Positions 1 through 64,000 of a stretch of DNA of 64,000 bases are shown here, one piece after another (the stretch's first letter is position 1; the number at the start of each line of letters is the position of its first letter). This stretch comes from Escherichia phage vB_EcoM_005. The stretch is taken from the sequence record MK295203; one strand, 5' to 3'. The translations under genes were made by a program, and so were the position numbers. The notes below the pieces were generated by a model. That model saw nothing but the letters and a program-made list of their open reading frames with translations. It was not told where the DNA came from and made no database searches.

Positions 1-297
1 GAACAAATCATCTTTAGCGTAAACAGCACCCGCAGTGAAAACTGGGATAGAGGCACGGTCTTTAGCGGATACTGCACCGGAATAAGTAGCACCTGTCTGG
101 AAAGATAATTCGTTTTTTTCTGTAAGATATTTGATACCATATAGAGCAGCCAAAGGTTGGTTAGTACGCTGCTGAGCTACAAGGTCGGTATAAATCAGTT
201 TGGTCGTAGCTCTGGTTAAAGCTACTAAATTTGGACGACCAATCGAAGAACTCGAAGTAGTGGTCGACTCTTTTAAAAGGTCGTTAATTTTAGCCAT
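1..297 (-). CDS. 24: prohead vertex protein gp24, N-terminal 99 codons (gene runs off window start)
   Basis: Minus-strand ATG at 297 gives MAKINDLLKESTTTSSSSIGRPNLVALTRATTKLIY..., matching the T4 gp24 N-terminus as recalled. Confidence 0.85.
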   Translation of the reverse strand, partial: MAKINDLLKESTTTSSSSIGRPNLVALTRATTKLIYTDLVAQQRTNQPLAALYGIKYLTEKNELSFQTGATYSGAVSAKDRASIPVFTAGAVYAKDDLF

Positions 298-350
298 TGC
301 TATTTTCCTTTGTGGAGTAATAAGTTTATTTATAATTATTTATAAAAGTT

Positions 351-391
351 GTTTACAGCAGGCAGGCCACGTGATACTATAGACCTATCAA
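351..391 (+). promoter_or_regulatory. early sigma70-type promoter cassette (PeSL-like)
   Basis: GTTTAC 351-356, 18-nt spacer, TGATACTAT 372-380, conserved AGACCTATCAA; same module recurs at least 12 times. Confidence 0.55.
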
Positions 392-409
392 AACATGAGG
401 AGATTAAAA

Positions 410-676
410 ATGAACAAATTAAACTTTATCCGTACTACACTTTCTAACCTTGACAAAGACATCAAAGCTCTGGTAGAAAAATTCGGTACCAATCCTAATG
501 GTAATGCAGTTAATGCATTGGTTAAGAAATACGAAGCTCTGGCTTATGAAACTGATTTCTGGTGGAACGGTGAATACTCTACCCATACCAAAGACAAATC
601 TGGTAACTGGCTGAAAATCCAAGAAAATCGTATTGACTTCCGTGATATCATCAACCGTCGTGTCAAAGCAGCGTAA
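410..676 (+). CDS. hypothetical small protein (88 aa)
   Basis: ATG 410 follows GAGGAG at 397-402; ORF track starts at alternative ATG 395; no recognisable motif. Confidence 0.5.
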   Translation: MNKLNFIRTTLSNLDKDIKALVEKFGTNPNGNAVNALVKKYEALAYETDFWWNGEYSTHTKDKSGNWLKIQENRIDFRDIINRRVKAA

Positions 677-679
677 AAT

Positions 680-1339
680 ATGAATTATTTAATTTACAAA
701 ATAACCAATCTCATTAATAACAAGATTTATGTTGGAGCCCATGCCACTACAGATGTTAACGATTCTTATATGGGTTCTGGGGTTAACATAGTAAAATCCA
801 TAAAGAAGCACGGTTTAGAGAATTTTAAAAAGGAAATCCTTTTCAATTTCGAAACACCTGAAGAGATGTATGCTAAGGAAGCCGAACTAGTTGATGAGGC
901 TTTTGTCATGAGAACAGATACTTATAATGCTGCCTTAGGCGGTAAGGGTAATCCTGTTATAGTAGCTTTACAGGAACCCGGGTATCGTGAGATGTTATCC
1001 GAAAAGACCAAGGCCGGTATGACCAAGGAAGTAAGGGCCAAAATGTCTAAATCGAAAACAGGTTCTAAAGAATCCAAAGAGCACCGAGAAAACAAATCTA
1101 TAGCTAATAAAAAGTTTTACGAGAATAGGGATTCTCATCTTAAAGGTAGGAAACTATCAGAAGAACATAAAGCCAAAATTAGAAAGAATTCTAATAAAGG
1201 TAAGAAATTCGTATTTGTGGATATTTCTATTAAAGGTCATGAATTTAGCCATTACGATTACGCTGCCGAATTCTTTAACGTATCCGCAAAAACTATAAGA
1301 AATTGGATTAATGAACGCGATGATTGTTTTAAGCTATAG
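680..1339 (+). CDS. GIY-YIG homing endonuclease (seg-like)
   Basis: YLIYKITNLINNKIYVGAH and YMGSG motifs near N-terminus, basic repeats and HTH-like C-terminus; sits between genes 23 and 24 where T4 has segD. Confidence 0.8.
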   Translation: MNYLIYKITNLINNKIYVGAHATTDVNDSYMGSGVNIVKSIKKHGLENFKKEILFNFETPEEMYAKEAELVDEAFVMRTDTYNAALGGKGNPVIVALQEPGYREMLSEKTKAGMTKEVRAKMSKSKTGSKESKEHRENKSIANKKFYENRDSHLKGRKLSEEHKAKIRKNSNKGKKFVFVDISIKGHEFSHYDYAAEFFNVSAKTIRNWINERDDCFKL

Positions 1340-1345
1340 AAACAA

Positions 1346-1380
1346 GAATGGGAGACCGAAGTCTCCCAAATATTTTTAAG
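1346..1380. terminator. bidirectional rho-independent terminator
   Basis: Hairpin GGGAGACCGAAGTCTCCC at 1350-1367 with T-rich tails on both strands, between convergent genes. Confidence 0.55.
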
Positions 1381-1398
1381 AATTAATAACTTATGTTA

Positions 1399-2825
1399 TT
1401 AAATTCCCTTAACGTAGACACGTCTAAAGTAACCATTCAGACCGAGGCTGTTAACGATGTCAGGCATACCGCTCTGAATACGTTTGGTAGGAGCCTGTGC
1501 AGACGGGTCAGCGAACGGGTTGATACTGTGAAGTAATCGGAACGTGCATACTGGTCGATGTAAACGCGATATTTACCACCAAGAACACCGGCAAATACTG
1601 CTTTGGTTGTGTCAACGTTGAAACCCTGACCCAGACCTTGAGCTGCATAACTTACAGAAGTATCAACTGCAGCCAGTACGTTAACTACGTTACGGGAAGC
1701 GATGATGAAGTTACCAGCACCACGACCGGTCTGACGAGCGATTTCGGCTGCTTCTTTATCAATCTGGAACAGAAGGGCTTTAAAGCTCTCACCGGCCCAA
1801 CGAGCACCACGGATATCAATCGGGTCCTGGAAGTCAAACACACCAGCTTTAGCGCCAACGGTGTTGGTCATACCAGATTTACCAACCTGTGCAGAGTAGT
1901 TAATCCAATCGATAACTTCACGGTTGATTTCGAGCATAATTTCGGTAGCAAGGATACCGGACAGTTCAGCATCTGCATCCATACCGTGTACTGCACGAAG
2001 GTCCTGTGCCAGTTCGATAGAATAGCTTGCTTTCAGCTGACGGGATTTAGCTTCGATAACTTGTTTGTCGATGCGGAAGCCCATTTCGTTCCACGGGTTA
2101 TCCTGGGAACCGTTAAAGCCTTCCTGAAGTTCAGCGATAGAAGTAGCCATACCTTCAGCCAATTCAGCCAACTTACCAGCTTCAATCAAAGCGGTAACAG
2201 CAGCATCCAGTTTAGCGGCATCAGTAGCAGCAGCATCAACGGTTACAGCTTCAACAGCCTGGAAGTGTGCAGCACCGGTAGCTTCGAAGAAGTGAGAATA
2301 AATTTTACCAACTTCCAGAACTTTGCTTGCAGCCAGTGCTTCGAAAGATTCAGCAGCACCCTGACCAGAGAACATAGCGTTCGGAGCATACATCGGGTGG
2401 AAAGCTTCTTTAGCGCCAGCAGCGATAGGGTCTTTACCATAAACTGCGCGCAGGGCAAATACCTGGCCGGTAGGGTTATTCAGAGGCTGAACACCACAAA
2501 TATCAAAAGCAATCAGATGAGGAATAGCACGACGAACCATACCCATTACTGCAGGCCCAATCTGAGTTACAGCACCAGAAGTCTGGCCAGCTGCGATATT
2601 GGTAGCATCATAACCGTGGTCACCGCCAATTTCAGCTTCGGTCAGGAAAGAACCAAATGCTTCAGAGATTTTTTCATCACGGTATTCCGGAGCAGTCAGG
2701 ATGTCTTGTTCCTGGTTTTCGAAAATTTTAGCGATGATAGCTTGTTTAGAAGCACCTACGATTTCAGGAAGAGCTTCGTTTTCCAGCAGAGCGGACCATT
2801 TTTGAACTAATGCATTCTTTTTCAT
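1399..2825 (-). CDS. 23: major capsid protein gp23 (reading frame broken near 3' end)
   Basis: MKKNALVQKW...SKQAIIAKIFENQ... close to T4 gp23; frame changes after DYFTV near 1545; last 41 codons (INPFA...FRRVYVKGI) are in another frame ending 1399; ORF track shows 1437..2825. Confidence 0.9.
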
Positions 2826-2846
2826 GTGTTGTATAACCTTATTAAA

Positions 2847-3563
2847 TTAAGAAATTCGTGATGCTGCGATTGCAGACAGGTCCGCGAAGGACAGGGTAGG
2901 CTTAGCGCCTTTTTCTTCAACTGCTTCTGAAATGTAATTCAGTGCCGCAGCATCGTCTACATTTTTATTTATAGCGGCTTCGGTGATTGGGTTTTCAACG
3001 TCAGTTTCAGTCAGGTCTTTAGTTGCTTCCGTAACAGCAACTTCACGCTGTACGTAATTAATATACGCGTCGCGCTTACCAACTTCTTCGAACAGACGAG
3101 CGGTTTCATCTTTCTGCTCTTGGAGTTCTTCTTCCATTTCAGCAACAACATCTACTGCTTCTTCTGGAACAACCACATTGTGTTCAACAAACAGTTCTTT
3201 CATACCCATCAACATGGATTCGAACAGTTCGGCTTTAATACCTTTATCAACAGCCAGCTGGTTTTCAGCCATCCATTCTTTAGCAACGTGGTCAAGGAAA
3301 CGACCGGCAGCTTCTTGGATTTTCTTATCGGCTTTTTCTTCAGCTTCTTCTTTATTTTTCTCTACTTCTTCTTCCGCTTTTTCAGCGATTTTAGCGATGT
3401 GAGATTCAGCCAGTTTCACGGCGTGTTGCTTGACGGTAGCTTCGAATACAGTGCCGAAAGTTTCTTTTGCTTCCGGAGAAATATTAACTGATTCGAAAAT
3501 ACTATCAAGAGCAACGGAAGCATCAATATTCTGTGCTTCGGCGATCAGTTGTTCTTTAAGCAT
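2847..3563 (-). CDS. 22: prohead scaffold protein gp22
   Basis: 238-aa acidic coiled-coil protein MLKEQLIAEAQ...; position between 21 and 23. Confidence 0.85.
   Translation of the reverse strand: MLKEQLIAEAQNIDASVALDSIFESVNISPEAKETFGTVFEATVKQHAVKLAESHIAKIAEKAEEEVEKNKEEAEEKADKKIQEAAGRFLDHVAKEWMAENQLAVDKGIKAELFESMLMGMKELFVEHNVVVPEEAVDVVAEMEEELQEQKDETARLFEEVGKRDAYINYVQREVAVTEATKDLTETDVENPITEAAINKNVDDAAALNYISEAVEEKGAKPTLSFADLSAIAASRIS
2966..2973 (-). promoter_or_regulatory. possible late promoter TATAAATA
   Basis: Forward TATTTATA = minus-strand TATAAATA, about 140 nt upstream of gene 23 start. Confidence 0.3.
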
Positions 3564-3590
3564 TTTGTAGTCCTGTTGTTTAGATAATAA

Positions 3591-3598
3591 TATTTATA
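3591..3598 (-). promoter_or_regulatory. late promoter TATAAATA for gene 22
   Basis: Minus-strand TATAAATA 28 nt upstream of gene 22 ATG, overlapping gene 21 stop. Confidence 0.5.
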
Positions 3599-4229
3599 AC
3601 GCTTTTTTCATGGCCTCTGCGAGAGCCATAAAGGCGTCATCGGCACTGGTATCGGTTTCTACCGTTTGTGATTCTGTAATTTGCTTTGGAGTTACATAAG
3701 CATCAGGAGCAGATGGTCCCCATACTGCATCAACACCGACGGTTAATTTATAACCTTCGTTTACACGCTTATATCCTTTGTTGGTTTCGGTTAAAGAACC
3801 AAGACCACGAGAACTAACACCAGGAACCCAACCAGCACGGATATTTGCAGCTAGTTTATCACCTGGGCCATGGTCACCTTCGATGATACGTGCACGTCCA
3901 TAAACATCATTACCTTTCCACCACATATCTTCAATAATAATAGCGGCTTGCATAGGGTCAACGTTAGCACGAGGTGGGTGGTTTAATTCTCCTAAAGCTT
4001 GTTTAGTAGCAACCTGTTCCGCCATATAATCGGCAACGGCTTTTTCCAAAATAGGTTTTGGGTAAAGGCGTTTATTACGGTTAACTACCTCTGCTTGCAT
4101 GAAAATGCCTTCTATATAAAGGCCGGGAGCAAGCCCAGAATTTTTTCCATCATGAGATTCCAACATAGGAACCCCATCGATAATTTCACCTGGTTGTCCC
4201 CAATGTTCGATGAGCAATTCAGGTTTCAT
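3594..4229 (-). CDS. 21: prohead protease gp21
   Basis: 211 aa; ...GEIIDGVPMLESHDGK...GLYIEGIFMQAEVVNRNKRLYP... near-identical to T4 gp21 as recalled. Confidence 0.9.
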   Translation of the reverse strand: MKPELLIEHWGQPGEIIDGVPMLESHDGKNSGLAPGLYIEGIFMQAEVVNRNKRLYPKPILEKAVADYMAEQVATKQALGELNHPPRANVDPMQAAIIIEDMWWKGNDVYGRARIIEGDHGPGDKLAANIRAGWVPGVSSRGLGSLTETNKGYKRVNEGYKLTVGVDAVWGPSAPDAYVTPKQITESQTVETDTSADDAFMALAEAMKKAL

Positions 4230-4657
4230 TAGTTAAGTCCAAAAGCTTTACGTTTAGAACGGGCTTTCTTACGCTTACGTTCAGCACGCACTTGAGTAGA
4301 TGGATTAGCACGTTTGGTTTTAGATGCTTTACGAGCAATCTGACGGCGTTTTGCTTTAGATAAACCTGTCGTTTGGAACGCATTACGTTGACGGGTTTTA
4401 ATATCTTTAGTACGAGTAAGCTCACCTTTAGAGGAAACGTGTTTAACGATAAATTCGTTAAGAGCCATTGATTCATTTAAAGAACCAAGAGCGATAGCAC
4501 ATTCGATATCGCCTTCAGCAATCATGTTCTCTACAAGATTATTTATATCGCTTTTCTCGAGCGCTTCAGAAAGAGCAGCAAAACGTCCCTGTGCTTCTGG
4601 AATTTTAGCCTCTACGCTTTCTAGAGTTAATTCGTAATCATCAGGGATAAGGAACAT
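4229..4657 (-). CDS. 68: prohead core protein gp68
   Basis: 142 aa with very basic C-terminus; ATGA overlap with gene 21; T4 order 67-68-21. Confidence 0.8.
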
Positions 4658-4926
4658 TATTCGTCGTCCTCGTCTTCGTCTTTATCATCACCTTCATCCG
4701 CATCGTCAGATTCTTTTTTGTCTTTCTTATCTGCTTTATCGGATTTTTTGTCATCTTCGTCTTCGTCATCTTTGTCGGCTTCTTCGCCTTCAATCATAAC
4801 GGAGCGAGCAATTTCTGCTTTACGGGCTTCAATCAAAGCGGCTACTCGAGATTCGATAAGCGGGCCTGCTGCTTTACGAACTGCTACGAGGTCGTTTGAT
4901 TTAATAGCTTCGATTAAATCTTCCAT
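4657..4926 (-). CDS. 67: prohead core protein gp67
   Basis: 89 aa with highly acidic C-terminal tail (DEDEDD...); between portal and gp68. Confidence 0.8.
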
Positions 4927-6500
4927 TAGAAATCCTCTTCTTCTTCATCTGGGTTTTGGAAACGAGCCTCTTTAGACTCTTCTTCAATTTGCTTAGCTTC
5001 TTGATTAATTTCTTCGTCAGTCATTTGGAGGAAATCTTTCATAGCCGTTTGATGTGAAATGTACTTACCAATAAATGGTTCAGCCATCGTTAGCATATTG
5101 ATTCTGCGTTCCATGATTTCAGCATCTTTCATTTCACTGAAATAGCTATCACGGTTAAACGTAACTTTAATATTATTTATTTCCTTTTCCCACTCATCTT
5201 CTGTAATAATCTTTTTAAGAATGAGGTTTGTTTTTAACGGGTCTAGGAAAATTTCTTCAAATTTGTTTTGTAACTGACGAATCCATTTAGAGAATTTTAA
5301 TTCGTCACGAGTGATTGCTGTACCGGCATCAAACATAACACCAGAATTGGACTCGCTAGGGATACGTGATTCAGGAACACGCAGCGCACGATAAAGTGCT
5401 GTGCGGAAATAAAGAACGTCGTCCATATCACTCATACCAGTAGCGCCTGGCATTGTATCAACTTCTGTAACCGCTTTACCATCACGACGTTGCAACCAAT
5501 AGTCTTCAGTCATGGACATATTGTGTTGTTGGTTTTTAATTTTACCTGTCGAAGCATCATACACCACACGGTTTTTCATCGTGTTCATGATATGTTGCAT
5601 TTGTGCTGCAGCCTTACGTGAAGGCATATTACCTGTATCGATATAAAACACACGACGGTCAGGAGCACGTGTAATACGGTAGATGACCATTGCGTCTTCC
5701 ATCAATTTAAGCTGGTTTGCAGGCTTAATAGCACGTTGCAAATAGCCAATGATGTTTTTACCACAACAATCTAATAATCCAGAATGAGCATAAACCACTG
5801 CAGCACGAGGAATTTTAACTTTAGTCCCGGCTGAATAAATGCGTCCATCAGCGCAATAACTTTCATGGCCTGTATCATAAACGAAAAACTCGCGATATCC
5901 GTCTACAACTTTAACGCCATCTTCCATACGTGTAACGATTTCACGAATATATTGGACTTGGCGTGGGTCTAAGCGACGAAGCTCTTGTACGCCATCTTTC
6001 ATTTTTTTAGGGTTTATAATTTTATGAAAGAAAATTCTTGAGTCTACATACCAGCGTTGGAAATGGTCAGTACCTTTACGTTGGAAATTTAAAAGGTTTA
6101 AAACTTCACTGAATTCGGCCAAGATTTTATCTTTAATTGCTTGACTAAATTCTGTCCCGTCTAAATTCAATGCAACTACTTCTTTATCATCCTCATAGAC
6201 AATAGCGTCAGACACAATTTCCTGTACGGCGTTGTCGACTTCATAGTTGTTCATTAAATTACGGTAGGTATCAATAAGTTCCCTGGTATTTTTAACTTCA
6301 GGCTCATTACTACCAAACATCTGTTGCATAAGAGCATTATAAGGAATATTTTGCTCTTGTGTCTCAATTTCGCGAGCGCCATCATCAAGCTTAGGTGCGG
6401 TGACAGACTCTAAATTGTTATTAATTTGTTGTTTATATTCTTTTTCGTCTTCATTAGCCCATGGCTTAAGAAAACTTAATATTGTATTAAAGTTTGCCAT
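4926..6500 (-). CDS. 20: portal vertex protein gp20
   Basis: 524 aa, same length as T4 gp20; position upstream of 67/68/21. Confidence 0.9.
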
Positions 6501-6548
6501 TAGAGTCTCCGATGAATGGGATAAGGAGCCGAAGCTCCTTGATAATTC

Positions 6549-6556
6549 TATTTATA
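6549..6556 (-). promoter_or_regulatory. late promoter TATAAATA for gene 20
   Basis: Minus-strand TATAAATA about 49 nt upstream of gene 20 ATG; small hairpin GGAGCCGAAGCTCC lies between. Confidence 0.45.
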
Positions 6557-6557
6557 C

Positions 6558-7139
6558 TCATTCATTTTCATGTTTGTGATAACGTGTTATAGCCGAACGA
6601 GTTGATTCAACACCACAGATAGGGCAAATCATCCTTGGCTGATTAATCTTTTTGCCTTTAGCCGGATGTTCTTTACCAAACATCGGATTACCTTCACCAG
6701 ACATAGCTTTGGCTTGGTCTGGTCGCTTACGTCCTTTTAGAGCTTTAGAATGTTCAGGCCTCTTTTTACCTAACCTACAATCTCTTTGTAGCTGTTTGGC
6801 ATGTTCACTCATTGGAATCCCTTTACGAGACATTCCAAAGAACCCGTCAGGCTGAGCTAATGACATATTTATATAGTTTTTAGATTTAACTACATTATAC
6901 TTTATTTGAAGCTCTTTCTCAGCTATACGAGCTTCTTTATCGGTTTCAAATAAAGATAAAATTCTGGTTTTGAAAAGGTGCGGATTTTCTTTACGTTCTA
7001 GATTCCAAATCTTTTTATATGCTTGGGATAATACAGAACCATTATATCCTTCTTTGAGAATCCTTTCAACGTATGTTGAGCCAATATAACGACGGGGTAG
7101 TTTAGACCCCGTGTATATGGTTAAGTAAGTACAATACAT
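6558..7139 (-). CDS. GIY-YIG homing endonuclease with C-terminal zinc finger
   Basis: TIYTGSKLPRRYIGSTY N-terminal motifs, repeated basic H-x-AK segments, C-terminal CPICG...H; free-standing between genes 20 and 19. Confidence 0.7.
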   Translation of the reverse strand: MYCTYLTIYTGSKLPRRYIGSTYVERILKEGYNGSVLSQAYKKIWNLERKENPHLFKTRILSLFETDKEARIAEKELQIKYNVVKSKNYINMSLAQPDGFFGMSRKGIPMSEHAKQLQRDCRLGKKRPEHSKALKGRKRPDQAKAMSGEGNPMFGKEHPAKGKKINQPRMICPICGVESTRSAITRYHKHENE

Positions 7140-7169
7140 TCTAAACTCCTTGACTTCATTGTTTGAATG

Positions 7170-7177
7170 TATTTATA
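7170..7177 (-). promoter_or_regulatory. late promoter TATAAATA for HEG 6558..7139
   Basis: Minus-strand TATAAATA about 30 nt upstream of the HEG ATG. Confidence 0.4.
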
Positions 7178-7206
7178 CTATCATAATTTGCTATAAAAGT
7201 AAAAAC

Positions 7207-7698
7207 TTATTCCCACCAGTCAATAGCAAATGTGCTTTCAAATGTTTCTACCTCGTTATTCGAGTCCCAGTCCATCTGGACTTCACCAACGTTAGTAGGC
7301 CATAAGCCGTAAATTGTAACTTCTTTGGTCACAGTCTTGCCGTCACGATGGAACTGGCGAACTACTGCTTGTTTCTTATATTCTGCAGGTGCTGCACCGG
7401 TAATTTCATTGGTCATACCGTGACAGAGATTCTGCCAATCGACAATTGCTTGACGGGTGTCATGTGCATCATCGTTATAAATGGTAATTGTCCAATCATC
7501 AAACGTACGGTCACCAGCTACGTTAATTTTACGGTTCATGTAGCCAACCGGTACTTTTTCTACAATGCCTGCCGGCATAGGTGCTGCTTTACATTTAAAG
7601 CTAAAGTTTTTACCCAGAAATGGAATTTCCACTTCGAAAAGGTTAGGGCGTGCAAAGTCACCTGACTCGAAGGCCCTAGTGATATCCGTAAGTTCCAT
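7207..7698 (-). CDS. 19: tail tube protein gp19
   Basis: 163 aa; ...ITRAFESGDFARPNLFEVEI...GLWPTNVGE... matches T4 gp19 as recalled. Confidence 0.9.
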   Translation of the reverse strand: MELTDITRAFESGDFARPNLFEVEIPFLGKNFSFKCKAAPMPAGIVEKVPVGYMNRKINVAGDRTFDDWTITIYNDDAHDTRQAIVDWQNLCHGMTNEITGAAPAEYKKQAVVRQFHRDGKTVTKEVTIYGLWPTNVGEVQMDWDSNNEVETFESTFAIDWWE

Positions 7699-7701
7699 AA
7701 G

Positions 7702-8385
7702 TTAGTGTTTCCTATCATATTCTTCAATTAAATGGAATAGCATATCTAAATCTATACTATTTTTAGAATCTTTACTTCGATTCTTTTCCCAAGGAATCAT
7801 TTCTAGATTGCAAATGTGTCCTATTATTTCGGGAGGGACGCCATTTTCAAATCCATATTTGATAGATACCCTATGGTCTAATTGATAAGCTCCTTTAACA
7901 CCACATATCCCGCTTAGATGTCTATTTGGTAGATTATCAACTTCTTCTTTAAAAGTCTTATTAGTAAAAGACCTCACTGAATAATAATATTTATTACGTT
8001 CAGATTTGTTAGGATTCCATCTTCCGTTTTTAGGTCCTGAACAAGCTTCAATCTTTATACCTTTTTTAGACTTAGAAATTTTAGGCCCTTTGGTTTTACG
8101 GATTTTTATGCCTTCATCAGAATTCCAATATTCTTTTCTTGTTTCTGAATAGACTTCCCAACGATGCTCTTTACAGAACTTAGAATTGGTTTCATTAAGT
8201 CGCCCTTTTGTTACAGTATAATAAATGCCACATTTATCACATTTACACGTAACAGCCATTTTTCCAGGACAGTCTTCTAATTTTATTAAATGGGAGCTTC
8301 CACTTTTAACTTGATATCCAAGATTTTTAAAAGCAGAAACATTGCGATTCGTTATAGGTATTTCAAATAGAGTATTAGTAATCAT
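7702..8385 (-). CDS. HNH homing endonuclease (mob-like)
   Basis: C-terminal YQLDHRVSIKYGFENG...HICNLEMIPWEKNRSKD HNH motif, cysteine-rich N-terminus; inserted between genes 19 and 18. Confidence 0.7.
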   Translation of the reverse strand: MITNTLFEIPITNRNVSAFKNLGYQVKSGSSHLIKLEDCPGKMAVTCKCDKCGIYYTVTKGRLNETNSKFCKEHRWEVYSETRKEYWNSDEGIKIRKTKGPKISKSKKGIKIEACSGPKNGRWNPNKSERNKYYYSVRSFTNKTFKEEVDNLPNRHLSGICGVKGAYQLDHRVSIKYGFENGVPPEIIGHICNLEMIPWEKNRSKDSKNSIDLDMLFHLIEEYDRKH

Positions 8386-8407
8386 ACTTATATTTATATA
8401 CCAGAAA

Positions 8408-8436
8408 GTCGCAGGATTGCGCCTGCGACGTTTTTA
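8408..8436. terminator. terminator-like hairpin in 18/19 intergenic region
   Basis: GTCGCAGG-ATTGCG-CCTGCGAC hairpin followed by GTTTTTA; strand assignment ambiguous. Confidence 0.35.
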
Positions 8437-8566
8437 GTTATACAGTTGATAAATCATATTCCTAAAGAATAATCAATCCCAGGCTCAATTCTACGTGATG
8501 TACGCTGTAACCAAACTCATGGTATAATGGTTTTAGGTTCTTTATATTACAGCCTGGGATAATAGA

Positions 8567-10402
8567 TTATACTAACGGTCCAATCAATTCATCAAAATCA
8601 GCACCAGTGCTCGTTGCAACGAAGTTCAACGTGATGTAGTTAATAGAACGAGCAGGTTTAACGTAGATATTAGCAATAAACTCATTACGGTCGATAACCG
8701 CAGGGGTGTTCACTGTAGTATCACAAACCACACGTCCTTCATAAATCCCACCAAGTGCCTTAATACCATCTAAGTACTGAGAAACTTCCATACGGAAGCT
8801 TGAACGGGTGAAGTTATCGTTCAATTCAAACAGTTTATATTTAGAGGCATCACCGATATTTTTCTTAAGCATGTTGAACAGACGGCGAACGTTAATATGG
8901 TCCATCGGAGATGGAACTTTAGTTGCAGTCTTATCACCAAACAATACGAAACCATCACCACCAGCAAAACCAACAACTGGGTTAATAGCTTCCTGGTACA
9001 TGCGGTCACGTTGGGATTGACGAGGTTCAATTGCCAATTTCAGAACGTTAAGAATCTGGCCACGGTTATAACCAGCCGGAGACATCCAAGGCTGAGACAC
9101 ATCATCCGTACGGGCACACAAACCAGCCATATCAGCCGCTAACGGAACCCAACGATTAACGTCGTTATATTTGTCATACTGATATTTATAGTTGCCGTCA
9201 ATTGCAGCATAAGTGGTGCTAATGTTCATGTTGTTGGTATCAAACAATGCTGCACCGGTACGCCAGTCGATAAGGTTATCTACTGCACGAGTCAATGGAA
9301 CGTTAACCAACAGACCTTTAGGAGGAGAAATAAATGCCAAGCAATCCTGACGTTCATCAGCAATGCTCACAACATGTTTCTGGACGGTCGAAGCAACTTC
9401 GTCACCTTCACCGTAGTTCAGCGAGGTAGCGAAGATATAGTTCGAAGTACCTTTAGCGAAATAGTCATCAAGATAAATGTTATTACCGTAAACGTCTTTT
9501 TCGCCTTCTTTGGTAGAAAGTACGACGGATTCTACGATTGCACCGTCACGGCGAACAATAATAGCATATTGGTCTTCTGTTTGAGGACCGTAGTTGAATA
9601 CTGCTTTAGCTACAGAAGCACGAGTACCGCCATTTGGATAAATATCCAACATTTTATTAGAACCAGCATCATAAGCCGCTTTAGAAACAATTTCAACTTC
9701 CAGAGTACTACCAATTTCACCAGGATAAAGGGCGACCACACCAGGCATACCAAACTGTTTAAGAGATGCTTGGAATTCCAGGGAAGTAATAGCTTCTTCA
9801 CTGTTCTCTGCTTCAGTCAACAGAATACCGGAATCGGTTACAATTTTACCGACAGTAATAGTACCAGAAACACCGGAAGAGGCAGAAGTAACTTCAGCAG
9901 TCCACGCCGGGCCGAGGTTCGGATATTGGTTAACAGAACGAGCATAAGAAATAATCTTGCCTGTAGGAATAAACACCGATAGAATTTTACCGTCTGTATC
10001 GACCGAAGTTACACGACCTTCAGATTCGATTACAGTTTGGTTATATTTGATATTAATTTTATCGCCTACCGCATAGTTAGAACCTGCAGTAGTAATAGTG
10101 GTTTGGACGTTACCTGCTATCGGAGATGCGTTTTTAGCGAATTCACGGTTAACAACACGAACAGTACGAAGGTCATTACCGTACTGGAGGAAGTTCATAC
10201 CCGACATGAAGTAATCGGCAACTTCGTTATTAGGACCTCCAAATAAGTCAACCAGTTCAACTTCATTAGTAATCTGAGTTACCTGGAAAGCAGGGCCCCA
10301 CTGGAATTTACCAACCAGCGCTGCACGACCCGTTGCGTTACGAACGACAGTACTCTGTACGGACGTTTCTTTGAGCTCAATGCCCGGTGATAATAAAGCC
10401 AT
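8567..10402 (-). CDS. 18: tail sheath protein gp18
   Basis: MALLSPGIELKETSVQSTVV...ARSINYITLNFVATSTGADFDEL; 611 aa versus about 659 in T4 as recalled. Confidence 0.9.
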   Translation of the reverse strand: MALLSPGIELKETSVQSTVVRNATGRAALVGKFQWGPAFQVTQITNEVELVDLFGGPNNEVADYFMSGMNFLQYGNDLRTVRVVNREFAKNASPIAGNVQTTITTAGSNYAVGDKINIKYNQTVIESEGRVTSVDTDGKILSVFIPTGKIISYARSVNQYPNLGPAWTAEVTSASSGVSGTITVGKIVTDSGILLTEAENSEEAITSLEFQASLKQFGMPGVVALYPGEIGSTLEVEIVSKAAYDAGSNKMLDIYPNGGTRASVAKAVFNYGPQTEDQYAIIVRRDGAIVESVVLSTKEGEKDVYGNNIYLDDYFAKGTSNYIFATSLNYGEGDEVASTVQKHVVSIADERQDCLAFISPPKGLLVNVPLTRAVDNLIDWRTGAALFDTNNMNISTTYAAIDGNYKYQYDKYNDVNRWVPLAADMAGLCARTDDVSQPWMSPAGYNRGQILNVLKLAIEPRQSQRDRMYQEAINPVVGFAGGDGFVLFGDKTATKVPSPMDHINVRRLFNMLKKNIGDASKYKLFELNDNFTRSSFRMEVSQYLDGIKALGGIYEGRVVCDTTVNTPAVIDRNEFIANIYVKPARSINYITLNFVATSTGADFDELIGPLV

Positions 10403-10431
10403 TTTGAATCCTCTTGGTTATGCTTTATTGT

Positions 10432-12741
<2,310 letters not shown>

Positions 12742-12745
<4 letters not shown>

Positions 12746-13608
12746 GGGTTTCTCCTTGGTGCTGGAGGCGCTGGCTCGACAGGCACTGGAATATCTTGTG
12801 AATATGTTTGAACGGAACTTCCATCCCATTCTGTTTGTTCTACACCTCTCGGAACCACTTCGCTATCAACCGATTCGAAATTACCTTCAGGAGCGAGTTC
12901 CTTTGAGTTAGCAAAGAAATCAAGATAAATGGTTTTAATTTCGCCTTCCATTTCTTTAACTGGAGGATATAACCACCCGTTAACCTCAAACATCATGGAC
13001 CATTCTAAACGACGACGAGAAGTGGTATCGCCTTCTAATTGTTCGTCCATTGCAATAGACTGGAACACAATACGAATATCACGGTCAAATTTAATCTCGT
13101 TTGTATAGAGTTCAGTGATTGTTGTATTAAAGTGAGGTTGGAAATAAGGCATAATCTGTTCCACAATTTGGAACATATCATCTTGGGTTCTAGTGTAAAT
13201 ACCCAGTTCGAAAATCATTTTAACCGGAGTAGGAGAATATTGGCTAACCCGTTTACGAGGGTCACCATTCTCAAATTGAATTTGTGTTCTGTTCTGAAGA
13301 GCTGTTTTGTATTGTGAGTTATAAAGCATATCAACCATTTGAAGGTTCATACGTGGAAGAACTGTTTCCACTTTAGCCTTTTGTTCAGCTCGTTCTTTAG
13401 GAGACGTATTGGGATTTGGAATATTCTGTACTGCCGTCCATTTGCCCAAATTTGCCATAAATCTTTCTTTAGAAGCATACGTGATAGGAACCTTAATAAA
13501 TTTAAGCCCTGTATCTTCTCTTTGACGTGCTACTTGAACATGGGAAAATAAATCACCCATCAAAACAATATAGCGACGTAGCGAACTATTATAAAAGTGA
13601 CCGAACAT
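12742..13608 (-). CDS. 15: tail sheath stabilizer/terminator protein gp15
   Basis: [13 protein letters not shown]...VPITYASKE... matches T4 gp15 N-terminus as recalled; 288 aa. Confidence 0.85.
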
Positions 13609-14195
13609 TACTCACCTCTCATTTTACAATTATCATTATGCCAACGATTTATAAGATGGTATCCTATCATCTTGTGGCAATGTGGACACTCTACTTTTCT
13701 CTTTGGTACACCTGTTTGGGCTTGTCCAAAGGATACGGTATGTTCTGCTGAAAGCTTTTTGCCTTTGTGGGTTTCACTGGCTCTCTTTTTAGCATACTCT
13801 CCGTGATGTTTACCAAAAAATGGATTCAATTCACCTATACGAGTTTTACCCCAGGCTGATTTAACCCTCTTCATTTCTATACGGGCTTCTTCGTATTTTA
13901 TTTTTAATTCTTCTTCGGATAAATTTAAATTTCTACGTTCAGAACTACTAAACATAATCCAAAAGGCTAAAATCATTTTAGGGTCTTTTGTTTTTGCTAA
14001 GATTGCATGCGCCTCTAGATGGTCTAAAACATCTATAGAAACTATATTTTCCGGCGTGTTTTCGTATTCTGGAAATAAAGACCTAGGGAGAATATGATGT
14101 TTTTCGGTGTATTCTGTTTTAGGTGGCTTGGAGACCACCGCCAGATATTCATCTGTCAAATCCCCAAGCCATAATCCTACTTTTTCTTCTATCAT
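13608..14195 (-). CDS. HNH homing endonuclease
   Basis: HHILPRSLFPEYENTPENIVSIDVLDHLEAH HNH motif and C-terminal CPHCH...C zinc finger; inserted between genes 15 and 14. Confidence 0.7.
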   Translation of the reverse strand: MIEEKVGLWLGDLTDEYLAVVSKPPKTEYTEKHHILPRSLFPEYENTPENIVSIDVLDHLEAHAILAKTKDPKMILAFWIMFSSSERRNLNLSEEELKIKYEEARIEMKRVKSAWGKTRIGELNPFFGKHHGEYAKKRASETHKGKKLSAEHTVSFGQAQTGVPKRKVECPHCHKMIGYHLINRWHNDNCKMRGE

Positions 14196-14204
14196 AGAAG
14201 TTAT

Positions 14205-14908
14205 TTAATCATCTAAAAAAGCATCATCAAATGCTGTAGGAGGAGCATCTTCTCCTCGTCCATTAATTACAACATAAGGATGTACGAATTCAGCCGCTTC
14301 GGCATTAATCTCATTGACCTCTTCGTATTGAATGTCGGAGATATCAGCCAACCCGTCGATATTCTTAACAGGCATTAAATCAAGCTCACTGAATTCAGGA
14401 ATATTAATACCTTCATTTCTCTGTAATTCAGGACGAAGTTCTTCACCATTGTAAATGAACTTGGTAGCGGTAATTCGACGCTGGACGTTAGCACCTACTT
14501 GATAGAATGGGTCGTAAGGTTGTACCCAGTTAATTTCGAATAGGCTTATTATCCATTGGGAAATAAATCAAGTCGCCTGAAACAGGTTCAGTGCCATTGC
14601 ATTGATGTTTAAAAAGGTTAGGGTTAATTGTGATTGTTACTTCATCATTAACCATCATACCGAACTTACTGAAAGCCTATTCGGTCATTGGCATTTAACA
14701 TATTCACGTGGTATATAATAAAGCTCAATACCACGCATTTGAATAGACTCAGCAACTAAAGCATCAGCCAATGTTTGGGTATTCTCATGCTTGTAATGGT
14801 CGCCATTGGGTCATTGACAAAGGGATTGAGAATTTCGGCTTCGTTCGTATTAGCGTAACCTGTATTATTTTCTAGTTTGGCGAAAAGACTAGAATCAAAT
14901 GTCGACAT
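14205..14908 (-). CDS. 14: neck protein gp14 (multiple frameshifts; not translatable as one ORF)
   Basis: gp14-like segments lie in three frames: [23 protein letters not shown]..., [64 protein letters not shown]...; span of 704 nt is not a multiple of 3. Confidence 0.7.
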
Positions 14909-15521
14909 AACTCCACTCCTTCCATTTAGGTTTATCATTCTTTATTCTATTAATAACTGCGCTTTTGACTATACCAAAATACTCGGCGCATTCTTTACCT
15001 GTCGAGAATACCATTTCTCCGACTCTAACTGCTCTGGCCGCAGGATTTTTACTACCGGTAAAATCTGGGTGTTTCACACGCGTCCACATTAATGCGGTAG
15101 ATTCTTTTCTACGCTTTAGCCCTTCTTCAGTCCATTCTCTTGATTTTGCCGCCTCTGACATTCTTTTTCTTGATTCTATAGAACGGGTTTTACCTATATT
15201 AGGGTTATCTTTAGGATTGTAATAAGAAGGACCACCTTGTCCTCCTTTTACCAAATTAACACACTGAGCAAAATCTTCTTTAAGAATATCGACTAAAAGT
15301 TCTTCGGCTTCCTTTAATAATTCCGGATTACCGAAATCTTTCGACCATAATACCTGTTTTATACAGTTTCGTCCATATTTTTTCTTAGCATTCGAAATAT
15401 ACGTTCCTGAGCCAACGTATGAATCCAGCTTTGGATTAGATTTATCCGAATGTCTTTTACCGCCATAAATTTTTAATCCGTCCGACGTTTCAAACTCAGT
15501 CACGTATAATCTATAAAACAT
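14895..15521 (-). CDS. GIY-YIG homing endonuclease inserted between genes 13 and 14
   Basis: [10 protein letters not shown]...YVGSG motifs, C-terminal HTH; 3' end overlaps gene 14 start; ORF track fuses it to an upstream gene-14 fragment (14895..15668). Confidence 0.75.
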
Positions 15522-15568
15522 AATTATCCAATTAAAATAGGTGTTGGTGGGTCGAGTAAATCTAATTC
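15519..15568. repeat. 50-bp direct repeat, copy 1 (copy of gene 13 3' end)
   Basis: Identical 50-mer CATAATTATCCAATTAAAATAGGTGTTGGTGGGTCGAGTAAATCTAATTC also at 15666-15715. Confidence 0.85.
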
Positions 15569-15572
15569 GAAA

Positions 15573-15668
15573 GTTGACGAAAGGGTTCATTATTTCAGTT
15601 TCGTTCGTGTTAGCATAGCCAGTATTATCTTCTAGCTTAGCGAATAAACTCGAATCGAAAGTAGCCAT
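15573..15668 (-). other. duplicated, diverged 5' fragment of gene 14 (32 codons)
   Basis: [32 protein letters not shown], about 78% nt identical to the real gene 14 start at 14908; reads in frame into the HEG. Confidence 0.6.
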
Positions 15669-15715
15669 AATTATCCAATTAAAATAGGTGTTGGTGGGTC
15701 GAGTAAATCTAATTC
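15666..15715. repeat. 50-bp direct repeat, copy 2 (3' end of gene 13)
   Basis: Identical to 15519-15568; encodes gp13 C-terminus ...[14 protein letters not shown]. Confidence 0.85.
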
Positions 15716-16839
15716 CTCGCGAAGTCGTTCTTTTTCTAAACGAGCTTCTTCAATCAATCGAATAGCCATCTACAGTGGTTCCACCTGCAAGTTGCATGCC
15801 TTGGTGTTTGGCTAAAATATTACCATTGACCTCTTTAACCAGTGCCGTAGCATAATCTTTAACCCAACGGTTATTATATGCACCAGTCTTGAAGACCAAG
15901 GTCCTCACCTACACGCATACCAGAAATACGACGTGATGGATTATCCCAAACAGCTCCAGGGCTCCATTCATTTTCGTCACACCCACCAGAGGCATATCCA
16001 TATCCTGCAGTATTTCCTACCATAGAATCAACCCCATTAAAAGAGCGAGTATAAACTTCAATTACAATAAAATCACCTTTAACAAAGTTACCCATTACCT
16101 TCAACTGTTCAGTGGCATCGTTATACCAATAATCAGGCAACAAAATATTACCATTGACTTCTTTAACCAATGCCGTCGCATAATCTTTGACCCAACGGTT
16201 ATTATATGAACCATCTTGCAAACCAAGGTCTTCACCTGCCCTCATACCTGAAATACGACGAGCCGGGTTATCCCAAATAGCTCCGGGGCTCCATTCATTT
16301 TCGTCACACCCACCAGAGGCATATCCATATCCTGCAGTATTTCCTACCATAGAATCAACCCCATTAAAAGTGGAACCAAAAGGTCTTGCATCATAGAACG
16401 ATATTGCATTAATTGTGTAAAATAACCAAGGTCGGCACCGAAGGCATTAGGCCCAAAGCTGTTACAAGAAGGTTCCAAGACCACCATTAATACCGGCCAA
16501 GCCTAATACAAAATCAGTAAACCATGGATAAGTCGCTTGGCCATCCATAGATGTTAAAGAACCCACGTTGGTTCTCAAAATTTGTGTTACCGCAAATATA
16601 TTACGGCCTTTAAGGTCAAATACACCGTTACGGAATTTTTCTTCGTCATCATGGCCTATATAAAAAGCCTGATAACCTTTGTTATAGCCGTTATAATGAT
16701 ACTCACCGTAGAGCTCCAGTGCGCGCTGGATGCAATCGTATACTTGGTCTGTAGTTACTTCAATATTTGTAATCGGTGCACCCAGGCGGCGCAGGATTGC
16801 GTCCTTGAGTTGCTTAGGGTTATATGATTCACTTGCCAT
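15671..16839 (-). CDS. 13: neck protein gp13 (frameshifts and internal tandem duplication)
   Basis: [23 protein letters not shown]... matches T4 gp13; frame breaks near 16465 and 15760; 1169-nt span is not a multiple of 3. Confidence 0.75.
15814..16043. repeat. tandem duplication inside gene 13, copy A (about 230 bp)
   Basis: About 90% identical to 16142-16370; both encode [43 protein letters not shown]. Confidence 0.8.
16142..16370. repeat. tandem duplication inside gene 13, copy B
   Basis: See copy A; separated from it by a 98-bp unique segment encoding [19 protein letters not shown]... Confidence 0.8.
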
Positions 16840-16860
16840 GGTTTATTCCTCTAATAACCG

Positions 16861-16868
16861 TATTTATA
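16861..16868 (-). promoter_or_regulatory. late promoter TATAAATA for gene 13
   Basis: Minus-strand TATAAATA about 20 nt upstream of gene 13 ATG. Confidence 0.5.
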
Positions 16869-16870
16869 GC

Positions 16871-16892
16871 AAAAAAGGGCCGAAGCCCTTTT
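16871..16892 (-). terminator. rho-independent terminator after wac
   Basis: Minus-strand AAAAGGGCTTCGGCCCTTTTTT immediately downstream of the wac stop. Confidence 0.6.
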
Positions 16893-16893
16893 A

Positions 16894-19107
16894 TTATGGT
16901 GTTGGGGTTAAAGTCACAAAATCTGACAATAATACCCATGCATTATCAACAAGAACATACGGAAGTCCATCAGCAACTGGAGCCGCTGGCGGACGTTTAC
17001 CAAGTTCAGTTTCTAGTGCAGTGATTTTAGCTTCGGCTGCAGTTAAACGAGTAGTTAATCCTGCCACTTTACCTGATTCAACTTCAACAACACCTAAACG
17101 GGTATCAATAGCCGCTACTTTATCGGATTCACCCTTAACTTCAGCCAATCCAGATTTAAGTGTTACTATATCACCTTCTGCAGTGCCAAGGCGGGTATTA
17201 ATACCTGCTACCTTATCAGATTCGACTTTAACAGCGGCAAGTCCTGTTTCTAAAGTGGTGATTTTACCTTCTGCTGTAGTAACTCTAGTTGTTAAAGGAG
17301 CAATTTTGGCAGTATCAACTTTAATTGCGTTAATTTCACCTTCAGTAGAAGAAACTCGGCCAGTTAAAGAAACGATATCGCCTTTGTTCTTGGTGATATC
17401 CGCTTTAATAGGGGTCAACTGGTTTTCTAAATCGGTTACATCTAAAGCCAGTGCAGTAACATCGTCATCAGTAGTATCTGTCTTAGTTTCAAGAGCAGCA
17501 ATTTTACCGTTAATGGTTACATCACTAGATTCAAGTGCTGTTAAACGACCGTCCTGTTCAACGTCTTTAGCCTTTATAGTAACGATATCTGCTTTAATCT
17601 CACCAACCGAAGTGTTTAATGCACCGGTACGAGTATCAAGAGAAGAAATTGAGGTATCATTATCATCGACTCTAGAAGTTAAAGCGGCCACTTTACCGTT
17701 GGTAACAACCAAATCAGCCTTAACAGATTCTATTTCCGTAGAGCTATTGAGAACCTCTGTCCAAGTAGCATTGCGGCGTGCATAAAGCTTACCATCGGAA
17801 GGGGCATCATTCAACTTACCTAACATCTGGGTTTCTAAAGAAGTAACCGCGTTAATAAGACCACGTTCTTCTACAGTAGTACCGTTAGGGTTGGTCCCGT
17901 CAACCTTATTGGTGAGTTTAAGTAAAGTACCCTTAATACCGGATTGGTTATTTCCAATTTCTACTTGAATATCCTGGATAGATGAAGTAGATTGGTTTGC
18001 TTGGATAATAACGTCATTTAAACGCTTATTAATGGTCCCAGCTGCCGGAGATACTTCACTACCTAAACGGCGGTTGATATCAGTAACTTGGAAACGTAAG
18101 CCATCACTTGAACTAACACCCACTATGGTTTTAAGGTCATTTACATCGGTGCGAAGACCGCTTAAACGTCCATTAATAGAAGTAGGAGTTGATTCAGAAC
18201 CTATTTGGATTTCAATTGATGTTACACGAGGTTTTAAATCAACGTTGACTGAATTTTCTAGGGTAAGAGTTTTGCTTTCTAAAGTAGTTACTCGGTCCTT
18301 TATAGGCATACCGGAGAAATCAATATTGGTCTTAATTTCGTCGATAGACGTATTAAAATTAATTGCCGCCGTTTCTAATGCTGAAATTCGGGTATAAGCA
18401 GGTTGTTTACCTACCGTATCAGAATGCGGGCCAAGTTCAGCACGAATTTCATTTAATTTAATACCTAATTGCCCGACGTCAGAATCTTCATAATTCCTTT
18501 CAAGGGTATCAATGCGAAGACGATGGTCGACCAATTCAGTGGTATTATCAATGATGCGACGTTTCATACCGGTGGCTTCGCTGGTTTCACCTGGAGGCAA
18601 TGGATTGCCATTTATATCCTGGTTTTCATAATGACCTATTTCGGTTTTAAGAAGAACAATATTTTCACGTACAGTTAAATATGGGCCATCTTGTAAAGGG
18701 TCATGGTAACCAACGTCTTCACGCAAGTAATCAAAATTGGTGGTTAACTCATCCAATTTTCCTGTTGTTTCTGAAGTAACCTTTTTAAGGTCTACGATAT
18801 CAACACGGTTTTTCTCAATTTGTTGGATGACGGAAATATCCGTAGCCATTTCTAAGGCATCATTGATATTATTAACGTTTTCTACCAGTTCGTTAACTTT
18901 ATCTGCGGTTTTCAAATCATTCGCATCAAGAGCTTCAACGTTTTTCTGAACTCCTAAAGCAGCAGCGTTCAAATTACCTTCATTGCCGTATTTTGTTTTT
19001 GCTGCAGACATACAATCACCCTCGCGTATCCATTGGATACGCTTTTGAGGAGCATCAGGTACGCCGTCAACAAATGGTAACTCACTAAGTTCCAATTTGT
19101 TAATCAT
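16894..19107 (-). CDS. wac: fibritin (whisker antigen control) with extended coiled coil
   Basis: MINKLELSELPFVDGVPDAPQ... N-terminus like T4 wac, long repetitive coiled-coil segments; 737 aa versus 487 in T4 as recalled. Confidence 0.85.
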   Translation of the reverse strand: MINKLELSELPFVDGVPDAPQKRIQWIREGDCMSAAKTKYGNEGNLNAAALGVQKNVEALDANDLKTADKVNELVENVNNINDALEMATDISVIQQIEKNRVDIVDLKKVTSETTGKLDELTTNFDYLREDVGYHDPLQDGPYLTVRENIVLLKTEIGHYENQDINGNPLPPGETSEATGMKRRIIDNTTELVDHRLRIDTLERNYEDSDVGQLGIKLNEIRAELGPHSDTVGKQPAYTRISALETAAINFNTSIDEIKTNIDFSGMPIKDRVTTLESKTLTLENSVNVDLKPRVTSIEIQIGSESTPTSINGRLSGLRTDVNDLKTIVGVSSSDGLRFQVTDINRRLGSEVSPAAGTINKRLNDVIIQANQSTSSIQDIQVEIGNNQSGIKGTLLKLTNKVDGTNPNGTTVEERGLINAVTSLETQMLGKLNDAPSDGKLYARRNATWTEVLNSSTEIESVKADLVVTNGKVAALTSRVDDNDTSISSLDTRTGALNTSVGEIKADIVTIKAKDVEQDGRLTALESSDVTINGKIAALETKTDTTDDDVTALALDVTDLENQLTPIKADITKNKGDIVSLTGRVSSTEGEINAIKVDTAKIAPLTTRVTTAEGKITTLETGLAAVKVESDKVAGINTRLGTAEGDIVTLKSGLAEVKGESDKVAAIDTRLGVVEVESGKVAGLTTRLTAAEAKITALETELGKRPPAAPVADGLPYVLVDNAWVLLSDFVTLTPTP

Positions 19108-19116
19108 TTTTTACCC

Positions 19117-20445
19117 TTATTCTACTTTAATAATAAAAAGAACGGACATTGTCCATGGACGTGTTTCATTGGCAATAAGACCTTCACTATTAAGTGTGGT
19201 ATAGGTAGCGGTATTACCGAAGGCACCAGCATTATCATGTTCACCAAAACCACCAGCATGTTTATGATAACGTAATGCTTGGGCTTGAACGGAAGATTGT
19301 GGGAAAGAACCAACACCATTACCTAAACGGGCTTTACCTTTACCGTCTTCTCCTCGGTTACCGGCAATATGCGGGTTAACTTCGCCTTCAGAATATCCAC
19401 CGACCATGTTAGCGCCACGAGGATATAATCCACGGAAATCTGGAATAGCACCCCACCATCCCCGACAAATAGTACCTACAGGGACGCTATCTGATAATTG
19501 GTCGTGGGTAACAACATCAACACCATTACGACGTAATGCGCCATTAACGTTTAAAGTACCCCATATTTCACCACCTGAAGTAGAAATAACGTTGGCATTA
19601 TAAGCCAGTGCCGTATTACCATCACCTTGGCCCACAGTAGTAGATAATCGAACCAATCCAATACGACCAGTATTACCTGTACGAGCTAACAAAGAAGCAG
19701 GTGTAACAGCGGCAGTGTGGTCAGTACCATTAGATACCATATCCCAACCCGCGAGTTTAATAATACCGCTTCGTTCTTCGGTGGATGTTAATGTGGCTAA
19801 TCCTGCAGGAGAAATAGCGATACCTACAGAAAGATTTCCATTACCAACTTCGGCATTAGTCGCTAAACGAACCAAACCTTCATTTGTAGTCGTTGCCGTA
19901 GAATAAACCGGTAACGCTGCTGTCGCTGCACCAATTGCTTGCGATACTTTAAGTGGGGTCATTGCGGTGGTATCATCGGTACCAGCTAATGCAGCAGGTG
20001 TAGTTGAAATCTTGATAACGCCTGTGGCGTTCTCTGTTGATAAACGGTTCTCAAATGTATAATCCATTACCGCTTTCAAAGAGGTTGCTACGATTGCAGC
20101 CTGGGGCTCTGTGCCTGCTATGGCTTCAGCGTTAGTAGCGTAACGAGTGATACCTACATAAGTTTCTGTTGCCTGAGTAGGAATATCTAAACGGGCTTTT
20201 AAAGTTGCTGGAGTCACTGCACTATAAGCGTCCAATCCGTCCATTACTTCTTGTGTGGTGGCAAGACGAATAATACCTTGGGATGTTTCTGTGGCTGAAG
20301 GAACATTACCTGTGACGCCGATTAATGAAATAGTTGCCAATGCTTCTTGAACATTAGTAATATCAGGCGGGAAATTCGACCCAGTAGGGTCGAATGATTT
20401 GAATTCCGATTTATCACTAATGTGTTTTAGTGTGTTTGTTGACAT
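19117..20445 (-). CDS. 12: short tail fiber protein gp12
   Basis: ...FDPTGSNFPPDITNVQ...MTPLK...YHKHAGGFGEHDNAGAFGNT...NETRPW...IIKVE matches T4 gp12 hallmarks; 442 aa. Confidence 0.85.
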   Translation of the reverse strand: MSTNTLKHISDKSEFKSFDPTGSNFPPDITNVQEALATISLIGVTGNVPSATETSQGIIRLATTQEVMDGLDAYSAVTPATLKARLDIPTQATETYVGITRYATNAEAIAGTEPQAAIVATSLKAVMDYTFENRLSTENATGVIKISTTPAALAGTDDTTAMTPLKVSQAIGAATAALPVYSTATTTNEGLVRLATNAEVGNGNLSVGIAISPAGLATLTSTEERSGIIKLAGWDMVSNGTDHTAAVTPASLLARTGNTGRIGLVRLSTTVGQGDGNTALAYNANVISTSGGEIWGTLNVNGALRRNGVDVVTHDQLSDSVPVGTICRGWWGAIPDFRGLYPRGANMVGGYSEGEVNPHIAGNRGEDGKGKARLGNGVGSFPQSSVQAQALRYHKHAGGFGEHDNAGAFGNTATYTTLNSEGLIANETRPWTMSVLFIIKVE

Positions 20446-21004
20446 TAATATAATCTCTTATAGTAATATAAAGGAATCGTGCCGTTAACTGTACCACCTG
20501 CTAACGATTGGGTAGAGTTACCTAAGTATTCCCACTTACCGTATCCAGCCCTTGGCTGTTGGACTATAGTATGGGAAATTGTACAACCCGGGCAATAGCG
20601 TCTAAAAACACATCATTTACTTTAGATGCAACCAATACAGATGAATCGCCAACTAAGACCTCTACAGGAAGTCCAAACACTTTAATAATAACCGGGTCGC
20701 CAAGTTCACCGCCCGAAGAAATAGAACCGGTAAATGTAATTTTATCAGATTGCTGAATAAATCCAGGTGCTCTGTTTTCTGTGGTAATAATAACAGAGTT
20801 CACAGGAAGCTCTGCTCTAAATGCAATATCATCTATTGCACTTTGAACCGTAGGAAAATAAACACCCTTCTGGGTTTGGTTTGCAGAAGGACCACCGATA
20901 GGTCGTTGGTCAGCGACAGCAGTAGGCTTGTCACTAGTGTAAGATAATTCCAAATAATCGGCTAAGCGGGATTTTAACCCGCTTTTCATTTCAGTTAAAG
21001 TCAT
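20445..21004 (-). CDS. 11: baseplate wedge protein gp11 (frame broken near 3' end)
   Basis: 146-aa ORF (20564..21004) plus C-terminal 33 codons (...GYGKWEYLGNSTQSLAGG...YYYKRLY) in another frame ending at gene 12 ATG. Confidence 0.75.
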
Positions 21005-22716
21005 TATGCAATCCTCAGATAAGCCGGTCCTTGTGAATCAGGGTCAACTAAACATCCACCTACAAAAATAGGGCCATCGTTATCAGCAATAAGGACTTTA
21101 TCATCGGTATTAAGTTCAGGGATATTCTCATATTTCAAATTAGCCACATGAGCACCACCGGTACCACCAGCAGTTGACTGTGGAATACCAGAAGAATCCA
21201 GATCGTTATTATTTGCATTAAACAAAGAAGCCGCGTCAGGAGACCAACCTACCAAGAACACATCAGATAAACGCTTCCATGAACCAAAGCCCATATAAGT
21301 TTTAGGGTTATTAGGGTTCACCGTGTTCTCGTAGATAGTTCCTATAGGGTAGATTAAATCAAAAAATGTTGCTGCTGTGTCTATTGTAATATTAGACGAG
21401 GCGACCGGCTCAACGTTAGGTGCAAAAGGATTATCTACATCAGTAATACGAACCTGGCCTGTTATATCAATCGATGGACCCTTAGAAATATAGATGTTGT
21501 TGGTATAATCCAAAATCTCATCAATTTCCATGGTGGTACCGATATCATTATTGTACCAAATTACTGTAAGAATATCGCCATGTTCAAAGTTACGTCCAAA
21601 TTCGATGGATTCAATCTTGTCTTCAGGAGTCAAATTAAAAATATAGTCTGATTTAGATTGAGTCCATTGACCACCGGCATTAAAACACTCGGTAGCAGTA
21701 CGACCATCAGCACCTTCACAATAAAACGAAGGAAGTCCAGCTGTACCTGCTTGATGAAGTAATGTGCTATTAAGCATAACTTGACAAGCATTTGGGTTGA
21801 TAGGGCTGTTAACAGAAATATTCAAATCAGCGGCTGATATAACATGCGAAGTATTCAAATCTCCGACGAAAGAAGAACCAGGAACAGAAACGTTTTTAGT
21901 CAATTCTGAACTTTGGATTGTTATATCACGGCGGTTATAAGAACTACGCCATTGAGCAAGCCCGTCATTATATGATTTGATAATAACAGTATCACCCGCT
22001 TCACAAGGATATTTTAAACGGATGTCTTTACCATTCAAGGCCACCAATTCACCTGGTTGAGCACCTGGAGAACCAAACTCTGCGGTAGCAGCATCAAAAA
22101 TATCATCAATACCGTAGAACAAATTGTTACCACGTTGTGAAACGCTTAAACTTGCTACGTTATAAGAAAGACCCGGGAAAACATCTAGAAAGTCTGTTTG
22201 ACCTTCAGTGGCAATAAACTGCTTAGTTGCTACAGTAGCAAGGTCGTTATTTGGAATACGGTTTACTTGCTTATTTTCAACATATTCCCAACGTCCTGGA
22301 GCACAATAAACTAATTCAAGGTCAGAGAAGTTGCGAGCAATTTCTACTTGAGTAGCTGAACCCTTAATGGTATCACCTGTGGCAGGGATTAGGGTTACAG
22401 GGTTAGCTTGCCATGAGGAATACACGTCACGTACACGGATAACAAAGTTATATTCTTCAGGGGAGCCTTTAGGAAGCTGAACGTTAATACGCCCACCTTG
22501 AGTATTAAGGGTATAGCTATGACCCATTACAGCGTTCAACAAAGCGCCATCTGCGGTAGAATGCTGTTTCCAAGCGCCTGCGGCATGTGGGTTGTTGCCA
22601 TCACCTAATTGGTAATAAAGCTCATTGAAGTTGTTATTAATTTTAAGACCACCTGCACGCAGGTAATCACCGGACCCGTCATCAACAGCGGAACCTACTT
22701 TTAAGTCTTGTTTCAT
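21004..22716 (-). CDS. 10: baseplate wedge protein gp10
   Basis: MKQDLKVGSAVDDGSGDYLRAGGLKINNNF...DLELVYCAPGRWEYV...NPNNPKTYMGFGSWK matches T4 gp10; 570 aa versus about 602. Confidence 0.9.
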   Translation of the reverse strand: MKQDLKVGSAVDDGSGDYLRAGGLKINNNFNELYYQLGDGNNPHAAGAWKQHSTADGALLNAVMGHSYTLNTQGGRINVQLPKGSPEEYNFVIRVRDVYSSWQANPVTLIPATGDTIKGSATQVEIARNFSDLELVYCAPGRWEYVENKQVNRIPNNDLATVATKQFIATEGQTDFLDVFPGLSYNVASLSVSQRGNNLFYGIDDIFDAATAEFGSPGAQPGELVALNGKDIRLKYPCEAGDTVIIKSYNDGLAQWRSSYNRRDITIQSSELTKNVSVPGSSFVGDLNTSHVISAADLNISVNSPINPNACQVMLNSTLLHQAGTAGLPSFYCEGADGRTATECFNAGGQWTQSKSDYIFNLTPEDKIESIEFGRNFEHGDILTVIWYNNDIGTTMEIDEILDYTNNIYISKGPSIDITGQVRITDVDNPFAPNVEPVASSNITIDTAATFFDLIYPIGTIYENTVNPNNPKTYMGFGSWKRLSDVFLVGWSPDAASLFNANNNDLDSSGIPQSTAGGTGGAHVANLKYENIPELNTDDKVLIADNDGPIFVGGCLVDPDSQGPAYLRIA

Positions 22717-23477
22717 TATACTGGAACTCCAATAGTTTGGGTTTCTACGACCTTAATTGCAAGCCTCATAGGATTGACAGAAGAAGCGGTCGCGATAATA
22801 TAGTTTGATGTATCGAATTTAAAATCTAGGGAATAAATTTCGTCATCATCTGAAGTTTGTCCACGTTTAATAACAGCGTATTCGGTGGAATAAATCTTTC
22901 TAGCTTGGTTGTCGATAAACACAAGGTATTCTGAAGCTTTGTAAATGGTTTCGTTGGCATTCACTGCCGTAACTAAAAGTTTGACCAATGAATACTGGCC
23001 AGAATAAACCACTGGAATATCACGAGCTACAGAAGATATATTATATGTCTTATTTAATGGAACTCGTTTATCACCAAACATACTTTCAATTGAATAATCC
23101 CATACTGCAACGCCGTTTGTATCCGATACACACCATAAAAGAACTCGTGTATAAGGTGTTACGATACGCAAAGTCGAAGTTGAATGGCTTGCAAAAGTAT
23201 CCAATATACGGATTTCAAGATAATTAGTGGAAGAAATACTCCCGTTAGAGTTGATAATCTCGATTCCTTCACCGACTGCACCTTTTACAGTGGTTAATAG
23301 TAATTTCTGACCTGTTAATTCGCCTGTTAAAGCAGTTTTACGTTGGTCACCGAAAGTATTATAAATGTTGTTTAAGTCAGTGTTCAGTTTAACACCGCCG
23401 TCATAAAGAATGTCGCCGGTGCTGGCATTACCAATTTCACCGACGTCAATTAGTTCTTTACCAGTTTGCTTAATCAT
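22716..23477 (-). CDS. 9: baseplate wedge / long tail fiber attachment protein gp9
   Basis: ...KELIDVGEIGNASTGDILYDGG...FGDQRK...FINSNGSIS... like T4 gp9; 253 aa versus about 288. Confidence 0.85.
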   Translation of the reverse strand: MIKQTGKELIDVGEIGNASTGDILYDGGVKLNTDLNNIYNTFGDQRKTALTGELTGQKLLLTTVKGAVGEGIEIINSNGSISSTNYLEIRILDTFASHSTSTLRIVTPYTRVLLWCVSDTNGVAVWDYSIESMFGDKRVPLNKTYNISSVARDIPVVYSGQYSLVKLLVTAVNANETIYKASEYLVFIDNQARKIYSTEYAVIKRGQTSDDDEIYSLDFKFDTSNYIIATASSVNPMRLAIKVVETQTIGVPV

Positions 23478-23539
23478 AGGTATGCCTCATTATTGATATA
23501 CTGTATTTATTAAACCCCGAAAGGGCCTTGCGGCCCTTA

Positions 23540-24445
23540 TTAGAATTCGAAGATAATGTTAATTTCTTCTGTTTGGTCCATGGAACGAATAACCGGAGGA
23601 CGGTTTTCCATATAAATCATTTCACCTGAGTGGCGGGAGAGGTCTATAACATCATAGTACTCTTTTTCGGCTTTAATGATCGGATCGGATGGGTGAGCTT
23701 TAGCTTCTAACGGGTTAGAAATTATCGAAAGCTGTCTAAATCCTTTGTTACCAGGCAGACTAAATTCAGGGAAGTAAACTGAATCTAAGAATGCTTTAAA
23801 ACGAATGGTATTGCCTTTAATACGATAAATCAATCCATAATCGTCTTGCTGCCAAGTAAGGTTATTCTCGTATCCCCAACGTTCTGGGTCTTCGGCAATT
23901 TCTTCCGGCCATGGAACCACGATATATTCATTAGTGCAACGGTTGATACTTACATCAGGTGGAATCTCATACAAATATTCCCAGGTACACTCGGTTTTAT
24001 TATCAAGGGACAAAATAGAACATGTACCTGAGTCAGGAATATCTACACAACGATAAACCATCCAACCTGCACCAACATCAGTACGGTTTTGAGGTTGGCT
24101 ATTCGCCACTACAATTTCACCAATCTGGAAAGTAAACGGGTTAGGATAAGAGGTATCGCCCCAGTCTTTGCGTGGGACAACACAATCCAACATGCTCTTA
24201 TAAACCTTAACACAACCCATCATGTTTGCCCAGACGTCTTCTACGCCTTCAGAATCATCTACAGGATATGGTGGGGCAAAGCCTGGGTCGTTTTCGTTAT
24301 CGGCCCATGGTCGGGCCCTTCCGAAAGATACATACATAGTGTTCTGGTCTTCACCATCACCTATTGTTCTGTAAAAGTTGTACATTTTTTCCGTTCTAAA
24401 TTTTGAAGTAACAATAGAACGATAAACTACTGTAGAATTAATCAT
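23540..24445 (-). CDS. 8: baseplate wedge protein gp8
   Basis: ...YRSIVTSKFRTEKM...RCTNEYIVVPWPEE...HSGEMIYMENRPP... matches T4 gp8; 301 aa versus about 334. Confidence 0.9.
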   Translation of the reverse strand: MINSTVVYRSIVTSKFRTEKMYNFYRTIGDGEDQNTMYVSFGRARPWADNENDPGFAPPYPVDDSEGVEDVWANMMGCVKVYKSMLDCVVPRKDWGDTSYPNPFTFQIGEIVVANSQPQNRTDVGAGWMVYRCVDIPDSGTCSILSLDNKTECTWEYLYEIPPDVSINRCTNEYIVVPWPEEIAEDPERWGYENNLTWQQDDYGLIYRIKGNTIRFKAFLDSVYFPEFSLPGNKGFRQLSIISNPLEAKAHPSDPIIKAEKEYYDVIDLSRHSGEMIYMENRPPVIRSMDQTEEINIIFEF

Positions 24446-24503
24446 TAATTTTTACCTGAGGGGCAAAGGTCACAGCACTTTGGTCAAACAAAATGCGCAT
24501 AGA

Positions 24504-27170
24504 CTAATCGGCAGGAATATCAAACGGTTCTCCTGCTTTAGGTCCAACGTTGTACATTGGAGCACCTGTACGAGGGTCTCGTTCTATATTACCATCAAAA
24601 CCTATTACAGCAACTCTATCATACCATTCAGATGGCAAACCTGAGTCCCATTTATAGTTCTTAAGGATATTAATAATAGTTTCTGTATGTTTTAGCGTTA
24701 AACCAACGTTAACAAACATAGAAAGCAAAGTTATACCTACAAAGCCGAAACCTACTGGATGAACAAATCTCAAAACATCTTTGCGATAACGAGAGGTAGG
24801 GAGATTAGACTTAATAGTCATCACATAATAAGAACGGTTACGGTTGATATAGTCGATATTGTTACTCAAAAGCTCTTTACCACGTACACCCTGAACAATC
24901 ATACCCTTGAACGAAGTACGTTCAGATTTAATTTCCTGTCCGACTATAAAACGACCTAAAAGGTTATGAATGGTTAAACGCCATTGCAGTTTACCATCTT
25001 TGTAATTTCGTTCTATATAAGTAACATTACTACGACCCGTAGGAGTATAAATCGTTTGGCCTACGATATCTTCACTGATATTGTCGGATTCTACGATGAT
25101 ATCATATTCGATAGAGTTCTTGGACTCGATATCAATTTCGACATCTTCGTTGTAAAGCAATTTAAACAGGAACTTATAAGAAGCTTCGGTACCTTTTGTA
25201 GACCAAAAATCGCTTTGGCGTGCCTGGAAAAAACGAACAACTTCATCGCGTTTTTCCTTTGACAAATAGATATTACGCTTATAGATTTCCGACCACAAAT
25301 ATTCCCATGAATCTTCTTCACGCGGATATTGGTTACGAATAAGATTCAACAAATTATTATAGTGCGTACCTGAGCCATCACTAATAAATTGGAGATAGTA
25401 TTCACAGAATTTTTCAAAGTTGGTATCTTGAAGCAAATAACTATCTGGAATCATTTTAACCAGTAAAGGTTGGAGGTCTGGGTCCTGCTCACCAACTTCC
25501 TCTTTAGGCTTCCATGGGATTTCATGTTCTTGGTTTTGCAATTCTGCCGTAAACATAATTTCTTTAGGCTTCCAAATAACACGGACTTCATCACGCACAC
25601 GATAGTCAAATTCAAAATATCCAACCAATTCACCCGTAGATTTGTGAATCATCATTCCGGAAGAATATTTCTTAAAGCCGTTAAATTCTATATTAGGAGA
25701 CGTGACTTTACAAAAACCTTTATTCCAAATCTCGTGAACAATACGTTCAGGTGAAGAACCACTGTTCAGGTCGATAATTTTCTGATATAAAGCATCATTA
25801 TAAACAACCATCGCATGGTCGCCGGTAGTAATCCATGAACGGGTTCCATCACGACGGGACCAACTAAAGAATGGTTCGGCATAATAAGCCATACGTCCAG
25901 GTTTAAATTCTTTGAAATCAGATTTAGAGTTAGACCTAAAACTCATCATCAAATAATGTTTATCATGAATCCATTGTTCATCTTTAACATATTTAACGGC
26001 TGAAGTGACAATTTCAGGATATTCCAAAGGAAGTTCAGAATCAACCTCTACTTCATATCTAAAGTTGCTCGAACTGAAAAATAATTCCTCTCCATCGGTA
26101 GACATGCTGGTATATCCATGCTCTATACGACGACGTTCTTCTTCAGTGTTTCCAAATACACGAGTCCATGTATCGGCTGAAGTGTCTAACCAATAAACAC
26201 CTTTAGATTCGGAATCAACCACATTGGATTCGACTGTAGGGTCCATTTTTTCTTCTTTAACTTCACCTGTAATTAAAGCAAATGTATGGCCTTGGATAGA
26301 ATCTAATTTATAACAAACAGCTTTAGGGTTCCCTGTGATAGTTGAATATCCGCTTTCAAATATCTTCTCTCCATAAGTCGGAGAACTAGGGTCGGTGTCT
26401 ATAGGGGCTTCAGATGTTTTTGCTTTATAAACTCTGTCTCTACCAGCAACATAAATGAATTCATCAGATGCGCACATGGCCTCGGCAATAGTAGAAATAG
26501 GTAAAGGAAGCTTTGCATATGAACCAAATATTTCGATTTCAAATGGAAGGTCGATATCGCTACCTATTTTAGCAAAAGTTACATCCTGGGAACTAAATCT
26601 AACGTCATCAGCAGACCAACGAATATCACTTGATTTACGTCCGTAAAATATTTGGTCATAACCTAGAACATAAGTGGTCGTGTCGGTTTGGTAATGTACC
26701 GTACGTGAAACAGGGTTACCTACTCGGTCATTAAACAAACGGATATAATGCCAGTTCTGCCCTTTATCATTAGAAACCTTAGCGGTGCTTTGGAATCTTT
26801 CTAAAAGGTAAAGTACACCGCCAAGTTCCATTAAAATAGAACGTTTAGGGTCTTTACAAACTGCTTGGATGCTTCCTTGGATTTCATGGAAACGGTCTGC
26901 TTTTAAAACATAATTTGATATAGATGACAAATGCGAATATGCAGGGGTAAAGTTAAAATCTTCACTCATCAAAGAAGCCATAATGGCGTCAGTATTAAAG
27001 TTCACATAATTCTGATTATTTTTTGTGAATTTTTCTTCAATAAATTTATTAGACAAAGTGAATTCGCGCATATGCTCAAATGTATATGCGTTGGTAGAGA
27101 AAGTTTCAAATTCTTCAGTGTAAACCCATTCAGACTGCTCAAACCCCTGGGCAGCTACCGCAACTCTCAT
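24504..27170 (-). CDS. 7: baseplate wedge protein gp7 (start missing, C-terminus frameshifted)
   Basis: Longest ATG-initiated ORF; gp7 homology continues upstream to about 27284 (...LGYTPNNEWF...) with no start codon; C-terminal ...FAPQVKIND lies in another frame at 24443-24500. Confidence 0.85.
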   Translation of the reverse strand: MRVAVAAQGFEQSEWVYTEEFETFSTNAYTFEHMREFTLSNKFIEEKFTKNNQNYVNFNTDAIMASLMSEDFNFTPAYSHLSSISNYVLKADRFHEIQGSIQAVCKDPKRSILMELGGVLYLLERFQSTAKVSNDKGQNWHYIRLFNDRVGNPVSRTVHYQTDTTTYVLGYDQIFYGRKSSDIRWSADDVRFSSQDVTFAKIGSDIDLPFEIEIFGSYAKLPLPISTIAEAMCASDEFIYVAGRDRVYKAKTSEAPIDTDPSSPTYGEKIFESGYSTITGNPKAVCYKLDSIQGHTFALITGEVKEEKMDPTVESNVVDSESKGVYWLDTSADTWTRVFGNTEEERRRIEHGYTSMSTDGEELFFSSSNFRYEVEVDSELPLEYPEIVTSAVKYVKDEQWIHDKHYLMMSFRSNSKSDFKEFKPGRMAYYAEPFFSWSRRDGTRSWITTGDHAMVVYNDALYQKIIDLNSGSSPERIVHEIWNKGFCKVTSPNIEFNGFKKYSSGMMIHKSTGELVGYFEFDYRVRDEVRVIWKPKEIMFTAELQNQEHEIPWKPKEEVGEQDPDLQPLLVKMIPDSYLLQDTNFEKFCEYYLQFISDGSGTHYNNLLNLIRNQYPREEDSWEYLWSEIYKRNIYLSKEKRDEVVRFFQARQSDFWSTKGTEASYKFLFKLLYNEDVEIDIESKNSIEYDIIVESDNISEDIVGQTIYTPTGRSNVTYIERNYKDGKLQWRLTIHNLLGRFIVGQEIKSERTSFKGMIVQGVRGKELLSNNIDYINRNRSYYVMTIKSNLPTSRYRKDVLRFVHPVGFGFVGITLLSMFVNVGLTLKHTETIINILKNYKWDSGLPSEWYDRVAVIGFDGNIERDPRTGAPMYNVGPKAGEPFDIPAD

Positions 27171-27252
27171 TTTATAAAATGAATTAGGAGAAATGAATGC
27201 CTCTTCAAACCATTCGTTATTAGGGGTGTAACCTAAATTTCTCCAAAATAAT

Positions 27253-29121
27253 CTATCGTCGGGAATTTCTACACCCTTCCAACTCTATAGTTGTGTACTG
27301 AGGACGAAGGTCATCTTCAAATACGATTAAAGAACCGTCTTTGGTAAAGATGTTGTCTTGGTCTGGCCCTGCATAAAGTTCAATAGACTGGACTTCAAAA
27401 CGGTCGGAAGTAAGGCCTATTGCGGCGATATCCCAGAAAATAAAGTCTGAGTAATAATCAATTTCGCCAATTAAAGGACCTATAACCATTTTACCATCGC
27501 CTCGTTCGTCTTTATCTGTAGCAACAATACGTACGTTATAAGATTTAATATCATCAGATACGTTTGTTGGGACGAACTCAAATTCACTAGAAGTTACAGA
27601 ACGGTTGGTGTATTGATTATAGTATTTAATACCTGCTTCAGGTGTTTTGAAGAAGTTTAATACCTCGCGAACCATTGTTACCGTAGCCGAAGAGCCAAGG
27701 ATACTGTGGTCTGCATTATCAATATAAGTCAACATTTTAGACTTGGCAAATCCGTGGTTGAATATTTCAACTTCGTTAATATAATAACGGTCTATTTGGG
27801 AAAGGATTTGAGCCGTTAGCCATTGTTCAGATTCCTGTAATTTGTTCAGTGCATATGAAACCTTAATTTTATGTTTCAAGAACAAGTAGTCAGGAGAAAT
27901 AACCGAAGGAGTAATAGGCGCCAAGTTAAATTCTGAAAGATAATTTTGGATATCTTCGCGTTGTACTGCTGTCAAATATAATCCAGATTTAGGCTTAATG
28001 GTAACAAAAGCATAACCAGGTTTATTTGAATCGGTAAAGGTTTGTACTGCTTGTACAATAGACCCAAATCGTTCTGAAACGAATGTATCATAATCTGTAC
28101 CGGTTACAGCACGCATCTGGGCTTCGCGCTTAACTACAGCCAGCTCACGAATACGTTCAATATCTTCAGGGTCACCACCACCATCAGCACCTACATAATC
28201 CGGGTTTTCATCGTAGTTTTCTGTAATTTTTTCAACAGTAATATACGCCAAAGAATCCGCATAACTAAAGTCTACGGCACCGTTAGCAACTTCACCGTCA
28301 GTACGAAGATATTCTATAACAATGGTAGCATCTTTAACAGGTTTTAAACCACCGATATAATTGGCTTCTAATACACCACCTGCAACTGATTTTTCAGCAA
28401 CACCTTCACCAAAGAAGAATTCGGTATTACCATCTACGGTTTCGCGCATATAATAAATGGTAGATGTGCTACCAGCGTGAACCATGGATTTATTAGTCCA
28501 GTTAATCCATTCTGAGCCATCAACATAAAGCTTAACTTCTTGACGGTCGATATCCGGGTCGCGAATAAGAATAGGAGTTTTAGGGTCGTACTTAAGTTCA
28601 GTACGAATAATACGACCTTGTGCTAAAGATACAATAGGGAGATATTGGTTATTAACATCACGTACGGCAATAACGTTTTCCGTGGTAACAAAAGCATACG
28701 GGTCGGCCGAAGTATCACGGGCATAAGCCAAGAATTTAGTACCACGTGGGATACGAATATTCTTTTCATTCAGGGCCTGAGTACAGGTCAACATGATACT
28801 TGTTTTTGCTGCTGATTTAGAACTAGGAAGGTAGCCATTATCCTGTGCAGCCTGGACTACAGAGGAACGCAAGTTAGCGGTACCGATGAAAGATTCATAT
28901 ACGGCGGTGTTAGCAAACTGCTGCATATACAGGGTATTGTAAGCTAACATGTCAATCAGGATATTCATTCGCGAACCTACGAAATCATAATCCTGGAATT
29001 CTTTCTGGCTAGAAAGCCAATCGATAATATTCTTTTTAATCTCTTCAAACGTAGCTCCCACAAATACTTTTGGGATAGCGTTAACGGTTCTTGTTAATTG
29101 GTAATTCGTAGGAGTAGCCAT
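27253..29121 (-). CDS. 6: baseplate wedge protein gp6
   Basis: MATPTNYQLTRTVNAIPKVFVGATF...SMVHAGSTSTIYYMRETVDGNTEF... matches T4 gp6; 622 aa versus about 660. Confidence 0.9.
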   Translation of the reverse strand: MATPTNYQLTRTVNAIPKVFVGATFEEIKKNIIDWLSSQKEFQDYDFVGSRMNILIDMLAYNTLYMQQFANTAVYESFIGTANLRSSVVQAAQDNGYLPSSKSAAKTSIMLTCTQALNEKNIRIPRGTKFLAYARDTSADPYAFVTTENVIAVRDVNNQYLPIVSLAQGRIIRTELKYDPKTPILIRDPDIDRQEVKLYVDGSEWINWTNKSMVHAGSTSTIYYMRETVDGNTEFFFGEGVAEKSVAGGVLEANYIGGLKPVKDATIVIEYLRTDGEVANGAVDFSYADSLAYITVEKITENYDENPDYVGADGGGDPEDIERIRELAVVKREAQMRAVTGTDYDTFVSERFGSIVQAVQTFTDSNKPGYAFVTIKPKSGLYLTAVQREDIQNYLSEFNLAPITPSVISPDYLFLKHKIKVSYALNKLQESEQWLTAQILSQIDRYYINEVEIFNHGFAKSKMLTYIDNADHSILGSSATVTMVREVLNFFKTPEAGIKYYNQYTNRSVTSSEFEFVPTNVSDDIKSYNVRIVATDKDERGDGKMVIGPLIGEIDYYSDFIFWDIAAIGLTSDRFEVQSIELYAGPDQDNIFTKDGSLIVFEDDLRPQYTTIELEGCRNSRR

Positions 29122-29129
29122 TTTAATTC

Positions 29130-29423
29130 CTATTTTATGAATACTTTAGATGAGGCTTGTGCGACTGTATCTCCGCACGAAATAGGGTCTGCCATCTGGA
29201 CAGCCTTTTTGCCTGTAACATATACCTTTGATGTTCTAGGTTGGGTTACCCCACCATGGGTTTCATATGGTTTTTTAATTTCTGTATGTTCTGTAATAGG
29301 GTCACCATCTACTAATACAGGAATACCACCCGTAAATACTTTACCTTGGGTAGCGTTTATTACTGTAGGAGGCCATGCTTCATGACCTGCGGTTACACAT
29401 TGGTTATAACTTAAGCCCGACAT
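29130..29423 (-). CDS. 5.4: PAAR-repeat spike tip protein gp5.4
   Basis: 97 aa, same as T4 gp5.4; position between gene 5 region and gene 6. Confidence 0.8.
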
Positions 29424-29980
29424 TATGGCCTCGCATATACATATTCTCTTAATTGGTTAGCCCATTTGCTCCAATTACCCACTATAACTTTGGTATAAAC
29501 CTTAGTAAGGGTTTTTCTTACCGGAGCAGGAGGTGGGTCTGTTTCGCTACCGGCTCTAGAATTACTACCGCCTGAGTTCCCTGTATCACCTCCTGACGAC
29601 TCTTCCTGAAAGTCATAGATTAATGTGACCGTATAAGAAAAAGTCTTCTGGAGATTGCTAGGGGCTTTCCAGAGGTATAATTGAGTGCTCTTGTCCTCTG
29701 GTAAATCTTTCCATGAACCGGCAGTTTTAAATTCATCACCTAATCGGTATTTTAATGCATCCTCAGAGAAACCAAATACTGATTCGTAAGTTCCATATAA
29801 ATGAGCCCCATCAACTGTGATGCCTTCTGTCGGCTCATATTCTGTTATATTTATTTCGACTAATGTTTCGTTTGTTTCTAATTGAGCGGTAAACGTAACA
29901 TCGATAGAGCTTCCTTCCATGGAATCTCCTAAATCAGTGCTCATCGGTAGGATATTAGCCAATGTCAATCCTCGAACCAT
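29423..29980 (-). CDS. 5.1: gene 5.1-like protein (start uncertain)
   Basis: ORF between gene 5 and 5.4; track start at 30004 is TTG; candidate ATGs at 29980 and 29944. Confidence 0.45.
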
Positions 29981-31376
29981 CAATAGTATATTGACCGGAT
30001 GCAATTGAACTCATAGTCGACATAGTTTCAGACCAATTGCCTGCAACAGTCATATCAACGTTTCCATTTACGGACCATTTAACGTTTCCATTTACTGTAT
30101 AGTCATGGTTGCCTTCAACTAATGTTTTTGCATCGCCTTTAACAGTTATATCAGCATTACCCTCGACAAGAATTGTTACGTTTCCTTTAACAATAAGGGT
30201 CCCATCACCTTCTACGGTTTTAGTTTCATTACCACGAATATGATATCCGTCTGCTACTGTCTTGGAAGTTTTGCGACCATCAGGAGCAACTTCTTCATAA
30301 CTACCTGTAGGATGGATTAAACGATAACGTTCTTGCCCTGGAGTGTTATCAAATTCTTGGATATGCCCGCCTTCAGTCTGCATGGTTTGGACATATGGGT
30401 ATTCACCTTTATAACTAGAATCAGGCTCTTTAAAAAGAATCCTTGTATCTTCTGGAGTCCATGGGTCGGCAGGGTCTGAATTTTTAGGGGCTGCAAAGGT
30501 TTGAATCATTCTATACGAACGCCCTTTAAATGACCTTTCTTTAGGGGCCATAATACCGTATGATTCCATGTTACCTGTAAGGATAATCATTGATACCCTT
30601 GATGCACGACCTTTAGTTTGGTTAAACCACACAGAATCACGAGCGGCATCAAATGCTTTCTTATAATCTCCGGCTAACATTGCAGCGAGCATGGTTCTAA
30701 ATTTAGCCAGTCCACCCAATCCCATTTGGAAAGCCATGTTTTCAAGAGCCATTTGTCTTGAACGGTTTTCTTTATTGTAAACTGGCCCTACAACACTATG
30801 CCGACCTATATCGCTTTGGACTTTTTTAAGGTCTTCTTGGAATAATTTAGAAGCCTCGTCCATTGATATTGCACCTGGGTTACCTTTAACTTCTCGTCCT
30901 ACCTGATTAGATAATATTTTGTTTATTCGGTTCATATCTCTAATAGGTTGCGGTGTGATAAGGTGGCCTATACCTATAGTAGGATAACCTTCGGTGTCCC
31001 AATAGTTAATACCCACATCAGTGTTTGCATCTTGTATTACGTTAGAAGTGGCATCATATCCAACTTCACCGCCTCGGTTTAGTGCTGCAGCATCATTACC
31101 TAAATAAAGTGGATATTGACCTGTTGGGTCGCTAAAACCTTCATTAGGATTAGCCTTTTGTCTTGAAGCGGAACCATATGTACCGAGGACAAGCCCGTTT
31201 AATTTCCACTTATCAAGAAAGTGCCCATAAGTACGAAGGCCTTTTACAGGACCTTGGACCTTTTCGTAAGGATGCAAGCCCCAGACACGAACTCGAACGC
31301 GTCCTTGTTGGAGTGGGTCCATACGGTCTTCAACCACCCCTACGAACCAACTGACATTATCAGACATGTTAATCAT
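29955..31376 (-). CDS. 5: baseplate hub / tail-associated lysozyme gp5
   Basis: N-terminal ...WFVGVVEDRMDPLQQGRVRVRV, central T4-lysozyme-like domain (GINYWDTEGYPTIGIGHLI), C-terminal VxGNxxxxV beta-helix repeats. Confidence 0.9.
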   Translation of the reverse strand: MINMSDNVSWFVGVVEDRMDPLQQGRVRVRVWGLHPYEKVQGPVKGLRTYGHFLDKWKLNGLVLGTYGSASRQKANPNEGFSDPTGQYPLYLGNDAAALNRGGEVGYDATSNVIQDANTDVGINYWDTEGYPTIGIGHLITPQPIRDMNRINKILSNQVGREVKGNPGAISMDEASKLFQEDLKKVQSDIGRHSVVGPVYNKENRSRQMALENMAFQMGLGGLAKFRTMLAAMLAGDYKKAFDAARDSVWFNQTKGRASRVSMIILTGNMESYGIMAPKERSFKGRSYRMIQTFAAPKNSDPADPWTPEDTRILFKEPDSSYKGEYPYVQTMQTEGGHIQEFDNTPGQERYRLIHPTGSYEEVAPDGRKTSKTVADGYHIRGNETKTVEGDGTLIVKGNVTILVEGNADITVKGDAKTLVEGNHDYTVNGNVKWSVNGNVDMTVAGNWSETMSTMSSIASGQYTIDGSRIDIG

Positions 31377-31975
31377 AGCGCTTTTTCCATTTCTCTAATT
31401 AAAGCGGAAACAAAGGACTCGATGTCATTAGGGTCTATAATCTTTATTTCGCGCTTATATTCATTTTTACGAATGGCATCCTCGTAAATATCTACTGCAG
31501 CCAAAGGCCCTTCATATTGAGGATAACGTTTTTCGGTATCGCCCTTATCATACCAAGTATAAGGATTTTCCGGGGTATTTACTAGATTCCAGAATTTCTC
31601 ACCCTTTTCATTGACATGATAAAGGACTTGGTTTCCGCCTGCAGTAGCATAACGTTGAATAGCCGCTTGATACGCCGATTCTTGGCCTGTAATCCATCCA
31701 TAATACGGGTCATAGATATTGTTACACATTAAAAGGACCCAATATAATTGCACGTTACCATAAAGTTGATTGGCCAATTCTTCTGGACGAGGGGCCCCAC
31801 TGATGTAATATGTTTTAAGTGTATAATTTTTAGCCACTTTGTTAAAATATTCTTTATAATTTCTAAATATATCAGTCATCGGAACGCTCAGTACATCGGC
31901 ATTGGTTAATGAGCCGGAATCTGGCTTGACTGTTTTTGATTCGTAATTTATAGGGTCGAAAAATGAGAAGAGCAT
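31373..31975 (-). CDS. 53: baseplate wedge protein gp53
   Basis: MLFSFFDPINYESKTV...PMTDIFRNYKEYF...NPYTWYDKGD... matches T4 gp53; 200 aa. Confidence 0.85.
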   Translation of the reverse strand: MLFSFFDPINYESKTVKPDSGSLTNADVLSVPMTDIFRNYKEYFNKVAKNYTLKTYYISGAPRPEELANQLYGNVQLYWVLLMCNNIYDPYYGWITGQESAYQAAIQRYATAGGNQVLYHVNEKGEKFWNLVNTPENPYTWYDKGDTEKRYPQYEGPLAAVDIYEDAIRKNEYKREIKIIDPNDIESFVSALIREMEKAL

Positions 31976-31987
31976 AGTGCCTCCGAG

Positions 31988-31995
31988 TATAAATA
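31988..31995 (+). promoter_or_regulatory. late promoter TATAAATA for gene 4
   Basis: TATAAATA 27 nt upstream of gene 4 ATG, in divergent 53/4 intergenic region. Confidence 0.5.
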
Positions 31996-32002
31996 ATATT
32001 AA

Positions 32003-32010
32003 TATTTATA
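32003..32010 (-). promoter_or_regulatory. late promoter TATAAATA for gene 53
   Basis: Minus-strand TATAAATA 28 nt upstream of gene 53 ATG. Confidence 0.5.
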
Positions 32011-32021
32011 AGGAGGCGACT

Positions 32022-32471
32022 ATGGCTTACTCAGGGAAATTTAAACCTACAAACTTACAAAAATATAAAGGTGACTGGAAGAAAATCCAATATCGTTCCT
32101 CTTGGGAAGCATGGTTTATGCGTTGGCTTGACAACCATCCTAATGTAGTCCAGTGGAATTCAGAAGAGGTAGTCATTCCTTACTTTTGCAATGCCGAAGG
32201 AAAGAAAAGACGATATTTTATGGACTTCTGGGTTAAATTTGATACAGGTCAACAATTCTTTTTTGAAGTCAAACCTTTTAAAGAAACCCATGCTCCTGCT
32301 GTTCCTGCTAAAATGACTACGGCTGCTAAAAAGAGATATATCAACGAACACTATACTTGGTCTGTTAATACCGATAAGTGGAAAGCAGCTAAATCTACAG
32401 CAGATAAAATGGGTATCACGTTTAGATTGATTACCGAACATTCACTGAAAAAATTAGGATGGAAAGGATGA
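32022..32471 (+). CDS. 4: head completion protein gp4
   Basis: [19 protein letters not shown]...[11 protein letters not shown]...[13 protein letters not shown]... after AGGAGG RBS; matches T4 gp4. Confidence 0.8.
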
Positions 32472-33295
32472 GTATATTTTCCTACATCAATGAGGCTACT
32501 GAAACCACAAAGGGTTCCAAGCCTACTCGTTCAGAACAACAATGGATAGCATTAGGTGTCCAGTATGCCGAAGCTAAAGCAAAGGGCGTCTCGGCTAAGA
32601 AATTCGCTGAAGATAAAGGCATTAAGTATTCTAGCTTTACATCTGCGATGTCTCGATACTCGAGTCGAATTAAAACTGCTGTACAGGTTGAAAAACTTCA
32701 GAAGAAACCTGGCAATAAATTAACCAAAGCCGAACGTCAATTAATTTTGGTGAATAGTTTTAGAAAGAGTATTCGTGATAAGATTGCTAACGAAGGTGCT
32801 GCTGTAAACAATAAATCAGCTAAATGGTTTACAGAAACATTAAAGAAAGGAATTCGCGGACACCAGGTATCTAAACCATCTCCTGGTAAGCTTTATGCTT
32901 ATATCTATGATGCCAAACACAAGGATACCCTACCATACTGGGACAAATATCCTTTAATCATTTATCTTGGGTTAGGTAAGCATAATTTAATGTACGGGCT
33001 GAACTTACACTATATCCCACCTAAAGCACGACAGCAATTTCTGGAAGAATTGCTGAAGCAATACGCGAGTACGCCTACCATTACGAACTCGACTAAATTA
33101 AAAATCGATTGGAGCAAGGTAAAAGGATTCGCCGGAGCCGATGTGATGATTAAGGCTTATATCCCTGGAAATATCAAGGGACCTTTAGTAGAGATAAAAC
33201 CGTCTGATTGGGCTAATGTAATAGGATTACCACTTCAGCAATTTGTATCTAAAGGTAAGCGTTACTCAGCTCAGAAAGTATGGAAGAATTCATAA
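32468..33295 (+). CDS. 2: DNA end protector protein gp2
   Basis: ATGA overlap with gene 4 stop; 275 aa as T4 gp2; position 4-2-3. Confidence 0.75.
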
Positions 33296-33377
33296 TCTAT
33301 TATCCCGGCCAGTTATTGAATGGAACAGACCTAGGACCATTATACACTGTCTGGGACTTAAGCAATATAGGAACCCT

Positions 33378-33968
33378 ATGAACGGTTTATTTAACCAAAC
33401 TAACACTACTAACTTTATCTTAGAGGTTAGTGACGCAGGAATGACGCAGGCATTCAAATTGAACGTACAAGATGTAACACTACCGGGTATCCATATTCCG
33501 GTCTCAGACGTCCCAGGATCGACCCAGGGCATACATCGTGCTAAGCTGCCAGGTTCTACGGTAGAATTCGATCCATTGATTGTGAACTTTCTTGTAGACC
33601 GTGAATTGAAATCATGGCTTGACGTTTATAAGTGGATGTTGTCATTAAACAACTACGTAACACATGATTCAGAAGCCTGGCATCCTAAAGGTCAACCTGA
33701 AGCTATCACCCTCCACATCCTTGATAACAACAAACAAAAAATCGTAATGAGCATTCATTACTACGGTGGTTGGCCATCTGACCTCTCGGAAATCCAGTAC
33801 TCTTATAAAGAGGATTCTGACCCAGCGATAATCGCTACAGCAACATTCAACTTCAAATCGTTTGCTGTAGAAATAGATGGTACAATAGTTACAGGTCGTC
33901 CACAAATTGATTCGTATGCCGAACAACGTGTGGCTCGTATGTCTATGCATCCATCTATGAGAAAATAA
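33378..33968 (+). CDS. 3: tail completion and sheath stabilizer protein gp3
   Basis: Internal ATG of ORF 33243..33968 chosen (MNGLFNQTN...); position between genes 2 and 1. Confidence 0.7.
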   Translation: MNGLFNQTNTTNFILEVSDAGMTQAFKLNVQDVTLPGIHIPVSDVPGSTQGIHRAKLPGSTVEFDPLIVNFLVDRELKSWLDVYKWMLSLNNYVTHDSEAWHPKGQPEAITLHILDNNKQKIVMSIHYYGGWPSDLSEIQYSYKEDSDPAIIATATFNFKSFAVEIDGTIVTGRPQIDSYAEQRVARMSMHPSMRK

Positions 33969-34721
33969 TGAAACTAATATCAATTGTAGGAATCAAACGT
34001 AGCGGTAAGGATACCGTTGCTAACTATGTAATCGAAAATATGGATTCGGTAAAATTTCAGCTCGCAGGTCCTATTAAAAAGTATCTGGCCGAAGCCTATG
34101 AATACATCTCTGATGACCCTGTATTCGACCGTAGTTATATGCCTAAACTCGATTTTAACTGTTTTGAAGGTATCGGTTACGACCGTGAAGAAATCCTTCC
34201 TTTAAAACCATATGATGTTATTGATATCTTTGAAAATGCTATTGTCAAATTGAATAATATCCTTCCTATTCCAGGAATGGACGTTCGTACCGCATATCAT
34301 TATGGTCTTACCCCAGTCCAGTATCTGTCTGAAGAAACAAAAGACCGACTGTTTGAAGTAATAAATAAAAATAACAATTGGTCAGTACGTCGTCTCATGC
34401 AGACCCTTGGGACTGATATTATTGTTAACCAATTTGATAAGATGTATTGGGTTAAGTTGTTCGCTTTAGACTATTTTGATAAAATATACTCTGATGCGAA
34501 ATACTATGTCGTACCTGATGTTCGTCAAACACACGAAATTGATTCGCTCAGAGCGATGGGTGCTACGATTATTCATGTAGTTCGCGCTGAAACCGGTCAA
34601 GTACAAGACTCGCACATCACTGAAGCGGGTCTACCAATTTTACCTGGTGACGTTGTTGTTGAAAATAACGGCACTCTTTCTGAACTATACACCACTATTG
34701 ATAAATTATTAGGAAATAAAA

Positions 34722-34729
<8 letters not shown>
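33968..34729 (+). CDS. 1: deoxynucleoside monophosphate kinase gp1
   Basis: P-loop GIKRSGKDT; ...WSVRRLMQTLGTDIIVNQFDKMYWVKLFALDY... near-identical to T4 gp1 as recalled. Confidence 0.9.
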
Positions 34730-35422
<693 letters not shown>

Positions 35423-35428
35423 AAAGTT

Positions 35429-35468
35429 GTTTACAAGGTCTATAGGCATGATACTATAGACCTATCAA
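35429..35468 (+). promoter_or_regulatory. early promoter cassette (PeSL-like)
   Basis: GTTTAC, spacer AAGGTCTATAGGCA, TGATACTATAGACCTATCAA; spacer AGGTCTATAG pairs with CTATAGACCT. Confidence 0.6.
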
Positions 35469-35494
35469 AACAAACTAACCAAACGGAAATCAAA

Positions 35495-35719
35495 ATGAAA
35501 ACTTATCAAGAATTTATTACCGAAGCTAAAAGACATGAAGATGAACTGCCAATTGTTACAAAAACCTTTGATGGCACACTGGCTGATTTTAAAAAAGTCC
35601 CTAGTGATAAGCTTGCTAAATTGACTGGCTCTATCAATGAAAAAGGTGGCAAGGTCACGTTTTCTGCTGGCGGCATAGCCAATCTTAAAAAACTTTTGAA
35701 AGCCGCTGGCGCTGAATAA
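35495..35719 (+). CDS. internal protein with capsid-targeting leader (ipI position)
   Basis: Starts MKTYQEFITEA; 74 aa; located after 57B where T4 has ipI. Confidence 0.7.
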   Translation: MKTYQEFITEAKRHEDELPIVTKTFDGTLADFKKVPSDKLAKLTGSINEKGGKVTFSAGGIANLKKLLKAAGAE

Positions 35720-35720
35720 A

Positions 35721-35993
35721 ATGAAATCATACCAAGAATTTATCACTGAATCTATTCTTAATGAAGAAGTAAAAATTAACAAATCTGTTAAGACCGTGAT
35801 TGATAATATAAATCATCTCTATAACATTGATTTGACTAATCACGTGACTTTAGGCAATAAGCGAAACTTTTTTGTTTTTGATACTTCAGAACTTGACCAG
35901 AATCAAATTAACAATATTGAACGTTTTGCTAATGAAAAAGGACTGCGTCACGAAACGGCTGGTTATAAAAAGTATGCAATTTATCTAAAATAA
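35721..35993 (+). CDS. internal-protein-like (leader MKSYQEFITES)
   Basis: Same leader family; 90 aa. Confidence 0.6.
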   Translation: MKSYQEFITESILNEEVKINKSVKTVIDNINHLYNIDLTNHVTLGNKRNFFVFDTSELDQNQINNIERFANEKGLRHETAGYKKYAIYLK

Positions 35994-35995
35994 TT

Positions 35996-36038
35996 GTTTA
36001 CAACGGGCTCTAGTGGTGATACTATAGCCCTATCAAAA
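35996..36038 (+). promoter_or_regulatory. early promoter cassette (PeSL-like)
   Basis: GTTTAC...TGATACTATAGCCCTATCAAAACAA followed by GGAGAATAAAATG leader. Confidence 0.55.
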
Positions 36039-36061
36039 CAAATGAGTGATTGGAGAATAAA

Positions 36062-36247
36062 ATGAAACGTTGCGAATTAATTAGAAATGTTACTGCACTG
36101 GCCGCCGTTACTGCTTTTGGCTTTAGTATGTTTGCAGGATTCATGCTCGATATGCTTTCAACTTCCGAGAATATAATCTCTTTAGTAGTGGCATTTTTAA
36201 TTGGTTCAATCTCTTTTGTTATGGATAAAATCTCTAAAGGTGAGTAA
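36062..36247 (+). CDS. small hydrophobic (membrane) protein
   Basis: ATG after GGAG leader; two hydrophobic stretches; track start 36050 is TTG. Confidence 0.5.
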   Translation: MKRCELIRNVTALAAVTAFGFSMFAGFMLDMLSTSENIISLVVAFLIGSISFVMDKISKGE

Positions 36248-36248
36248 A

Positions 36249-36629
36249 ATGTATAAAGTGTATGCGGACTACCAAGCTAATCCATCCGAAAAACCAGATT
36301 GTCAAATTGGATGGGCGCATGACACCCTGCTTGAAGCGGTAGATGAAGCTCAAAAATTAGGGTATAGTTATGTAGATATTGTTCAACCAAATGGAACAGT
36401 TATTACTCTTGAAGAATTCAAGAATATCAAAACAAACTTTTTGCTCTTTGCTGGTGATAACTATTATCCTCGTGGCGGTTATGCTGACTTAATTGCAAAA
36501 GCGGCGTCTGAAGATGAACTACGCGATATCATTAAAGAAAACGAGAATAAGCCTCAATATGGGTCTAATCGTTTTGACTGGTGGCAAATTGTTAATGCCA
36601 ATACCCACACAATTGTAGACGAGGGTTAA
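36249..36629 (+). CDS. hypothetical protein (126 aa)
   Basis: ATG 36249 right after previous stop; no recognisable motif. Confidence 0.55.
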   Translation: MYKVYADYQANPSEKPDCQIGWAHDTLLEAVDEAQKLGYSYVDIVQPNGTVITLEEFKNIKTNFLLFAGDNYYPRGGYADLIAKAASEDELRDIIKENENKPQYGSNRFDWWQIVNANTHTIVDEG

Positions 36630-36914
36630 ATGCTATACGTTAAGGTTACTAATCCAGAGAATGGCTATAACTCCGATCAGGTTGCAGCTGAGTTGTTGAT
36701 TCGCAATTATGGCAAAGATGCTGTTCTTGATGTTCAACAGGTTAATATAGGACGTAGTTCAAGCGATGTTAAGCTCAAAGTTAACAGCCATCGTTATAAT
36801 TCTGTTAACTTTACTTTTTATACCGCAACTGAAAACGGATTGGTCGAATACGACATCTTTAAAAATCCTTTGAAGATTGCTTCTATTAAACTTGATTACA
36901 TTAATATGCTTTAA
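36630..36914 (+). CDS. hypothetical protein (94 aa)
   Basis: TAAATG coupling with previous ORF. Confidence 0.55.
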   Translation: MLYVKVTNPENGYNSDQVAAELLIRNYGKDAVLDVQQVNIGRSSSDVKLKVNSHRYNSVNFTFYTATENGLVEYDIFKNPLKIASIKLDYINML

Positions 36915-37043
36915 GAATTATGTGATATTATTACTCTATCATTAATACCCTCTATTACCAAAGGTTCTTCCCTCAAAGAACCTTTCATAATAGACAAGGT
37001 CTATTAATCAAACTTACTTTACTTAATTTTATTTGAGGTGTTT

Positions 37044-37310
37044 ATGTTAGTATTAAAATTAGCTTTTTATGACCCAGAAACCAAGACAACAACTACCAAA
37101 CGTTGTTCTATTTCATATGACTGCCAATTTGGCGAAGTTGAGACTGACGGCGAGCCCTTTATGGCAATTGCCGATAGCACATTCGCTAAACCAAAAATAA
37201 TTCCACTAGTTAACGCTGCGGCTTATCTGGTTGCTCCTGAAGAAATGACTTATCATACAATTCAGCACATGGCTAAAGACGATAATGCTCCTGCTGGATT
37301 TGTAATTTAA
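37044..37310 (+). CDS. hypothetical protein (88 aa)
   Basis: ATG after GAGGTG; preceded by hairpin AAGGTTCTT-TCCCTC-AAAGAACCTT and a decayed promoter cassette. Confidence 0.5.
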   Translation: MLVLKLAFYDPETKTTTTKRCSISYDCQFGEVETDGEPFMAIADSTFAKPKIIPLVNAAAYLVAPEEMTYHTIQHMAKDDNAPAGFVI

Positions 37311-37315
37311 ATTAA

Positions 37316-37389
37316 GGCCCTGTAGCTCAATGGTTAGCAGCAGTCCCCTCATAAGGGAAAGGTTACCGGTTCAAATCCGGTCTGGGTCA
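37316..37389 (+). tRNA. tRNA, anticodon CAU (Ile or Met)
   Basis: Hand-folded cloverleaf: acceptor GGCCCTG/CTGGGTC, anticodon loop CTCATAA, T-arm ACCGG-TTCAAAT-CCGGT; no encoded CCA. Confidence 0.6.
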
Positions 37390-37397
37390 TTAACTAC

Positions 37398-37472
37398 GTC
37401 CCGCTGGTGTAATGGATAGCATACGATCCTTCTAAGTTTGCGGTCCTGGTTCGATCCCAGGGCGGGATACCA
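37398..37472 (+). tRNA. tRNA-Arg (anticodon UCU)
   Basis: Acceptor GTCCCGC/GCGGGAT, D-loop AATGGATA, anticodon loop CTTCTAA, T-arm CCTGG-TTCGATC-CCAGG, discriminator A plus CCA. Confidence 0.75.
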
Positions 37473-37707
37473 AATGAAGACTATTATATAGTCAAGCCGT
37501 CGTATGAAGGACTGATTACCAGCATTCACCGGCGCAACAAACAAGAAACCGGGTCGCTACCGGTAAGTCGTCGGACTGAAGTTCCCTGAATAAGGACTGG
37601 CATTAACAAATCTTTACGATCTGTTAACGTCCCCTTATCTCACAGCTGAAACGGCGCACCGAACACTTGCCTAGCAGGTGGAACCCCGACAAGGTTACCC
37701 TAGGTTA
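37473..37707 (+). ncRNA. candidate small stable RNA downstream of tRNAs
   Basis: About 235 nt without ORF between tRNA-Arg and a strong terminator; T4 has stable RNAs next to its tRNA cluster. Confidence 0.3.
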
Positions 37708-37738
37708 AAGGCCCTTCCGAAAGGTTGGGCCTTTTTTG
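37708..37738 (+). terminator. rho-independent terminator
   Basis: AGGCCCTTCCGAAAGGTTGGGCCTTTTTT; identical copy at 38851-38880. Confidence 0.7.
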
Positions 37739-37746
37739 TATAAATA
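37739..37746 (+). promoter_or_regulatory. late promoter TATAAATA
   Basis: TATAAATA 29 nt upstream of internal-protein-like gene 37775. Confidence 0.5.
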
Positions 37747-37774
37747 GATAAGTTAATTAACACAGGAAACAATA

Positions 37775-38248
37775 ATGAAAACTTACAATGAATTTTTGAA
37801 CGAAAGCGTTCTGACTGAAGCCTCCGCTTCAGATGTTCGCGCTGCAGCAACTGCTGCTATTAAAGCCGGTAAATATTCTTATAAAGATGCTTCTGATGAA
37901 TCTCGGTACAAGTTCTACGACGATATGAGAGCTGAAGGCTTTGTGGGTAACTATGTTACCACCGCCTGGAAAAGCATGGTTGCTTCTGGTGCAGCTTTCG
38001 AAAAAGCTTCTGGTAAACCCGCTCCTAAGGCCGACCCTAAAGCAGCACAAGAAAAAAATATTGCTAAAGGAATTATCTCTAAGTATGAAGCAATTCTTAA
38101 AGAGCTTTTAGTAATCAAAACAGAAGGCCAGAAACTGGCACGAGCACATAGCTTCAAAGATAATCCACATGCTCACGACTTAGAGTATGTTGAAGATATT
38201 CAGAAAATCATCAAAGACCGTATCTGGTCTGCTAAACAAATCAAATAA
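37775..38248 (+). CDS. internal-protein-like (leader MKTYNEFLNES), 157 aa
   Basis: Leader variant, Ala/Lys-rich. Confidence 0.6.
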   Translation: MKTYNEFLNESVLTEASASDVRAAATAAIKAGKYSYKDASDESRYKFYDDMRAEGFVGNYVTTAWKSMVASGAAFEKASGKPAPKADPKAAQEKNIAKGIISKYEAILKELLVIKTEGQKLARAHSFKDNPHAHDLEYVEDIQKIIKDRIWSAKQIK

Positions 38249-38250
38249 CG

Positions 38251-38276
38251 AAAGCCCCGTCTGGGGCTTTTTTGGT
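38251..38276 (+). terminator. rho-independent terminator
   Basis: AAAGCCCCGTCTGGGGCTTTTTT. Confidence 0.65.
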
Positions 38277-38292
38277 TAACTTAGAGAAATAT

Positions 38293-38847
38293 ATGAAACT
38301 TTTAAAATATTTGAGTTGGGTTCTGTTGGTTCCACTGGATTTCATCTCTATGGTTCTGGCCGTTATCCTTGCGCCTTTTGTAGTTCCTTTCCATAATAAA
38401 AAGACCGGTAAATTGCCTTATGGCTTTGATTGGATGATGACATACGATAATCCAATTGACGGTGACAAAGGTCATATTAAACGTTGGGCTAAAATCAGGA
38501 AAATGCCGGGCGGTGTTTATCTCCAGAGGGTAGCTTGGCTATGGCGAAATAAAGCTTATAACTTTGCTTACCATAAACTTGGACGCGATTGTAGCTCAGA
38601 ATTCCATTATCGTGGTAATCCTGACGTTGAATCTGGTTCTCCTGATAAAGCTCATCATGGGTGGCTATGGATGTGGAATGATGAAGCATGGGGAGTCTTT
38701 GCTTCGGTTCCTTATCTTAAGGTTGGAGGTATTACCTTTTATCTTCGCGTGTACTGTGGTTGGAAACTTAAGAGTCTTTTGTCTCGTAAAATCCCTAAGG
38801 CTATGTTAGCCTTCCACATAAACCCGTTCCGGTTCTACAAGAACTGA
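38293..38847 (+). CDS. membrane protein, 184 aa
   Basis: N-terminal TM (LSWVLLVPLDFISMVLAVILAPFVV); Trp-rich C-terminal part; track start 38272 is TTG. Confidence 0.55.
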   Translation: MKLLKYLSWVLLVPLDFISMVLAVILAPFVVPFHNKKTGKLPYGFDWMMTYDNPIDGDKGHIKRWAKIRKMPGGVYLQRVAWLWRNKAYNFAYHKLGRDCSSEFHYRGNPDVESGSPDKAHHGWLWMWNDEAWGVFASVPYLKVGGITFYLRVYCGWKLKSLLSRKIPKAMLAFHINPFRFYKN

Positions 38848-38850
38848 TTC

Positions 38851-38880
38851 TAGGCCCTTCCGAAAGGTTGGGCCTTTTTT
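38851..38880 (+). terminator. rho-independent terminator (second copy)
   Basis: AGGCCCTTCCGAAAGGTTGGGCCTTTTTT identical to 37708-37738. Confidence 0.7.
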
Positions 38881-38903
38881 GTTTCTAAAAGTTTAAAAAA
38901 GAT

Positions 38904-38945
38904 GTTTACACCTCCTTTAAACATGATACTATAGACCTATCAAAA
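38904..38945 (+). promoter_or_regulatory. early promoter cassette (PeSL-like)
   Basis: GTTTAC...TGATACTATAGACCTATCAAAACAACAGAGTGAAGGAG leader. Confidence 0.6.
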
Positions 38946-38967
38946 CAACAGAGTGAAGGAGAGTAAA

Positions 38968-39231
38968 ATGGATAATTATGGTGAATTGTTTAATTTCTTT
39001 ATGAAATGCGTTCCGGAAGAATTTGGTGCTACCGTTAACGATATTAAGGTTATCGGTCCTGAACATCCGGTATATGAAACGTATGCTGTAATGGGTAATG
39101 AAGACGGACAATGGTATACAATTAAGGTTGTGGTTAATATGTTCTCAGCTGAAGGTTATGCTAAATCGTCTACCAAAGTTTATCATGATAACGATTTTGA
39201 TGCGGAAGATTATTTCAATAATATGAAATAA
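38968..39231 (+). CDS. hypothetical protein (87 aa)
   Basis: ATG 9 nt after AAGGAG; track start 38953 is GTG. Confidence 0.55.
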   Translation: MDNYGELFNFFMKCVPEEFGATVNDIKVIGPEHPVYETYAVMGNEDGQWYTIKVVVNMFSAEGYAKSSTKVYHDNDFDAEDYFNNMK

Positions 39232-39235
39232 AAAT

Positions 39236-39266
39236 GTTTACAACCCTCAGAGGACAGGGTATAATG
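39236..39266 (+). promoter_or_regulatory. early promoter (GTTTAC / TATAAT)
   Basis: GTTTAC 39236-39241, 18-nt spacer, GGTATAAT. Confidence 0.5.
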
Positions 39267-39307
39267 TCCTCATGGATTATAAATCTTAACCAACTGAAGG
39301 AAATACT

Positions 39308-39901
39308 ATGAACACTTTAAAGAAAATCGTTGAATTCATCCGTTCTAAACTGGGTACTGCAATGGCTCAGAACCTGTCAATCGAAGACCAATACACCAAA
39401 GCTGCTTCTACCCTGATTGATAAAATCACTGAACTCCAGACTGCTCATGTTAAGTCTGTGAATGAAGAAAAACGTATTCGTGCGTTGGCTAATGAAAAAG
39501 ACCAGCTCGCTGCTTCTAAAGAACGTGAAATTCGTAAACTGATTGCCGAAGGCGCTGATGTCCAGGTACATGCTAAACTTGGCCTCCTTTATCGTCGTAC
39601 AGCTACTCAGCTTCGTAAGAAAGCTGATGATTATATCGAAATGCGTAATGAAATTAAACTGAAGGTTAAGGAACTTGATGACTCTCGTCAGGAACTGGCT
39701 GTTAAGCTCGAGTACATCCGTGAAACTCGTAATATGGCTGCCCTTGGTATTGCTACTGCTGATGATGTTGTTGAAATTGCTGCACTGACCAAGATTGATA
39801 TCGAAGACACCCTGATGCGTGTAGAAACGTTTAAAGGCCCACAAGTTGGAATGGATACGACTTCTGCTGATATCGAAGACTACATTAATTCACTTAAGTA
39901 A
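39308..39901 (+). CDS. coiled-coil protein, 197 aa
   Basis: Long heptad-like helical sequence; function unknown. Confidence 0.5.
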
Positions 39902-39906
39902 TGTTA

Positions 39907-39932
39907 CCGGGAGACTTCGGTCTCCCTATTTG
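39907..39932 (+). terminator. terminator hairpin
   Basis: GGGAGACTTCGGTCTCCC (same stem as the 1350 hairpin) with weak T tail. Confidence 0.45.
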
Positions 39933-39949
39933 GAGGAGAGGAGAATATT

Positions 39950-40486
39950 ATGAGTTTATACGACGACCTGATATCAAATATTGATTGGTTTAAACATAGT
40001 GGTCTTTCACATGAAACTAATGCAGTTCTTTATAGAATTCGCCAAGACCTAGGTTATTCAAACGATTTCTTAAGCAGAACATCTAGCCGTGGGCATACTA
40101 CCAAATTACCCTTTATCTTTGCTTTAGCTGAGGACCTTTCTTTTGCAGATGCTTTAGAAATTATTGACCTTGAATTAGGTATACAACGTGTGGAGTTCGC
40201 TGGGCTACGCTATTCAGTATACTCTTTAAATGAACCAAGCGATTATAAACAGCTTGTTGATGCCGACGATGATTACCATTTAGTATGCTATTTGATGTTA
40301 GAAAATGGTGACCACTTTGGTATGGTCGACCGTCGCCCGAGTTATTCGGATATTAAAAATTACGATAAAGATGAGCTTATTATTTTGGCTAATGAGTATA
40401 CATCAGAGATTCGAAAACAACAACGGAAGCTTAATCGTTTTATTGCTGAATGCCGCGAATACGCTAAAGAGGTTCGTAATGTATAA
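39950..40486 (+). CDS. hypothetical protein (178 aa)
   Basis: ATG after GGAGGAGAGGAG; no recognisable motif. Confidence 0.55.
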   Translation: MSLYDDLISNIDWFKHSGLSHETNAVLYRIRQDLGYSNDFLSRTSSRGHTTKLPFIFALAEDLSFADALEIIDLELGIQRVEFAGLRYSVYSLNEPSDYKQLVDADDDYHLVCYLMLENGDHFGMVDRRPSYSDIKNYDKDELIILANEYTSEIRKQQRKLNRFIAECREYAKEVRNV

Positions 40487-40832
40487 GCCTAGTAAAACCG
40501 ACCCTGGTTACGCATTAGCAGATTATGATATAGCTATTTCATTATTCCTCGGCATTGCTACTAGTATGGTTGCAGGGATAATTGGATTTCTTGTCGGCGG
40601 GATTATTAATGGTATGCCTCGCCATCCGTTTGAAGATATGAGCCTCGCGTGGATTTGGGTTCCAGCTTTAATAGGATACTTTATCCCAGTGGTCTTTGAT
40701 ATTACCCAAACCAATAAAATAAACAAGCCACGTAAAAAGAGATATGCTTTAGAGATGGCTAATTATAATGAGTATGTAAAACAAACCAAACGTAATGACC
40801 TTGAAACCTTTATTAAGGAATGTAAATCATGA
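40479..40832 (+). CDS. membrane protein with C-terminal ...ETFIKECKS (paralog of 45357..45944)
   Basis: Two TM segments; C-terminal motif shared with 45357..45944 (...NSFIKECRK). Confidence 0.55.
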   Translation: MYKPSKTDPGYALADYDIAISLFLGIATSMVAGIIGFLVGGIINGMPRHPFEDMSLAWIWVPALIGYFIPVVFDITQTNKINKPRKKRYALEMANYNEYVKQTKRNDLETFIKECKS

Positions 40833-41119
40833 ATAAAATTGAAATTGAAATCCCTGAATACAACAGCGCGCTGTCTGCAGAAAAGGCTATCTATGACCTG
40901 CTGGGTAAAGTAGACACCATCGAATCCAAATGTGAAGAAATCGCAGATGAATATGGTATTGAATTCAGCACAGGTGATTATGGTTCAGGCCGTACATATT
41001 ATCCTGTCGGTTATGAATGCTCCCAGTGGTTTAAAGATGAAATTGAAAACAACGGTGGTGAAGTTGAAAACGGCGTCGTTACAGTTGGTGCTTGGGTCTC
41101 CTCTTCAGCAATGTGCTAA
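40829..41119 (+). CDS. small acidic protein, WxSS..C-terminus family, member A
   Basis: Ends GAWVSSSAMC; stop TAA overlaps next RBS TAAGGA. Confidence 0.6.
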   Translation: MNKIEIEIPEYNSALSAEKAIYDLLGKVDTIESKCEEIADEYGIEFSTGDYGSGRTYYPVGYECSQWFKDEIENNGGEVENGVVTVGAWVSSSAMC

Positions 41120-41128
41120 GGAAACGCT

Positions 41129-41410
41129 ATGATGAATGATTACCGTAAAAATAAAGAACTGGCTGAAGCAGTAAATGATATCCATAAAGCTATTCGTCGT
41201 GCTGAGGAAATTGCAAACAAATATGAGACTCATTTTAATATATACCCTGCTCGCGGTATGGGCGGTGACTATTATTCTCCTGGCGCCTTGAAAGCCGACC
41301 TTGCCCACTGGGAAGAATACGGTGAAGCTCAGTATGCTATTGTAAACCAACATGATTACACTACCAGCCTAGAAAATGGTGGATGGGTGTCCTCTTCTTC
41401 TGAATGTTAA
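41129..41410 (+). CDS. small acidic protein, WxSS..C-terminus family, member B
   Basis: Ends GGWVSSSSEC; TAAGGA coupling. Confidence 0.6.
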   Translation: MMNDYRKNKELAEAVNDIHKAIRRAEEIANKYETHFNIYPARGMGGDYYSPGALKADLAHWEEYGEAQYAIVNQHDYTTSLENGGWVSSSSEC

Positions 41411-41419
41411 GGAATTATT

Positions 41420-41617
41420 ATGTCTCGTGAACTAGATTGTGCAATCCGTACTGCAGCCGCAGCTATTGAAAACGTTATCCAGATTTGTAAAGAAGAACGC
41501 GAAGAAGCTGATATCTATATCGATGGCGCTCGTGACCTAGAACGACATATCACGCTTTATAACGGTTGTATTACTATTAGTGGTACTTCCTGGGTATCAT
41601 CCTCTTACGAATGCTAA
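41420..41617 (+). CDS. small acidic protein, WxSS..C-terminus family, member C
   Basis: Ends TSWVSSSYEC; TAAGGA coupling. Confidence 0.6.
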   Translation: MSRELDCAIRTAAAAIENVIQICKEEREEADIYIDGARDLERHITLYNGCITISGTSWVSSSYEC

Positions 41618-41626
41618 GGAAATAAA

Positions 41627-41836
41627 ATGACTATTGATGAAATTGAAAAACAAATCCGCGAATTAGTACGTAAAGGCCAGTCCGTGGCTGACGAAACAGG
41701 TCAGCACTTCCACGCTGGAGGCGAAGAATATATTCCAGCTTCTAGTCCGGAATATGATGATTACGAATGGGCCCGTGATGATTACGGTATCCCAGATGGT
41801 GAAGGTTTCTGGTTTACATCCTCTATGTCTTGCTAA
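41627..41836 (+). CDS. small acidic protein, WxSS..C-terminus family, member D
   Basis: Ends GFWFTSSMSC; TAAGG coupling. Confidence 0.6.
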   Translation: MTIDEIEKQIRELVRKGQSVADETGQHFHAGGEEYIPASSPEYDDYEWARDDYGIPDGEGFWFTSSMSC

Positions 41837-41846
41837 GGTGATAAAA

Positions 41847-42071
41847 ATGTCTGATATTAATGAATTAGAAAAAGCGGCACTTGAACTGGCTGCACTGTAT
41901 AAGAAAGTAAAAGATATGGCTTCTGCTCAGGATTTCCGTGTTGAGCTCGATGATTATGACGGTGAAGTTCGTCTCGAAGATTGGCTGAATAGCTCTTGTT
42001 ATGGTGAAGAAGCTGGTCGCACCTTCGTTGCTCAGGCCGATGGTAAAATCTGGTATCCTAGCTCATGCTAA
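41847..42071 (+). CDS. small acidic protein, WxSS..C-terminus family, member E
   Basis: Internal ATG of ORF 41754..42071; ends KIWYPSSC. Confidence 0.55.
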   Translation: MSDINELEKAALELAALYKKVKDMASAQDFRVELDDYDGEVRLEDWLNSSCYGEEAGRTFVAQADGKIWYPSSC

Positions 42072-42292
42072 AATTAAAGAAAAGATACATTCGTAAAATA
42101 AATGGTCTTCGCGATTATGCTAAAGGTTGGCCATTAAGTATTATTATGGCTGATAGACACCCGCGTTATAATACTGAGATGACTTATTACAAAAAGTACG
42201 ATTCATATTGTCGGTCTAAAGCAGGTCGTTTAGATGGTTCTTATGAAGACTATTTCGGTAAAAAACCTACCCGTATTTCGTTAGGAAAATAA
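42065..42292 (+). CDS. hypothetical basic protein (75 aa)
   Basis: ATG overlaps previous stop; Lys/Arg/Tyr-rich. Confidence 0.45.
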   Translation: MLKLKKRYIRKINGLRDYAKGWPLSIIMADRHPRYNTEMTYYKKYDSYCRSKAGRLDGSYEDYFGKKPTRISLGK

Positions 42293-42322
42293 TTTAATCA
42301 CACGGATGTGGTAGGAGGACTT

Positions 42323-42652
42323 ATGCATAAAGATTCAGTATTCAAATATCTTTTGAAAACAGATAAAGAATTCTATATGAATGGACAAGCTTTCTTGTTC
42401 GTTCGTGGTAAACGTGAGATGTTTTACAAATGCGACCTCTCAATGCACCATCATATGTATCACACCCATGGTGAGCCTATACTGGGGTTCTCTGGTGACG
42501 AAACCAGACATATAGCTATGTACTACGACCATTTTAAGCTCAATGATTGTGGTGACAACGCTCTGGTCTGGAATCCATCTTGGCGTCGTTGGGATACGGT
42601 AGACAACGATAAATTATTTTTAGAATATTGCAGAAGCGATGTACAACTCTAA
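42323..42652 (+). CDS. hypothetical protein (109 aa)
   Basis: ATG after AGGAGG; His-rich (HHHMYHTH); track start 42308 is GTG. Confidence 0.5.
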   Translation: MHKDSVFKYLLKTDKEFYMNGQAFLFVRGKREMFYKCDLSMHHHMYHTHGEPILGFSGDETRHIAMYYDHFKLNDCGDNALVWNPSWRRWDTVDNDKLFLEYCRSDVQL

Positions 42653-42695
42653 AAATACGTGTTACTATTACCCTACACAAACATGAGGAGAACAT

Positions 42696-42935
42696 ATGTG
42701 GTATTACGCTCCGATGTCCGATAAGTCTAATGAACCGCTACGCATTACTCGTGCCAGGTTTAAAAAGATTTATGGCTTTGCTTATAAGAAGTCTGATTAC
42801 GGTGTTCGTTTTGAAGATGCCCACTGTATCAATGACCCTTATGCAGAAGAAATTTCTAATGAGATAATTCCTATCATTAAGAATAATTCTGATGATATGT
42901 GGGAATTGCATAACGATTACGTCGCTGAAATTTAA
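42696..42935 (+). CDS. hypothetical protein (79 aa)
   Basis: ATG after GAGGAG. Confidence 0.5.
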   Translation: MWYYAPMSDKSNEPLRITRARFKKIYGFAYKKSDYGVRFEDAHCINDPYAEEISNEIIPIIKNNSDDMWELHNDYVAEI

Positions 42936-42954
42936 GTTTACTGAGGAAAATATT

Positions 42955-43818
42955 ATGATGTTAGTTATTGGTTCTCGTGCACTGCACCACGCTGGTCTGA
43001 TTGAAAGTAAGCATATCGAAAATTCTGATTGGGATTTCATTGCCGACCAAGGTTCATGGAACCATTTTAAAGCTCGGATGTTTGGTGCCCATGTTTCTGT
43101 GGATAATCCTGATGTCCAGGCTTTTAAATGCATGTACAACGGTAAAGAAACCTATTTTGAAGCATATATCGTTCGTGCTCTGACTAACGTACGAGAAATT
43201 ACCGGCGAGCTTCAAGACGAAGATTTCACCTCAAGTTATCGTCTCCTGAAATATGCCGAAAATCATATTAAAAAGGACCGTCTTACAGGTTTCTATTGGG
43301 CTACGCCTGATATCTGTCTGGCTATCAAAACCTCTCATCGTTTCCTGAAGAATAATCCTTTCTTCTTGAAAACTATGTCCCACATCAAATACCTTCGTAA
43401 TAAAGGTACCACCTTGAATGAAGAACTCCAGGAAATTATGCTGCAACGTCAAAAAGAAACGTTGAGCTATTCCCATCCTAAATTGGATGTAAACAAATCA
43501 TCGTTCTTTAATGATACCATGGAGAAGTTCGAGGCTTTGCCTGAAGCTATTAAATTGGCTGGTGTGTATGAAGAAACCTGTGTCCTGGCACTAGAACGTT
43601 CACAGGTTCCTAATGACTTCAATATTTCACCATCATTAAGTTTCTATATGGCTCTTGAGAAAGTGTGTACCTCAATCACTTCAGGTTGGTTCCGCACTTA
43701 TGCATGGGAAAACTACCAAGCTGTGGTTAATATGTACAAGACTTTAGGTGAAAGTGACTACATTGAACGATTTAAACGTAATCAACATCTTATTAAACCT
43801 TTCAAAAAGGCTGAGTAA
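42955..43818 (+). CDS. hypothetical protein (287 aa), possible nucleotidyltransferase-like N-terminus
   Basis: Internal ATGATG start after GAGGAAAA; N-terminal LVIGSRALHH...SDWDF loosely resembles a GS...DxD motif. Confidence 0.5.
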   Translation: MMLVIGSRALHHAGLIESKHIENSDWDFIADQGSWNHFKARMFGAHVSVDNPDVQAFKCMYNGKETYFEAYIVRALTNVREITGELQDEDFTSSYRLLKYAENHIKKDRLTGFYWATPDICLAIKTSHRFLKNNPFFLKTMSHIKYLRNKGTTLNEELQEIMLQRQKETLSYSHPKLDVNKSSFFNDTMEKFEALPEAIKLAGVYEETCVLALERSQVPNDFNISPSLSFYMALEKVCTSITSGWFRTYAWENYQAVVNMYKTLGESDYIERFKRNQHLIKPFKKAE

Positions 43819-44468
43819 TGGGACGGCCTCTAAAAGATTTAACCGGACAGGTTATAAATGGTATTAAATTTTTATCGGTGGCCTATAAAGCCACCGGATC
43901 GCCAACCAAGTGGCTTTTATTGTGCCATTGCGGTGAAGAATTCGTTACCACCGCCTCTAGAATAAAAACAGGAAAAACAAAATCATGCGGCTGTGAAAGA
44001 TACCATTATTCCTTTATAAAGAATAGGTATACATATTCCTCATATTCTGCTATGATTGCTAGATGTACAGACCCTAAACATAAAGCCTATCCCGCCTACG
44101 GTGGTAATGGTATAGTTGTTTGTGACGAGTGGCTTCCTAAAGGAAAGAAAGGGTATTTAAAATTTGTCGAGGATATGGGCGAGAGACCTAAAGGGACTTC
44201 AATAAATCGAATAGGTTCTGTTAAAAGGTATAGCAAAGAAACTTGTGAGTGGGCTCCATTTACAATGCAATCATTTGACCAAAGAACGCGTCATGATTCA
44301 CCGGGTCCTATTTCAGGAGTTGTATATAGAAAAGATAGAAATAAATGGGTAGCTTCTATAACAGTAGAAGGCGAAGCCATAGGGCTATATTATGGTGATA
44401 CTGAAAGCGAAGCGATAGAGGCTAGAAAACAAGCTGAACTTAAATATTTTGGAAGATTTAAGTCATAA
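43818..44468 (+). CDS. AP2-domain DNA-binding protein (homing-endonuclease-like)
   Basis: C-terminal ...GVVYRKDRNKWVASITVEGEAIGLYYGDTESEAIEARKQAELKYFG AP2-type motif; Cys-rich N-terminus. Confidence 0.55.
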   Translation: MGRPLKDLTGQVINGIKFLSVAYKATGSPTKWLLLCHCGEEFVTTASRIKTGKTKSCGCERYHYSFIKNRYTYSSYSAMIARCTDPKHKAYPAYGGNGIVVCDEWLPKGKKGYLKFVEDMGERPKGTSINRIGSVKRYSKETCEWAPFTMQSFDQRTRHDSPGPISGVVYRKDRNKWVASITVEGEAIGLYYGDTESEAIEARKQAELKYFGRFKS

Positions 44469-44473
44469 AAGTT

Positions 44474-44514
44474 GTTTACAAGGTCTATAGGTGTGATACT
44501 ATAGACCTATCAAA
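44474..44514 (+). promoter_or_regulatory. early promoter cassette (PeSL-like)
   Basis: Near-identical to the 35429 cassette. Confidence 0.6.
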
Positions 44515-44539
44515 ACAACAGAGTGAAATGGAGAATAAA

Positions 44540-44752
44540 ATGAAACTTTCTAACCAAGCAATCAACATGTTAAACGAAGTTCGTGCAGCTGGTGCTAAAT
44601 GCCTGATGGTTGACACTCGTGATGGAGACCTTCGTCAAGCATTTGGTGAATTGAAATCTGCTGACCTGGTTAAATGTTCAGTTGGTATTGGTAACGCACT
44701 TCGTGTATCCTTATCTCCTAAAGGTAAAATGTACTTTTTCAACAAAAAGTAA
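44540..44752 (+). CDS. hypothetical protein (70 aa)
   Basis: ATG after GGAGAATAAA leader; alternative ATG 44528. Confidence 0.5.
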   Translation: MKLSNQAINMLNEVRAAGAKCLMVDTRDGDLRQAFGELKSADLVKCSVGIGNALRVSLSPKGKMYFFNKK

Positions 44753-44766
44753 GTGAGGAAAATATT

Positions 44767-45357
44767 ATGAACGGTCCAAAAACTTTTAATTCTCAAGCTC
44801 GTGCAGTCGGTGGTTTTGCTCAAGATATCAGTAATGATATGATTAAAAATGAGCCTATGTTCTTTAATTGCGATGCTTATTTTGCTCATAAACACGGCGG
44901 TCCTATTACTCGTAGCTTTATTGAAAACCTGCCTGAAGATTGGCAATGTGGCCCTGATATTGTATTTGATTCCCGTGTACACATGTTAATGCCTGGCTGG
45001 TACCCTGCAATTCCAGGCTTCCACCATGATGATGTACCACGTCCGGATATTCCGGTCGGCCAACACTTTATTACCGCAGGGCAGCCTGATTATGATAATC
45101 CTCGTTACCATTCTGAACATATTCTTGGTCTTGTTAACGCTGGAATTGAGTCCAATGAATTAACCAAGTGGGATGCTCCTGACCGCACGTTGCTCCAGTT
45201 TGATTGGCAGACGTGGCATACCGGTTCTCGTGCAGTAAGTAATGGTTGGCGCTGGTTTGGTCGTGTCTCTCGTAATACTGACCGTGTTAAAAAGATTACT
45301 AATGAAATCCGTGTTAATGCTCAAGTTTATCTGGAATTCCCTATGGAGGGCTGGTAA
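44767..45357 (+). CDS. hypothetical protein (196 aa), possible Fe/2OG-oxygenase-like
   Basis: FHHDD...WHTGSR...RWFGRVSR resembles HxD...H...R arrangement; unverified. Confidence 0.5.
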   Translation: MNGPKTFNSQARAVGGFAQDISNDMIKNEPMFFNCDAYFAHKHGGPITRSFIENLPEDWQCGPDIVFDSRVHMLMPGWYPAIPGFHHDDVPRPDIPVGQHFITAGQPDYDNPRYHSEHILGLVNAGIESNELTKWDAPDRTLLQFDWQTWHTGSRAVSNGWRWFGRVSRNTDRVKKITNEIRVNAQVYLEFPMEGW

Positions 45358-45944
45358 TGGCCCTTTATGAACCTGGGTGTATGGGCATTGATGCAAACTT
45401 CATCCGTCGGTCGGAAAATGCTGGAATTATTATCCCAAGTGGTGAGAATATGATTATTAAAAAGTCCTGGCGAAATATCGATGACTGTGATGAAGGAATT
45501 TCAGCCAGTACAATAGATTGGTCAGGTTGTACTGCCGAAATGAAACAGCTTTTAATTGAGGAATATAAAATGGGCTATATTGTAAACGGCTGGCAAGCGG
45601 AACCACATAAAGAACAGACTCCAGACCCATTGATTTGTTATAGCAAAAAATACGGCTTCCGTGCCTGGAGTGATGAATACGACAAATTGGTGAGTTCTAG
45701 ATTCTATGTTTGGATGGGTATATTATTTTTCCCACTCCTAGGGTTTTTCCTGACAACAGATAATGACCTGCCTATTTGTGTATTCGCTTCAGCGATGTCT
45801 GCTGCTATCTTAGGTCTTATCGCATCATTTTTATGGACCTCTGTTATCGAAGTACCTTTTCGTATTTCTAAAGTTAAAAAGGTATATGACGATATCACTA
45901 AGAAAAATACATTAAACTCTTTTATTAAGGAATGCCGTAAATGA
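45357..45944 (+). CDS. membrane protein with C-terminal ...NSFIKECRK (paralog of 40479..40832)
   Basis: Two TM segments in C-terminal half; shared C-terminal motif. Confidence 0.55.
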   Translation: MALYEPGCMGIDANFIRRSENAGIIIPSGENMIIKKSWRNIDDCDEGISASTIDWSGCTAEMKQLLIEEYKMGYIVNGWQAEPHKEQTPDPLICYSKKYGFRAWSDEYDKLVSSRFYVWMGILFFPLLGFFLTTDNDLPICVFASAMSAAILGLIASFLWTSVIEVPFRISKVKKVYDDITKKNTLNSFIKECRK

Positions 45945-46177
45945 GCATTGCAATTTATATTAAATCTGAGTCATGTGATTCTTATCTGTATTCCTATGAT
46001 ACCGGAACATCAGAAGAGAAAATTAAAGAAGACTTAGAAAGCGATATGGATATGTTCTGTCCTATTGGTGACTATATGCTTCAAGTGTCTGATAGTGAAA
46101 GTCCATCATCAGAAAATAGACTTCAAATTATTATGCAAGATATTTTTAAACAATCATGGGAACGAGACGATGAGTAA
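45941..46177 (+). CDS. hypothetical acidic protein (78 aa)
   Basis: ATGA overlap with previous gene. Confidence 0.45.
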   Translation: MSIAIYIKSESCDSYLYSYDTGTSEEKIKEDLESDMDMFCPIGDYMLQVSDSESPSSENRLQIIMQDIFKQSWERDDE

Positions 46178-46619
46178 GAAAGCTAAGGAATTATCGGCAG
46201 GTATTTTGTTCATGACCGTTGATAAAGAACTAGTTATGGGTCGTGTAACAGGCTCTCGTAATCCAGAGAATATGCGTCATAAATGGGACATTCCTAAGGG
46301 TCATGTCGAACCAGGCGAAGAGCCTATTCAAGCGGCAATGCGCGAAACCGAAGAAGAGATTGGATTCACAGCATACGATCCTGCGTTCCTGAAAGACCTA
46401 GGTGAGTTCAAATATTCAAGCAATAAGAATCTACATCTGTTCTTATATACAGTGCCTGTGGAACACGAGCAGTTCAAGGATTGCAAATGTACGGCTTACC
46501 ATACGTTCCCTGATGGTCGTACTATTCCTGAATTCGATGCGTTCGCTTTGATTAAACGTCCGCAATGGGAATATGTCATGGGCCCGTCGATGTTTAAGGT
46601 TTTAGATTCGCTCTTTTGA
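46170..46619 (+). CDS. nudE: Nudix hydrolase NudE
   Basis: Nudix box GHVEPGEEPIQAAMRETEEEIGF; directly upstream of e as in T4. Confidence 0.85.
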   Translation: MSKKAKELSAGILFMTVDKELVMGRVTGSRNPENMRHKWDIPKGHVEPGEEPIQAAMRETEEEIGFTAYDPAFLKDLGEFKYSSNKNLHLFLYTVPVEHEQFKDCKCTAYHTFPDGRTIPEFDAFALIKRPQWEYVMGPSMFKVLDSLF

Positions 46620-46649
46620 TATAAATACCTCCTATACTCAGGAGGTATT
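46620..46649 (+). promoter_or_regulatory. late promoter TATAAATA plus RBS-sequestering hairpin of gene e
   Basis: TATAAATA 46620-46627; hairpin ACCTCC-TATACTCA-GGAGGT (46627-46646) contains the e Shine-Dalgarno. Confidence 0.6.
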
Positions 46650-47081
46650 ATGGATATTTTTGATATGTTACGTCAAGACGAAGGTCTTGATTTAAATCTT
46701 TATAAAGACACTGAAGGTTATTGGACTATTGGTATTGGCCAATTGATTACTAAGAACCCTTCTAAAGATGTTGCTCGTGCTGAACTTGATAAGCTTATGG
46801 GTCGAGTTTGTAATGGTCGTATTACTATGGCTGAAGCTGAACAACTCTTTAACCGATCGGTTGAAAATGCTCGTAGAGCTATTCTGCGTAATCCTAAATT
46901 GAAACCTGTTTATGATGTACTGGACGAAGTTCGTCGTTGTGCTTTAATTAACATGGTCTTCCAAATGGGTGAAGCAGGCGTAGCAGGGTTCACTAACTCT
47001 TTACGTATGCTCCAACAGAAACGTTGGAACGATGCGGCAGTTAACCTGGTTTATCGCAGAGAATGTAATTCCTGCATCTAA
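46650..47081 (+). CDS. e: lysozyme (endolysin) e, C-terminally truncated
   Basis: [33 protein letters not shown]... matches T4 lysozyme to ...AAVNL then diverges and stops (143 aa versus 164). Confidence 0.85.
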
Positions 47082-47094
47082 AGAACTTTTGGCG

Positions 47095-47430
47095 ATGTTT
47101 GAATCTGAAGAGTTCACTGAAGAACTGAATGAGAACCTGACCCAGGCCACTCCTCAGGTTATTCGCGTTCGTAACGCTCTGCAGACAGGCATGCAGGCCC
47201 GCGTATCTAAGACTATGAAGCTGGCATTCACCACTTCTAAAAATGAAGACTATGGCGACGGTATTGCAATGAACACTGGACAGTATTATGTCGAGTGGAA
47301 TGGTGAAACCGGTACGGCTAAGATTCGTCAGACACGTGCAGCGGGTGGTAAAATGTTAGACCTTAAACTGAACGTTAAAGAGAAAGACGTCGCGGCTTTG
47401 TTCAAGAATTGGATGAAAACCTACAAATAA
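47095..47430 (+). CDS. hypothetical protein (111 aa) ending in a stray MKTYK leader fragment
   Basis: ORF replaces the 3' end of e; last codons ATGAAAACCTACAAATAA look like the start of an internal-protein gene. Confidence 0.4.
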   Translation: MFESEEFTEELNENLTQATPQVIRVRNALQTGMQARVSKTMKLAFTTSKNEDYGDGIAMNTGQYYVEWNGETGTAKIRQTRAAGGKMLDLKLNVKEKDVAALFKNWMKTYK

Positions 47431-47462
47431 GTTTACATCTCCTAGAATTATGATAGTATATC
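47431..47462 (+). promoter_or_regulatory. early promoter cassette (variant)
   Basis: GTTTACATCTCCTAGAATTATGATAGTAT upstream of ipIII. Confidence 0.5.
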
Positions 47463-47512
47463 TACAGTTACTTGAACAGACCAATTAAAATATTTACCTT
47501 TAAGGAACCAGT

Positions 47513-48109
47513 ATGAAAACGTATAAAGAATTTATCACCGAAGCTTCTGTAGGAAAGGTCCAAGGCATTAATAAAGATGAGTGGACTTACCGAGGAAACG
47601 GCGTTGACAAAATAGGAAACGGCTTTGACGCTAAAACAGCTCCTATTGAACGGTATTTAGCTACAAAGGCTTCCGATTTTAAAGCTTTCGCTTGGGAAGG
47701 ACTTCGCTGGCGTAACGACCTAAATATTGAAGCTGATGGGCTTAAATTTGGCCATATCCAAGATGTTGTTGCTAGTAACTTGGATGCAGCTTTTATTAAA
47801 GCCGACGGTGACCTTCGTCGCTGGAATTTAAAACTGTTCTCTAAACAGAAAGGTCCGGTATTTGTACCTAAAGCAGGTAAATGGACTATTGATAATAAAT
47901 TGGCTAAAGCGGTTAACTTCGCTGGTCTTGAATTTGCCAAGCACAAATCAGCATGGAAAGGTCTTGATACAATGGCTTTCCGTAAAGAATTTGCTGATGT
48001 TATGACTAAAGCCGGCTTTAAGGCAGAACTAGATACCTCTAAAGGTACGTTTAAAGACGCTAATATTCAGTACGCTTACGCCGTTGCTAATGCAGCCCGT
48101 GGTAATTAA
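47513..48109 (+). CDS. ipIII: internal protein III
   Basis: MKTYKEFITEASVGKVQGINKDEWTYRGNGVDKIGNGFD... matches T4 IPIII as recalled; 198 aa. Confidence 0.8.
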   Translation: MKTYKEFITEASVGKVQGINKDEWTYRGNGVDKIGNGFDAKTAPIERYLATKASDFKAFAWEGLRWRNDLNIEADGLKFGHIQDVVASNLDAAFIKADGDLRRWNLKLFSKQKGPVFVPKAGKWTIDNKLAKAVNFAGLEFAKHKSAWKGLDTMAFRKEFADVMTKAGFKAELDTSKGTFKDANIQYAYAVANAARGN

Positions 48110-48137
48110 TAAAGCGATTTACCTTTAAAGGAAACAT

Positions 48138-48440
48138 ATGAAAACCTATCAAGAATTTATCACTGAAGCCCGCGTAACCGCAGGTAAATTAGAAGCCGCT
48201 GTAAATAAAAAGGCCCATTCATTTCATGATTTGTCAGATAAAGACCGTAAGAAACTTGTAAGCCTTTATATTGACAAAGAGCGTATTCTCGCTCTCCCGG
48301 GCGCTAATGAAGGTAAACAGGCCAAGCCTTTGAATTCTGTCGAAAAGAAAATTGATAACTTTGCTTCTAAGTTTGGTATGTCTATGGATGACCTTCAGCA
48401 AGCGGCTACCGAAGCAGCTAAAGCAATTAAAGGTAAATAA
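48138..48440 (+). CDS. ipII: internal protein II
   Basis: MKTYQEFITEARVTAGKLEAAVNKKAHSFHDL...; 100 aa; T4 order e-ipIII-ipII-denV. Confidence 0.8.
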   Translation: MKTYQEFITEARVTAGKLEAAVNKKAHSFHDLSDKDRKKLVSLYIDKERILALPGANEGKQAKPLNSVEKKIDNFASKFGMSMDDLQQAATEAAKAIKGK

Positions 48441-48443
48441 CAG

Positions 48444-48472
48444 TTTACTTTTACAATAGCTGTGATATAGTG
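48444..48472 (+). promoter_or_regulatory. early promoter (variant) upstream of denV
   Basis: GTTTAC 48444-48449, spacer, TGTGATATAGT. Confidence 0.4.
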
Positions 48473-48500
48473 TTCTCACACAAACATGGAGAACACTAAA

Positions 48501-48917
48501 ATGACTCGTATCAACCTTACCTTAGTATCTGAATTGGCTGACCAACACTTAATGGCTGAATATCGCGAATTACCACGTGTTTTCGGTGCAGTTCGTAAGC
48601 ATGTTGCTAATGGTAAACGTGTTCGTGATTTTAAAATTAGCTCTACTTTTATCCTTGGTACAGGCCATGTTACATTCTTTTACGATAAGCTTGAGTTCTT
48701 ACGTAAACGCCAAATCGAGCTTATAGCCGAATGTTTAAAACGTGGTTTTAATATCAAGGACACTACGGTCCAGGACATTAGTGATATTCCTCAGGAATTC
48801 CGTGGTGACTATACTCCACACGAAGCTTCTATTGCTATATCTCAGGCCCGTTTGGACGAAAAAATTGCACAACGCCCTACCTGGTACAAACATTATGGTA
48901 AGGCTATTTACGCTTAA
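48501..48917 (+). CDS. denV: endonuclease V (pyrimidine-dimer DNA glycosylase) DenV
   Basis: [35 protein letters not shown]... near-identical to T4 DenV; ORF track starts at upstream ATG 48486. Confidence 0.9.
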
Positions 48918-48959
48918 TTAAATCCGTGATAGAATACTTCTATCAACTTAAGGAATAAT

Positions 48960-49259
48960 ATGAAAACTTATCAAGAATTTATTACAGAAGCCAAAGCTCC
49001 TAAAGCATTTCAAATTGGGGTTCAAGGCAATTTAGACCAAGAATATGTTGATGCTATTGTAGCAAGCCTCGGTAAACAGGGTGTACAAGTGGATTTGGTT
49101 GATTTTACCAAAGGTAATACTTTTAATATTGTTACGTCTAAAGGCTCTTTAGCTAAAGTTAAAAAGGCTTTTGGTGTAGCACAAGCCTACGAAATCGACC
49201 ACTCTGAATTAGAAAATAAAGGTCGCCAGAACACAATTAAAGGTTCTGGTTCTTTCTAA
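48960..49259 (+). CDS. internal-protein-like (leader MKTYQEFITEA), 99 aa
   Basis: Same capsid-targeting leader. Confidence 0.65.
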   Translation: MKTYQEFITEAKAPKAFQIGVQGNLDQEYVDAIVASLGKQGVQVDLVDFTKGNTFNIVTSKGSLAKVKKAFGVAQAYEIDHSELENKGRQNTIKGSGSF

Positions 49260-49423
49260 TAAAGGCAAGCCGACCCTCTCCTCATGAACGTCGCGTCCTC
49301 TGAGTGATGGACCTTTCCCTACCTGTAATAAGGTCGAGCCCAAGTGCGGTAAAGGGTTTACATACGGATACATGGACGAATTATGTGCCAAGGAATGGCC
49401 CCACAACTTAAAAAGAGACAATT

Positions 49424-49969
49424 ATGAAAACGTTTTTAACCGGTAGTTATCTATCCCTGATGAATGCTTTTGCAAACCATTCTGATGCTAGAGTAGAACA
49501 CATTTGTAATAGTGGGTTTTATGTACCTGATTCACAAACCCTGTTTAAAGAATGCTGCACCTTAAAACTTGATGGTGGGCGCCAATCCGGTAAAACTAAA
49601 GCAGTATCCATTTTTGCCACAGAATGGTTAGCTAATGGCGGCTCTATTGTTATTTTATCTAATAACACAGCATATGCCAATGTTTCGGCTACTGCAATCC
49701 GAAAGGAATATTTTAATAACCATACAGAAAGTATTAAGTACCGTTTGTACACTGATTCTGTTCGTAGTTTTATTGGTAATACTGCATGCAAATTCCGTGG
49801 ATTATCGCTTTCACGTGTTCTGTATATAATTGATGAGCCTGTTAAAACACCTAATATGGATAAGATTTATGATGCCCATATAAAGGTGGTGCAACATTGC
49901 TGTCATGCATCATGTGTCGAAACCAATCAAACTGCGCGTCCTCTGTTCTTTGTGATAGGAATGCAATGA
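49424..49969 (+). CDS. small P-loop NTPase (181 aa)
   Basis: Walker A GGRQSGKT, Walker B VLYIIDEP. Confidence 0.6.
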   Translation: MKTFLTGSYLSLMNAFANHSDARVEHICNSGFYVPDSQTLFKECCTLKLDGGRQSGKTKAVSIFATEWLANGGSIVILSNNTAYANVSATAIRKEYFNNHTESIKYRLYTDSVRSFIGNTACKFRGLSLSRVLYIIDEPVKTPNMDKIYDAHIKVVQHCCHASCVETNQTARPLFFVIGMQ

Positions 49970-50262
49970 TGACTGATGAAGAACTTTTTGAGTTCTGTTA
50001 TTTCTCACGTAAGGTTCGAAGAGAGGACCTTACTAAAAATTTCGAGTATGCTTATTTCTATCCATTAGAATATGTATTCATGACAGGGCCCTTTAAGGGC
50101 TCTCGTTTTAGATGTCATGCTCCAAGCATCCGATTAATGAAACAGGTTCCTTACTTCACCCTCGAGTTCATCTCAGGGCCTTGTAAGGGTATTATTACTC
50201 GCAGTCTCTTAACTTATGACCAAGAGATTCATATGATTTCTGGCTGGAAGAAATATGTCTAA
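49966..50262 (+). CDS. hypothetical protein (98 aa)
   Basis: ATGATG start overlapping previous stop. Confidence 0.5.
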   Translation: MMTDEELFEFCYFSRKVRREDLTKNFEYAYFYPLEYVFMTGPFKGSRFRCHAPSIRLMKQVPYFTLEFISGPCKGIITRSLLTYDQEIHMISGWKKYV

Positions 50263-50473
50263 ATTGACAATTGAAGGCTCTGATGAAGCTCTGAAGATGT
50301 TTGTTGACTGGTTCCACGAACAGGGCGAACAAGGCTTTTTGGAATGTTGGGATGGCGGACAATGGAATGGTAAAGAAATTGTTTACCCGACTACGTATAT
50401 CTCTGTTCGTGGTGGATATGACGGCCTTCATTTGGTTGAATACGATATTGCATCTGATGAGGAAGTGAAATGA
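50255..50473 (+). CDS. hypothetical acidic protein (72 aa)
   Basis: Translationally coupled small ORF. Confidence 0.5.
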   Translation: MSKLTIEGSDEALKMFVDWFHEQGEQGFLECWDGGQWNGKEIVYPTTYISVRGGYDGLHLVEYDIASDEEVK

Positions 50474-50748
50474 TTGAAGATATTAAGGGTTATAAGCCGC
50501 ATACCGACGATAAAATCAGTAAAGTGAACGCTATCAAAGATGCCGAAGTTCGATTAGGGCTAATCTTTAAAGCCTTGGAAGAAGAATATGTTGAAGCCTT
50601 TACATGCTCGGGTGTTGATAAAATGAGTGATGAAGAATTCAACCTCACCCATGAACGCCTAGCCCAGATTCGTACGGCAATAGAACGCTTGAAAGAAGCA
50701 AGCATGTGGGCGTGTCGTTCCGTTTTCCAACCCGAGGAAAAATACTAA
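50470..50748 (+). CDS. hypothetical protein (92 aa), T4 vs.3-vs.6 position
   Basis: Immediately upstream of regB; no recognisable motif. Confidence 0.5.
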   Translation: MIEDIKGYKPHTDDKISKVNAIKDAEVRLGLIFKALEEEYVEAFTCSGVDKMSDEEFNLTHERLAQIRTAIERLKEASMWACRSVFQPEEKY

Positions 50749-50753
50749 AAGCA

Positions 50754-50796
50754 GTTTACATCTCCTGTAGACGTGATACTATAAACCTATCAACTA
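50754..50796 (+). promoter_or_regulatory. early promoter cassette with SD-sequestering inverted repeat
   Basis: GTTTAC, spacer ATCTCCTGTAG, TGATACTATAAACCTATCAA, then CTACAGGAGAT (perfect 11-bp complement holding the regB SD). Confidence 0.65.
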
Positions 50797-50810
50797 CAGG
50801 AGATTACAAA

Positions 50811-51269
50811 ATGTCAGAAATTAATTCAGAAGTATTCATCCGCCGCAACAAATTACGTCGTCAGTTCGAAACCGAATTCCGTGAACTGAATGCGTCCATC
50901 AAAAAAGCCGCCATTAAGAGCGGAGTCCCAGCCTTCTTTATTAAGTACTCTAATCACTTGTTGGACCGTGCTATCCAACGTGAAATCGACGAAAAATACG
51001 TTTTTGCTTTATTCAAGCAACTCCATAACCATGTTAAAGAAATCCACGAATTCTTAATCCAGGAACCTCTGCCTGATGTAGAATCCGAAATTGTCCCTGG
51101 TAAAGTGTATCGTCCATTGCGTCTCGAAATTACCGATAAAACCTTATGGCTAGGTATGACAGTAGACCGTAAACATCCTGATAAAGGATATTCCCTTAAA
51201 TGCCGTATGGCATTTGTTAACTCTAAACGTTTAGAAGGTAAAACCAGCACGAAAGTAATCTATCTTTAA
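50811..51269 (+). CDS. regB: RegB endoribonuclease
   Basis: MSEINSEVFIRRNKLRRQFETEFRE...YSNHLLDRAIQREIDEKYVF... matches T4 RegB. Confidence 0.85.
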   Translation: MSEINSEVFIRRNKLRRQFETEFRELNASIKKAAIKSGVPAFFIKYSNHLLDRAIQREIDEKYVFALFKQLHNHVKEIHEFLIQEPLPDVESEIVPGKVYRPLRLEITDKTLWLGMTVDRKHPDKGYSLKCRMAFVNSKRLEGKTSTKVIYL

Positions 51270-51281
51270 TAATGAGGTCTC

Positions 51282-51821
51282 ATGAAAAAAGTATTAGCCA
51301 CTTTACTATTGACAGTTAGTATGTCTGCCCATAGCGTAGAGCCTACTTTCAGTAATGAACAACTCGATAATTTACATTATGCGTATGCTTTCGGTGAACA
51401 ATACCAAAAGTCGGGAAAGTTCAAAGAAAACCCTAATCAAAAAGGATTAGGATATATCATGGCCGGATTACTATGGCAGGAATCATCCGCCGGAATTAAT
51501 CAAGGTTTAAATAAAGATAAGCACCATGCTTATGGCATGTTCCAAAATTACTTGCCTACGTTAAGAAGTCGTGTTCAACAGGTAGGTTGGAAGATGTCAG
51601 ACAAAGAAATAATTCGTATGGTCCAAAAACGACAGAACAGTGCCTCTTGGGCCTACATTGAACTGTCTTATTGGATTGATGTTCACAAAGGTGACCTGAG
51701 AAAAGCGATTGCTTCTTATAATGCGGGCTGGAATGTCAAAGCAGGCAGTAAATATGCTTCTGAAGTTCTAGAAAAGGCCAATTACCTAAAATCTAAAAAG
51801 ATGTTTGAGGCGGTATATTAA
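51282..51821 (+). CDS. secreted SLT-domain lytic transglycosylase
   Basis: Signal peptide MKKVLATLLLTVSMSAHS; ...WQESS...GMFQ...SYNAG... SLT motifs. Confidence 0.65.
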   Translation: MKKVLATLLLTVSMSAHSVEPTFSNEQLDNLHYAYAFGEQYQKSGKFKENPNQKGLGYIMAGLLWQESSAGINQGLNKDKHHAYGMFQNYLPTLRSRVQQVGWKMSDKEIIRMVQKRQNSASWAYIELSYWIDVHKGDLRKAIASYNAGWNVKAGSKYASEVLEKANYLKSKKMFEAVY

Positions 51822-52079
51822 ATGATTAAGCAGATGACTATAGCGCTTATGTTGATCGCTCCGGGAGTATTAGCGTCACAAGTTGATGATAGCAATAATT
51901 CAATTGTCGAGTATGCTACCCGTACAGTCCGAATGAAAGAGAAAACTCTTTCTAAAAGATACGAGCAACGTCTAAACGTTACTGAATGTATTCCATCTGA
52001 TAAAAAGTACAAAGAAATGTGCGCGTCTATGGTAGACAGACTCGTTGATTCTTACAATCGAGGATTAAACTCTAAATGA
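51822..52079 (+). CDS. small secreted protein (85 aa)
   Basis: Signal-peptide-like N-terminus MIKQMTIALMLIAPGVLAS. Confidence 0.5.
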   Translation: MIKQMTIALMLIAPGVLASQVDDSNNSIVEYATRTVRMKEKTLSKRYEQRLNVTECIPSDKKYKEMCASMVDRLVDSYNRGLNSK

Positions 52080-52543
52080 TTATCGATTATATTAAGGGCG
52101 ATATCGTCGCCCTGTTTCTTCAAGGTAATAATGTTGCACACGGGTGCAACTGTTTCCACACAATGGGTTCAGGTGTAGCCGGACAATTGGCTAAGGCTTA
52201 TCCACCTATTCTCTCTATCGATAAAACCACTTATTTAGGCAATTTGGAAAAACTTGGCACGTTTACTCAAGCCACAGGTAATAATGGCCAAATTTGCTAT
52301 AATTTATACACCCAATACGAACCAGGTCCTAATCTTGATTACGGTGCTTTAGTAAACTGTATGATAGAATTAAACCGTACCGCAAAGGGTCTTTTGTTTA
52401 AACCAAGAATTTATATTCCTCGCATCGGTTGTGGTATTGCTGGCGGTGATTGGGACAAGGTTTATCAATTGATTAATTTGTTTACTCCTGATATTAATTT
52501 AGTGGTGGTAGATTATGAAAGCCCATTACCCGCATCCGTTTGA
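52076..52543 (+). CDS. macro-domain protein (ADP-ribose binding / hydrolase-like)
   Basis: GDIVALFLQGNNVAHGCNCFHTMGSGVAGQLAKAY and RIYIPRIGCGIAGGDW resemble macro-domain motifs. Confidence 0.65.
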   Translation: MIIDYIKGDIVALFLQGNNVAHGCNCFHTMGSGVAGQLAKAYPPILSIDKTTYLGNLEKLGTFTQATGNNGQICYNLYTQYEPGPNLDYGALVNCMIELNRTAKGLLFKPRIYIPRIGCGIAGGDWDKVYQLINLFTPDINLVVVDYESPLPASV

Positions 52544-52727
52544 CCCTAAAAACAAAGCGGAAATTATTCGACGCTGGACCGAAACCCGAGTAACTAAATG
52601 CCCTATAAAAAGTCAACACAACACCGATAAATGGTATATCGGTGAATACGTTGAATATACTTTTATAGATAAAAATAAACGTAAACAGCATGTAGAAGAA
52701 TATTGCTTAAAGGTGCAATGGTTATGA
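52515..52727 (+). CDS. hypothetical protein (70 aa)
   Basis: Overlaps 3' end of macro-domain gene in another frame. Confidence 0.4.
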   Translation: MKAHYPHPFDPKNKAEIIRRWTETRVTKCPIKSQHNTDKWYIGEYVEYTFIDKNKRKQHVEEYCLKVQWL

Positions 52728-52909
52728 GTCTGAGTAAAGAACAGAAAGATAAATTGTTTGAGCTTATCCACGAGCTTTTGGATGAGCATGCAGAAGCAAA
52801 CGCTTTTTACGATGAATATGGCCCTATAGATGCCGAACACCAGGAAGAATTCGCCAGTCGGTTTGATGAGAAAGAAAACGAATTAATTGCTTATGTAAAT
52901 AGTCTTTAA
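52724..52909 (+). CDS. hypothetical acidic protein (61 aa)
   Basis: ATGA overlap; track start 52703 is TTG. Confidence 0.45.
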   Translation: MSLSKEQKDKLFELIHELLDEHAEANAFYDEYGPIDAEHQEEFASRFDEKENELIAYVNSL

Positions 52910-52918
52910 GAAGGTAAT

Positions 52919-53491
52919 ATGGCCCAACTTTATTTTCACTACGCAGCAATGAATTCCGGGAAGACCGCTTCATTGCTAACAGCCGCTCATAACTACAAAG
53001 AACGTGGTATGGGCGTACTCCTTTTAAAGCCTGCGATAGACAATAGAGAATCAAGCCATAGCATTTCGTCTCGTATAGGGATTAGCCAAGAAGCTAATGC
53101 AGTGACTCCGGATATGGACCTATACGAGTTCTATCGTTGGGCTGAATCTCAAAAAGATATCCACTGTGTGTTTGTGGATGAAGCGCAGTTCTTAGAACCT
53201 GTACAGATAAAACAACTGGCAAAGATAGTAGACAATTATAATGTTCCAGTTATGTGCTATGGACTAAGAACTGATTTTCAGGGTAAACTGTTTCCTGGCT
53301 CTGCTGAATTACTCGCTACAGCAGATAAACTCGTTGAGTACAAAGGTGTGTGCCATTGCGGCCGTAAAGCTACTATGACGGCTCGTATCCAAGATGGTAT
53401 CGCAATTAAGGACGGAGCCCAAGTTTCTATAGGTGGCAACGATTCTTACGTGTCATTGTGCAGGAAGCACTGGATAGAAATAACGAGTTGA
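52919..53491 (+). CDS. tk: thymidine kinase
   Basis: MAQLYFHYAAMNSGKTASLLTAAHNYKERGM...VFVDEAQFL...CHCGRKATMTAR... matches T4 Tk. Confidence 0.9.
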   Translation: MAQLYFHYAAMNSGKTASLLTAAHNYKERGMGVLLLKPAIDNRESSHSISSRIGISQEANAVTPDMDLYEFYRWAESQKDIHCVFVDEAQFLEPVQIKQLAKIVDNYNVPVMCYGLRTDFQGKLFPGSAELLATADKLVEYKGVCHCGRKATMTARIQDGIAIKDGAQVSIGGNDSYVSLCRKHWIEITS

Positions 53492-53574
53492 GGGTACTAT
53501 GGACCTAAATTCAAAGATTTTAATTCTAGCGTTCGCTGTGGCTATTTCTTATATTGTTCTTTTGCCTATCATGG

Positions 53575-53760
53575 ATGGTGTGGCTTACTAAAAGAGAGAT
53601 AGAGGTTGTAGCAGCGACGTATAATGCTAATAATAAAGAGTGTCCTAATAAAAATGGGATGGATTTAATTAAAGCGCATTATATGCTTTCCATTACCTCG
53701 CCTATACAGAGGAATTGGGTTGAATATAATTTTAACGACGTGTTCTATTCTTATTTGTAG
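53575..53760 (+). CDS. hypothetical small protein (61 aa)
   Basis: ATG within ORF 53554..53760 (TTG start in track); overlaps a 30-codon hydrophobic ORF at 53499..53591. Confidence 0.3.
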   Translation: MVWLTKREIEVVAATYNANNKECPNKNGMDLIKAHYMLSITSPIQRNWVEYNFNDVFYSYL

Positions 53761-53774
53761 TAAGCTTAAAAAGC

Positions 53775-53782
53775 TATAAATA
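53775..53782 (+). promoter_or_regulatory. late promoter TATAAATA
   Basis: TATAAATA about 90 nt upstream of the rI-like gene. Confidence 0.4.
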
Positions 53783-53871
53783 ATAATACTAACCGTAGAG
53801 CTTTAGCTTTTGGTAATCGCTATCGGTTAAGGCCGAAAGGCAAATAGTATAAAACAACAAAGGACTTTTGT

Positions 53872-54186
53872 ATGGATATTTTCCGTACAGCGGCTTGTAT
53901 CCTTATGGCGGGATGTTTAAGCCCTACAGTTTCACTAGCAAATGATACCAATGATAAATTGATGGATGCGTTTGCTAGTAGTGCGATGCCTGTTTATGCG
54001 CAAATGAGTAGACCTAGCGTAAAGGCCTCCGAAGACTATTGGGCCTATGTTACGGCTTCCTGGAAGATTTCAAGTTGTCGGACTATAGAAGCGTGCTCAA
54101 TTGAAGGTCGTGCCATCGGAGAGCGTTATGCAAAACTATTCAGCCCATTTAGAAACCAAAAGCTATGCAAGACACAAAGCGTATGA
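53872..54186 (+). CDS. rI: RI-like lysis-inhibition regulator candidate (secreted / lipoprotein)
   Basis: Signal peptide with lipobox-like LMAGC; C-terminal ...SSCRTIEACSIEGRAIGERYAKL resembles T4 RI as recalled; located after tk. Confidence 0.45.
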   Translation: MDIFRTAACILMAGCLSPTVSLANDTNDKLMDAFASSAMPVYAQMSRPSVKASEDYWAYVTASWKISSCRTIEACSIEGRAIGERYAKLFSPFRNQKLCKTQSV

Positions 54187-54436
54187 CTTCTATTATGTAG
54201 AAGTTCAAGGACCTCTGGACCAATTTAGTGAGCAATATCTTGGATTCAGTGGCAAAGAATATAAAGCATCATTACCGTCTGCTTCAGACTTGCCTAAGGA
54301 CCCGGTAGATTTTCTTGACGAGCTTCTTAAAGCATCTGATAAAATCTATGGCACCCTTCCTAAGGCCATCCAGTCGACTTTGGACGATATCACTGGCGTC
54401 TTTTACCAGACTAAGTATTTGCTGACGTTAGAATAA
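54128..54436 (+). CDS. hypothetical protein (102 aa)
   Basis: Internal ATG of ORF 54101..54436 (TTG in track); overlaps rI-like 3' end in another frame. Confidence 0.45.
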   Translation: MQNYSAHLETKSYARHKAYDFYYVEVQGPLDQFSEQYLGFSGKEYKASLPSASDLPKDPVDFLDELLKASDKIYGTLPKAIQSTLDDITGVFYQTKYLLTLE

Positions 54437-54441
54437 TCAAA

Positions 54442-54466
54442 GGTCCCACTTCGGTGGGACCTTTTT
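54442..54466 (+). terminator. rho-independent terminator
   Basis: GGTCCCAC-TTCG-GTGGGACC followed by TTTTT. Confidence 0.7.
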
Positions 54467-54475
54467 CGTTTAGGT

Positions 54476-54517
54476 GTTTACATCCTCTAGGAACATGATA
54501 CTATAGACCTATCAACT
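54476..54517 (+). promoter_or_regulatory. early promoter cassette (PeSL-like)
   Basis: GTTTACATCCTCTAGGAACATGATACTATAGACCTATCAACTAATGAGGAG. Confidence 0.6.
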
Positions 54518-54532
54518 AATGAGGAGAACAGT

Positions 54533-54769
54533 ATGAAACTTACAAGTACTACGGTTTCATTAGAATATGAAATCAACGGTCGTATCCTTGAGATTAAGAT
54601 ATTCGACGACCGAAGTATCTTCGCTGATTATCGAGGATACAGAATTCGTCTAGAAAAGGACGAGCTCAAGGAACCGTGGCTCCTTAAAGACACATTAAAG
54701 GGTTGTGGGTGTAAACTGAACACCACCCAGGCCCAAGAATTAATTTCTACCATCAACAAATACTGGTGA
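54533..54769 (+). CDS. hypothetical protein (78 aa)
   Basis: ATG after GAGGAG. Confidence 0.55.
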   Translation: MKLTSTTVSLEYEINGRILEIKIFDDRSIFADYRGYRIRLEKDELKEPWLLKDTLKGCGCKLNTTQAQELISTINKYW

Positions 54770-54773
54770 TATT

Positions 54774-54956
54774 ATGTTAACTACTGAACAGATTGAACAA
54801 ATCCTTAAACTCGCTACTGCTGTTGAACGCGATTCGTATGATATTGCAGTAGAACAATGTGAAGGCTATTCATATTCCGGAATAGAGCAGTGTAAACGAG
54901 ATTTGGCTAACTCTAAAGCAGCATTGGTTGGGTATCTTAATGAGTTGAAAGCATAA
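54774..54956 (+). CDS. hypothetical protein (60 aa)
   Basis: Coupled small ORF. Confidence 0.5.
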   Translation: MLTTEQIEQILKLATAVERDSYDIAVEQCEGYSYSGIEQCKRDLANSKAALVGYLNELKA

Positions 54957-55057
54957 TGGCTGATGGCACAGGAGCATGAGATGATTTACTATCTTGAACC
55001 TTGGGCTTGGCTAACTTTGTTCTAGAACCTGAGACATTAGCCGGTTCTGGTGATGAT

Positions 55058-55186
55058 ATGACTGTTGAAGTGGTAGAATGGAATCTCATTAAAGGTGGGA
55101 TTGTTCTGGAACAAGATGACGAGGTCATTTATCTGGATGCAAGCCAAGTTGAAGAGCTTTATAGTATTTTAAAACACAACCGGTGA
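55058..55186 (+). CDS. hypothetical small protein, apparently disrupted paralog of 55383..55844
   Basis: Removing 55001-55029 restores one ORF from ATG 54981 (MIYYLEPETLAGSGDDMTVEVVEW...) that aligns with the N-terminus of 55383..55844. Confidence 0.35.
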   Translation: MTVEVVEWNLIKGGIVLEQDDEVIYLDASQVEELYSILKHNR

Positions 55187-55189
55187 TTT

Positions 55190-55372
55190 ATGAAAACCGA
55201 AGAAAAGCATTTAAAACTTGAAGAGCTTATCGAGATATATTCTGGAGCAGTGGCCAGATTTGAAACTGCGTTTTGCAATGATTACCCAGCTAGTGAATGC
55301 AGCAGGCTTTCTAAAGAAGAAGATGAAGCTCTTAAAGAGTTGTTAAATTTTATTAAACAAAATGTGAAATGA
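55190..55372 (+). CDS. hypothetical protein (60 aa)
   Basis: ATGA-coupled. Confidence 0.5.
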   Translation: MKTEEKHLKLEELIEIYSGAVARFETAFCNDYPASECSRLSKEEDEALKELLNFIKQNVK

Positions 55373-55382
55373 GGAACGGAAA

Positions 55383-55844
55383 ATGATTATTGAAACATCT
55401 GGGCTGTTTGGTGACCTGACTGCTGAAGTAGTTGATAATGCAATTGTGCTTTCACAAGAAGACGATAAAATCGTACTGACTATCCAAGATATCAAACCAC
55501 TTTACGATTTAAAGGTTTTGGACAAACACGAATATCTTAAGGGTAGTTTTAGAGGTGTATTTGATATTAACGATGATATGTGGGCCCAGATTTATAACCA
55601 TGACAACGGGTTTAATTTGGAAACGGATGCAGAATGTCTAAGCATTAGTGATTCCGCTAATTTCTTTAAATGTATTTTTAAACTGTTCCAGGAAGAATGC
55701 AAGCCGGAAGTTGAATGGAAAGTCCCTGGCCAAGATGCGGTAATTCGTTCTATCGACGGTGAAAATGAAGTGGTATTTACTAAGGACGAGCTTAAAGTTT
55801 TAGTCTCTTATCTGAACTCTGTTATCCCAACTATGAACGCTTAA
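55383..55844 (+). CDS. hypothetical acidic protein (153 aa)
   Basis: ATG after GAGGAACGG; N-terminus paralogous to 55058 ORF. Confidence 0.55.
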   Translation: MIIETSGLFGDLTAEVVDNAIVLSQEDDKIVLTIQDIKPLYDLKVLDKHEYLKGSFRGVFDINDDMWAQIYNHDNGFNLETDAECLSISDSANFFKCIFKLFQEECKPEVEWKVPGQDAVIRSIDGENEVVFTKDELKVLVSYLNSVIPTMNA

Positions 55845-55853
55845 GGAAATATT

Positions 55854-56207
55854 ATGGTTATCAATACAAGGTGTTCTGTGCTTGCAGGTAGTACTATTTT
55901 CGGCTTAACTGTTGCAGGTGCCGGTATATTGGAGCAGTTCTTTGTATTGAGTACTCCTGTTGGTTTAAGTTTAGGTTTTATTTTAGGACTGGTTACACTG
56001 GCTCTTATTCTGGCGGTAGCTGTTGGTATTGTGTATTGTATAATGAGTTTCTGGGCCTGGTATGATTTACGTAAAGAAGAAAAAGAATGGGAACTAATTA
56101 AAGCTAAACGTGAAGGAAAGGAAATTAAAGAAAATATCGTTATTCAATATATCAAAGCTCGTAAATCTAAGGTCTGTCCGGTAATCCACTTCGAGGACAA
56201 AGAATGA
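55854..56207 (+). CDS. membrane protein (117 aa)
   Basis: Two or three hydrophobic helices then Lys/Glu-rich tail; overlaps next gene by 4 nt. Confidence 0.55.
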   Translation: MVINTRCSVLAGSTIFGLTVAGAGILEQFFVLSTPVGLSLGFILGLVTLALILAVAVGIVYCIMSFWAWYDLRKEEKEWELIKAKREGKEIKENIVIQYIKARKSKVCPVIHFEDKE

Positions 56208-57115
56208 GAACAGTTATGAAAGGCTACTTCGGTAGCCACCTTTATGGAACAAGTACTCCGGAATCTGATGTCGATTTTAAAGAAATCTTTGTTCCACATC
56301 CGCGTGATATTCTGTTAGGTACGGCTATGAACCATACCAACCTGAATACGAATAACACAGCTTCTAAAAACACTAAAGATGATGTTGACCACGAGCTTTA
56401 CAGCCTGAAATATTTCTTTAAACTAGCGGCTGAAGGCGAAACCGTTGCTCTGGATATGCTCCACACTCCACCTGAATTGGTGGTTAAATCTGATTTACCT
56501 GATGTATGGAAATTTATCCAGGATAACCGTTCTCGGTTCTATACAACCAACATGAAAGCCTATTTAGGGTATGTCCGTAAGCAAGCTTCTAAGTATGGTG
56601 TTAAAGGTTCTCGGGTAGAAGATATCAAACACAGACTCCCTGAAAACGAGTTCTGTGAATGGGTATTCCATAACCACGAGAAAACAGGTCCTCAAACGTT
56701 CTATACTGTTCTTGGACGTAAGTACCAAACCACCTTGTCTTTAATCGAGCTCAAGCAATCTCTGAATAAGCTCGATGCGGAATATGGTGAACGTGCTCGT
56801 AAGGCTGAAGCCAATGAAGGTATTGACTGGAAAGCTCTGAGCCATGCTTATCGGGCTGGATACCAGTTGAAGGAAATCTATCAAACTGGTGACCTCCAAT
56901 ATCCTTTACGTACAGCACCGTTTATCCTTGAAATCAAACAAGGGCTTCATGCTTTTAAAGATGTACAGGCCGAACTTGAAGCTATCGTTGATGAAGTCGA
57001 AACTAATGCTATCTGGGCCGCTAAGAATGGTATGCCTGAGAAGGTAGACATGAAGTTCTGGGACAAGTTCGTCGAAGAGGTTTACCTAGAAAACCATAAC
57101 TCGTATTATAAATGA
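56204..57115 (+). CDS. Pol-beta-superfamily nucleotidyltransferase-like protein (303 aa)
   Basis: N-terminal GYFGSHLYGTSTPESDVD fits the G[SG]...DxD NTase signature. Confidence 0.6.
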   Translation: MRTVMKGYFGSHLYGTSTPESDVDFKEIFVPHPRDILLGTAMNHTNLNTNNTASKNTKDDVDHELYSLKYFFKLAAEGETVALDMLHTPPELVVKSDLPDVWKFIQDNRSRFYTTNMKAYLGYVRKQASKYGVKGSRVEDIKHRLPENEFCEWVFHNHEKTGPQTFYTVLGRKYQTTLSLIELKQSLNKLDAEYGERARKAEANEGIDWKALSHAYRAGYQLKEIYQTGDLQYPLRTAPFILEIKQGLHAFKDVQAELEAIVDEVETNAIWAAKNGMPEKVDMKFWDKFVEEVYLENHNSYYK

Positions 57116-57118
57116 TAA

Positions 57119-57138
57119 AAGGCCTTCGGGCCTTTTTT
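57119..57138 (+). terminator. rho-independent terminator
   Basis: GGCC-TTCG-GGCC followed by TTTTTT. Confidence 0.65.
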
Positions 57139-57157
57139 GGGTTTAGTGCAAAAAAGA

Positions 57158-57200
57158 GTTTACACCCTCGTAGAGCATGTTATTATGGACCTATCAAATC
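57158..57200 (+). promoter_or_regulatory. early promoter cassette (variant)
   Basis: GTTTACACCCTCGTAGAGCATGTTATTATGGACCTATCAAATC. Confidence 0.5.
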
Positions 57201-57223
57201 TACTGAGTGAAATGGAGAATATA

Positions 57224-58204
57224 ATGTTAACTATCAAAATCAACAAAGGTATCTATCGCGGTAATGAAATCTCTGGTACGTTCATGAGTTCAGGTAAAAC
57301 CTGGTTCCCTAATAAAATTCATGAATCCGAAGCTCACCTCGGTGACGGCAAGGTATTCGTACAGATTGATGGTGTTGAACGTGGTGTATGGGTGTTCAAA
57401 TGTGACGTTGAAACGGAAGGTGCTGAAGCTCCTGTAGTGGTTACTGAATCCGCTGAAGAAATGAAGCATCGCATCAACAAACGTTTTAAAGTAATGAACA
57501 TGATGACTAACGGAATCATCGATGGTAAAATTCGTTCCCTTATCATCTCTGGTGCCGCAGGTATTGGTAAAACGTATTCTTTGGATAAAGCATTACAAAA
57601 TGCCCACGAAAATGAAACTATCGAATATAAATCAATCAACGGAAAGATTAGTGGAATCGGTCTTTACGAGCAGCTTTGGAATAACCGCGGCCCTAATAGT
57701 GTTCTTCTTATCGATGATGTTGATGTATTCTCTGATATGGATATCCTGAACCTGTTAAAAGCAGCATTGGATACCGGTGAAAAACGTAAGGTGTGCTGGA
57801 GCACTTCAAGTTCTTACCTCGATGATAAAAATATCGATAAAGAATTCGAATACGAAGGCACCATCGTGTTCATCACCAACGTTGATATTGACCGTGAATT
57901 AGAGCGTGGAACTAAACTTGCTCCACACCTCCAGGCTTTAGTATCTCGTTCAGTTTACTTAGACCTCGGAGTTCACTCGAACGAAGAGATTATGGTTCGT
58001 GTTGAAGACGTTATCCTGTCCACTGATATGATGCAAAATCGAGGTCTGACTGATGCTGAGACTTATCAAGCTTTAGCATGGATGAAGGCTAATGTATCTC
58101 GTCTTCGTAACGTATCATTACGTACAGCTCTTTATCTGGCAGACTTCATTGCCACCGATAAAAATGACTGGAACGAAATCGCTGAAGTTACACTTCTGAA
58201 ATAA
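57224..58204 (+). CDS. AAA+-type ATPase (326 aa)
   Basis: Walker A GAAGIGKT, Walker B VLLIDDVD; ATG after GGAG; ORF track extends upstream from TTG 57137. Confidence 0.65.
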   Translation: MLTIKINKGIYRGNEISGTFMSSGKTWFPNKIHESEAHLGDGKVFVQIDGVERGVWVFKCDVETEGAEAPVVVTESAEEMKHRINKRFKVMNMMTNGIIDGKIRSLIISGAAGIGKTYSLDKALQNAHENETIEYKSINGKISGIGLYEQLWNNRGPNSVLLIDDVDVFSDMDILNLLKAALDTGEKRKVCWSTSSSYLDDKNIDKEFEYEGTIVFITNVDIDRELERGTKLAPHLQALVSRSVYLDLGVHSNEEIMVRVEDVILSTDMMQNRGLTDAETYQALAWMKANVSRLRNVSLRTALYLADFIATDKNDWNEIAEVTLLK

Positions 58205-58214
58205 AGGTGAAATT

Positions 58215-58556
58215 ATGTTCGAACAATTTAGTTACGACCTTATAAAAGCAGAGTTGAAGTACTCTAATGCCATGAAACAGTCCGTCGAGGACTATGATAA
58301 TGAATTTAAATACAAATTCGCCGAGAAGGTTTATAAAACTGATTGTGAAGAAGGAGACTATAAGAGACTGGCCTTGGCAGCTAAGACTCAGGCCTTAATA
58401 AATCTAGACCGCAAACAGGTAAAGTTGGCAGGCGACTTCCGAGGTGAACTCTGCGCCATCAGGAATGAATACCTTATTCGTATTAAACACCAACGGAAAG
58501 AGAACACCCAATCTGCGTGGTTTAGTGGACAATCAGGTGAAAAAAGTTTCTATTAG
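58215..58556 (+). CDS. hypothetical protein (113 aa)
   Basis: ATG after AAGGTG. Confidence 0.5.
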   Translation: MFEQFSYDLIKAELKYSNAMKQSVEDYDNEFKYKFAEKVYKTDCEEGDYKRLALAAKTQALINLDRKQVKLAGDFRGELCAIRNEYLIRIKHQRKENTQSAWFSGQSGEKSFY

Positions 58557-58557
58557 T

Positions 58558-58600
58558 TGTTTACATCTCCAGTAGAAATGATACTATAGACCTATCAACT
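58558..58600 (+). promoter_or_regulatory. early promoter cassette with SD-sequestering inverted repeat
   Basis: GTTTAC, spacer ATCTCCAGTAG, TGATACTATAGACCTATCAA, then CTACTGGAGG. Confidence 0.6.
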
Positions 58601-58613
58601 ACTGGAGGTTATC

Positions 58614-59039
58614 ATGAACGCTAAAGATATTTTTTCACTGATTAATTTCAACAACGGTAATTTCAAATCTGAAAAACAAAGCAAGTTCTTTAACGACGTT
58701 GCTTGTGGTAATGAGATTACCGTATCTGGAGGAGAGATTTACAAAAGCCGTTGGAACTGGATTGTTATCATCGATTCAGTTGGTATTGTAGAGCTCTATA
58801 AAAATACTAACAAAAAACGTACTCTTCACTGGAGTCGTGAAACCAATCAATCTTATCAAGCTGAACGTAACAAACGTTTAATGCCTACTGAATCTGACCT
58901 GGCAAATGTTAAATCTGATATCGCTTATTTCGATAATCTGATTGCCGAGGAACAAGCGGTTATTGATAAGTTTGACGAAATCAAAGCTTGTAAAGAGATT
59001 CCTGAATTCATGGAGCGTTTAAAGACGGTTCTCGCATAA
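58614..59039 (+). CDS. hypothetical protein (141 aa)
   Basis: ATG after GGAGG. Confidence 0.55.
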   Translation: MNAKDIFSLINFNNGNFKSEKQSKFFNDVACGNEITVSGGEIYKSRWNWIVIIDSVGIVELYKNTNKKRTLHWSRETNQSYQAERNKRLMPTESDLANVKSDIAYFDNLIAEEQAVIDKFDEIKACKEIPEFMERLKTVLA

Positions 59040-59040
59040 A

Positions 59041-59066
59041 CGCTTTATACCAAGGATGGTATAATG
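59041..59066 (+). promoter_or_regulatory. possible early promoter (TATAAT type)
   Basis: CTTTATAC...GGTATAAT upstream of 59103. Confidence 0.3.
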
Positions 59067-59102
59067 GTTCTAGGTTCTTAATTACTTACTGAGGAAATTA
59101 TT

Positions 59103-59948
59103 ATGTCACAGGCAATTAATCAAATTCGTTCTGAAGTTAAAAAAGTTATTAAATTTGGTCGTATTCCACTGAATAAAGAAGTGGTTGAAAAGGTTTTGGC
59201 CATGATGTGGGAAAAGTTTGAAGTTTGTATTTCTGTAGATGAATTCACTAAAATCTTTGACAAGACTAAAGGTTTGTTTACGTTAGAAGACCGAGTCATG
59301 AAATCTCTTCACAGGGCCGGTATGTTGACTCGTGCTAACGCCAGAATTATTCTTAGAAATTATAACAAAGGCTATGACCTCTACGGTCGTTTAATCCCGG
59401 CGATGTCATTTGATGAAGTTGTTAAAGACCTTAATGCCAACCAACGACGTCTACTGGCTCTTGGCGCTCGCCTTGCAAAAGGTCTTGATAAACAAATGAC
59501 CTTTAAGACCAATGGTTCAGGCGATTGGATTATCTTTAGTATTGTTAACCACCCCAGAAATGAAAATGAGTATACTATTTCCCATTACAGTGGATGTCAA
59601 TACGACAACTGGAAGTTCCATCTGCGCTTAGCCCTGTCTGAATTAGAACAGCATGGTGTTCTTAGTTTTGGTGATGCCGAAACTGGAGTGGGTCAGCGTA
59701 TTAAACTTTATAAAATTAAAGACCTGGCTGAAGAGCCTTCAGAACAAGCTCCTAAACCGGAACCTGTGCCAGTGCGCAGCAATGAGAAGCATCAATCCCA
59801 GATTGAGTATTTTAGCAATTTGCTTACTTGCTTGAATGTTACAATCCAACAACAAGATGATGAGATTTTCCGACTCTCTGGTCTGAATGCTAAAGCTAAG
59901 GCTGAACGTCAAAAATATATCGATATCCTAAATCTTCTTAAGGATTAA
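59103..59948 (+). CDS. hypothetical protein (281 aa)
   Basis: ATG after GAGGAAA; no recognisable motif. Confidence 0.55.
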   Translation: MSQAINQIRSEVKKVIKFGRIPLNKEVVEKVLAMMWEKFEVCISVDEFTKIFDKTKGLFTLEDRVMKSLHRAGMLTRANARIILRNYNKGYDLYGRLIPAMSFDEVVKDLNANQRRLLALGARLAKGLDKQMTFKTNGSGDWIIFSIVNHPRNENEYTISHYSGCQYDNWKFHLRLALSELEQHGVLSFGDAETGVGQRIKLYKIKDLAEEPSEQAPKPEPVPVRSNEKHQSQIEYFSNLLTCLNVTIQQQDDEIFRLSGLNAKAKAERQKYIDILNLLKD

Positions 59949-59949
59949 T

Positions 59950-60165
59950 ATGGCTACTTTAATTATTGGTTCTATTTTTGGATACCTTGTGATAGGATTC
60001 ATTACTACCGTATTAATCCATAAATTCGATGGCCATTTTGAAAGAGGTGACAAGTATGATGCAGTATTCACTACCCTTGCATGGCCTATATTCTGGATTG
60101 TATGTATTGTTTTGGTAGTAGTGTGGCCTATGGCTAAATTCTATGAAAAATTATTTGGACTTTAA
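59950..60165 (+). CDS. small membrane protein (71 aa)
   Basis: Two hydrophobic helices. Confidence 0.5.
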   Translation: MATLIIGSIFGYLVIGFITTVLIHKFDGHFERGDKYDAVFTTLAWPIFWIVCIVLVVVWPMAKFYEKLFGL

Positions 60166-60166
60166 T

Positions 60167-60949
60167 ATGAACATTAAAACACGTAAAGAATATTCTCGAT
60201 ATGATTTTGATACCACACGTCGTATCGCTATTGACCGTCTGGCAGACTTTGGCCATATTTGTAATGGTAATTATACTTATGGTGTAGGTCGTAAAGGAAC
60301 TTATATTGGTTCTTTGAACGATTATTGCCGTTGCCCGGCCCACCTGTTTGGTGCAACATTGCGAGCTAATATCAAAGACCTCTTGGCTACAGCAGGGCGT
60401 ATTTCTACGGTTCCTGTTAATATCAAAAATATTAATTTTACAGCTCGTAACCTGGTCATTAATATTTTGGCAGACGGTATTCAAGTTCGTTTCCGTCCTA
60501 CCTCAAAAGGTAATAAAGCCCTTCGTGAAGCATTTGAAACCGTTAATGTTAAACTAACTCGCGAATATCTTTTGTCTTACGCCCCTTATCAATCCCAACA
60601 AAAGGAACCACAAATGGAACGTCGTATCTCTATCTCTACATCTGCGGTATCATGTGACAGCGTAGGCCAGTATGCAGCCTATGACAAATTCAAAACCACC
60701 GCTGTGCCGAGTCCATTCAATTCCAAACCGTATCATTGGAAAATTGCACCTGATAATTCTATGGTGGTTACTAACCCTACGATGAAACCTATCGAGAAGT
60801 ATCATGAGGACTACATCCAGGAATCAATCCACCGTTTAAACGGTCAAATCGAAGATGAGAAAAAGAGTATCCAAGACGTATTGATTCGTATCAAGAACAT
60901 GGAACTCCAGCGTGACAAGCTCCGCGCGGCAGTATTAGCTCTAAAATAA
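60167..60949 (+). CDS. hypothetical protein (260 aa)
   Basis: TAATATG coupling with previous ORF; track starts at upstream ATG 60143. Confidence 0.5.
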   Translation: MNIKTRKEYSRYDFDTTRRIAIDRLADFGHICNGNYTYGVGRKGTYIGSLNDYCRCPAHLFGATLRANIKDLLATAGRISTVPVNIKNINFTARNLVINILADGIQVRFRPTSKGNKALREAFETVNVKLTREYLLSYAPYQSQQKEPQMERRISISTSAVSCDSVGQYAAYDKFKTTAVPSPFNSKPYHWKIAPDNSMVVTNPTMKPIEKYHEDYIQESIHRLNGQIEDEKKSIQDVLIRIKNMELQRDKLRAAVLALK

Positions 60950-60950
60950 T

Positions 60951-60985
60951 GTTTACATCCAAGGATGGATGGAGTATAATCCTTT
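60951..60985 (+). promoter_or_regulatory. early promoter (GTTTAC / GAGTATAAT)
   Basis: GTTTAC 60951-60956, spacer, TATAAT about 60975. Confidence 0.45.
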
Positions 60986-61008
60986 TATCAACTACTGAGG
61001 AGAATATC

Positions 61009-61920
61009 ATGACTCGTACTGAATACATCAATGCCTTTACTACGTATATCACTGCTGCCACCCCTCCATTAACCCCATACGAGGTAATAGTTTCTAATAT
61101 CAATAAATGGGTAGACCAAATTGATGAAGCACTATCTGGTTGTTTCAAAGATGAAATCGAAAAGATTGCGAGTCGTTTGTTTATTTCTGATATCACGGAA
61201 ACTTTTAAAGGTTCTCGTTTGCTTTCACGCCTGGTCAATAAGGACATCCTTTCAGAGTTTGGCAAAGAGAAACATCCAGGTTCCAGCCATGTTGTTAGCT
61301 ATCAATGGTTTGGTGACGTTTTAAAAAGCTATGTCAAAATTAAAGGTGCCGATCCTAGTGGCCTATTTCCACAACGTTGGGCTGGTGAATTTAAGGCTAA
61401 CTCCGCATTAATTCTAAAAGCAGCAACCAAAACCTTTGTAAAGGGTGATTGTCGTACTATCCACCCTATGGCTAATTGCATGATTAAAACAAACAGCTAT
61501 AAAGGGAAGGTACTTATTTCTATTATTTGGTCGCCTAGTCGGAAACCTAAAGAAGTTGAAGTTTCGAAATACCACGATATTTCCTACAATACCCTGAATA
61601 TGGTAGAACAGGCTTTAGCTTTGATGGATACAGTAGAGAAATATGAGATTCAAGAAATCAAACACCACTTAGGCTGGAAAGGATATGAAGTTTTAGTAAC
61701 AGTTCGCGAAATCAAATGCCCTGTTCCAAAAACCGACGCTGAAATTTATCAAGAAAAATGTGAGGAAATTGTGAACACTGATAAAGAGCCTGCAACCTTA
61801 GAAGACCTGATTGATGAGCTGAATAGCCCGAGGCTATTGGCCTGTGCACAAATTACTAAATCCAAGTTACCAGAAGTCGTTGCGGACCGTCTTGAACAGG
61901 CTCTGGAGCTGCTGAAATGA
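61009..61920 (+). CDS. hypothetical protein (303 aa)
   Basis: ATG after GAGGAG; track starts at 60949. Confidence 0.55.
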   Translation: MTRTEYINAFTTYITAATPPLTPYEVIVSNINKWVDQIDEALSGCFKDEIEKIASRLFISDITETFKGSRLLSRLVNKDILSEFGKEKHPGSSHVVSYQWFGDVLKSYVKIKGADPSGLFPQRWAGEFKANSALILKAATKTFVKGDCRTIHPMANCMIKTNSYKGKVLISIIWSPSRKPKEVEVSKYHDISYNTLNMVEQALALMDTVEKYEIQEIKHHLGWKGYEVLVTVREIKCPVPKTDAEIYQEKCEEIVNTDKEPATLEDLIDELNSPRLLACAQITKSKLPEVVADRLEQALELLK

Positions 61921-62249
61921 AACAACGTTTAGCTGAAGATATTGCTTCAACAACCAATACAGGTTTATTGGAATTTATTAAAGCCGAGGATGTTGAAGCT
62001 GAATTGGTTGGTAAGATTCATGGTGATGAGTATAGTGATGTCGTTAATTGGGACGCTGTGATGGCCATGGTTGAACGTCGTGAAAAAGCTTCTAAGAACG
62101 TTCCGAACTGTCCTATGTGTGGAACTGAACAGGTCCAGTTGGTTCAATGGCGGCATAATCCACTTCAGTATAAATGTCGCATGTGTAAACACAAATTTGA
62201 GCGAGACGAAAATGGCAAAGCGCAAAGAATATGTAGAGGCGGCCGATAA
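61917..62249 (+). CDS. zinc-ribbon-like protein (110 aa)
   Basis: CPMCG...CRMCKH four-Cys motif; ATGA overlap. Confidence 0.5.
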
Positions 62250-62448
62250 GGCGGTCCGCGAACTTACTCTAGCTTATTATAAAGAGCACGGTAAATTTCC
62301 TGACAGTTATTCAGTTTTAAAATCTGCTTTAACTCGCTCGTATAATAATATACTATCTGATGTGTATGATTTAAAATATGAGCACATGGAAAAATATGGA
62401 ACAGAACTTGACCGTTCTGAAGCATTCAAACAAATATTAGGAATTTAA
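62212..62448 (+). CDS. hypothetical protein (78 aa)
   Basis: Internal ATG of ORF 62071..62448. Confidence 0.45.
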
Positions 62449-62449
62449 A

Positions 62450-62614
62450 ATGGATGTGATGCCGGAAAAAGGTGTATTTGATGATGAGAAGATTGCTGAA
62501 CTCCTGGCTTCTCTTGGACGTGAATCTCAGGTAGGTTTGACTATGCCTCAGGTATTTGCTCCGGACGGAACTTCTATTGGTGGCTTTGACCAATTGCGAG
62601 CATATTTCAAATGA
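62450..62614 (+). CDS. nrdC: thioredoxin NrdC, C-terminal fragment only
   Basis: MDVMPEKGVFDDEKIAELLASLGRESQVGLTMPQVFAPDGTSIGGFDQLRAYFK matches the C-terminal part of T4 NrdC; N-terminal CxxC region absent. Confidence 0.6.
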   Translation: MDVMPEKGVFDDEKIAELLASLGRESQVGLTMPQVFAPDGTSIGGFDQLRAYFK

Positions 62615-62901
62615 TTGAATTAAATGAACAGACTATTTTTCTAGGTGATGGTACCGAAGATGACCTGGAATATAAACTATACGAATATATGGTTTGGCTG
62701 GCTAAAGCAGAAGGTATTGACTTTGCTGTAGCTCACCCGTATGGCGAGAACACCGTTGTAATCGGTGGCACTGCTTATGAAGTCCAATGGCAATACGTTG
62801 GGCTTGAATCCGAAGAATTTGAAGAAGATGAACACGGTGATTGGCACCCAGTCGGCCCTTGGTACTGGGAAGATGGTGAACCCGATTTTGAAGTAGCATA
62901 A
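62611..62901 (+). CDS. hypothetical acidic protein (96 aa)
   Basis: ATGA overlap; an open frame without start continues 62911..63044. Confidence 0.5.
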   Translation: MIELNEQTIFLGDGTEDDLEYKLYEYMVWLAKAEGIDFAVAHPYGENTVVIGGTAYEVQWQYVGLESEEFEEDEHGDWHPVGPWYWEDGEPDFEVA

Positions 62902-63042
62902 AGGCCGTCTGATTGAACATTCGCTTTATGAACTTTCGGATTCAGGTTCTTTACCTGACCTAGAATCCGATTTGATTAAAGCTGCTGCTGACTATATCCA
63001 TTGGCTTGAAGCTCAACTTCGCTTTGCTGATAAGGCGTTCTG

Positions 63043-63219
63043 ATGAAAACTAAATTAGTCTATACCGAAAAGTTGGATGGCAGTAAGGTCTGGAAACTTC
63101 TTATCAAAGGAAGTCCTACCGACCAGTTTATGGCCACCTGTGTAGGATTGTATACTCGCCCTACCAAAAAGATGATTCGTCAATTTAAACGGTTGCATCG
63201 TTCGTTCTATAATGTTTAA
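63043..63219 (+). CDS. hypothetical basic protein (58 aa)
   Basis: TGATG overlap with upstream frame. Confidence 0.4.
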   Translation: MKTKLVYTEKLDGSKVWKLLIKGSPTDQFMATCVGLYTRPTKKMIRQFKRLHRSFYNV

Positions 63220-63257
63220 TAAATACCTATATCTAATTATTATTAAAGGTATAGGTC

Positions 63258-64000
63258 ATGCAAGATTTCGGACATTGGGCGGTATTTGAAGAAACCGATA
63301 TTAAAAACCATATTGGATTTGTATACGTAATCACTTTTGAAGATGGCAAAAAATATGTAGGTGCTAAAAAGATTTGGAAACGAATTAAAGCTGCACCTTG
63401 CACATTTAAACGCGGCCCTAAAAAAGGATTTGAAGAATCTGATTGGAAAACCTATACCTCATCATCTAATGAACTAAACGCAATGATAGAAAAGGGTATA
63501 AGTCCTAAAGAGTACCTTATTGTAGGATGGTATCCTACTTGGGGTAAAACTCTTATGGCAGAAATGGAAATGCAATTAGCCAATGATGTTTTACGAGACC
63601 CTATGTGGCTTAACAAGCAAATTGGCGGACATTTCAACCCTAACTGCTTTGACGATTTAACCGCTGACGAAGTTGGCAAGTATATTAAATCTGGGTGGCA
63701 ATTTGGTCGTTCTAAAACAGAAAAACATTCTGTTACCTATAATTGCTCTAAATTTACTATATGGGACTATCAAGAAAATAAAGCAGTGGAAGTTCTAAAT
63801 CAAAATGAGTTTGCTCGTAATAATGATTTAAGTAGCAACCATCTAACTAGACTACTTCAAGGAACTCTCGACCTTATTAAAGATCGCTGGGGACTTCCAC
63901 CAGATATTGCTCGTCAGCGTTATAAATTTCAGGACGTTTCTTCAGGAACAAAATTTTTATCTAATTCTGAGTTAGAAGAATTTTACGGTATGACTCGCGG
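63258..64000 (+). CDS. GIY-YIG homing endonuclease (3' end beyond window)
   Basis: MQDFGHWAVFEETDIKNHIGFVYVITFEDGKKYVGAKK... GIY-YIG motifs; no stop before window end, so absent from ORF track. Confidence 0.7.
   Translation, partial: MQDFGHWAVFEETDIKNHIGFVYVITFEDGKKYVGAKKIWKRIKAAPCTFKRGPKKGFEESDWKTYTSSSNELNAMIEKGISPKEYLIVGWYPTWGKTLMAEMEMQLANDVLRDPMWLNKQIGGHFNPNCFDDLTADEVGKYIKSGWQFGRSKTEKHSVTYNCSKFTIWDYQENKAVEVLNQNEFARNNDLSSNHLTRLLQGTLDLIKDRWGLPPDIARQRYKFQDVSSGTKFLSNSELEEFYGMTR

Follow-up and report, generated by a model that had tools for sequence, protein, structure and literature searches.

Gene 7 of this phage sequence has lost both of its ends, and the breaks very probably belong to a series of mechanical block drop-outs that runs through the whole window (the entire 64-kb stretch of DNA that was analysed) and arose during assembly or later processing; they would then not be a property of the phage. 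Many events of the same size, at unrelated sites, free of microhomology and absent from relatives are what characterizes mechanical drop-out, and this is the pattern found here. The pattern is uniform, no relative displays it, and the part of gene 7 that is left has kept an intact coding signal. From the sequence we infer that the cause of the gene 7 lesions is technical and that the real phage would carry a normal gp7 of about 1031 aa. As these lesions fall within a window-wide set of 31 events, nothing specific to gene 7 follows from them. An earlier note on this DNA had already described the gene as damaged, and its account stands as far as the missing start, the early stop of the body and the C-terminal remnant behind it are concerned, but neither the frameshift nor the homology boundary that it proposed holds.

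The phage and the remaining body of gene 7

The window belongs to a JS98-like T4-type coliphage (genus Dhakavirus) and is about 96% identical to phage KIT01. Its best nucleotide matches are the Dhakavirus coliphages KIT01, MX01, WG01 and QL01, at approximately 95-96.6% identity; since even the closest reference is only about 96% identical to the parent genome, the position of each junction described below is uncertain by a few bp. The minus strand bears the T4-type baseplate cluster, arranged as gp5, 5.1, 5.4, 6, 7, 8, 9, 10. In KIT01, gp6, gp7, gp8, gp9 and gp10 measure 652, 1031, 334, 286 and 603 aa, as opposed to 622, 888, 301, 253 and 570 aa in the window. All five are therefore shorter in the window and the shortening is not confined to gene 7. 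The phage behind this sequence is an unremarkable Dhakavirus (JS98/WG01/KIT01-like) whose baseplate gene cluster is normal.

The product of gene 7 is reportedly the essential initiator of wedge assembly in T4. What is left of the gene forms one long reading frame:

24507-27275, minus strand: gene 7 body, 923 codons, stop-free

This body represents residues 45-967 of Dhakavirus gp7 and approximately residues 47-968 of the T4 baseplate wedge initiator gp7. When compared with T4 gp7 in baseplate structures (PDB 9F4A, 5HX2, 5IV5, 5IV7), it matches residues 47-968 of 1032 with an E value of 0. Homology across the helical domain, domain V and domain VI, which marks a T4-type gp7, is likewise present in the Pfam matches (Gp7_helical, 1.1e-29; Gp7_5th, 3.9e-48; Gp7_6th, 5.4e-18), the last of which, domain VI, is covered at profile positions 1-49 of 93 only. 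Other traits of such a protein are lacking: the ORF does not reach the full length of about 1017-1060 aa and has neither a start nor a ribosome-binding site of its own directly behind the gp6 stop, and the C-terminal domain VI is incomplete, with two 70-nt blocks missing and an in-frame TAG. As regards the native stop overlapping the gp8 start, the overlap itself is present.

At the protein level the body is 98.7% identical to KIT01 gp7. The codon changes that separate the two comprise 91 synonymous and 12 non-synonymous ones, and third codon positions take 95 of the 108 substitutions. Together with the 923 stop-free codons, this bias points clearly to purifying selection, and the body bears the signature of a working gene and not of a decaying one. 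We also considered a decaying pseudogene, which would be recognized by scattered stops or frameshifts and by a non-synonymous rate nearing the synonymous one; the gene 7 body has neither feature.

The two ends of gene 7

The following features define the 5' end of gene 7 and its border with gene 6:

27253-29121, minus strand: ORF of gp6 (baseplate wedge subunit), 622 aa as against 652 aa in KIT01
27276-27277, minus strand: junction A, at which 173 nt (KIT01 81090-81262) are missing in the alignment to KIT01
27168-27170, minus strand: first remaining start-type codon in the gene 7 frame, an ATG, corresponding to internal Met80 of gp7

The 173 nt lost at junction A (27277/27276) contain the final 15 nt of gene 6, a 27-nt spacer with a GGAG ribosome-binding site and the initial 131 nt of gene 7, and through this loss codons 1-44 of gene 7 are missing. 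The junction is clean, with neither microhomology nor filler. Its flanks are 100% identical in 28 phage records, and the extra 173 nt are present in all of the top matches listed. The earlier remark that the gene lacks its start is thus correct, and it comes down to the absence of a single block that holds the gp6 stop, the Shine-Dalgarno sequence and gp7 codons 1-44. Homology to gp7 had been placed from about T4 residue 57 onwards; it begins further upstream, at window position 27275, corresponding to residue 45 in Dhakavirus gp7 and to approximately residue 45-47 in T4 gp7. This onset precedes the residues WRNLGY by 10-11 codons, which the read-through tail of the gp6 ORF conceals.

In the gene 7 frame, a TAG stands four codons upstream of the start of homology, and from this TAG to the ATG at 27170 we found no ATG, GTG or TTG, which agrees with the claim that no start codon precedes this internal Met. 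The ATG opens an ORF of 888 aa (24504-27170), and no Shine-Dalgarno sequence was found upstream of it.

Gene 6 is affected as well. Its ORF, which matches five Gp6 Pfam domains with gp6_C-domII split, has an internal 99-nt drop-out at 27472, and the native last 4 codons and stop are gone. The end of gp6 at 27253 was read correctly in so far as the ORF does terminate at TAG 27255-27253, but this is not the native stop: the tail reads ...TIELE-GCRNSRR* in the window and ...TIELEPITI* in relatives, the latter being native. Coming from gp6, the reading frame continues out of phase into gene 7 and halts after 7 codons, and the TAG is a fortuitous out-of-frame stop within gene 7 sequence.

The 3' end of gene 7, together with the adjoining gp8, is made up of the following pieces:

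24492-24506, minus strand: in-frame TAG (24506-24504) and the rest of the 13-nt unmatched patch GTCTATGCGCATT (24504-24492), from the alignment to KIT01
24462-24491, minus strand: retained 30-nt piece of gene 7 (LFDQSAVTFA), 100% identical to KIT01 84105-84134
24461, minus strand: junction with a single filler base, C on the minus strand and G on the plus strand
24438-24460, minus strand: native end of gene 7 (..QVKIND, TAA 24440-24438), in frame with the body
23540-24445, minus strand: ORF of gp8, 301 aa instead of 334 aa; a 99-nt drop-out lies at 23985

The body terminates at TAG 24506-24504, in line with the stop that had been located at 24504. Over this region 170 nt of KIT01 (84035-84204) are reduced to 44 nt, a net loss of 126 nt, and the additional 126 nt are present in every top relative. 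The patch GTCTATGCGCATT stands in for the first 70 nt (KIT01 84035-84104, gp7 residues about 968-991), and its first base, joined to the preceding TA, forms the TAG. No copies of the patch were found elsewhere in the window or in the loci fetched from relatives. Its partial likeness, in reverse complement, to the neighbouring deleted sequence seemed to be due to chance. The filler base at 24461 stands in for the second 70 nt (KIT01 84135-84204, gp7 residues about 1002-1025).

Downstream of the body stop lies the C-terminal remnant ...LFDQSAVTFAPQVKIND*, which ends at TAA 24440-24438 and whose end overlaps the gp8 start (ATG 24445-24443). Taken from directly after the TAG, the remnant SMRILFDQSAVTFAPQVKIND* (24503-24438) has a length of 66 nt, equal to 22 codons, and shares its frame with the body. 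The C-terminus had been considered frameshifted; the break is instead a single in-frame TAG within the 13-nt patch, which cuts off an in-frame remnant in a region that has also lost two 70-nt blocks, and the frame is not shifted. The drop-out in gp8 shows the same kind of lesion in the gene neighbouring gene 7.

Block losses across the window and their absence from relatives

The whole window was aligned to KIT01 36-116 kb. This alignment gives 31 block losses in 64 kb, of 85-173 nt each, which add up to 3,384 missing nt (5.0%). Exactly 99 nt net are lost in 20 of the 31 cases, typically through the replacement of 100 nt by 1 nt, and the remaining 11 losses measure 85, 97, 102, 106, 123, 126, 133, 146, 147, 166 and 173 nt. 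The positions are random and their spacing is roughly exponential; they follow no coordinate grid (mod 50, 64, 100 or 128). No microhomology was found at the loss junctions, and no motif is shared among the lost blocks. Wherever a single filler base could be scored, it was G or T on the plus strand (15 of 15 junctions), an outcome with a chance of about 2^-15 if bases were unbiased.

The gene 7 events (173 nt, 70 nt replaced by 13 and 70 nt replaced by 1) are not 99 nt in size, and their probable link to the 99-nt class lies in shared junction features, not in length. Single-base filler occurs at several variable-size events (167 nt to 1, 103 to 1, 107 to 1, 148 to 1 and 134 to 1, as well as the 70 to 1 event of gene 7), and a second event with an unmatched patch is found in gp14, where 105 nt have given way to 20 nt. 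Clean junctions and the G/T filler are thus common to the variable-size events, and the gene 7 lesions are thereby linked to the process behind the other losses. We asked whether the variable-size class could reflect chance overlaps of 100-nt blocks; by our estimate about 2 of these would be expected against 11 observed, so that this was rejected and the process has more than one mode.

The losses strike gp5 (three times), 6, 7, 8, 9, 10, 11, 12 (twice), 13, 14, 18, 22 and 23. Many of these structural genes are essential in T4. Taken literally, a genome with such lesions in essential structural genes could not form particles. The losses in gp11, gp13, gp14 and gp23 are not multiples of 3, and the major capsid gene, gp23, is frameshifted in the window, its ORF being 462 aa long as against 519 aa, with Pfam Gp23 matched at profile positions 1-308 of 376 only. 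Across all events, 24 of 31 losses are multiples of 3; outside the 99-nt class the fraction is 4 of 11, which is the chance level, and selection for reading frame is therefore not visible.

Two further observations, in gp13 and gp14, look like a mixture of alleles. The window contains a 230-nt duplicate within gp13, at 91.7% identity, and a stub of a gp14 allele without a homing endonuclease sits before the allele that has one.

As a control, six natural relatives were put through the same comparison over the gp9-gp24 stretch. They differ only by a length polymorphism in wac and by the presence or absence of homing-endonuclease genes, as compared with 10 drop-outs in the window, and their called genes have normal lengths (gp8 334, gp9 286, gp10 603, gp18 660 and gp23 519 aa).

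The ends of gp7 were followed more widely by tblastn, the queries being the N-terminal 116 aa and the C-terminal 119 aa of KIT01 gp7. The N-terminus is kept in 1,421 of 1,421 and the C-terminus in 1,407 of 1,407 T4-like phage records, all of which cover 80% or more of the query in a single stretch, and the rows sampled are ungapped and reach from Escherichia phages to Acinetobacter and Aeromonas phages. No natural gp7 variant lacking either end was found among these approximately 1,400 records. The best 120 gp7 homologues, from among 5.8 billion proteins, are 1017-1060 aa long, and the closest of these 120 is the gp7 of WG01 (1031 aa, 99% identity). The arrangement that the earlier note had named as speaking against a damaged gene, an intact gp7 of about 1030 aa adjoining the gp6 stop, does not occur in the window; it does occur in the annotated relatives checked, and the other relatives are consistent with it (1017-1060 aa, both ends kept).

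Neither gene 7 junction was seen in the near relatives examined, and exact searches with the gene 6/gene 7 junction or with unique sequence gave no hit in contig collections of viruses, metagenomes and genomes. Megablast of the region against E. coli genomes and plasmids gave no match either. The exact 888-aa gp7, 301-aa gp8 and 737-aa wac products had no match in the protein collection searched, whereas 36 of its blocks do contain the window's intact gp17.

Origin of the lesions and comparison with known systems

The process that we propose would have turned about 70-175 nt, usually exactly 100 nt, of normal Dhakavirus genome into nothing, into one base or, rarely, into a short unmatched patch at each event. 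One such event would span the gene 6/gene 7 boundary, and two would lie in the final 200 nt of gene 7, one of which may have left the patch that contains the TAG. The recurrent size of 99/100 nt suggests either a word size near 99-100 in an assembler or scaffolder, in which case a bug in such a program might be responsible, or the removal of fixed-size (100-nt) blocks during data handling. A de Bruijn graph (k near 99-100) in which SNP "bubbles" collapsed would be a plausible source of sizes of 99 + d; the filler bases are not mostly transitions.

An alternative that we consider improbable accepts the 99-nt class as an artefact but takes the gene 7 lesions as real, for instance as a null or hypomorphic allele on a defective genome in a mixed lysate, complemented by co-infecting wild type. 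The sizes of the gene 7 events do depart from the dominant 99 nt, and the gp13 duplicate and the gp14 allele stub would fit a mixed population. However, 11 events of variable size lie in unrelated genes and share the same clean junctions and G/T filler, including one event of gene 7, and the unmatched patch in gene 7 has a counterpart in gp14. Moreover, the body shows no relaxed selection, neither junction is shared by any relative, and a genome without gp7 could not propagate alone, as this protein is the essential wedge initiator.

It is highly improbable that all 31 deletions are real and that the window represents a decaying, non-functional T4-like genome, be it a defective remnant or a laboratory construct with extensive deletions. 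The deletions are present in the sequence as given, and 24 of the 31 are multiples of 3, but this excess derives entirely from the fixed size of 99, and the other deletions are at chance level. The remaining ORFs are intact and have a strong synonymous bias, unlike the decay of a pseudogene, while the major capsid gene is frameshifted and nothing comparable was found in the collections searched. No biological process is known to us that would excise exactly 100 nt and put a single G or T in their place at 20 or more unrelated sites without microhomology. A related reading, to which we attach very little credence, assumes a real population of heavily deleted, defective T4-like genomes with dozens of deletions near 100 nt, a gene 7 null included, that would be complemented by a wild-type helper and would owe the 99/100-nt size to a precise excision process.

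Hardly any weight can be given to recoding of gene 7, that is read-through or suppression of TAG 24506-24504 with the start bypassed by a gp6-gp7 fusion or by re-initiation: the C-terminal remnant is indeed in frame with the body across the TAG and the gp6 ORF does extend into gene 7 sequence, but gp6 enters out of frame and ends after 7 codons, the TAG sits in a 13-nt patch without counterpart in relatives, every relative checked encodes gp7 in a single uninterrupted ORF that has its own start, the 923 codons hold no other in-frame TAG, and the read-through product would still lack residues 1-44 as well as 48 conserved residues from domain VI. Programmed recoding entails a site conserved in relatives and a downstream frame required for the full-length product; a conserved TAG context or slippery site was found in no independent genome of the collections searched.

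Mechanical drop-out thus being the preferred reading, the value of the finding is one of quality control only. Truncated, shortened or frameshifted genes from this window would have the same trivial cause and should not be taken as biology. This applies to gp5, 6, 7, 8, 9, 10, 11, 12, 13, 14, 18, 22 and 23, to nrdC and the lysozyme gene e, and also to several of the small ORFs. Should the source be a public record, that record would have to be re-assembled.

With regard to known systems, the closest is the gp7 of Dhakavirus itself (WG01 P0001, 1031 aa; KIT01 BBI57507.1, 1031 aa; JS98). The body in the window is 99% identical to WG01 and 98.7% identical to KIT01 over residues 45-967, and the gene order 5-5.1-5.4-6-7-8-9-10 and the 8-nt overlap of genes 7 and 8 are common to both. 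The window differs in that it lacks the ribosome-binding site and codons 1-44 as well as residues about 968-991 and about 1002-1025, and in that it has an in-frame TAG. To T4 gp7 (PDB 5HX2, 5IV5, 5IV7, 9F4A) the body aligns end to end over T4 residues 47-968, whereas the N-terminal 44-46 residues are lacking and domain VI is partial (1-49 of 93). Fixed-length assembly or processing drop-outs form a generic class of sequence artefact. The combination seen here, in which 100 nt give way to one G or T next to a variable class of 70-175 nt and two patches, matched no specific program or pipeline, but the window shares with this class the recurring size, the clean junctions, the random placement, the striking of essential genes and the absence from relatives.

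Block drop-outs and the genes they shorten

Compared with KIT01 and other Dhakavirus phages, the window lacks 31 blocks of DNA (drop-outs), which together amount to 3,384 nt or about 5% of the reconstructed sequence. The net loss is exactly 99 nt in 20 of these, and wherever a single filler base left at the junction could be scored, it reads G or T on the + strand without exception.

Positions of the block drop-outs
1527, 3003-3007, 9414, 14675-14694, 16370/16371, 19202/19203, 19466, 20591
21018, 23298-23299, 23985, 24461-24504, 27276/27277, 27472, 30238-30242, 31005
31230/31231, 37662, 43521, 45143, 47049/47050, 51928, 54139, 55753
55866-55871, 56613/56614, 59012/59013, 60542-60544, 61884, 62453-62455, 62896

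Structural genes with drop-outs
1437-2825, - strand: gene 23 (major capsid), junction at 1527
29955-31376, - strand: gp5 (hub and tail lysozyme), junctions at 31230/31231, 31005 and 30238-30242

The gene 23 drop-out comprises 133 nt and shifts the frame; the ORF encodes 462 aa in the window versus 519 aa, and matches only positions 1-308 of the 376 in the Pfam Gp23 profile. In gp22 there is a 99-nt drop-out at about 3005. The three drop-outs of gp5 (99, 99 and 123 nt) are all in frame and the protein measures 473 aa versus 580 aa; the OB domain and the beta-helix are each partly missing, and the lysozyme domain lacks its start. Judging by homology to T4 lysozyme, the segment with the catalytic Glu (...RDEGLRLKV) would fall within the lysozyme-domain loss.

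Possible mixed alleles around gp13 and gp14

Features of the gp13-gp14 region
16370-16141 and about 16043-15814, - strand: two copies of a 230-nt piece of gp13
15715-15666 and 15568-15519: end of gp13, repeated perfectly over 50 nt
14895-15668, - strand: chimeric ORF of 257 aa

The two gp13 copies are offset by 97 nt in register and share only 91.7% identity; one is KIT01/MX01-like and the other resembles a different allele. The duplicate looks like the alleles of two strains merged into one sequence. The chimeric ORF, which the 50-nt repeat accompanies, begins with the gp14 N-terminus (about 30 residues), taken from the allele in which, as in KIT01, gp13 and gp14 are not separated by a homing endonuclease gene; fused to it is an MX01-like homing endonuclease with I-TevI DNA-binding and NUMOD3 matches. 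The real gp14 follows and carries its own patch event, in which 105 nt are replaced by 20 nt.

An identity step is also found in gp6, where the 195 nt at 27277-27471 (- strand), lying between the 99-nt drop-out of gp6 and the 173-nt drop-out, are 100% identical to KIT01, as against 94-96% in the flanking blocks; this may be ordinary mosaicism.

Insertions and fibritin length

Insertions compared with KIT01, on either side of gp19 and following gp23
7699-8432: ORF 7702-8385, - strand
6564-7204: ORF 6558-7139, - strand
667-1334: ORF 680-1339, + strand

Each of these three insertions (640-730 nt) contains one ORF. The + strand ORF has a weak SegE GIY-YIG match, and a Pfam search of the two - strand ORFs gave no match. 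The insertions are probably natural, of the homing-endonuclease type, and not artefacts.

Fibritin ORF
16894-19107, - strand: fibritin (wac)

The wac product measures 737 aa versus 529 aa in KIT01, and an exact-product look-up found no identical 737-aa product on record. Since wac ranges from 514 to 799 aa among relatives, its length in the window represents natural polymorphism.

Follow-up and report, generated by a model that had tools for sequence, protein, structure and literature searches.

The GTTTAC module at position 35,429 of this phage genome recurs many times, and it raises the question of whether we are dealing with an ordinary early promoter used repeatedly or with a mobile cassette comparable to the promoter-early stem-loop (PeSL) elements of T4-type phages, as the first-pass annotation had it. 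The window, i.e. the complete stretch of 64,000 nucleotides analyzed here (Escherichia phage vB_EcoM_005, MK295203), has the synteny of the T4 early region 57B-IP-tRNA-e-denV-regB-tk-nrdC, and the phage is a JS98-type (Dhakavirus) T4-like coliphage. Scanning the 64-kb window for the 20-mer TGATACTATAGACCTATCAA yielded nine copies with zero to three mismatches, all on the plus strand, against 0.01 expected, and the spaced pattern of GTTTAC followed by TG matched eight times against an expectation of 0.05. Motif scan and alignment together gave 13 promoters, namely the nine core copies and four variants (Table 1), consistent with the earlier count of at least 12. A spacer of 14-18 nt had also been given; the distance from GTTTAC to TG is in fact 14-15 nt at all nine core copies. 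Of the start positions listed before, 58558 has to be moved to 58559.

The variants at 39236, 47431, 48443 and 60951, already recognized as such, are genuine promoters of the form GTTTAC-N17-(TG)-TAnnnT, whose -10 and downstream parts are unlike those of the core copies. A -10-like hexamer resides 16-18 bp past GTTTAC in 13 of 13 cassettes and is preceded by TG in 11 of them, and an A-rich tract, AAAAGTT, is found upstream of the -35. All 13 cassettes share the orientation of the early genes, lie on the coding strand and are situated directly 5' of a Shine-Dalgarno (SD) sequence and an ATG. The proposed early-promoter identity is thus borne out by the T4-type consensus, the A-rich upstream tract and the adjoining SD/ATG of small early genes; on sequence grounds, the repeat is a lineage-specific T4-type early promoter in its JS98-group form, with GTTTAC, a 17-bp spacer and an extended -10. 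For regB, the window, five other clades and T4 all have the promoter at the equivalent position. JS98-type genomes contain about 10-13 exact core copies each, and the 20-mer is invariant in 63 distinct cassettes from such genomes, so that its conservation is indeed far above that of an ordinary promoter. Two sites taken for decayed remnants were rejected as promoter copies: the one at 53491 matches 13 of 20 core positions without a -35, a quality of match estimated to occur about 20 times by chance in the window, and near 36990 there is no more than an inverted repeat of 6 bp (ATAGAC-AAG-GTCTAT), with neither -35 nor -10. An Rfam scan of the window returned two tRNAs only, with no match at any cassette.

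Table 1. Promoter cassettes, embedded hairpin arms and terminator-like hairpins in the window (core, 20-mer; z, fold z-score; MFE and ddG in kcal/mol).
Feature	Position	Strand	Elements and values
Cassette 1	351-412	+	-35 351-356; core 372-391; ATG 410
Cassette 2 (focal)	35429-35497	+	-35 35429-35434; core 35449-35468; ATG 35495
Cassette 2, class A arms	35436-35445 / 35454-35463	+	AGGTCTATAG / CTATAGACCT; MFE -16.8; z -5.7
Cassette 3	35996-36064	+	core variant GCCC 36017-36036; ATG 36062
Cassette 3, class A arms	36005-36013 / 36022-36030	+	GGGCTCTAG / CTATAGCCC; z -1.9
Terminator-like hairpin upstream of cassette 4	38853-38880	+	GGCCC...GGGCC, then T6 run; read from sequence
Cassette 4 (e.8 homologue)	38904-38970	+	core 38924-38943; ATG 38968
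Cassette 5 (variant, e.6 homologue)	39236-39310	+	-35 39236-39241; -10 TATAAT 39260-39265; ATG 39308
Cassette 6	44474-44542	+	core 44494-44513; ATG 44540
Cassette 6, class A arms	44481-44490 / 44499-44508	+	z -3.4
Cassette 7 (variant, ipIII)	47431-47515	+	TGATAGTAT 47451-47459; ATG 47513
Cassette 8 (variant, denV)	48443-48503	+	-35 48443-48448; TGATATAGT 48463-48471; ATG 48501
Cassette 8, 5' arm	48469-48477	+	AGTGTTCTC; within -10/discriminator
Cassette 8, 3' arm	48489-48497	+	GAGAACACT; over SD; ddG +9.6; z -3.7
Cassette 9 (regB)	50754-50813	+	core 50774-50793; ATG 50811
Cassette 9, class B arms	50760-50770 / 50794-50804	+	ATCTCCTGTAG (spacer) / CTACAGGAGAT (SD); ddG +7.6; z -5.4
Terminator-like hairpin upstream of cassette 10	54439-54470	+	AAAGGTCCCAC-TTCG-GTGGGACCTTT and T-run
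Cassette 10	54476-54535	+	core 54496-54515; ATG 54533 (78-aa ORF)
Terminator-like hairpin upstream of cassette 11	57117-57142	+	AAAAGGCC-TTCG-GGCCTTTT and T-run
Cassette 11 (nrdC.10 homologue)	57158-57226	+	core variant TGTTATTATGGACCTATCAA 57178-57197; ATG 57224
Cassette 12 (nrdC.8 homologue)	58559-58616	+	core 58579-58598; ATG 58614
Cassette 12, class B arms	58565-58575 / 58599-58609	+	ATCTCCAGTAG / CTACTGGAGGT; ddG +11.8; z -3.6
Cassette 13 (variant)	60951-61011	+	-35 60951-60956; TATAAT 60975-60980; ATG 61009

Twelve of the 13 cassettes are found at 35-61 kb in the early region from 57B to nrdC, near small variable ORFs, which is the hyperplastic location that had been assigned to all of them. 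The copy at 351 is the exception. It heads an 88-aa ORF and a GIY-YIG seg-like ORF that form a plus-strand island between late genes 24 and 23, has no co-directional gene upstream and contains no embedded hairpin (fold z +1.8). Apart from this seg-like endonuclease island, the genes headed by cassettes comprise IP genes, e.6/e.8, ipIII, denV, regB and nrdC.x. The focal cassette precedes the first internal-protein gene, right after 57B; its -35 begins 7 nt past the 57B stop codon and no terminator lies upstream of it.

The comparison of flanking gene content with related phages, suggested in the first-pass annotation, points at a role of the cassettes in gene shuffling. When the window was compared with JS98, UGJNEcP3 and WG01, 12 of 40 distinct indel or replacement edges fell within 30 nt of a cassette, with 2.1 expected, and this number was reached in none of 5000 randomisations, the null being random positions and not intergenic positions. 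Insertions in relatives are bounded by two cassette copies at window positions 35420-35425, 39219-39242, 47430-47460 and 57143-57196; the third of these is the junction at which the gene order around cassette 7 is swapped relative to JS98, and at cassette 11 JS98 and WG01 have two cassette copies around about 258 extra nt. A 435-nt insertion in relatives is located precisely at cassette 5, and a window-specific ORF (43818-44468) stops at the 5' edge of cassette 6. One cassette of JS98 (L046) is a chimera that combines the spacer of one class with the leader of another. While the breakpoint pattern is observed, the cassettes would on this evidence serve as recombination points for gene swapping. 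Insertions flanked by duplicated copies at gene-content junctions are published behaviour of PeSLs (PMC2839356, PMC4122927), which have been described for RB49/phi1, T4/PST and KVP40/nt-1 (Arbiol et al. 2010, PMC2839356; Comeau et al. 2014, PMC4122927); PeSL-like sequences have also been mentioned for the g43 locus of JS98 (PMC2839356, PMC4122927). Both families consist of a reiterated conserved early promoter with AT-rich upstream tract, SD and ATG, both cluster in the hyperplastic early region, in the gaps between small ORFs, and both coincide with insertion, deletion or replacement junctions of close relatives, with duplicated copies around extra DNA. As far as the work of Repoila et al. 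(1994) is relayed in PMC2839356, the IP loci of T-even phages are polymorphic but have conserved regulatory sequences, which combine a T4 early promoter with weak AT-rich stem-loops. The cassettes at 35429 and 35996 in the 57B-IP-trna.4 locus resemble this arrangement, as the IP-type genes they flank are replaced in JS98 and WG01, but the cassette family described here extends far beyond IP loci.

The PeSL reading holds for the clustering of gene-content breakpoints but not for the layout, because the defining upstream stem-loop terminator is missing at 10 of the 13 copies. Only 38904, 54476 and 57158 have the full terminator-then-promoter arrangement, and the three terminator sequences all differ, which disposes of a frequent pairing with identical terminators. 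The hairpin ahead of cassette 4 is absent from the automated terminator scan because its stem is imperfect. Pairing within these three promoters is weak at cassette 4 (CTCCTT 38912-38917 with AAGGAG 38956-38961, ddG +1.2) and cassette 10 (TCCTC/GAGGA, fold z -0.1), and cassette 11 has no embedded hairpin (fold z +1.3). What distinguishes the terminator-less cassettes from PeSLs is an inverted repeat inside the promoter instead, missing at 351 and 47431 and lacking a U-tract, with its 5' arm in the spacer or discriminator and its 3' arm on the discriminator or SD. The inverted repeat within the promoter of terminator-less copies had been overlooked before. The class A and class B hairpins were rejected as intrinsic terminators, since on neither strand is the stem followed by a U-tract.

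Many terminator-less copies have a spacer or discriminator complementary to the discriminator or the SD region, with compensatory changes. The spacer-downstream duplex has a mean energy of -10.3 kcal/mol compared with -4.8 for shuffled spacers, and p<0.05 is obtained for 59% of 80 distinct cassettes. In the class B alignment (A1), 98.8% of the cells are paired and both sides have changed at five of 11 pairs, a result equalled by 0 of 500 shuffles and approached by slid registers only to 30-52% pairing; the class A alignment is paired to 92.5%, with two compensatory pairs and one-sided changes that are all G·U, the members of alignments A1 and A2 having been picked because they pair. Within the window, the spacer of cassette 3 offers GGG to the CCC of its core, a compensatory change relative to cassette 2, and in cassette 5 the arms GAGGAC (39250-39255) and GTCCTC (39266-39271) stand on either side of the -10. 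Fold z-scores range from -3.4 to -5.7 at 35429, 44474, 48443, 50754 and 58559. Cassette 7, at 47431, has neither hairpin (fold z +1.9) nor terminator. Whole-segment MFE showed no bias between sense and antisense (15 vs 23 groups, Wilcoxon p=0.70).

With +1 assumed 7 nt past the -10, the predicted start site falls downstream of the 5' arm, and folding would be confined to read-through RNA; the cassettes' own leaders, taken from the assumed +1, fold at 0 to -1.4 kcal/mol. Opening the SD is predicted to cost +7.6 to +11.8 kcal/mol more in read-through than in the own transcript at 48443, 50754 and 58559. Masking is weak at 35996, 38904 and 60951, where the discriminator CCTTT pairs weakly with the SD (ddG +2.2), and class A hairpins do not mask the SD, with a ddG of 0.0 at the focal 35429 and -2.0 at 44474. 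SD masking is therefore not a universal function of the hairpins. Over all 13 copies, the opening energy of the SD hexamer gave no significant difference (p=0.13), and the mean unpaired probability over -14 to +3 showed a small effect only (0.54 vs 0.44), the signal being diluted by the AU-rich spacer and by the AUG. Orthologues of nrdC.8 alternate between class A and class B hairpins.

We consider it probable that the early promoter forms part of a shuffling cassette which insulates itself by either a terminator or an embedded hairpin, in a model with three layers. The cassette would comprise the A-rich tract, the -35 GTTTAC, the 17-bp spacer, the extended -10 TGATACTAT and a conserved discriminator/start region (AGACCT/ATCAA), followed by a leader that is short and unstructured, by an SD of the GGAG type and by the ATG. 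Host sigma-70 RNA polymerase would begin immediate-early transcripts at each copy, a prediction made because of the consensus and the orthology with the documented T4 regB early promoter. The near-identical copies would in addition offer portable homology to the phage recombination system, such that genes between or beside cassettes could be gained, lost, replaced or reordered. Transcription arriving from upstream would be handled by one of two mutually exclusive devices per cassette; for such read-through, the indications are co-orientation and absent terminators only. The first device would be an intrinsic terminator ahead of the promoter, which is the classical PeSL layout. The second would be the hairpin whose 5' arm is placed in the promoter spacer or discriminator, upstream of the predicted start: RNA started further upstream would contain both arms and fold, and RNA started at the cassette would lack the 5' arm and stay open, a mechanism that we infer from the pairing. 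In class B (regB at 50754, denV at 48443, nrdC.8 at 58559) the 3' arm would be the SD sequence itself, rendering read-through RNA untranslatable and hiding its GGAG from RegB. Expression of the gene would then be limited to a pulse driven by its own early promoter. The 3' arm of class A (35429, 35996, 44474) would be the discriminator, with the SD left unmasked. A broader proposal is more tentative and has, in our view, somewhat less than an even chance of being right: that the spacer of T4-like early promoters generally codes for RNA structure, that no early cassette is without insulation, be it a terminator or a hairpin with its 5' arm in the promoter's spacer or discriminator, and that promoter and ribosome-binding site co-evolve as a self-contained, context-independent unit which genomes can exchange by shuffling.

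It is conceivable that the repeats are plain PeSL or T4 early-promoter repeats, nothing more than strong promoters and recombination substrates. Complementarity of the spacer would then have arisen neutrally, through quasi-palindrome-templated mutation or gene conversion during recombination-driven replication. T4-type replication is known to correct quasi-palindromes by switching templates, and the outcome could look like compensatory change; in T4 rII, mutation by such template switches at quasi-palindromes is established. The clustering of breakpoints at cassettes, the existence of the chimeric JS98 cassette, the reuse of the palindromic CTATAG of the core by class A stems and the unmasked SD in class A all fit. 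Neutral bias, however, predicts none of the patterns seen across relatives. The denV SD is masked (ddG above 3, median 8.1) in 31 of 35 distinct T4-like upstream regions by two different geometries with unrelated arm sequences, and in the other four regions the promoter has a terminator built in. At regB, the promoter spacer shows complementarity to the discriminator, to the SD or to both of them in each of five sampled clades and in T4 (for example TTTCTCCTCTTTA/TAAAGAGGAGAAA, and TTTTCCTCTTGACTG/CAGTTAAGAGGAGAA in T4). Hairpins are mostly missing where a terminator precedes the promoter: an upstream terminator accompanies four of 50 hairpin cassettes as opposed to 26 of 43 non-hairpin cassettes (Fisher 8e-8), and the same is seen by ortholog group (1 of 14 vs 11 of 17, P=0.002). 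Finally, internal mismatches of the best stems, scored strand-symmetrically, comprise 13 G·T, no A·C and five others. We thus regard a neutral origin as unlikely.

The absence of A·C mismatches, as against 13 G·T, points to a structure of the sense strand, and this bears on a further possibility, namely that the inverted repeat acts in DNA, as a hairpin or cruciform that is a recombination hotspot (e.g. a target of endonuclease VII or another junction enzyme, a role on which there has been speculation for the PeSL stem-loop) or modulates promoter melting or shut-off. Each cassette has one inverted repeat, be it an upstream terminator or embedded, the arms flank the -10 element, classes A and B are interchangeable at one gene and recombination junctions coincide with the cassettes; the authors of the PeSL studies have themselves raised a stem-loop-binding recombination factor (PMC2839356). 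Selection on one strand is nevertheless at odds with a symmetric cruciform, class B arms are separated by an interval of about 23 nt with an inner helix of 5 bp only, which disfavours cruciform extrusion, and at denV, as well as in several clades at regB, the 3' arm is specifically the SD. A hairpin in the non-template DNA strand is conceivable; the idea of a DNA-level structure as a whole we judge quite unlikely.

The hairpin could also be an element of RNA stability or processing in the polycistronic read-through transcript, with translation control being secondary: a 3' decay barrier protecting the upstream cistron, a guide for RNase E to cleave in the AUCAAAAC tract that follows or a shield of GGAG against RegB. 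It lies 14-25 nt past the upstream stop codon, as befits a protective stem-loop, takes the place of a terminator hairpin, and would in this function cover class A and class B alike. A GGAG held in RNA secondary structure is known to escape RegB, and that of T4 denV is RegB-resistant in vivo (PMC3014915, PMC1702504). The indications for such a role are unspecific. The precise covariation of the SD-flanking bases fits SD occlusion better than a generic barrier, and as the primary function we consider it improbable. It is compatible with the self-insulating cassette. An operator at which a dimeric phage or host regulator shuts off the early promoter via the dyad is highly improbable and was rejected, for although the dyad overlaps the -10 and shut-off of T4 early promoters is mechanistically unexplained ('not completely understood'; PMC2988021, PMC3014915), the arms vary in sequence, position and spacing between copies, covary pairwise and share no common half-site. 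A MotA box was likewise dismissed: the class C spacer motif TGCTTTA ends 7 nt before the -10, where 11-13 nt are required.

A close precedent for the self-insulating cassette is provided by the hairpins of T4 e, soc, 49 and I-TevI. There, SD or AUG pairs with a 5' arm that an RNA contains only if it was begun upstream, and the promoter situated between the two arms yields mRNA that is open and translatable, as we predict for our cassettes with the assumed +1. The stems are phylogenetically conserved, and for ours the compensatory changes in A1 and the comparisons at denV and regB would suggest the same. The corresponding SD pairing is predicted at 48443, 50754 and 58559 and is absent at 35429 and 44474. 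In the T4 cases, a late promoter (TATAAATA) is nested in the hairpin, which keeps a late gene from being translated early. In our cassettes the nested promoter is a sigma-70 early promoter whose own spacer or discriminator supplies the 5' arm, the predicted effect is the opposite, limiting expression to an immediate-early pulse, and the element belongs to a multi-copy mobile cassette. As the nested promoters are early and not late, the element would act in the manner of the T4 e/soc/49/I-TevI family and yet be a separate variant. A second parallel is found in bacterial sigma-54 promoters, in which CT-rich anti-SD motifs insulate translation, with experimental support (Levy et al., bioRxiv 10.1101/086108). 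In both systems a pyrimidine-rich promoter motif (here TCTCC or CCTC) pairs with the downstream SD and silences read-through expression, which in our case is a prediction. The sigma-54 motifs measure 3-5 nt, are no further than 25 nt from the SD and have no reported covariation, whereas stems of 9-15 bp, about 40 nt upstream, are seen in the phage sigma-70 early promoters, with arms that co-evolve with the SD-flanking bases. Our full-text literature search retrieved the nested late promoters and the sigma-54 insulator and no early promoters nested in hairpins of the ribosome-binding site, which is no proof that the latter are unpublished.

A repeated promoter by itself is ordinary, and a PeSL-like role in shuffling extends a published idea to one more phage group; what is added here is the embedded dyad within the promoter. 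Should the self-insulating cassette prove real, promoter spacers, usually deemed free sequence, would be constrained by the RNA structure of transcripts from other promoters, and it would be explained how a mobile cassette moves between contexts without misexpression. There would be a post-transcriptional share in the sharp shut-off of early proteins, the RegB nuclease among them: the hairpin, in combination with cleavage by RegB wherever GGAG is exposed, would confine expression of genes such as regB and denV to an immediate-early pulse. This could partly account for the unexplained early-gene shut-off and for the extra conservation in alignments of T4 early promoters. In annotating T4-like genomes or designing synthetic operons, a simple rule would be to look for, or provide, either a terminator or a promoter-embedded anti-SD arm. 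As a minor observation on the genes carried along, the nrdC.10 homologue that follows cassette 11 has matches to an AAA-type NTPase.

The core 20-mer TGATACTATAGACCTATCAA has nine matches with at most three mismatches in the window, all on the + strand and each 14-15 nt downstream of a GTTTAC, against 0.01 expected. Together with four promoters with different -10 regions, found when every GTTTAC in the window was listed, this gives 13 cassettes, every one on the early-gene strand, so that the repeated promoter module described in the first-pass annotation is borne out; the two "decayed remnants" it placed near 36990 and 53491 have neither -35 nor -10 and are not above chance. The module reads as -35 GTTTAC, 17-bp spacer, extended -10 TGA-TACTAT and discriminator AGACCT, with the A of ATCAA as predicted start, an A-rich tract 5' of the -35 and, on the 3' side, a leader of about 20-47 nt, a GGAG-type Shine-Dalgarno (SD) sequence and ATG. 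JS98-type genomes in IMG/VR each carry the exact 20-mer at about 10-13 places (63 distinct cassettes). In the phage collection, the 52-nt cassette is matched at 95% or more in about 36 records only and at 80-90% in T4, T6, RB69 and relatives; none of the records listed carries a promoter annotation at the match. In other T4-like clades (loci L059-L063, L066-L067, L090), regB and denV are preceded by close core variants (TGATACTATAGCCCTATCAA, TGATACTATGGCCCTA, TGATACTATACATCTATCAAC), and the TGATACTAT...CTATCAA frame therefore predates the JS98 group; positions -5 to -3 are variable and show covariation with the spacer. The cassette belongs among the T4-type early promoters; it is a real, largely known kind of element.

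Features of the window (cassettes named by -35 start; SD cost, change in SD-hexamer opening cost in read-through versus own RNA, kcal/mol)
Position	Feature	Fold z-score	SD cost
351	cassette heading island	+1.8	
351-1339 (+)	island between late genes 24 and 23, opposite strand		
410-676	88-aa ORF		
680-1339	GIY-YIG Seg-like ORF		
35420-35425	cassette aligning on both sides of a relative's extra DNA		
35429	focal cassette, class A	-5.7	no increase
35996	cassette		modest increase
36990-37004	inverted repeat ATAGAC-AAG-GTCTAT		
37316-37389 (+)	tRNA gene		
37398-37469 (+)	tRNA gene		
38904	cassette		modest increase
39219-39242	cassette aligning on both sides of a relative's extra DNA		
39236	cassette, different -10 region		
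43818-44468	window-specific ORF		
44474	cassette, class A	-3.4	no increase
47050-48169	ipIII/neighbour ORF order swapped versus JS98 (L050 34005-35152)		
47430-47460	cassette aligning on both sides of a relative's extra DNA		
47431	cassette (ipIII), different -10 region		
48443	cassette (denV), different -10 region	-3.7	+9.6
50754	cassette (regB)	-5.4	+7.6
57143-57196	cassette aligning on both sides of a relative's extra DNA		
58559	cassette	-3.6	+11.8
60951	cassette, different -10 region		modest increase
16370, 19202, 19463, 20590, 21017, 23299, 23984, 27471, 31004, 31230, 43520, 45142, 47049, 51927, 54138, 55752, 55869, 56613, 59012	sites without a segment found in relatives		

Megablast hits of the 34-40 kb segment include UGJNEcP3, QL01, WG01 and JS98 (93-95% identity), JS98-type phages of the genus Dhakavirus (Tevenvirinae). 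Synteny with JS98, UGJNEcP3 and WG01 places late structural genes from gene 23/24 to gene 53 on the - strand of 1-32 kb and genes 4, 2, 3, 1, 57A and 57B on the + strand of 32-64 kb, followed by an early region with internal-protein genes, tRNAs, e.8, e.6, small ORFs, nudE, e and ipIII, then denV, vs.x, regB, tk, rI, mobD.x and nrdC.x, the counterpart of the T4 57B to nrdC interval. The two tRNA genes, the sole Rfam matches within the window, lie where T4 has its tRNA cluster; in the same place JS98 has three and UGJNEcP3 two.

In the focal copy, spacer AGGTCTATAG and CTATAGACCT, which covers the 3' half of the -10 and all bases up to position -1, form a perfect 10-bp inverted repeat. Over 80 distinct cassettes of the JS98 group, the best spacer duplex with downstream sequence (3' half of the -10 and leader as far as ATG) averages -10.3 kcal/mol versus -4.8 kcal/mol with shuffled spacers (p<0.05 in 59%, p<0.01 in 36%), and the spacers fall into three classes. 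Class A spacers pair with the discriminator, tracking its variants (GGT/ACC, GGG/CCC, AGG/CCT, ACAGGG/CCCTGT, TAGGG/CCCTA). Class B spacers pair with the SD region, and GGAG-adjacent bases covary across paralogous and orthologous cassettes: ATCTCCTGTAG/CTACAGGAGAT (regB, denV), ATCTCCATTAG/CTAATGGAGAT, ATCTCCAGTAG/CTACTGGAGGT (58559), TTCTCCTCATG/CATGAGGAGAA versus TTCTCCTCTGG/CCAGAGGAGAA, and TGTTCCTC/GAGGAACA. The class B alignment has 98.8% of cells paired and both sides changed in 5 of 11 pairs, the class A alignment 92.5% with two compensatory pairs and every one-sided change G·U (structure tool); rows were chosen for pairing, which inflates these percentages and leaves the compensatory changes unaffected. 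No class B shuffle out of 500 equalled the alignment and slid registers were 30-52% paired. For class C spacers (ending CTTTAAACA), downstream pairing was looked for and none was seen. Class C loci such as L040, L011 and L021 read GTTTAC-TTCTGCTTTAAACA-TGATACTAT, their spacer holding a MotA-box-like TGCTTTA, nearer to the -10 than canonical, and TAAACA, complementary to TGTTTA of the -35. At related loci, many cassettes preceded by a terminator have a common class C spacer T(C/A)TGCTTTAAACA, and one terminator with a GGGTTTAGTG linker is found again at several loci of relatives.

Which molecule folds is indicated by the internal mismatches in 34 distinct best stems, T4 and other clades included: with G·T and A·C scored equally, 13 are G·T (at least seven independent by our count), none A·C and five other. 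Such a one-strand preference is not expected of a symmetric cruciform or of a dyad bound by protein, and as judged from this bias it is the sense strand that folds, as RNA or, with lower probability, as non-template DNA. The 5' arm sits in spacer or discriminator, 5' of the predicted +1, and is therefore present only in RNA begun further upstream; for own transcripts, begun at the predicted +1, the folding energy is 0 to -1.4 kcal/mol, for segments from -35 to ATG it is -15 to -19 kcal/mol in strong cases. We infer both the start sites and the existence of such read-through transcription.

Predicted masking of the SD varies among the copies (see table); class A hairpins, that of the focal copy among them, leave it unmasked. 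Window denV follows a second geometry, with a 5' arm AGTGTTCTC from the -10 end and discriminator and a 3' arm GAGAACACT over the SD. Across T4-like phages the SD-opening cost at denV increases by more than 3 kcal/mol in 31 of 35 distinct upstream regions (median 8.1), both geometries being present with unrelated arm sequences. The four exceptions, phages of about 350 kb (L113, L114, L115, L120), carry a terminator inside the promoter about 60-25 nt 5' of denV (GGGTTGAC-TTCG-GTCAGCCC-TTTTT-GC-TATAAT), in which the -35 TTGAC lies in the stem and the T-tract is the spacer; read-through is presumably halted there by this built-in terminator instead. The fusion represents another way to place a stem-loop within a promoter. 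At regB, the spacer is complementary to discriminator, SD or both in each of five sampled clades and in T4 (e.g. TTTCTCCTCTTTA/TAAAGAGGAGAAA; T4, TTTTCCTCTTGACTG/CAGTTAAGAGGAGAA). This cross-phage conservation of pairing at denV and regB is the strongest evidence for a putative hairpin function. Orthologues of nrdC.8 alternate between classes A and B, and two more T4 early promoters (AF158101, - strand, about 57990 and, 5' of dmd, about 20612; L069, L068) form near-perfect palindromes that span the -10, AGTTGACAAGATTA/TAATCTTGTCAACT and GACAAGACTA/TAGTCTTGTC, with compensatory changes between them.

In a set of 93 cassette-plus-flank combinations, 4 of 50 hairpin-forming cassettes have a terminator upstream (one a doubtful call within coding sequence), versus 26 of 43 without a hairpin (Fisher 8e-8), or 1/14 versus 11/17 by ortholog group (P=0.002). 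The window agrees with this: its three copies preceded by a terminator have z-scores of -1.8, -0.1 and +1.3, and copy 351 is without a co-directional gene upstream; six of the other nine reach -1.9 or lower. Copy 47431 has neither terminator nor hairpin; ipIII encodes a virion protein, and its translation from longer transcripts may be needed. This near-exclusion links class A and B hairpins to incoming transcription, and a DNA-level rule that gives each cassette a single inverted repeat is likewise compatible with it. Class A hairpins may also be decay barriers or processing elements, or may have arisen by mutation via quasi-palindrome correction.

The T4 genes e, soc, 49 and I-TevI are controlled by helices that sequester the SD and have a late promoter nested in them; the embedded cassette hairpin is predicted to work alike, although its nested promoter is early and provides the 5' arm from its own spacer, and the temporal logic would run the opposite way. 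Because of these helices and the precedents for GGAG protection and sigma-54 insulators, we propose that folding of read-through RNA would block 30S binding and would also shield GGAG from RegB. RNA structure is known to shield GGAG from RegB (PMC3014915, PMC1702504), the GGAG of T4 denV is RegB-resistant in vivo (PMC1702504) and regB belongs to the early genes, its production being one that "must be tightly regulated" (PMC3014915). At sigma-54 promoters, there is experimental support for an internal anti-SD motif that insulates genes against read-through (bioRxiv 10.1101/086108). No description of an early promoter nested in a ribosome-binding-site hairpin was found in the searchable literature, which does not cover key older work, and an earlier description is possible; the embedded hairpin is probably an undescribed variant feature of a known element and is directly testable.

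PeSLs, the promoter-early stem-loop cassettes of T4-type phages, are defined by a stem-loop terminator just 5' of an AT-rich tract, early promoter, SD and ATG (PMC2839356; PMC4122927, Fig. 3 legend), cluster in hyperplastic regions and accompany indels between close relatives (PMC2839356; PMC4122927). The window cassettes are like them in recombination behaviour. Out of 40 distinct indel or replacement edges in alignments to JS98, UGJNEcP3 and WG01, 12 are no more than 30 nt from a cassette versus 2.1 expected (12 was reached in 0 of 5000 randomisations). At four places one window cassette aligns on both sides of a relative's extra DNA, so that this DNA has a cassette copy at either end. In JS98 the IP genes between cassettes 35429 and 35996 have been replaced, the swapped ipIII order has its junction exactly on 47431, the window-specific ORF ends at cassette 44474, and a chimeric JS98 cassette (L046) combines the spacer of one class with the leader of another. 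Since breakpoints cluster, duplicated cassettes flank insertions, genes are replaced or reordered and L046 is chimeric, a recombination role is supported as a pattern. This part of the earlier PeSL reading stands, but family membership does not, the upstream stem-loop being missing at 10 of 13 copies; terminators said to be often paired with the cassettes and identical occur at three copies only, as three unlike hairpins. Location in the hyperplastic region likewise fails for copy 351. The Seg-like ORF it heads matches Pfam SegE_GIY-YIG below cutoff and is annotated segD in phage IME08, so that here an early-promoter cassette of the phage itself serves a homing-endonuclease island.

At least 19 window sites lack a segment found in relatives (JS98, UGJNEcP3 and WG01, one to three per site by coverage), most of them intragenic; 15 of the 19 missing segments measure exactly 99 nt and the rest 97-106 nt, a uniformity more suggestive of an assembly or joining artefact, e.g. 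overlaps trimmed wrongly, than of biology. The cassettes are untouched by these gaps. The small inverted repeat at 36990, 5' of an orf137 homologue and without promoter elements, reuses the class A arm motif about 85 nt from the junction of a 472-nt indel versus JS98 and UGJNEcP3.

Follow-up and report, generated by a model that had tools for sequence, protein, structure and literature searches.

We analyzed a 64,000-nucleotide stretch of Escherichia phage vB_EcoM_005 (MK295203), referred to throughout as the window, whose source is a T4-like phage with Dhakavirus as its nearest genus. The locus studied here carries the following features:

36905-36931, + strand: likely middle-mode promoter, by alignment with T4 PM2, with MotA box TGCTT at 36907-36911 and -10 element TATTAT at 36926-36931
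36960-36985, + strand: leader hairpin AAAGGTTCTT-CCCTC-AAAGAACCTTT, 3' of the promoter, its pairing read from the sequence
37044-37310, + strand: small ORF from the ORF list, 88 aa from the ATG at 37044, matching PHROG phrog_14864 (E=1.4e-62)
37316-37389, + strand: tRNA with anticodon CAU (ARAGORN; Rfam, 55.6 bits)
37398-37472, + strand: tRNA-Arg (UCU), with CCA encoded at 37470-37472 (ARAGORN; Rfam, 48.8 bits)
37474-37538, + strand: ins67, a candidate miniature tandem rnaD paralog of ~65-67 nt (covariance models, fold, alignment)
37545-37660, + strand: ortholog of T4 rnaD, the species 2 RNA (BLAST, alignment, covariance model)
37661-37706, + strand: 3' trailer, homologous to the T4 sequence after rnaC (homology and fold)
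37707-37737, + strand: intrinsic terminator, with a GAAA-tetraloop hairpin at 37707-37734 and a U6 tract at 37732-37737 (folding; T4 homology)
37739-37746, + strand: predicted late promoter TATAAATA (T4 late consensus, pattern search) for the next gene, with its SD at 37764-37769 and ATG at 37775

An earlier note on this DNA had counted only two tRNA genes, and this was borne out over the whole 64-kb window: ARAGORN returned 37316-37389 (CAT) and 37398-37472 (TCT), and the Rfam tRNA model at its gathering score retrieved the same two and nothing else. The tRNA-Arg (UCU) is identical to that of T4 at 75 of 75 positions, and the CAU tRNA matches the annotated T4 tRNA-Ile (AF158101, X03016) at 72 of 74, the two differences forming one compensating pair in the T stem. 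The ARAGORN label for the CAU tRNA is Met. Its nearest E. coli-resident copies are annotated by PGAP as tRNA-Ile. TilS needs the acceptor-stem pairs C4-G69 and C5-G68, both of which are present in the CAU tRNA. Judged by sequence, this gene is the ortholog of T4 tRNA-Ile (tRNA-Ile2) and is predicted to read AUA after lysidine modification. AUA and AGA, the codons of both retained tRNAs, are common in this AT-rich phage genome (11.7 and 7.0 per 1000 codons, respectively, in the long ORFs of the window). Furthermore, the same CAU and UCU pair is found in RB69, VR20 and KIT01, and the two-tRNA state is an ordinary one, a recurrent minimal set among T4 relatives.

Upstream of the tRNA genes, 36905-36931 matches the T4 PM2 promoter base for base (X03016: -35 region 3161-3167, -10 region 3182-3187), and promoter activity at this site is likely by homology with T4. 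The putative promoter and the trna.2 homolog overlap at the stop codon of the latter. The leader hairpin has a conserved counterpart in the T4 leader upstream of tRNA-Gln, and the 88-aa ORF, whose PHROG family is annotated as function unknown, occupies the site of the first six tRNA genes of T4; homologous ORFs also lie 5' of the two tRNAs of KIT01. At the other end, the predicted late promoter would mark the 3' boundary of the RNA operon, and no second + strand TATAAATA lies within ~5 kb of it.

The tRNA genes had been described as followed by a 235-nt ORF-free segment ending in a strong terminator, and both points stood. No credible coding ORF is present in 37473-37707: the + strand has no ORF of at least 20 aa except a 21-aa GTG ORF (37678-37743) that enters the terminator, and the - strand has ORFs of 57, 27, 22 and 51 aa, the longest of which is antisense to tRNA-Arg. 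The segment is not a chance feature, as its G+C content is raised (49% vs 39.6% for the window) and it has homologs in 740 phage records. Folding gave a terminator hairpin with U6, whose stem reads GGCCC..CC-GAAA-GG..GGGCC with flanking A/U pairs and overlaps the U6 tract. A simple consensus terminator scan made no call at 37707-37737, because the stem contains two U-U mismatches. The hairpin is homologous to the potential terminator that X03016 marks at 4929-4952, and between the two one C-G pair has changed to G-C in a compensatory manner. The trailer before it folds into a hairpin (CACUUGC-CUA-GCAGGUG, 37664-37680), and trailer and terminator together are 80% identical to those of T4.

The suggestion that this stretch could encode a stable RNA like those beside the T4 tRNA cluster found clear support, as 37545-37660 and T4 rnaD can be aligned over their full length (BLAST, 84% over 117 nt, E=7e-29), and a covariance model built from 27 rnaD homologs scored the window copy at 144 bits (E=4e-31). 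In T4, the annotation order is tRNA-Arg, rnaD, rnaC, and rnaD is known there as a discrete, accumulating stable RNA cut from the tRNA precursor (X03016, PMC3014915, PMC9697503). The element of the window occupies the same position, on the + strand, 3' of tRNA-Arg (UCU) and 5' of the shared trailer and terminator. On this alignment evidence we identify 37545-37660 as the ortholog of T4 rnaD. Its 5' core is 96% and its 3' core 88% identical to T4, against 97-100% for the tRNAs and 63-64% for the flanking protein genes trna.2 and trna.3, so that the rnaD core is conserved at a tRNA-like level. A blastn search of 37473-37664 for host mimicry, against 5,426 complete E. coli genomes, gave no match.

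The predicted rnaD fold is a rod consisting of a P1 hairpin, P2 (GUCGUCG/CGGCG(C)AC), P3 (AGUU/AGCU), P4 and a variable apical hairpin, with the internal loop GACUGA/GAAA. In the MAFFT alignment (A3), 92.6% of cells are paired, compared with 33-49% in slid controls, and 11 pairs show changes on both sides. When distant members were added, 17 pairs showed double changes in an alignment (A4) that was fitted to the model and therefore leans toward structure. RNAalifold together with the pair counts placed compensatory changes in P1, P3, P4 and the apical stem. P2 is invariant among the 20-27 aligned sequences and, because it never varies, the case for it is one of folding energy plus one weak Aeromonas case. 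The rnaD secondary structure is thus supported by covariation, with P2 neither backed nor contradicted. Single-sequence folding z-scores are modest, at -1.9 for the window copy and -0.4 to -1.5 for several relatives. In addition, three unrelated apical hairpin sequences occur among relatives, each retaining the rod shape, and total lengths are 117, 118, 120, 122 and 124 nt. An alternative P2 register, UCGG/CCGA, seen in Karamvirus minimum-energy folds, was rejected on the grounds that the CCGA partner is unconserved in T4, KIT01 and VR20. Likewise, a hammerhead- or K-turn-like loop (CUGAUG...GAAA) noticed by eye was dropped, because ribozyme families gave no score and the Karamvirus and Jiaodavirus homologs do not conserve the loop.

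Between tRNA-Arg and rnaD lies ins67, a mini-module composed of a leader AUGAAGA, a hairpin GACUAU/AUAGUC, an AA linker and a (G)CCGUCG/CGGCG(C) helix closing a short apical stem. Just 25 phage records contain it, with 97-99% identity; they are Dhakavirus-like and all unannotated at this point, and alignment showed ins67 to be absent from T4, RB69 and dhaeg. Folded alone, it has a minimum free energy of -15.4 kcal/mol (z=-2.3). It was also the top non-self + strand match in the window for both rnaD covariance models (11.5 and 11.4 bits), which align it as P1, AA and P2 with the interior deleted, and in a global alignment against rnaD 16 of 2000 shuffles scored as high. Homology of ins67 to rnaD, as a miniature tandem copy, is suggested but not proven by these comparisons.

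An Rfam search had been proposed as a check, and it matched the two tRNAs and assigned 37473-37738 to no family. The best hit in that interval, BTnc231, scored 12.4 bits (E=7.7), where the gathering score is 80.4, and rested on the terminator hairpin. Rfam 15 contains no model for rnaD or rnaC, and the T4 copies of both RNAs themselves match nothing. The lack of a covariance-model hit, which the earlier note had named as evidence against a stable RNA, would wrongly dismiss one here, because Rfam lacks models for these RNAs. The likeness to T4 is partial in one respect: rnaD is present, whereas rnaC, the second T4 stable RNA, is precisely missing. No rnaC homolog was found between rnaD and the trailer, where ~145 nt of T4, RB69, T2 and KIT01 are lacking, and the window passes straight from ...GGCGCACCGAA to CACTTGCC. 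The deletion junction, CACCGAA followed by CACTTGCC, is identical in all rnaC-less relatives except two loci (L017 and L023, CACAGAA followed by C). Because rnaC is missing, rnaD of the window is directly followed by the trailer.

Taken together, rnaD identity and operon architecture lead us to read this region, with a probability of about 85%, as the reduced tRNA/stable-RNA operon of a Dhakavirus-type T4-like phage. By analogy with T4 experiments, from which we infer transcription, processing and stability, a single transcript would start at the MotA-dependent middle promoter (36905-31), run through the small ORF, tRNA-Ile(CAU), tRNA-Arg(UCU), the mini-module, rnaD and the trailer, and stop at the terminator (37707-37). 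Host tRNA-processing nucleases would then cut the conserved junction between CCA-A and AUGA and trim the 3' trailer, so that a rod-shaped, stable RNA ~116-120 nt long would be set free, perhaps together with another of ~65 nt. T4 stable RNAs have been detected as late RNAs (PMC9697503). A T4-like phage became more virulent on E. coli ECOR34 through one convergent SNP in the rnaD region (SNP 164264 of BW-1; PMC12685909), which by the coordinates of that paper probably lies in the variable apical hairpin. As for function, the invariant CGUCG/CGGCG helix and the adjacent loops could form the site where a protein of the host or the phage binds, with rnaD acting as a dispensable, trans-acting accessory RNA of host-dependent benefit and the replaceable apical hairpin as a mere spacer. 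We offer this protein-binding role as a tentative conjecture, possible but more readily doubted than accepted.

Several other explanations of the segment were weighed against the stable-RNA operon. The segment could be a functionless structured spacer or 3' trailer, serving nuclease entry and termination, with the stable RNAs as nuclease-resistant by-products. This would fit the way in which rnaD always adjoins the 3' end of a tRNA across a conserved CCA-AAUGA junction, the decades of T4 work in which no function was found for it (PMC3014915), the clean loss of rnaC in some relatives and the existence of several T4-like phages with no detectable rnaD. We nevertheless consider it unlikely: a spacer does not need 96% identity in a 45-nt core when flanking genes are at 63%, rnaD is kept even at loci that have lost the adjacent tRNA or carry an ORF in its place (RB69, T2, VR20 and locus L031), and one SNP in the region gave a large host-specific gain in virulence (PMC12685909). 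Conservation could also act on the DNA, for instance through a recombination or homing hotspot for cassette exchange in a hyperplastic region. Relatives do show every combination of mini-module presence or absence, apical type A, B or C, and rnaC presence or absence, so that the modules are reshuffled by recombination; in addition, homing endonuclease genes such as segB insert nearby, and relatives have the terminator/late-promoter block again farther downstream, in the manner of the PeSL shuffling model (PMC4122927). Selection on DNA, however, leaves unexplained both the accumulation of the RNA in T4 and the strand-specific compensatory changes that keep RNA helices, G-U pairs included, and as an account of the conservation it appears quite improbable.

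The earlier note had also raised the possibility of deleted tRNA genes, under which some or all of the ORF-free segment (the first 67 nt at a minimum) would be what is left of a T4-like eight-tRNA cluster. The content of the locus does change, T2 and GiZh having tRNA-Tyr and tRNA-Asn between tRNA-Ile and tRNA-Arg, and the 3' end of the 67 nt (GCGCAAC-AAACAA) resembles a tRNA 3' end plus spacer (GACCA-AACAA). The proposal went unsupported in 37473-37738, where ARAGORN gave no hit and the Rfam tRNA model none at E<=10. Furthermore, BLAST did not match the 67 nt to the tRNA-rich loci of T4, T2 or GiZh, and nothing else in the window fits the rnaD model as well as they do. The other 116 nt can be aligned over their whole length with rnaD, itself no tRNA; decayed tRNA genes are therefore a very improbable source. 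One or more very small proteins encoded in the segment seem hardly credible at all. The short ORFs (21 aa on the + strand; 57, 27, 22 and 51 aa on the - strand) exist, and several records annotate a hypothetical protein over homologous DNA, but substitutions are compensating helix pairs with no codon pattern, three unrelated sequences replace one another in the centre, total length varies in steps that are not multiples of three, the longest ORF lies opposite tRNA-Arg on the other strand, and T4 experiments show that the product is RNA.

Elements related to rnaD could extend beyond the close relatives. With the T4-type model, matches 3' of a tRNA were obtained in Karamvirus (34.8 and 29.4 bits), an Erwinia phage (22.5 bits) and Jiaodavirus (21 bits), while an rnaD member outside the training set scored 46 bits. 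Like rnaD, these unannotated elements follow immediately on the 3' end of a tRNA, through the junction CCA-AAUGA-AGAA, and they share the P1 hairpin, the AA linker, (G/A)UCGUCGG ... UCCCUG ... ACGGCG and a rod-like fold; unlike rnaD, they follow tRNA-Asn rather than tRNA-Arg, P1, P3 and P4 differ with compensating changes, and the loop GACUGA/GAAA is unconserved. We grade their homology to rnaD as probable rather than certain because of the 21-35 bits obtained with a T4-type model. A 21-bit match in Aeromonas CC2 is a possible member, since it did not refold on its own. A loose signature scan of IMG/VR with an AAR-prefix filter added at least five further Karamvirus-type members, the other matches listed being mostly chance, and one metagenome locus considered as a member (L030) was set aside as a chance match. 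The models did not detect rnaD in Serratia X20, Citrobacter IME-CF2 or VR26, and a search for related loci with the trna.2 protein returned just four near-identical loci and no distant phages. Exact core-motif scans of IMG/VR and of metagenomes gave 12-13 loci each and, as all carry the same invariant core, they add no variation in P2. A wider proposal, which we regard as decidedly speculative and rather unlikely, is that rnaD and its mini copy belong to a widespread uncatalogued RNA family, spanning Tequatrovirus, Mosigvirus, Dhakavirus, Gaprivervirus, Karamvirus, Jiaodavirus and possibly Aeromonas phages, in which a host factor would bind the invariant CGUCG/CGGCG helix and the RNA would set off or divert a strain-specific bacterial defence and so shape host range. 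The one hint from experiment is the convergent SNP with its effect on virulence in ECOR34 (PMC12685909).

The finding is largely ordinary and already explained by T4 rnaD, the copy in the window being new and unannotated: the seemingly empty 235 nt are the counterpart of a T4 RNA known since the 1970s, and the result mainly removes a puzzle. It also points to an annotation gap, as rnaD-type RNAs are missing from Rfam and from nearly all phage annotations, and pipelines leave their loci blank or place spurious hypothetical proteins there. In addition, mutagenesis could be aimed directly at the covariation-backed structure, the invariant core and the replaceable apical hairpin of this RNA, the role of which has been a question for ~50 years, and the relatives with and without rnaC or the mini-module, together with the three apical types, provide a natural series of deletions and swaps.

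Among known systems, the downstream end of the operon recalls the PeSL cassettes (Comeau, Arbiol and Krisch 2014, PMC4122927), which likewise consist of a terminator hairpin followed by a promoter, are repeated in a hyperplastic region and are associated with indels; the promoter of the window, however, is of the late type (TATAAATA), whereas PeSLs are defined by an early sigma-70-like type, and a shuffling role would be by analogy. In RB69 (Mosigvirus) and VR20 (Gaprivervirus) the tRNA pair also adjoins rnaD, with an ORF between tRNA-Arg and rnaD, unlike the window. In KIT01 (Dhakavirus) the pair adjoins rnaD as it does here, but rnaC is retained. T4 rnaC, the species 1 RNA of ~137-139 nt whose T arm is tRNA-like, is part of this operon in T4, RB69, T2 and the close relative KIT01 and is absent from the window, which shares this state with dhaeg, IME341 and other Dhakavirus-type genomes. 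The main counterpart is T4 rnaD (species 2, ~119-120 nt), which the window copy resembles in full-length alignment, strand, operon place, cores and predicted fold, and from which it differs in being separated from tRNA-Arg by the extra 67-nt module after the AAUGA junction, in having A-U for U-A in P3 and in its diverged apical hairpin (70% identity).

Alignment of the window with T4, RB69, T2, GiZh, KNP5, KIT01 and dhaeg identifies the segment behind the two tRNA genes as a hitherto unannotated T4 rnaD-family RNA (rnaD being the T4 "species 2" stable RNA), in a reduced tRNA operon without rnaC ("species 1" RNA), and what the earlier note had noticed is real and largely explained by this family. 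When 37300-37760 was compared by blastn with 50,697 phage records, 1,025 matched, the top matches being Dhakavirus-type coliphages at 94-97% identity (KIT01, PSD9, QL01, WG01, MX01); T4 and its near relatives also matched, and in their records the matched DNA is annotated as tRNA-Ile, segB, tRNA-Arg, rnaD and rnaC. In the T4 genome record rnaD begins two bases past tRNA-Arg and six bases separate it from rnaC, and X03016, the original record of the T4 tRNA region, agrees on the gene order and marks a potential terminator beyond these genes. The window carries:

36905-36931, + strand: promoter like T4 middle promoter PM2 (MotA box TGCTT ... TATTAT), conserved with T4
36960-36985, + strand: leader hairpin behind the promoter, conserved with T4
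37044-37310, + strand: 88-aa ORF (phrog_14864), replacing T4's first six tRNAs (six-tRNA subcluster)
37316-37389, + strand: tRNA, anticodon CAU (ARAGORN; Rfam tRNA model, 55.6 bits)
37398-37472, + strand: tRNA-Arg, anticodon UCU (ARAGORN; Rfam tRNA model, 48.8 bits)
37473-37477, + strand: AAUGA junction, as after T4 tRNA-Arg
37478-37544, + strand: 67-nt piece, not in T4, RB69, T2, GiZh or dhaeg
37545-37660, + strand: rnaD ortholog, aligned end to end with T4 rnaD (84% over 117 nt, E=7e-29)
37661-37737, + strand: trailer and terminator, T4 sequence past rnaC (80% identity)
37707-37734, + strand: terminator hairpin, by folding; overlaps the U run
37732-37737, + strand: run of six U, 3' part of the terminator
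37739-37746, + strand: late-promoter consensus TATAAATA, by pattern search, directly past the terminator

We infer that these features form a single RNA operon, in which transcription would run from the promoter through the ORF, tRNA-Ile, tRNA-Arg, the 67-nt module, rnaD and the trailer to the terminator. In T4, PM2 and the leader precede the first tRNA (tRNA-Gln), whereas in the window they precede the 88-aa ORF, which is probably co-transcribed with the tRNAs because it ends 5 nt upstream of tRNA-Ile. The late-promoter consensus, the sole nearby + strand copy, appears to serve the next gene. The terminator proposed in the earlier note was recovered by folding as a hairpin overlapping the run of six U; two U-U mismatches within the stem kept a simple terminator scan from making a call at 37707-37737.

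ARAGORN and the Rfam tRNA model returned the same pair of tRNAs and no others in the 64 kb, as the earlier note had claimed, and apart from these no Rfam family reached its gathering score. The tRNA-Arg is identical to that of T4 (75/75), and the CAU tRNA matches the T4 gene annotated tRNA-Ile at 72 of 74 positions, the two differences being a compensating T-stem pair (CCGG/CCGG in the window, CCAG/CTGG in T4). The "Met" label given to it by ARAGORN is almost certainly wrong because of this identity and because its closest copies in E. coli assemblies, on plasmids of ~90 kb, are annotated tRNA-Ile by PGAP. Its sequence points to the AUA-reading tRNA-Ile2 type, which carries C4-G69 and C5-G68, both present here. 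AUA and AGA, rare codons in E. coli, are used 11.7 and 7.0 times per 1000 codons in the window's long ORFs. The two-tRNA set is ordinary, with the same pair of tRNA types in RB69, VR20 and KIT01. Additionally, phAPEC8-like Phapecoctavirus and a Pseudomonas phage, large myoviruses unrelated to this phage, carry an adjacent tRNA(CAU)/tRNA-Arg pair with ~71% identity over 143 nt to that of the window, which suggests that Ile2 and Arg travel, or are selected, together.

To analyze the conservation of rnaD, 27 distinct close homologs were drawn from GenBank phages, IMG/VR and metagenomes. Hardly any variation occurs in the 5' 45 nt and the 3' ~25 nt, while the central ~50 nt occur as three unrelated sequence types (A, B and C), each folding as a rod. 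Between the window and T4, identity is 96% in the 5' core, 88% in the 3' core and 70% in the apical part of rnaD, compared with 97-100% in the tRNAs and 63-64% in the flanking genes trna.2 and trna.3. The consensus fold predicted with RNAalifold consists of P1 (5-bp hairpin, 7-nt loop), an AA linker, P2 (GUCGUCG/CGGCG(C)AC), an internal loop (GACUGA/GAAA), P3 (AGUU/AGCU) and P4, followed by the apical hairpin. In the MAFFT alignment 92.6% of cells pair in this fold, against 33-49% with slid partners, and both-sided changes occur at 11 pairs; one P3 pair flips between A-U and U-A, and the P1 closing pair is A-U, G-U or G-C. P2 does not vary in this alignment, so that its only support is the folding energy. 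rnaD is a structured RNA under constraint.

With a covariance model of the 27 sequences, the one high-scoring match in the window was its rnaD (144 bits). In tRNA-cluster loci of more distant phages, the model matched elements that immediately follow a tRNA on its strand, after the junction CCA-AAUGA-AGAA:

L047:708-809: CkP1 (Karamvirus), 34.8 bits
L046:708-809: KMB19 (Karamvirus), 29.4 bits
L048:708-810: Erwinia phage COW86c, 22.5 bits
L040:1352-1476: KPV15 (Jiaodavirus), 21.0 bits

The KPV15 element folded alone into the same architecture (z=-3.4). A second model with these four members added gave 46 bits for a Jiaodavirus member outside the training set and 21 bits for an Aeromonas phage element, which is only a possible relative because it fails to refold alone. 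IMG/VR held five further Karamvirus-type members with compensating P4 changes. The model-fitted alignment, biased toward structure by construction, shows both-sided changes at 17 pairs, with P1, P3 and P4 covarying, and the universal signature is AAGAA, hairpin, AA, (G/A)UCGUCGG ... UCCCUG ... ACGGCG. There was no covariance-model match in Serratia X20, Citrobacter IME-CF2 or VR26, and Rfam holds no model for rnaD or rnaC. As modelled, the rnaD family probably extends beyond T4's close relatives.

Unannotated gaps in the KPV15 tRNA cluster (NC_055715) hold more predicted structured RNAs in addition to the rnaD-like one: L040 1477-1600 has a predicted 17-bp closing stem (MFE -45.9 kcal/mol, z=-4.65), and 1677-1837 starts with CCA-AAUAAGAA, then a hairpin. 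Similar gaps of ~245 and 160-175 nt lie between tRNA-Asn, tRNA-Asp and tRNA-Met in Karamvirus and the Erwinia phage. In L040, ARAGORN also found tRNA-Asp (1601-1676) and tRNA-Ser (2264-2348), missing from the KPV15 RefSeq annotation.

The reduced operon probably carries, in addition, a mini-duplicate of rnaD. Only 25 phage records, each of them Dhakavirus-like, contain the 67-nt piece (97-99% identity), and none annotates it. It is predicted to fold (MFE -15.4 kcal/mol, z=-2.3) into a hairpin (GACUAU/AUAGUC), then an AA linker and another stem, the closing helix of which, (G)CCGUCG/CGGCG(C), shares its five inner base pairs with the invariant P2. Its leader (CCA-AAUGAAGA) matches the Jiaodavirus junction, and its 3' end (GCGCAAC-AAACAA) mirrors the rnaD 3' end plus the GiZh-type leader. 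Furthermore, it is the top non-self + strand match in the window for both models (11.5 and 11.4 bits), aligned as P1, AA and P2 with the interior deleted; E is ~0.7 over the 128 kb search space and far smaller for the adjacent position alone, a post hoc argument. Of 2000 shuffles, 16 equalled its global alignment score against rnaD and 68 its local score. We somewhat favour a miniature tandem paralog of rnaD, in a piece with little sequence variation. At 37510 the window has an extra G (GAAGGACUG), compared with GAAGACUG in all 25 database copies.

The earlier note had proposed either a stable RNA like those beside the T4 tRNA cluster or remnants of deleted tRNA genes. The former agrees with the end-to-end rnaD alignment; tRNA remnants were rejected, since Rfam and BLAST against T4-type tRNA loci found no tRNA signal in the 67 nt and the remainder aligns with rnaD and the T4 trailer. 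A small-protein reading was also discarded. ORF listing on both strands bore out the lack of a credible ORF from the tRNAs to ~37707, the sole + strand ORF being 21 aa, reading into the terminator, and those on the - strand 22-57 aa, the longest antisense to tRNA-Arg. G+C is 49% in the segment and 39.6% in the window.

As for function, no role has been assigned to RNAC and RNAD (PMC3014915). Both behave like late RNAs during infection by T4 (PMC9697503), and rnaD could, as its main rival reading holds, be an inert processing by-product, which we consider unlikely. rnaD is retained in RB69, T2 and VR20, where an ORF takes the place of the neighbouring tRNA, and in L031, where most of that tRNA is deleted. 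When a T4-like phage was evolved on E. coli ECOR34 in one experiment, a single rnaD-region SNP arose in 3/3 lines, alongside a rise in a virulence measure from 0.17 to 0.98 (PMC12685909). The RNA has no similarity in 5,426 E. coli genomes. Tentatively (probability about 0.3), we read rnaD as an RNA that is processed, stable and trans-acting and would bind a protein through the invariant core of P2 and loop, with a host-dependent accessory benefit.

Lastly, in relatives the mini-module and rnaC, each present or absent, occur in every combination with one another and with apical types A, B and C. Alignment of the segment with T4 and relatives found no rnaC counterpart in the window, whereas KIT01, a close relative, has the 67 nt, rnaD and rnaC; records of KIT01 and the other carriers lack annotation over this DNA. 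The junction CACCGAA|CACTTGCC is common to almost all relatives without rnaC (dhaeg, L010, L016, L020), with a one-base variant, CACAGAA|C, in L017. Between tRNA-Arg and rnaD, RB69 (ORF150c, L003 862-1206) and T2 (L004 852-1202) carry an ORF of ~115 aa (phrog_3355), with its stop codon immediately before base 1 of the conserved rnaD core, and this junction is a recurrent insertion point. In metagenome contig UMIC01010870.1 (L031, ~1266-1340, minus strand) unrelated sequence takes the place of tRNA-Arg, with its last nine bases (ATACCAAAT) remaining before an intact rnaD. In related phages (L002 2679-2707; L008 2082-2105; L007 2076-2099) a second copy of the terminator and TATAAATA block (37710-37746) lies some hundreds of bases downstream. 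The block may be a recombination cassette, and its repeat is reminiscent of the cassette shuffling that Comeau et al. (PMC4122927) proposed for the hyperplastic regions of T4-like phages.

Follow-up and report, generated by a model that had tools for sequence, protein, structure and literature searches.

Small acidic phage proteins with a C-terminal Trp-Ser-Ser-Cys tail and their linkage to a MenT-like nucleotidyltransferase gene

The described systems that come closest to the locus reported here pair a nucleotidyltransferase (NTase) with a partner protein. In MenAT of M. tuberculosis, the 68-aa MenA1 blocks MenT1, which provides a model for a small protein plugging an NTase. AbiE is a bacterial defence system, composed of AbiEii (DUF1814) and of AbiEi, a two-domain DNA-binding antitoxin (COG5340). 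Its regulation involves auto-phosphorylation, with transfer to an active-site Ser (bioRxiv 10.64898/2026.01.19.700257), and such a site can, therefore, act on the hydroxyl group of a protein Ser. By its predicted fold, the phage enzyme considered here falls in the same NTase superfamily as AbiEii. Nevertheless, the small proteins encoded upstream of it are related neither to MenA1 nor to AbiEi/MenA3 (COG5340), and the module that they form with the enzyme is carried by lytic phages.

Other systems resemble the phage locus in their organization. MntA-HepT and GlnD-PII each pair a pol-beta NTase with a dedicated small protein, one of whose hydroxyl side chains the enzyme modifies covalently. The likeness is a functional analogy only, modification in the phage module being hypothetical. 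Moreover, MntA and GlnD modify a Tyr located inside a folded partner, whereas the proposal made below concerns a C-terminal Ser/Cys tail, and their partners are neither homologous to the small proteins nor arranged as tandem paralog arrays. LysW, Pup, and ThiS-type proteins are small and acidic, with a conserved motif at the extreme C-terminus that is used by a cognate enzyme, but their motifs (EDWGE, GGQ/E, and GG), folds, and enzymes (ATP-grasp, PafA, and E1) are different. Ubiquitin-like and sulfur-carrier proteins end in Gly-Gly and have an E1 partner, whereas the phage tail ends in Cys and its partner is a predicted pol-beta NTase; fold searches gave no beta-grasp match. The LanD-type decarboxylase, dehydratase/cyclase, and radical-SAM families associated with RiPP/lanthipeptide precursors were not found in the neighbouring ORFs. 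Finally, RlaP proteins (PF10127) are phage-encoded pol-beta NTases, as the partner enzyme appears to be. Identity of the two was ruled out, as PF10127 was not matched in Pfam scans of the partner, which returned DUF7277 and DUF7275 only. In Ralstonia RSP15, the partner gene adjoins an RnlB RNA ligase gene; this adjacency is particular to RSP15, and no RNA ligase was found near the partner in the window or in most loci. The accounts of RlaP, in the portions available (PMC7824862, PMC12776372), mention no small tail-tagged partner.

A cluster of five small genes and its shared tail

The window, i.e., the whole 64,000-nt stretch of Escherichia phage vB_EcoM_005 (MK295203) that was analysed, comes from a T4-like phage of the genus Dhakavirus. 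Its cluster region is 99% identical to that of Salmonella phage vB_SalM_ABTNLsp5 (MW149274) and 89-95% identical to those of JS98-group phages, while IMG/VR contig UViG_2974741249 is 100% identical to the window. The five-ORF cluster is the counterpart of the T4 'e.x' hyperplastic accessory region, flanked by tRNA genes and an e.6 homologue on one side, and by nudE and the e lysozyme gene on the other. T4 lacks the cluster, and the T4 e.2-e.5 proteins show no relation to the five ORFs. As the best sigma-70-like promoter match lies 5' of the e.6 homologue (Table 1) and no terminator-like site was seen on the + strand up to 44500, this promoter is likely to start a transcription unit that takes in the cluster, which would, thus, probably belong to an early unit.

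Table 1. Coordinates of the features discussed, as positions in the window
Feature	Position	Strand	Remarks
Sigma-70-like promoter match	39237..39265	+	TTTACA-17-TATAAT; 11/12, consensus match only; 5' of the e.6 homologue
e.6 homologue	39308-39901		
Small acidic protein 1 (ORF1)	40829..41119	+	96 aa; tail GAWVSSSAMC; PHROG 899, E 3.4e-23
Small acidic protein 2 (ORF2)	41129..41410	+	93 aa; tail GGWVSSSSEC; PHROG 899, E 2.6e-20
Small acidic protein 3 (ORF3)	41420..41617	+	65 aa; tail TSWVSSSYEC; PHROG 4882 only
Small acidic protein 4 (ORF4)	41627..41836	+	69 aa; tail GFWFTSSMSC; PHROG 899, E 9.3e-13
Small acidic protein 5 (ORF5)	41847..42071	+	74 aa; short-format tail KIWYPSSC; PHROG 899, E 7.4e-10
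Internal motif copy in ORF5	41982-41999	+	DWLNSSC
Partner gene	42955..43818	+	DUF7277 + DUF7275 protein, 287 aa in the window; MenT/AbiEii-like nucleotidyltransferase fold

The five consecutive ORFs described in an initial sequence-only reading are present, with the C-termini that it gave. They are separated by 9-10 nt; the start of ORF1 overlaps the stop of the membrane-protein gene 5' of it (ATGA), and the stop of ORF5 overlaps the ATG of the next gene (ATGCTAA). The same reading placed every stop codon within a TAAGGA shared with the next ribosome-binding site, and this holds for the first three junctions but not for the one between ORF4 and ORF5, which reads TAAGGTGA. In the mechanical ORF list, ORF5 extends over 105 aa from 41754. 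Judging from its orthologues (P0036, P0037, and that of Klebsiella phage P545) and from a GGTGA ribosome-binding site, however, translation starts at the ATG at 41847, giving 74 aa. The acidic character attributed to the five proteins is borne out by their pI of 4.05-5.06, and by 12-19 Asp and Glu residues against 5-9 Lys and Arg.

Their description as five paralogs applies to ORFs 1, 2, 4, and 5, which match the body profile of PHROG 899 (E 3e-23 to 7e-10), with an N-terminal helix followed by a YG(M/S)GG.Y loop. ORF2 carries the family loop as GMGGDYYSPG and has orthologues in 283 phage records. ORF3 shares the tail only: profile-profile comparison with the family (hhalign) aligned just its last 11 residues, and detected no homology of its body outside the tail. 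Since ORF3-type proteins match the family over these 11 residues only, the tail appears to be the common unit. The AF2 model of ORF1 (pLDDT 86.5) contains a long helix (14-42) and a small sheet, and its tail is less confidently predicted (pLDDT 65 for the last block), as expected for a flexible peptide.

Each of the five ORFs ends in W-x(1-2)-S-S-x(0-2)-Cys-stop. When the window is translated in six frames, this relaxed motif precedes a stop codon five times, always within the cluster, against a mean of 0.29 and a maximum of 3 in 300 first-order Markov simulations. Among 182 short family members, the motif is kept even in distant homologues, in the exact form W-x-x-S-S-x-x-C in 162 and in the relaxed form in 176, so its absence from homologues was not seen; members that depart from the relaxed pattern are truncated or frameshifted. 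The Trp, the Ser-Ser pair, and the terminal Cys are the sole invariant residues of the tail (162 to 176 of the 182 members), and the terminal Cys is the only Cys of the protein in 96 of them. As the spacing differs between members (WYPSSC, WNSSNC, WQGSSC), the tail would rather be a short linear motif than a rigid structural element. W-x-S-S-x-C is also repeated internally in some family members.

The Ser codons of the tails vary within the cluster (TCC, TCT, TCA, AGC), and the tail is, therefore, conserved at the protein level. A role at the RNA level, in which UCCUCU Ser codons would pair with the next AGGA and hide the ribosome-binding site, was rejected, as the folding of four junctions compared with shuffled sequences gave no signal (z-scores of +0.04, +1.06, -0.70, and +0.75). 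The terminal Cys is replaced by Tyr in Acinetobacter phage Kimel. This was considered as a clue to the acceptor residue and set aside as uninformative: one TGT>TAT substitution accounts for it, and Berthold, Lazarus, and KARL-1, all closely related to Kimel, retain the Cys.

The family extends far beyond this cluster. Searching 1.84 billion cluster representatives with a profile of 19 family sequences (E<=1e-3) retrieved 280 clusters at 50% identity, nearly all of 60-120 aa and matched through the very last residue. The consensus starts with an N-terminal helix (...EAExIADExG..F.F), continues with an (A)YGMGGxYYP loop and a Trp-rich, acidic linker, and ends in the tail; the median pI of the 182 short members is 4.46. 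The family is already catalogued, yet uncharacterised: PHROG 899 and PHROG 4882 are annotated as of unknown function, no Pfam, NCBIfam, or PADLOC model matched the small proteins, and profile searches of the PDB returned coiled-coil noise only, with no solved structural relative.

Linkage to the partner gene and features of the encoded enzyme

In each of the seven annotated phage loci that were opened (Moonvirus Merlin, Mosigvirus APCEc01, Marfavirus P545, Otagovirus phiPsa374, Ralstonia RSP15, Phapecoctavirus nieznany, and Acinetobacter Lazarusvirus Kimel), the family genes lie 5' of, and on the same strand as, one partner gene. The association was then quantified in both directions. From partner to family, 80 IMG/VR loci were retrieved with the partner protein and searched with a dedicated HMM (E<1e-3); 71 contain at least one family ORF, with one to six copies per locus, nearly all in the same orientation as the partner and 0-2.2 kb 5' of it. 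Inspection of the nine negatives revealed divergent tail-bearing ORFs directly 5' of the partner in four loci (L036, L052, L063, L073), and probably in a fifth (L086), as well as one tail-bearing ORF cut by the contig end (L088), while no small ORF was recognisable in L032, L066, and L067. The count, thus, ranges from 71 to about 77 of 80.

From family to partner, a degenerate DNA pattern for the AYGMGGxY loop matched 78 loci, 45 of which contain a family ORF. The partner is present in all 39 testable ones, the other six having less than 500 nt of downstream DNA each, and it was found in none of the 33 chance-match control loci. It lies downstream of the family ORF in 37 of the 39, often at a distance of 4-30 nt. 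Applied to bacterial and archaeal genomes (298 Gb), the same pattern gave one family ORF among the 80 matches listed, on a 16.6-kb Flavobacterium MAG contig, where it abuts the partner. The pair was seen in Dhaka-, Mosig-, Moon-, Marfa-, Lazarus-, Otago-, and Phapecoctavirus, in Ralstonia RSP15, and in jumbo contigs of ~360 kb, and the partner occurs in 667 of 50,697 phage records, with one copy per genome. In the window, 884 nt separate the end of ORF5 from the partner gene, which follows in the same orientation. T4-like phages have three small, unrelated genes between the cluster and the partner. No fusion between a small protein and the enzyme was found among 120 partner homologues. On this genomic evidence, the linkage of the family to a MenT-like NTase gene is near-obligate. 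Full-text literature searches found no description of the small-protein family or of the partner enzyme, and their pairing appears to be undescribed so far.

In annotated loci, the partner is 298-324 aa long, typically ~315 aa, and belongs to Pfam DUF7277 + DUF7275 and to PHROG 2141, all of unknown function. Its conserved motifs are IGSRAL...DxDF, KMSHRFKKNxPHFLKTM, YDHDSIHEA, PAYTFYMKDGSEV, VLALERSQIP, and ALEKVCTSITSGWFREYAWENY. Its AlphaFold model (pLDDT 92) has the MenT1, MenT3, and MenT4 toxins, together with ANT and Lnu nucleotidyltransferases, as its best structural matches. Motif I (hG[GS]...DxD) has invariant G5, D24, and D26 and a nearly invariant S6; further along, K124, H127, R128, and K138 do not vary, and the consensus also keeps D142. 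The predicted pol-beta NTase fold, motif I, and the C-terminal K/R/D motifs are, thus, all found in the partner, and these residues fit an active enzyme of MenT/AbiEii architecture. The large DUF7275 domain carries, in addition, an invariant Cys and a set of invariant His, Asp, and Glu residues, and may form a second catalytic centre. The resemblance to DUF1814/AbiEii is seen in the model at the level of the fold only, and membership in the DUF1814 family is not established: Pfam DUF1814/AbiEii gave no match even at E values up to 10, no AbiE model of PADLOC was matched, and a profile search of the PDB retrieved no MenT and no solved protein. The partner of Streptomyces phage Wakanda is shorter and diverged, with MKTVTSFSKGWF where others have KVCTSITSGWF, and a tail-bearing ORF is not evident at this locus.

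The partner of the window is short by 102 nt at ~43521 compared with all its relatives, and the missing segment corresponds to the conserved IYT.DHDSIHEAVA...PAYTFYMK.GSEVMTS. Inactivation of the enzyme in this phage was considered and ruled out, since this gap is one of at least 15 similar ones between the window and MW149274 (with a net loss of 99 nt in eleven, and of 97-147 nt in the others), scattered over essential head, sheath, and baseplate genes. Such gaps almost certainly arose as dropouts in the source assembly and have no biological meaning, and that of the partner is probably one of these dropouts. None of the five ORFs contains a gap, as they lie in a block (37662-43520) that is colinear throughout.

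Candidate roles of the tail

The module consists of one to six tail-tagged small proteins and one DUF7277-DUF7275 enzyme, and its maintenance over unrelated phage lineages argues that the two act together. The sequence-only reading had taken the motif for a shared processing, modification, or targeting signal; a modification or recognition signal fits the near-obligate linkage to an NTase gene, which that reading did not see. No result of the analysis speaks for the packaging or anti-restriction activity that it also named as worth testing. Our preferred explanation, held tentatively and with somewhat less than even confidence, is that the small proteins act with the downstream NTase, their C-terminal tail being an acceptor or recognition element. 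The NTase would recognise the flexible tail W-x(1-2)-S-S-x(0-2)-Cys-COOH and take it into its active site as the acceptor. A nucleotidyl or phosphoryl group would then be passed to a tail Ser hydroxyl, or possibly to the terminal Cys, while the Trp would stack on the base, and the catalytic metals would have the thiol and carboxylate of the last residue close by. Each modified protein would be directed to a different downstream target by its own diverged acidic body. The physical interaction, the docking of the tail, the transfer chemistry, and the downstream role are all inferred parts of this proposal.

This substrate explanation is preferred because the Ser-Ser, Trp, and Cys residues are invariant, because ORF3 has the tail alone, and because several anciently diverged small-protein subtypes, each conserved across genera, adjoin a single enzyme. 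It is also preferred on chemical grounds, since pol-beta NTases usually transfer to hydroxyl groups. DUF1814 active sites are reported to phosphorylate Ser (PMC10435456; bioRxiv 10.64898/2026.01.19.700257). Several points, nevertheless, speak against it. The enzymes closest to the partner in structure are antitoxin-controlled and modify tRNA 3' ends rather than proteins, which by analogy would favour an inhibitor. The internal copies of the motif may mean that a free C-terminus is not strictly required. Loci L032, L066, L067, and that of Wakanda have no recognisable small ORF, other genes intervene in T4-like phages, and the DUF1814 match is limited to the predicted fold.

The inhibitor alternative is that the small proteins act like antitoxins or pseudosubstrates, binding a MenT/AbiEii-type tRNA-3'-extending toxin whose active site is plugged by the tail, and so timing or restraining its activity during infection. 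We regard this as somewhat unlikely, although much is compatible with it: MenT1, MenT3, and MenT4 are the best structural matches of the partner, the long N-terminal helix of the ORF1 model and the size of the proteins, near that of MenA1, are suggestive, and a pI of 4.05-5.06 would suit mimicry of an RNA substrate. Furthermore, the small gene comes first and often abuts the enzyme gene, which is the typical arrangement in toxin-antitoxin systems; of 21 menA1 genes, 15 have a menT downstream (PMC10435456). Diverged subtypes beside a single enzyme would, however, fit many substrates of one enzyme better than many inhibitors of one toxin. The small proteins could also be independent host-directed effectors, functionally unrelated to the neighbouring enzyme, with a tail read by the host machinery as a degron, a PDZ-type or other C-terminal recognition element, a thiol and carboxylate inhibitor of metal enzymes, or a targeting signal. 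Their location in a probably early, hyperplastic accessory region where host-takeover genes abound, their small size and acidity, shared with many phage inhibitors, and the genes standing between cluster and enzyme in T4-like phages would be in keeping with such a role. It is, nonetheless, unlikely because of the gene linkage, the partner being usually adjacent in the testable loci of unrelated phage groups and absent from the controls; in addition, the hosts include Enterobacteria, Pseudomonas, Ralstonia, Acinetobacter, Aeromonas, and the source of the Flavobacterium MAG contig, so that a host reader would have to be universal. Several tandem precursor-like genes that share one conserved motif and adjoin one enzyme also recall RiPPs, and the S-S-x-x-C spacing resembles Ser...Cys ring-forming motifs. 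Ser and Cys would then be converted (to lanthionine or AviCys-type products), or the C-terminal Cys would bear a cargo in the style of LysW or of sulfur carriers. This is very improbable because the matching enzymes are absent: no dehydratase, cyclase, flavin decarboxylase, radical-SAM, or E1/ATP-grasp gene is found in the window cluster, and the sole conserved neighbour is of pol-beta NTase type, which does not carry out such reactions. Moreover, the proteins are predicted folded domains of 65-100 aa without leader/core organisation.

Meaning for phage biology

At least 667 of 50,697 phage records contain the module, among them those of many T4-like phages of E. coli, Klebsiella, Acinetobacter, and Aeromonas that are candidates for therapeutic use. 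To our knowledge, MenT/AbiEii-type enzymes are known solely as bacterial toxins and abortive-infection effectors. A phage-borne relative suggests either that this chemistry has been co-opted for host takeover or counter-defence, or that the enzyme has protein substrates. The invariant eight-residue tail constitutes an experimental handle, as well as a simple sequence rule for finding further members.

The linkage to the NTase is the new result, and, from gene content and order, it points to an undescribed two-part phage system. The small proteins are best read as cognate partners of the NTase, and their tail most likely serves as its recognition or acceptor site, the chief alternative being an antitoxin-like plug of the active site. 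A more specific version of the substrate explanation, possible but on the doubtful side, is a dedicated phage protein-tagging system, in which the MenT-like NTase would nucleotidylylate the W-SS-C tails, or prime a short nucleotide chain on them, and the conjugates would hit host targets. If this were true, the protein-nucleotide conjugates could, for instance, be decoys for defences that target tRNA or sense nucleotides, and the system would represent a new post-translational modification pathway, together with a new class of phage effectors.

Gaps and insertions relative to a close relative

Compared with the Salmonella phage vB_SalM_ABTNLsp5 (MW149274), the window lacks about 99 nt at each of at least 15 sites, with a net loss of 99 nt at 11 of them and of 97-147 nt at the others. 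Several of these gaps hit essential structural genes, and the IMG/VR genome that is identical to the window has a size of 155 kb, versus about 170 kb for relatives. These gaps are probably assembly dropouts. The e lysozyme ORF is shortened in this way (143 aa versus 164 aa), and the nucleotidyltransferase (NTase) gene and the ORF for the PHROG 1843 protein are likewise truncated; the latter protein counts 196 aa, against about 228 aa for its counterparts in the T4-like relatives that were compared. In T4-like phages, the PHROG 1843 gene is kept a short distance 3' of the NTase gene.

The HNH endonuclease ORF constitutes an insertion directly after the NTase gene, and no related phage record covers at least 80% of window 42900-44600. 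Four more insertions (about 540-690 nt each) separate the window from MW149274, none of which has protein-level homology to the HNH ORF.

Features of the window and related proteins
Feature	Window position	Strand	Remarks
HNH endonuclease ORF, 216 aa	43818-44468	+	PHROG 374, E 1e-61
Further insertions vs MW149274	about 660-1528, 6563-7205, 7686-8433, 14674-15571		
PHROG 1843 protein (function unknown)	44767-45357		C-terminal end ...NGWRWFGRVSRNTDRVKKITNEIRVNAQVYLEFPMEGW; homologues in T4-like loci L003-L005
e lysozyme ORF	46650-47081		
ORFs with [E/N]-F-[IV]-x-x-C-[RK]	39950-40486, ~40479-40832, 45357-45944		
Same-motif proteins elsewhere			T4 e.3/e.4/e.5 (L002); loci L003-L005
Gaps vs MW149274	~3004, 9414, 16370, 19203, 19464, 20591, 21018, 23298, 23985, 30240, 31005, 31231, 37663, 43521, 45143, 47048		

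C-terminal motifs

In the Acinetobacter phage Kimel (L009, 3992-4183), a single TGT>TAT substitution makes the W-SS-C tail end in Tyr instead of Cys. The terminal Cys is kept in the relatives whose tails were compared, namely Berthold, Lazarus, and KARL-1. The Octan and Meroveus proteins match that of Kimel exactly over the first 51 residues.

A motif distinct from this tail, [E/N]-F-[IV]-x-x-C-[RK], recurs in the last ~10 residues of many neighbouring proteins, which are often membrane proteins. Its instances include RFIAECREY, ETFIKECKS, and NSFIKECRK, with KFVKECREY (e.5) and EFVIDCRKIK (e.3) as T4 versions, and the loci of Merlin, APCEc01, and Klebsiella P545 each contain 4-6 ORFs that bear it. 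Either a second family of paralogs or a common signal of the e.x region may lie behind this motif.

NTase-gene neighbourhoods in other phages

In the Phapecoctavirus Escherichia phage nieznany (L008, 4195-4470), the W-SS-C gene is directly followed by a homologue of T4 vs.4, a member of the Acb2 anti-CBASS family, and then by the NTase gene; a NinI-like Ser/Thr phosphatase gene lies about 1.5 kb upstream. The surroundings of this W-SS-C gene may constitute an anti-defence neighbourhood. In the Ralstonia phage RSP15 (L007, 4834-6825), an RnlB RNA ligase 2 gene stands immediately 3' of the NTase partner gene, and this adjoining gene hints, for RSP15 only, at a link to RNA ends.
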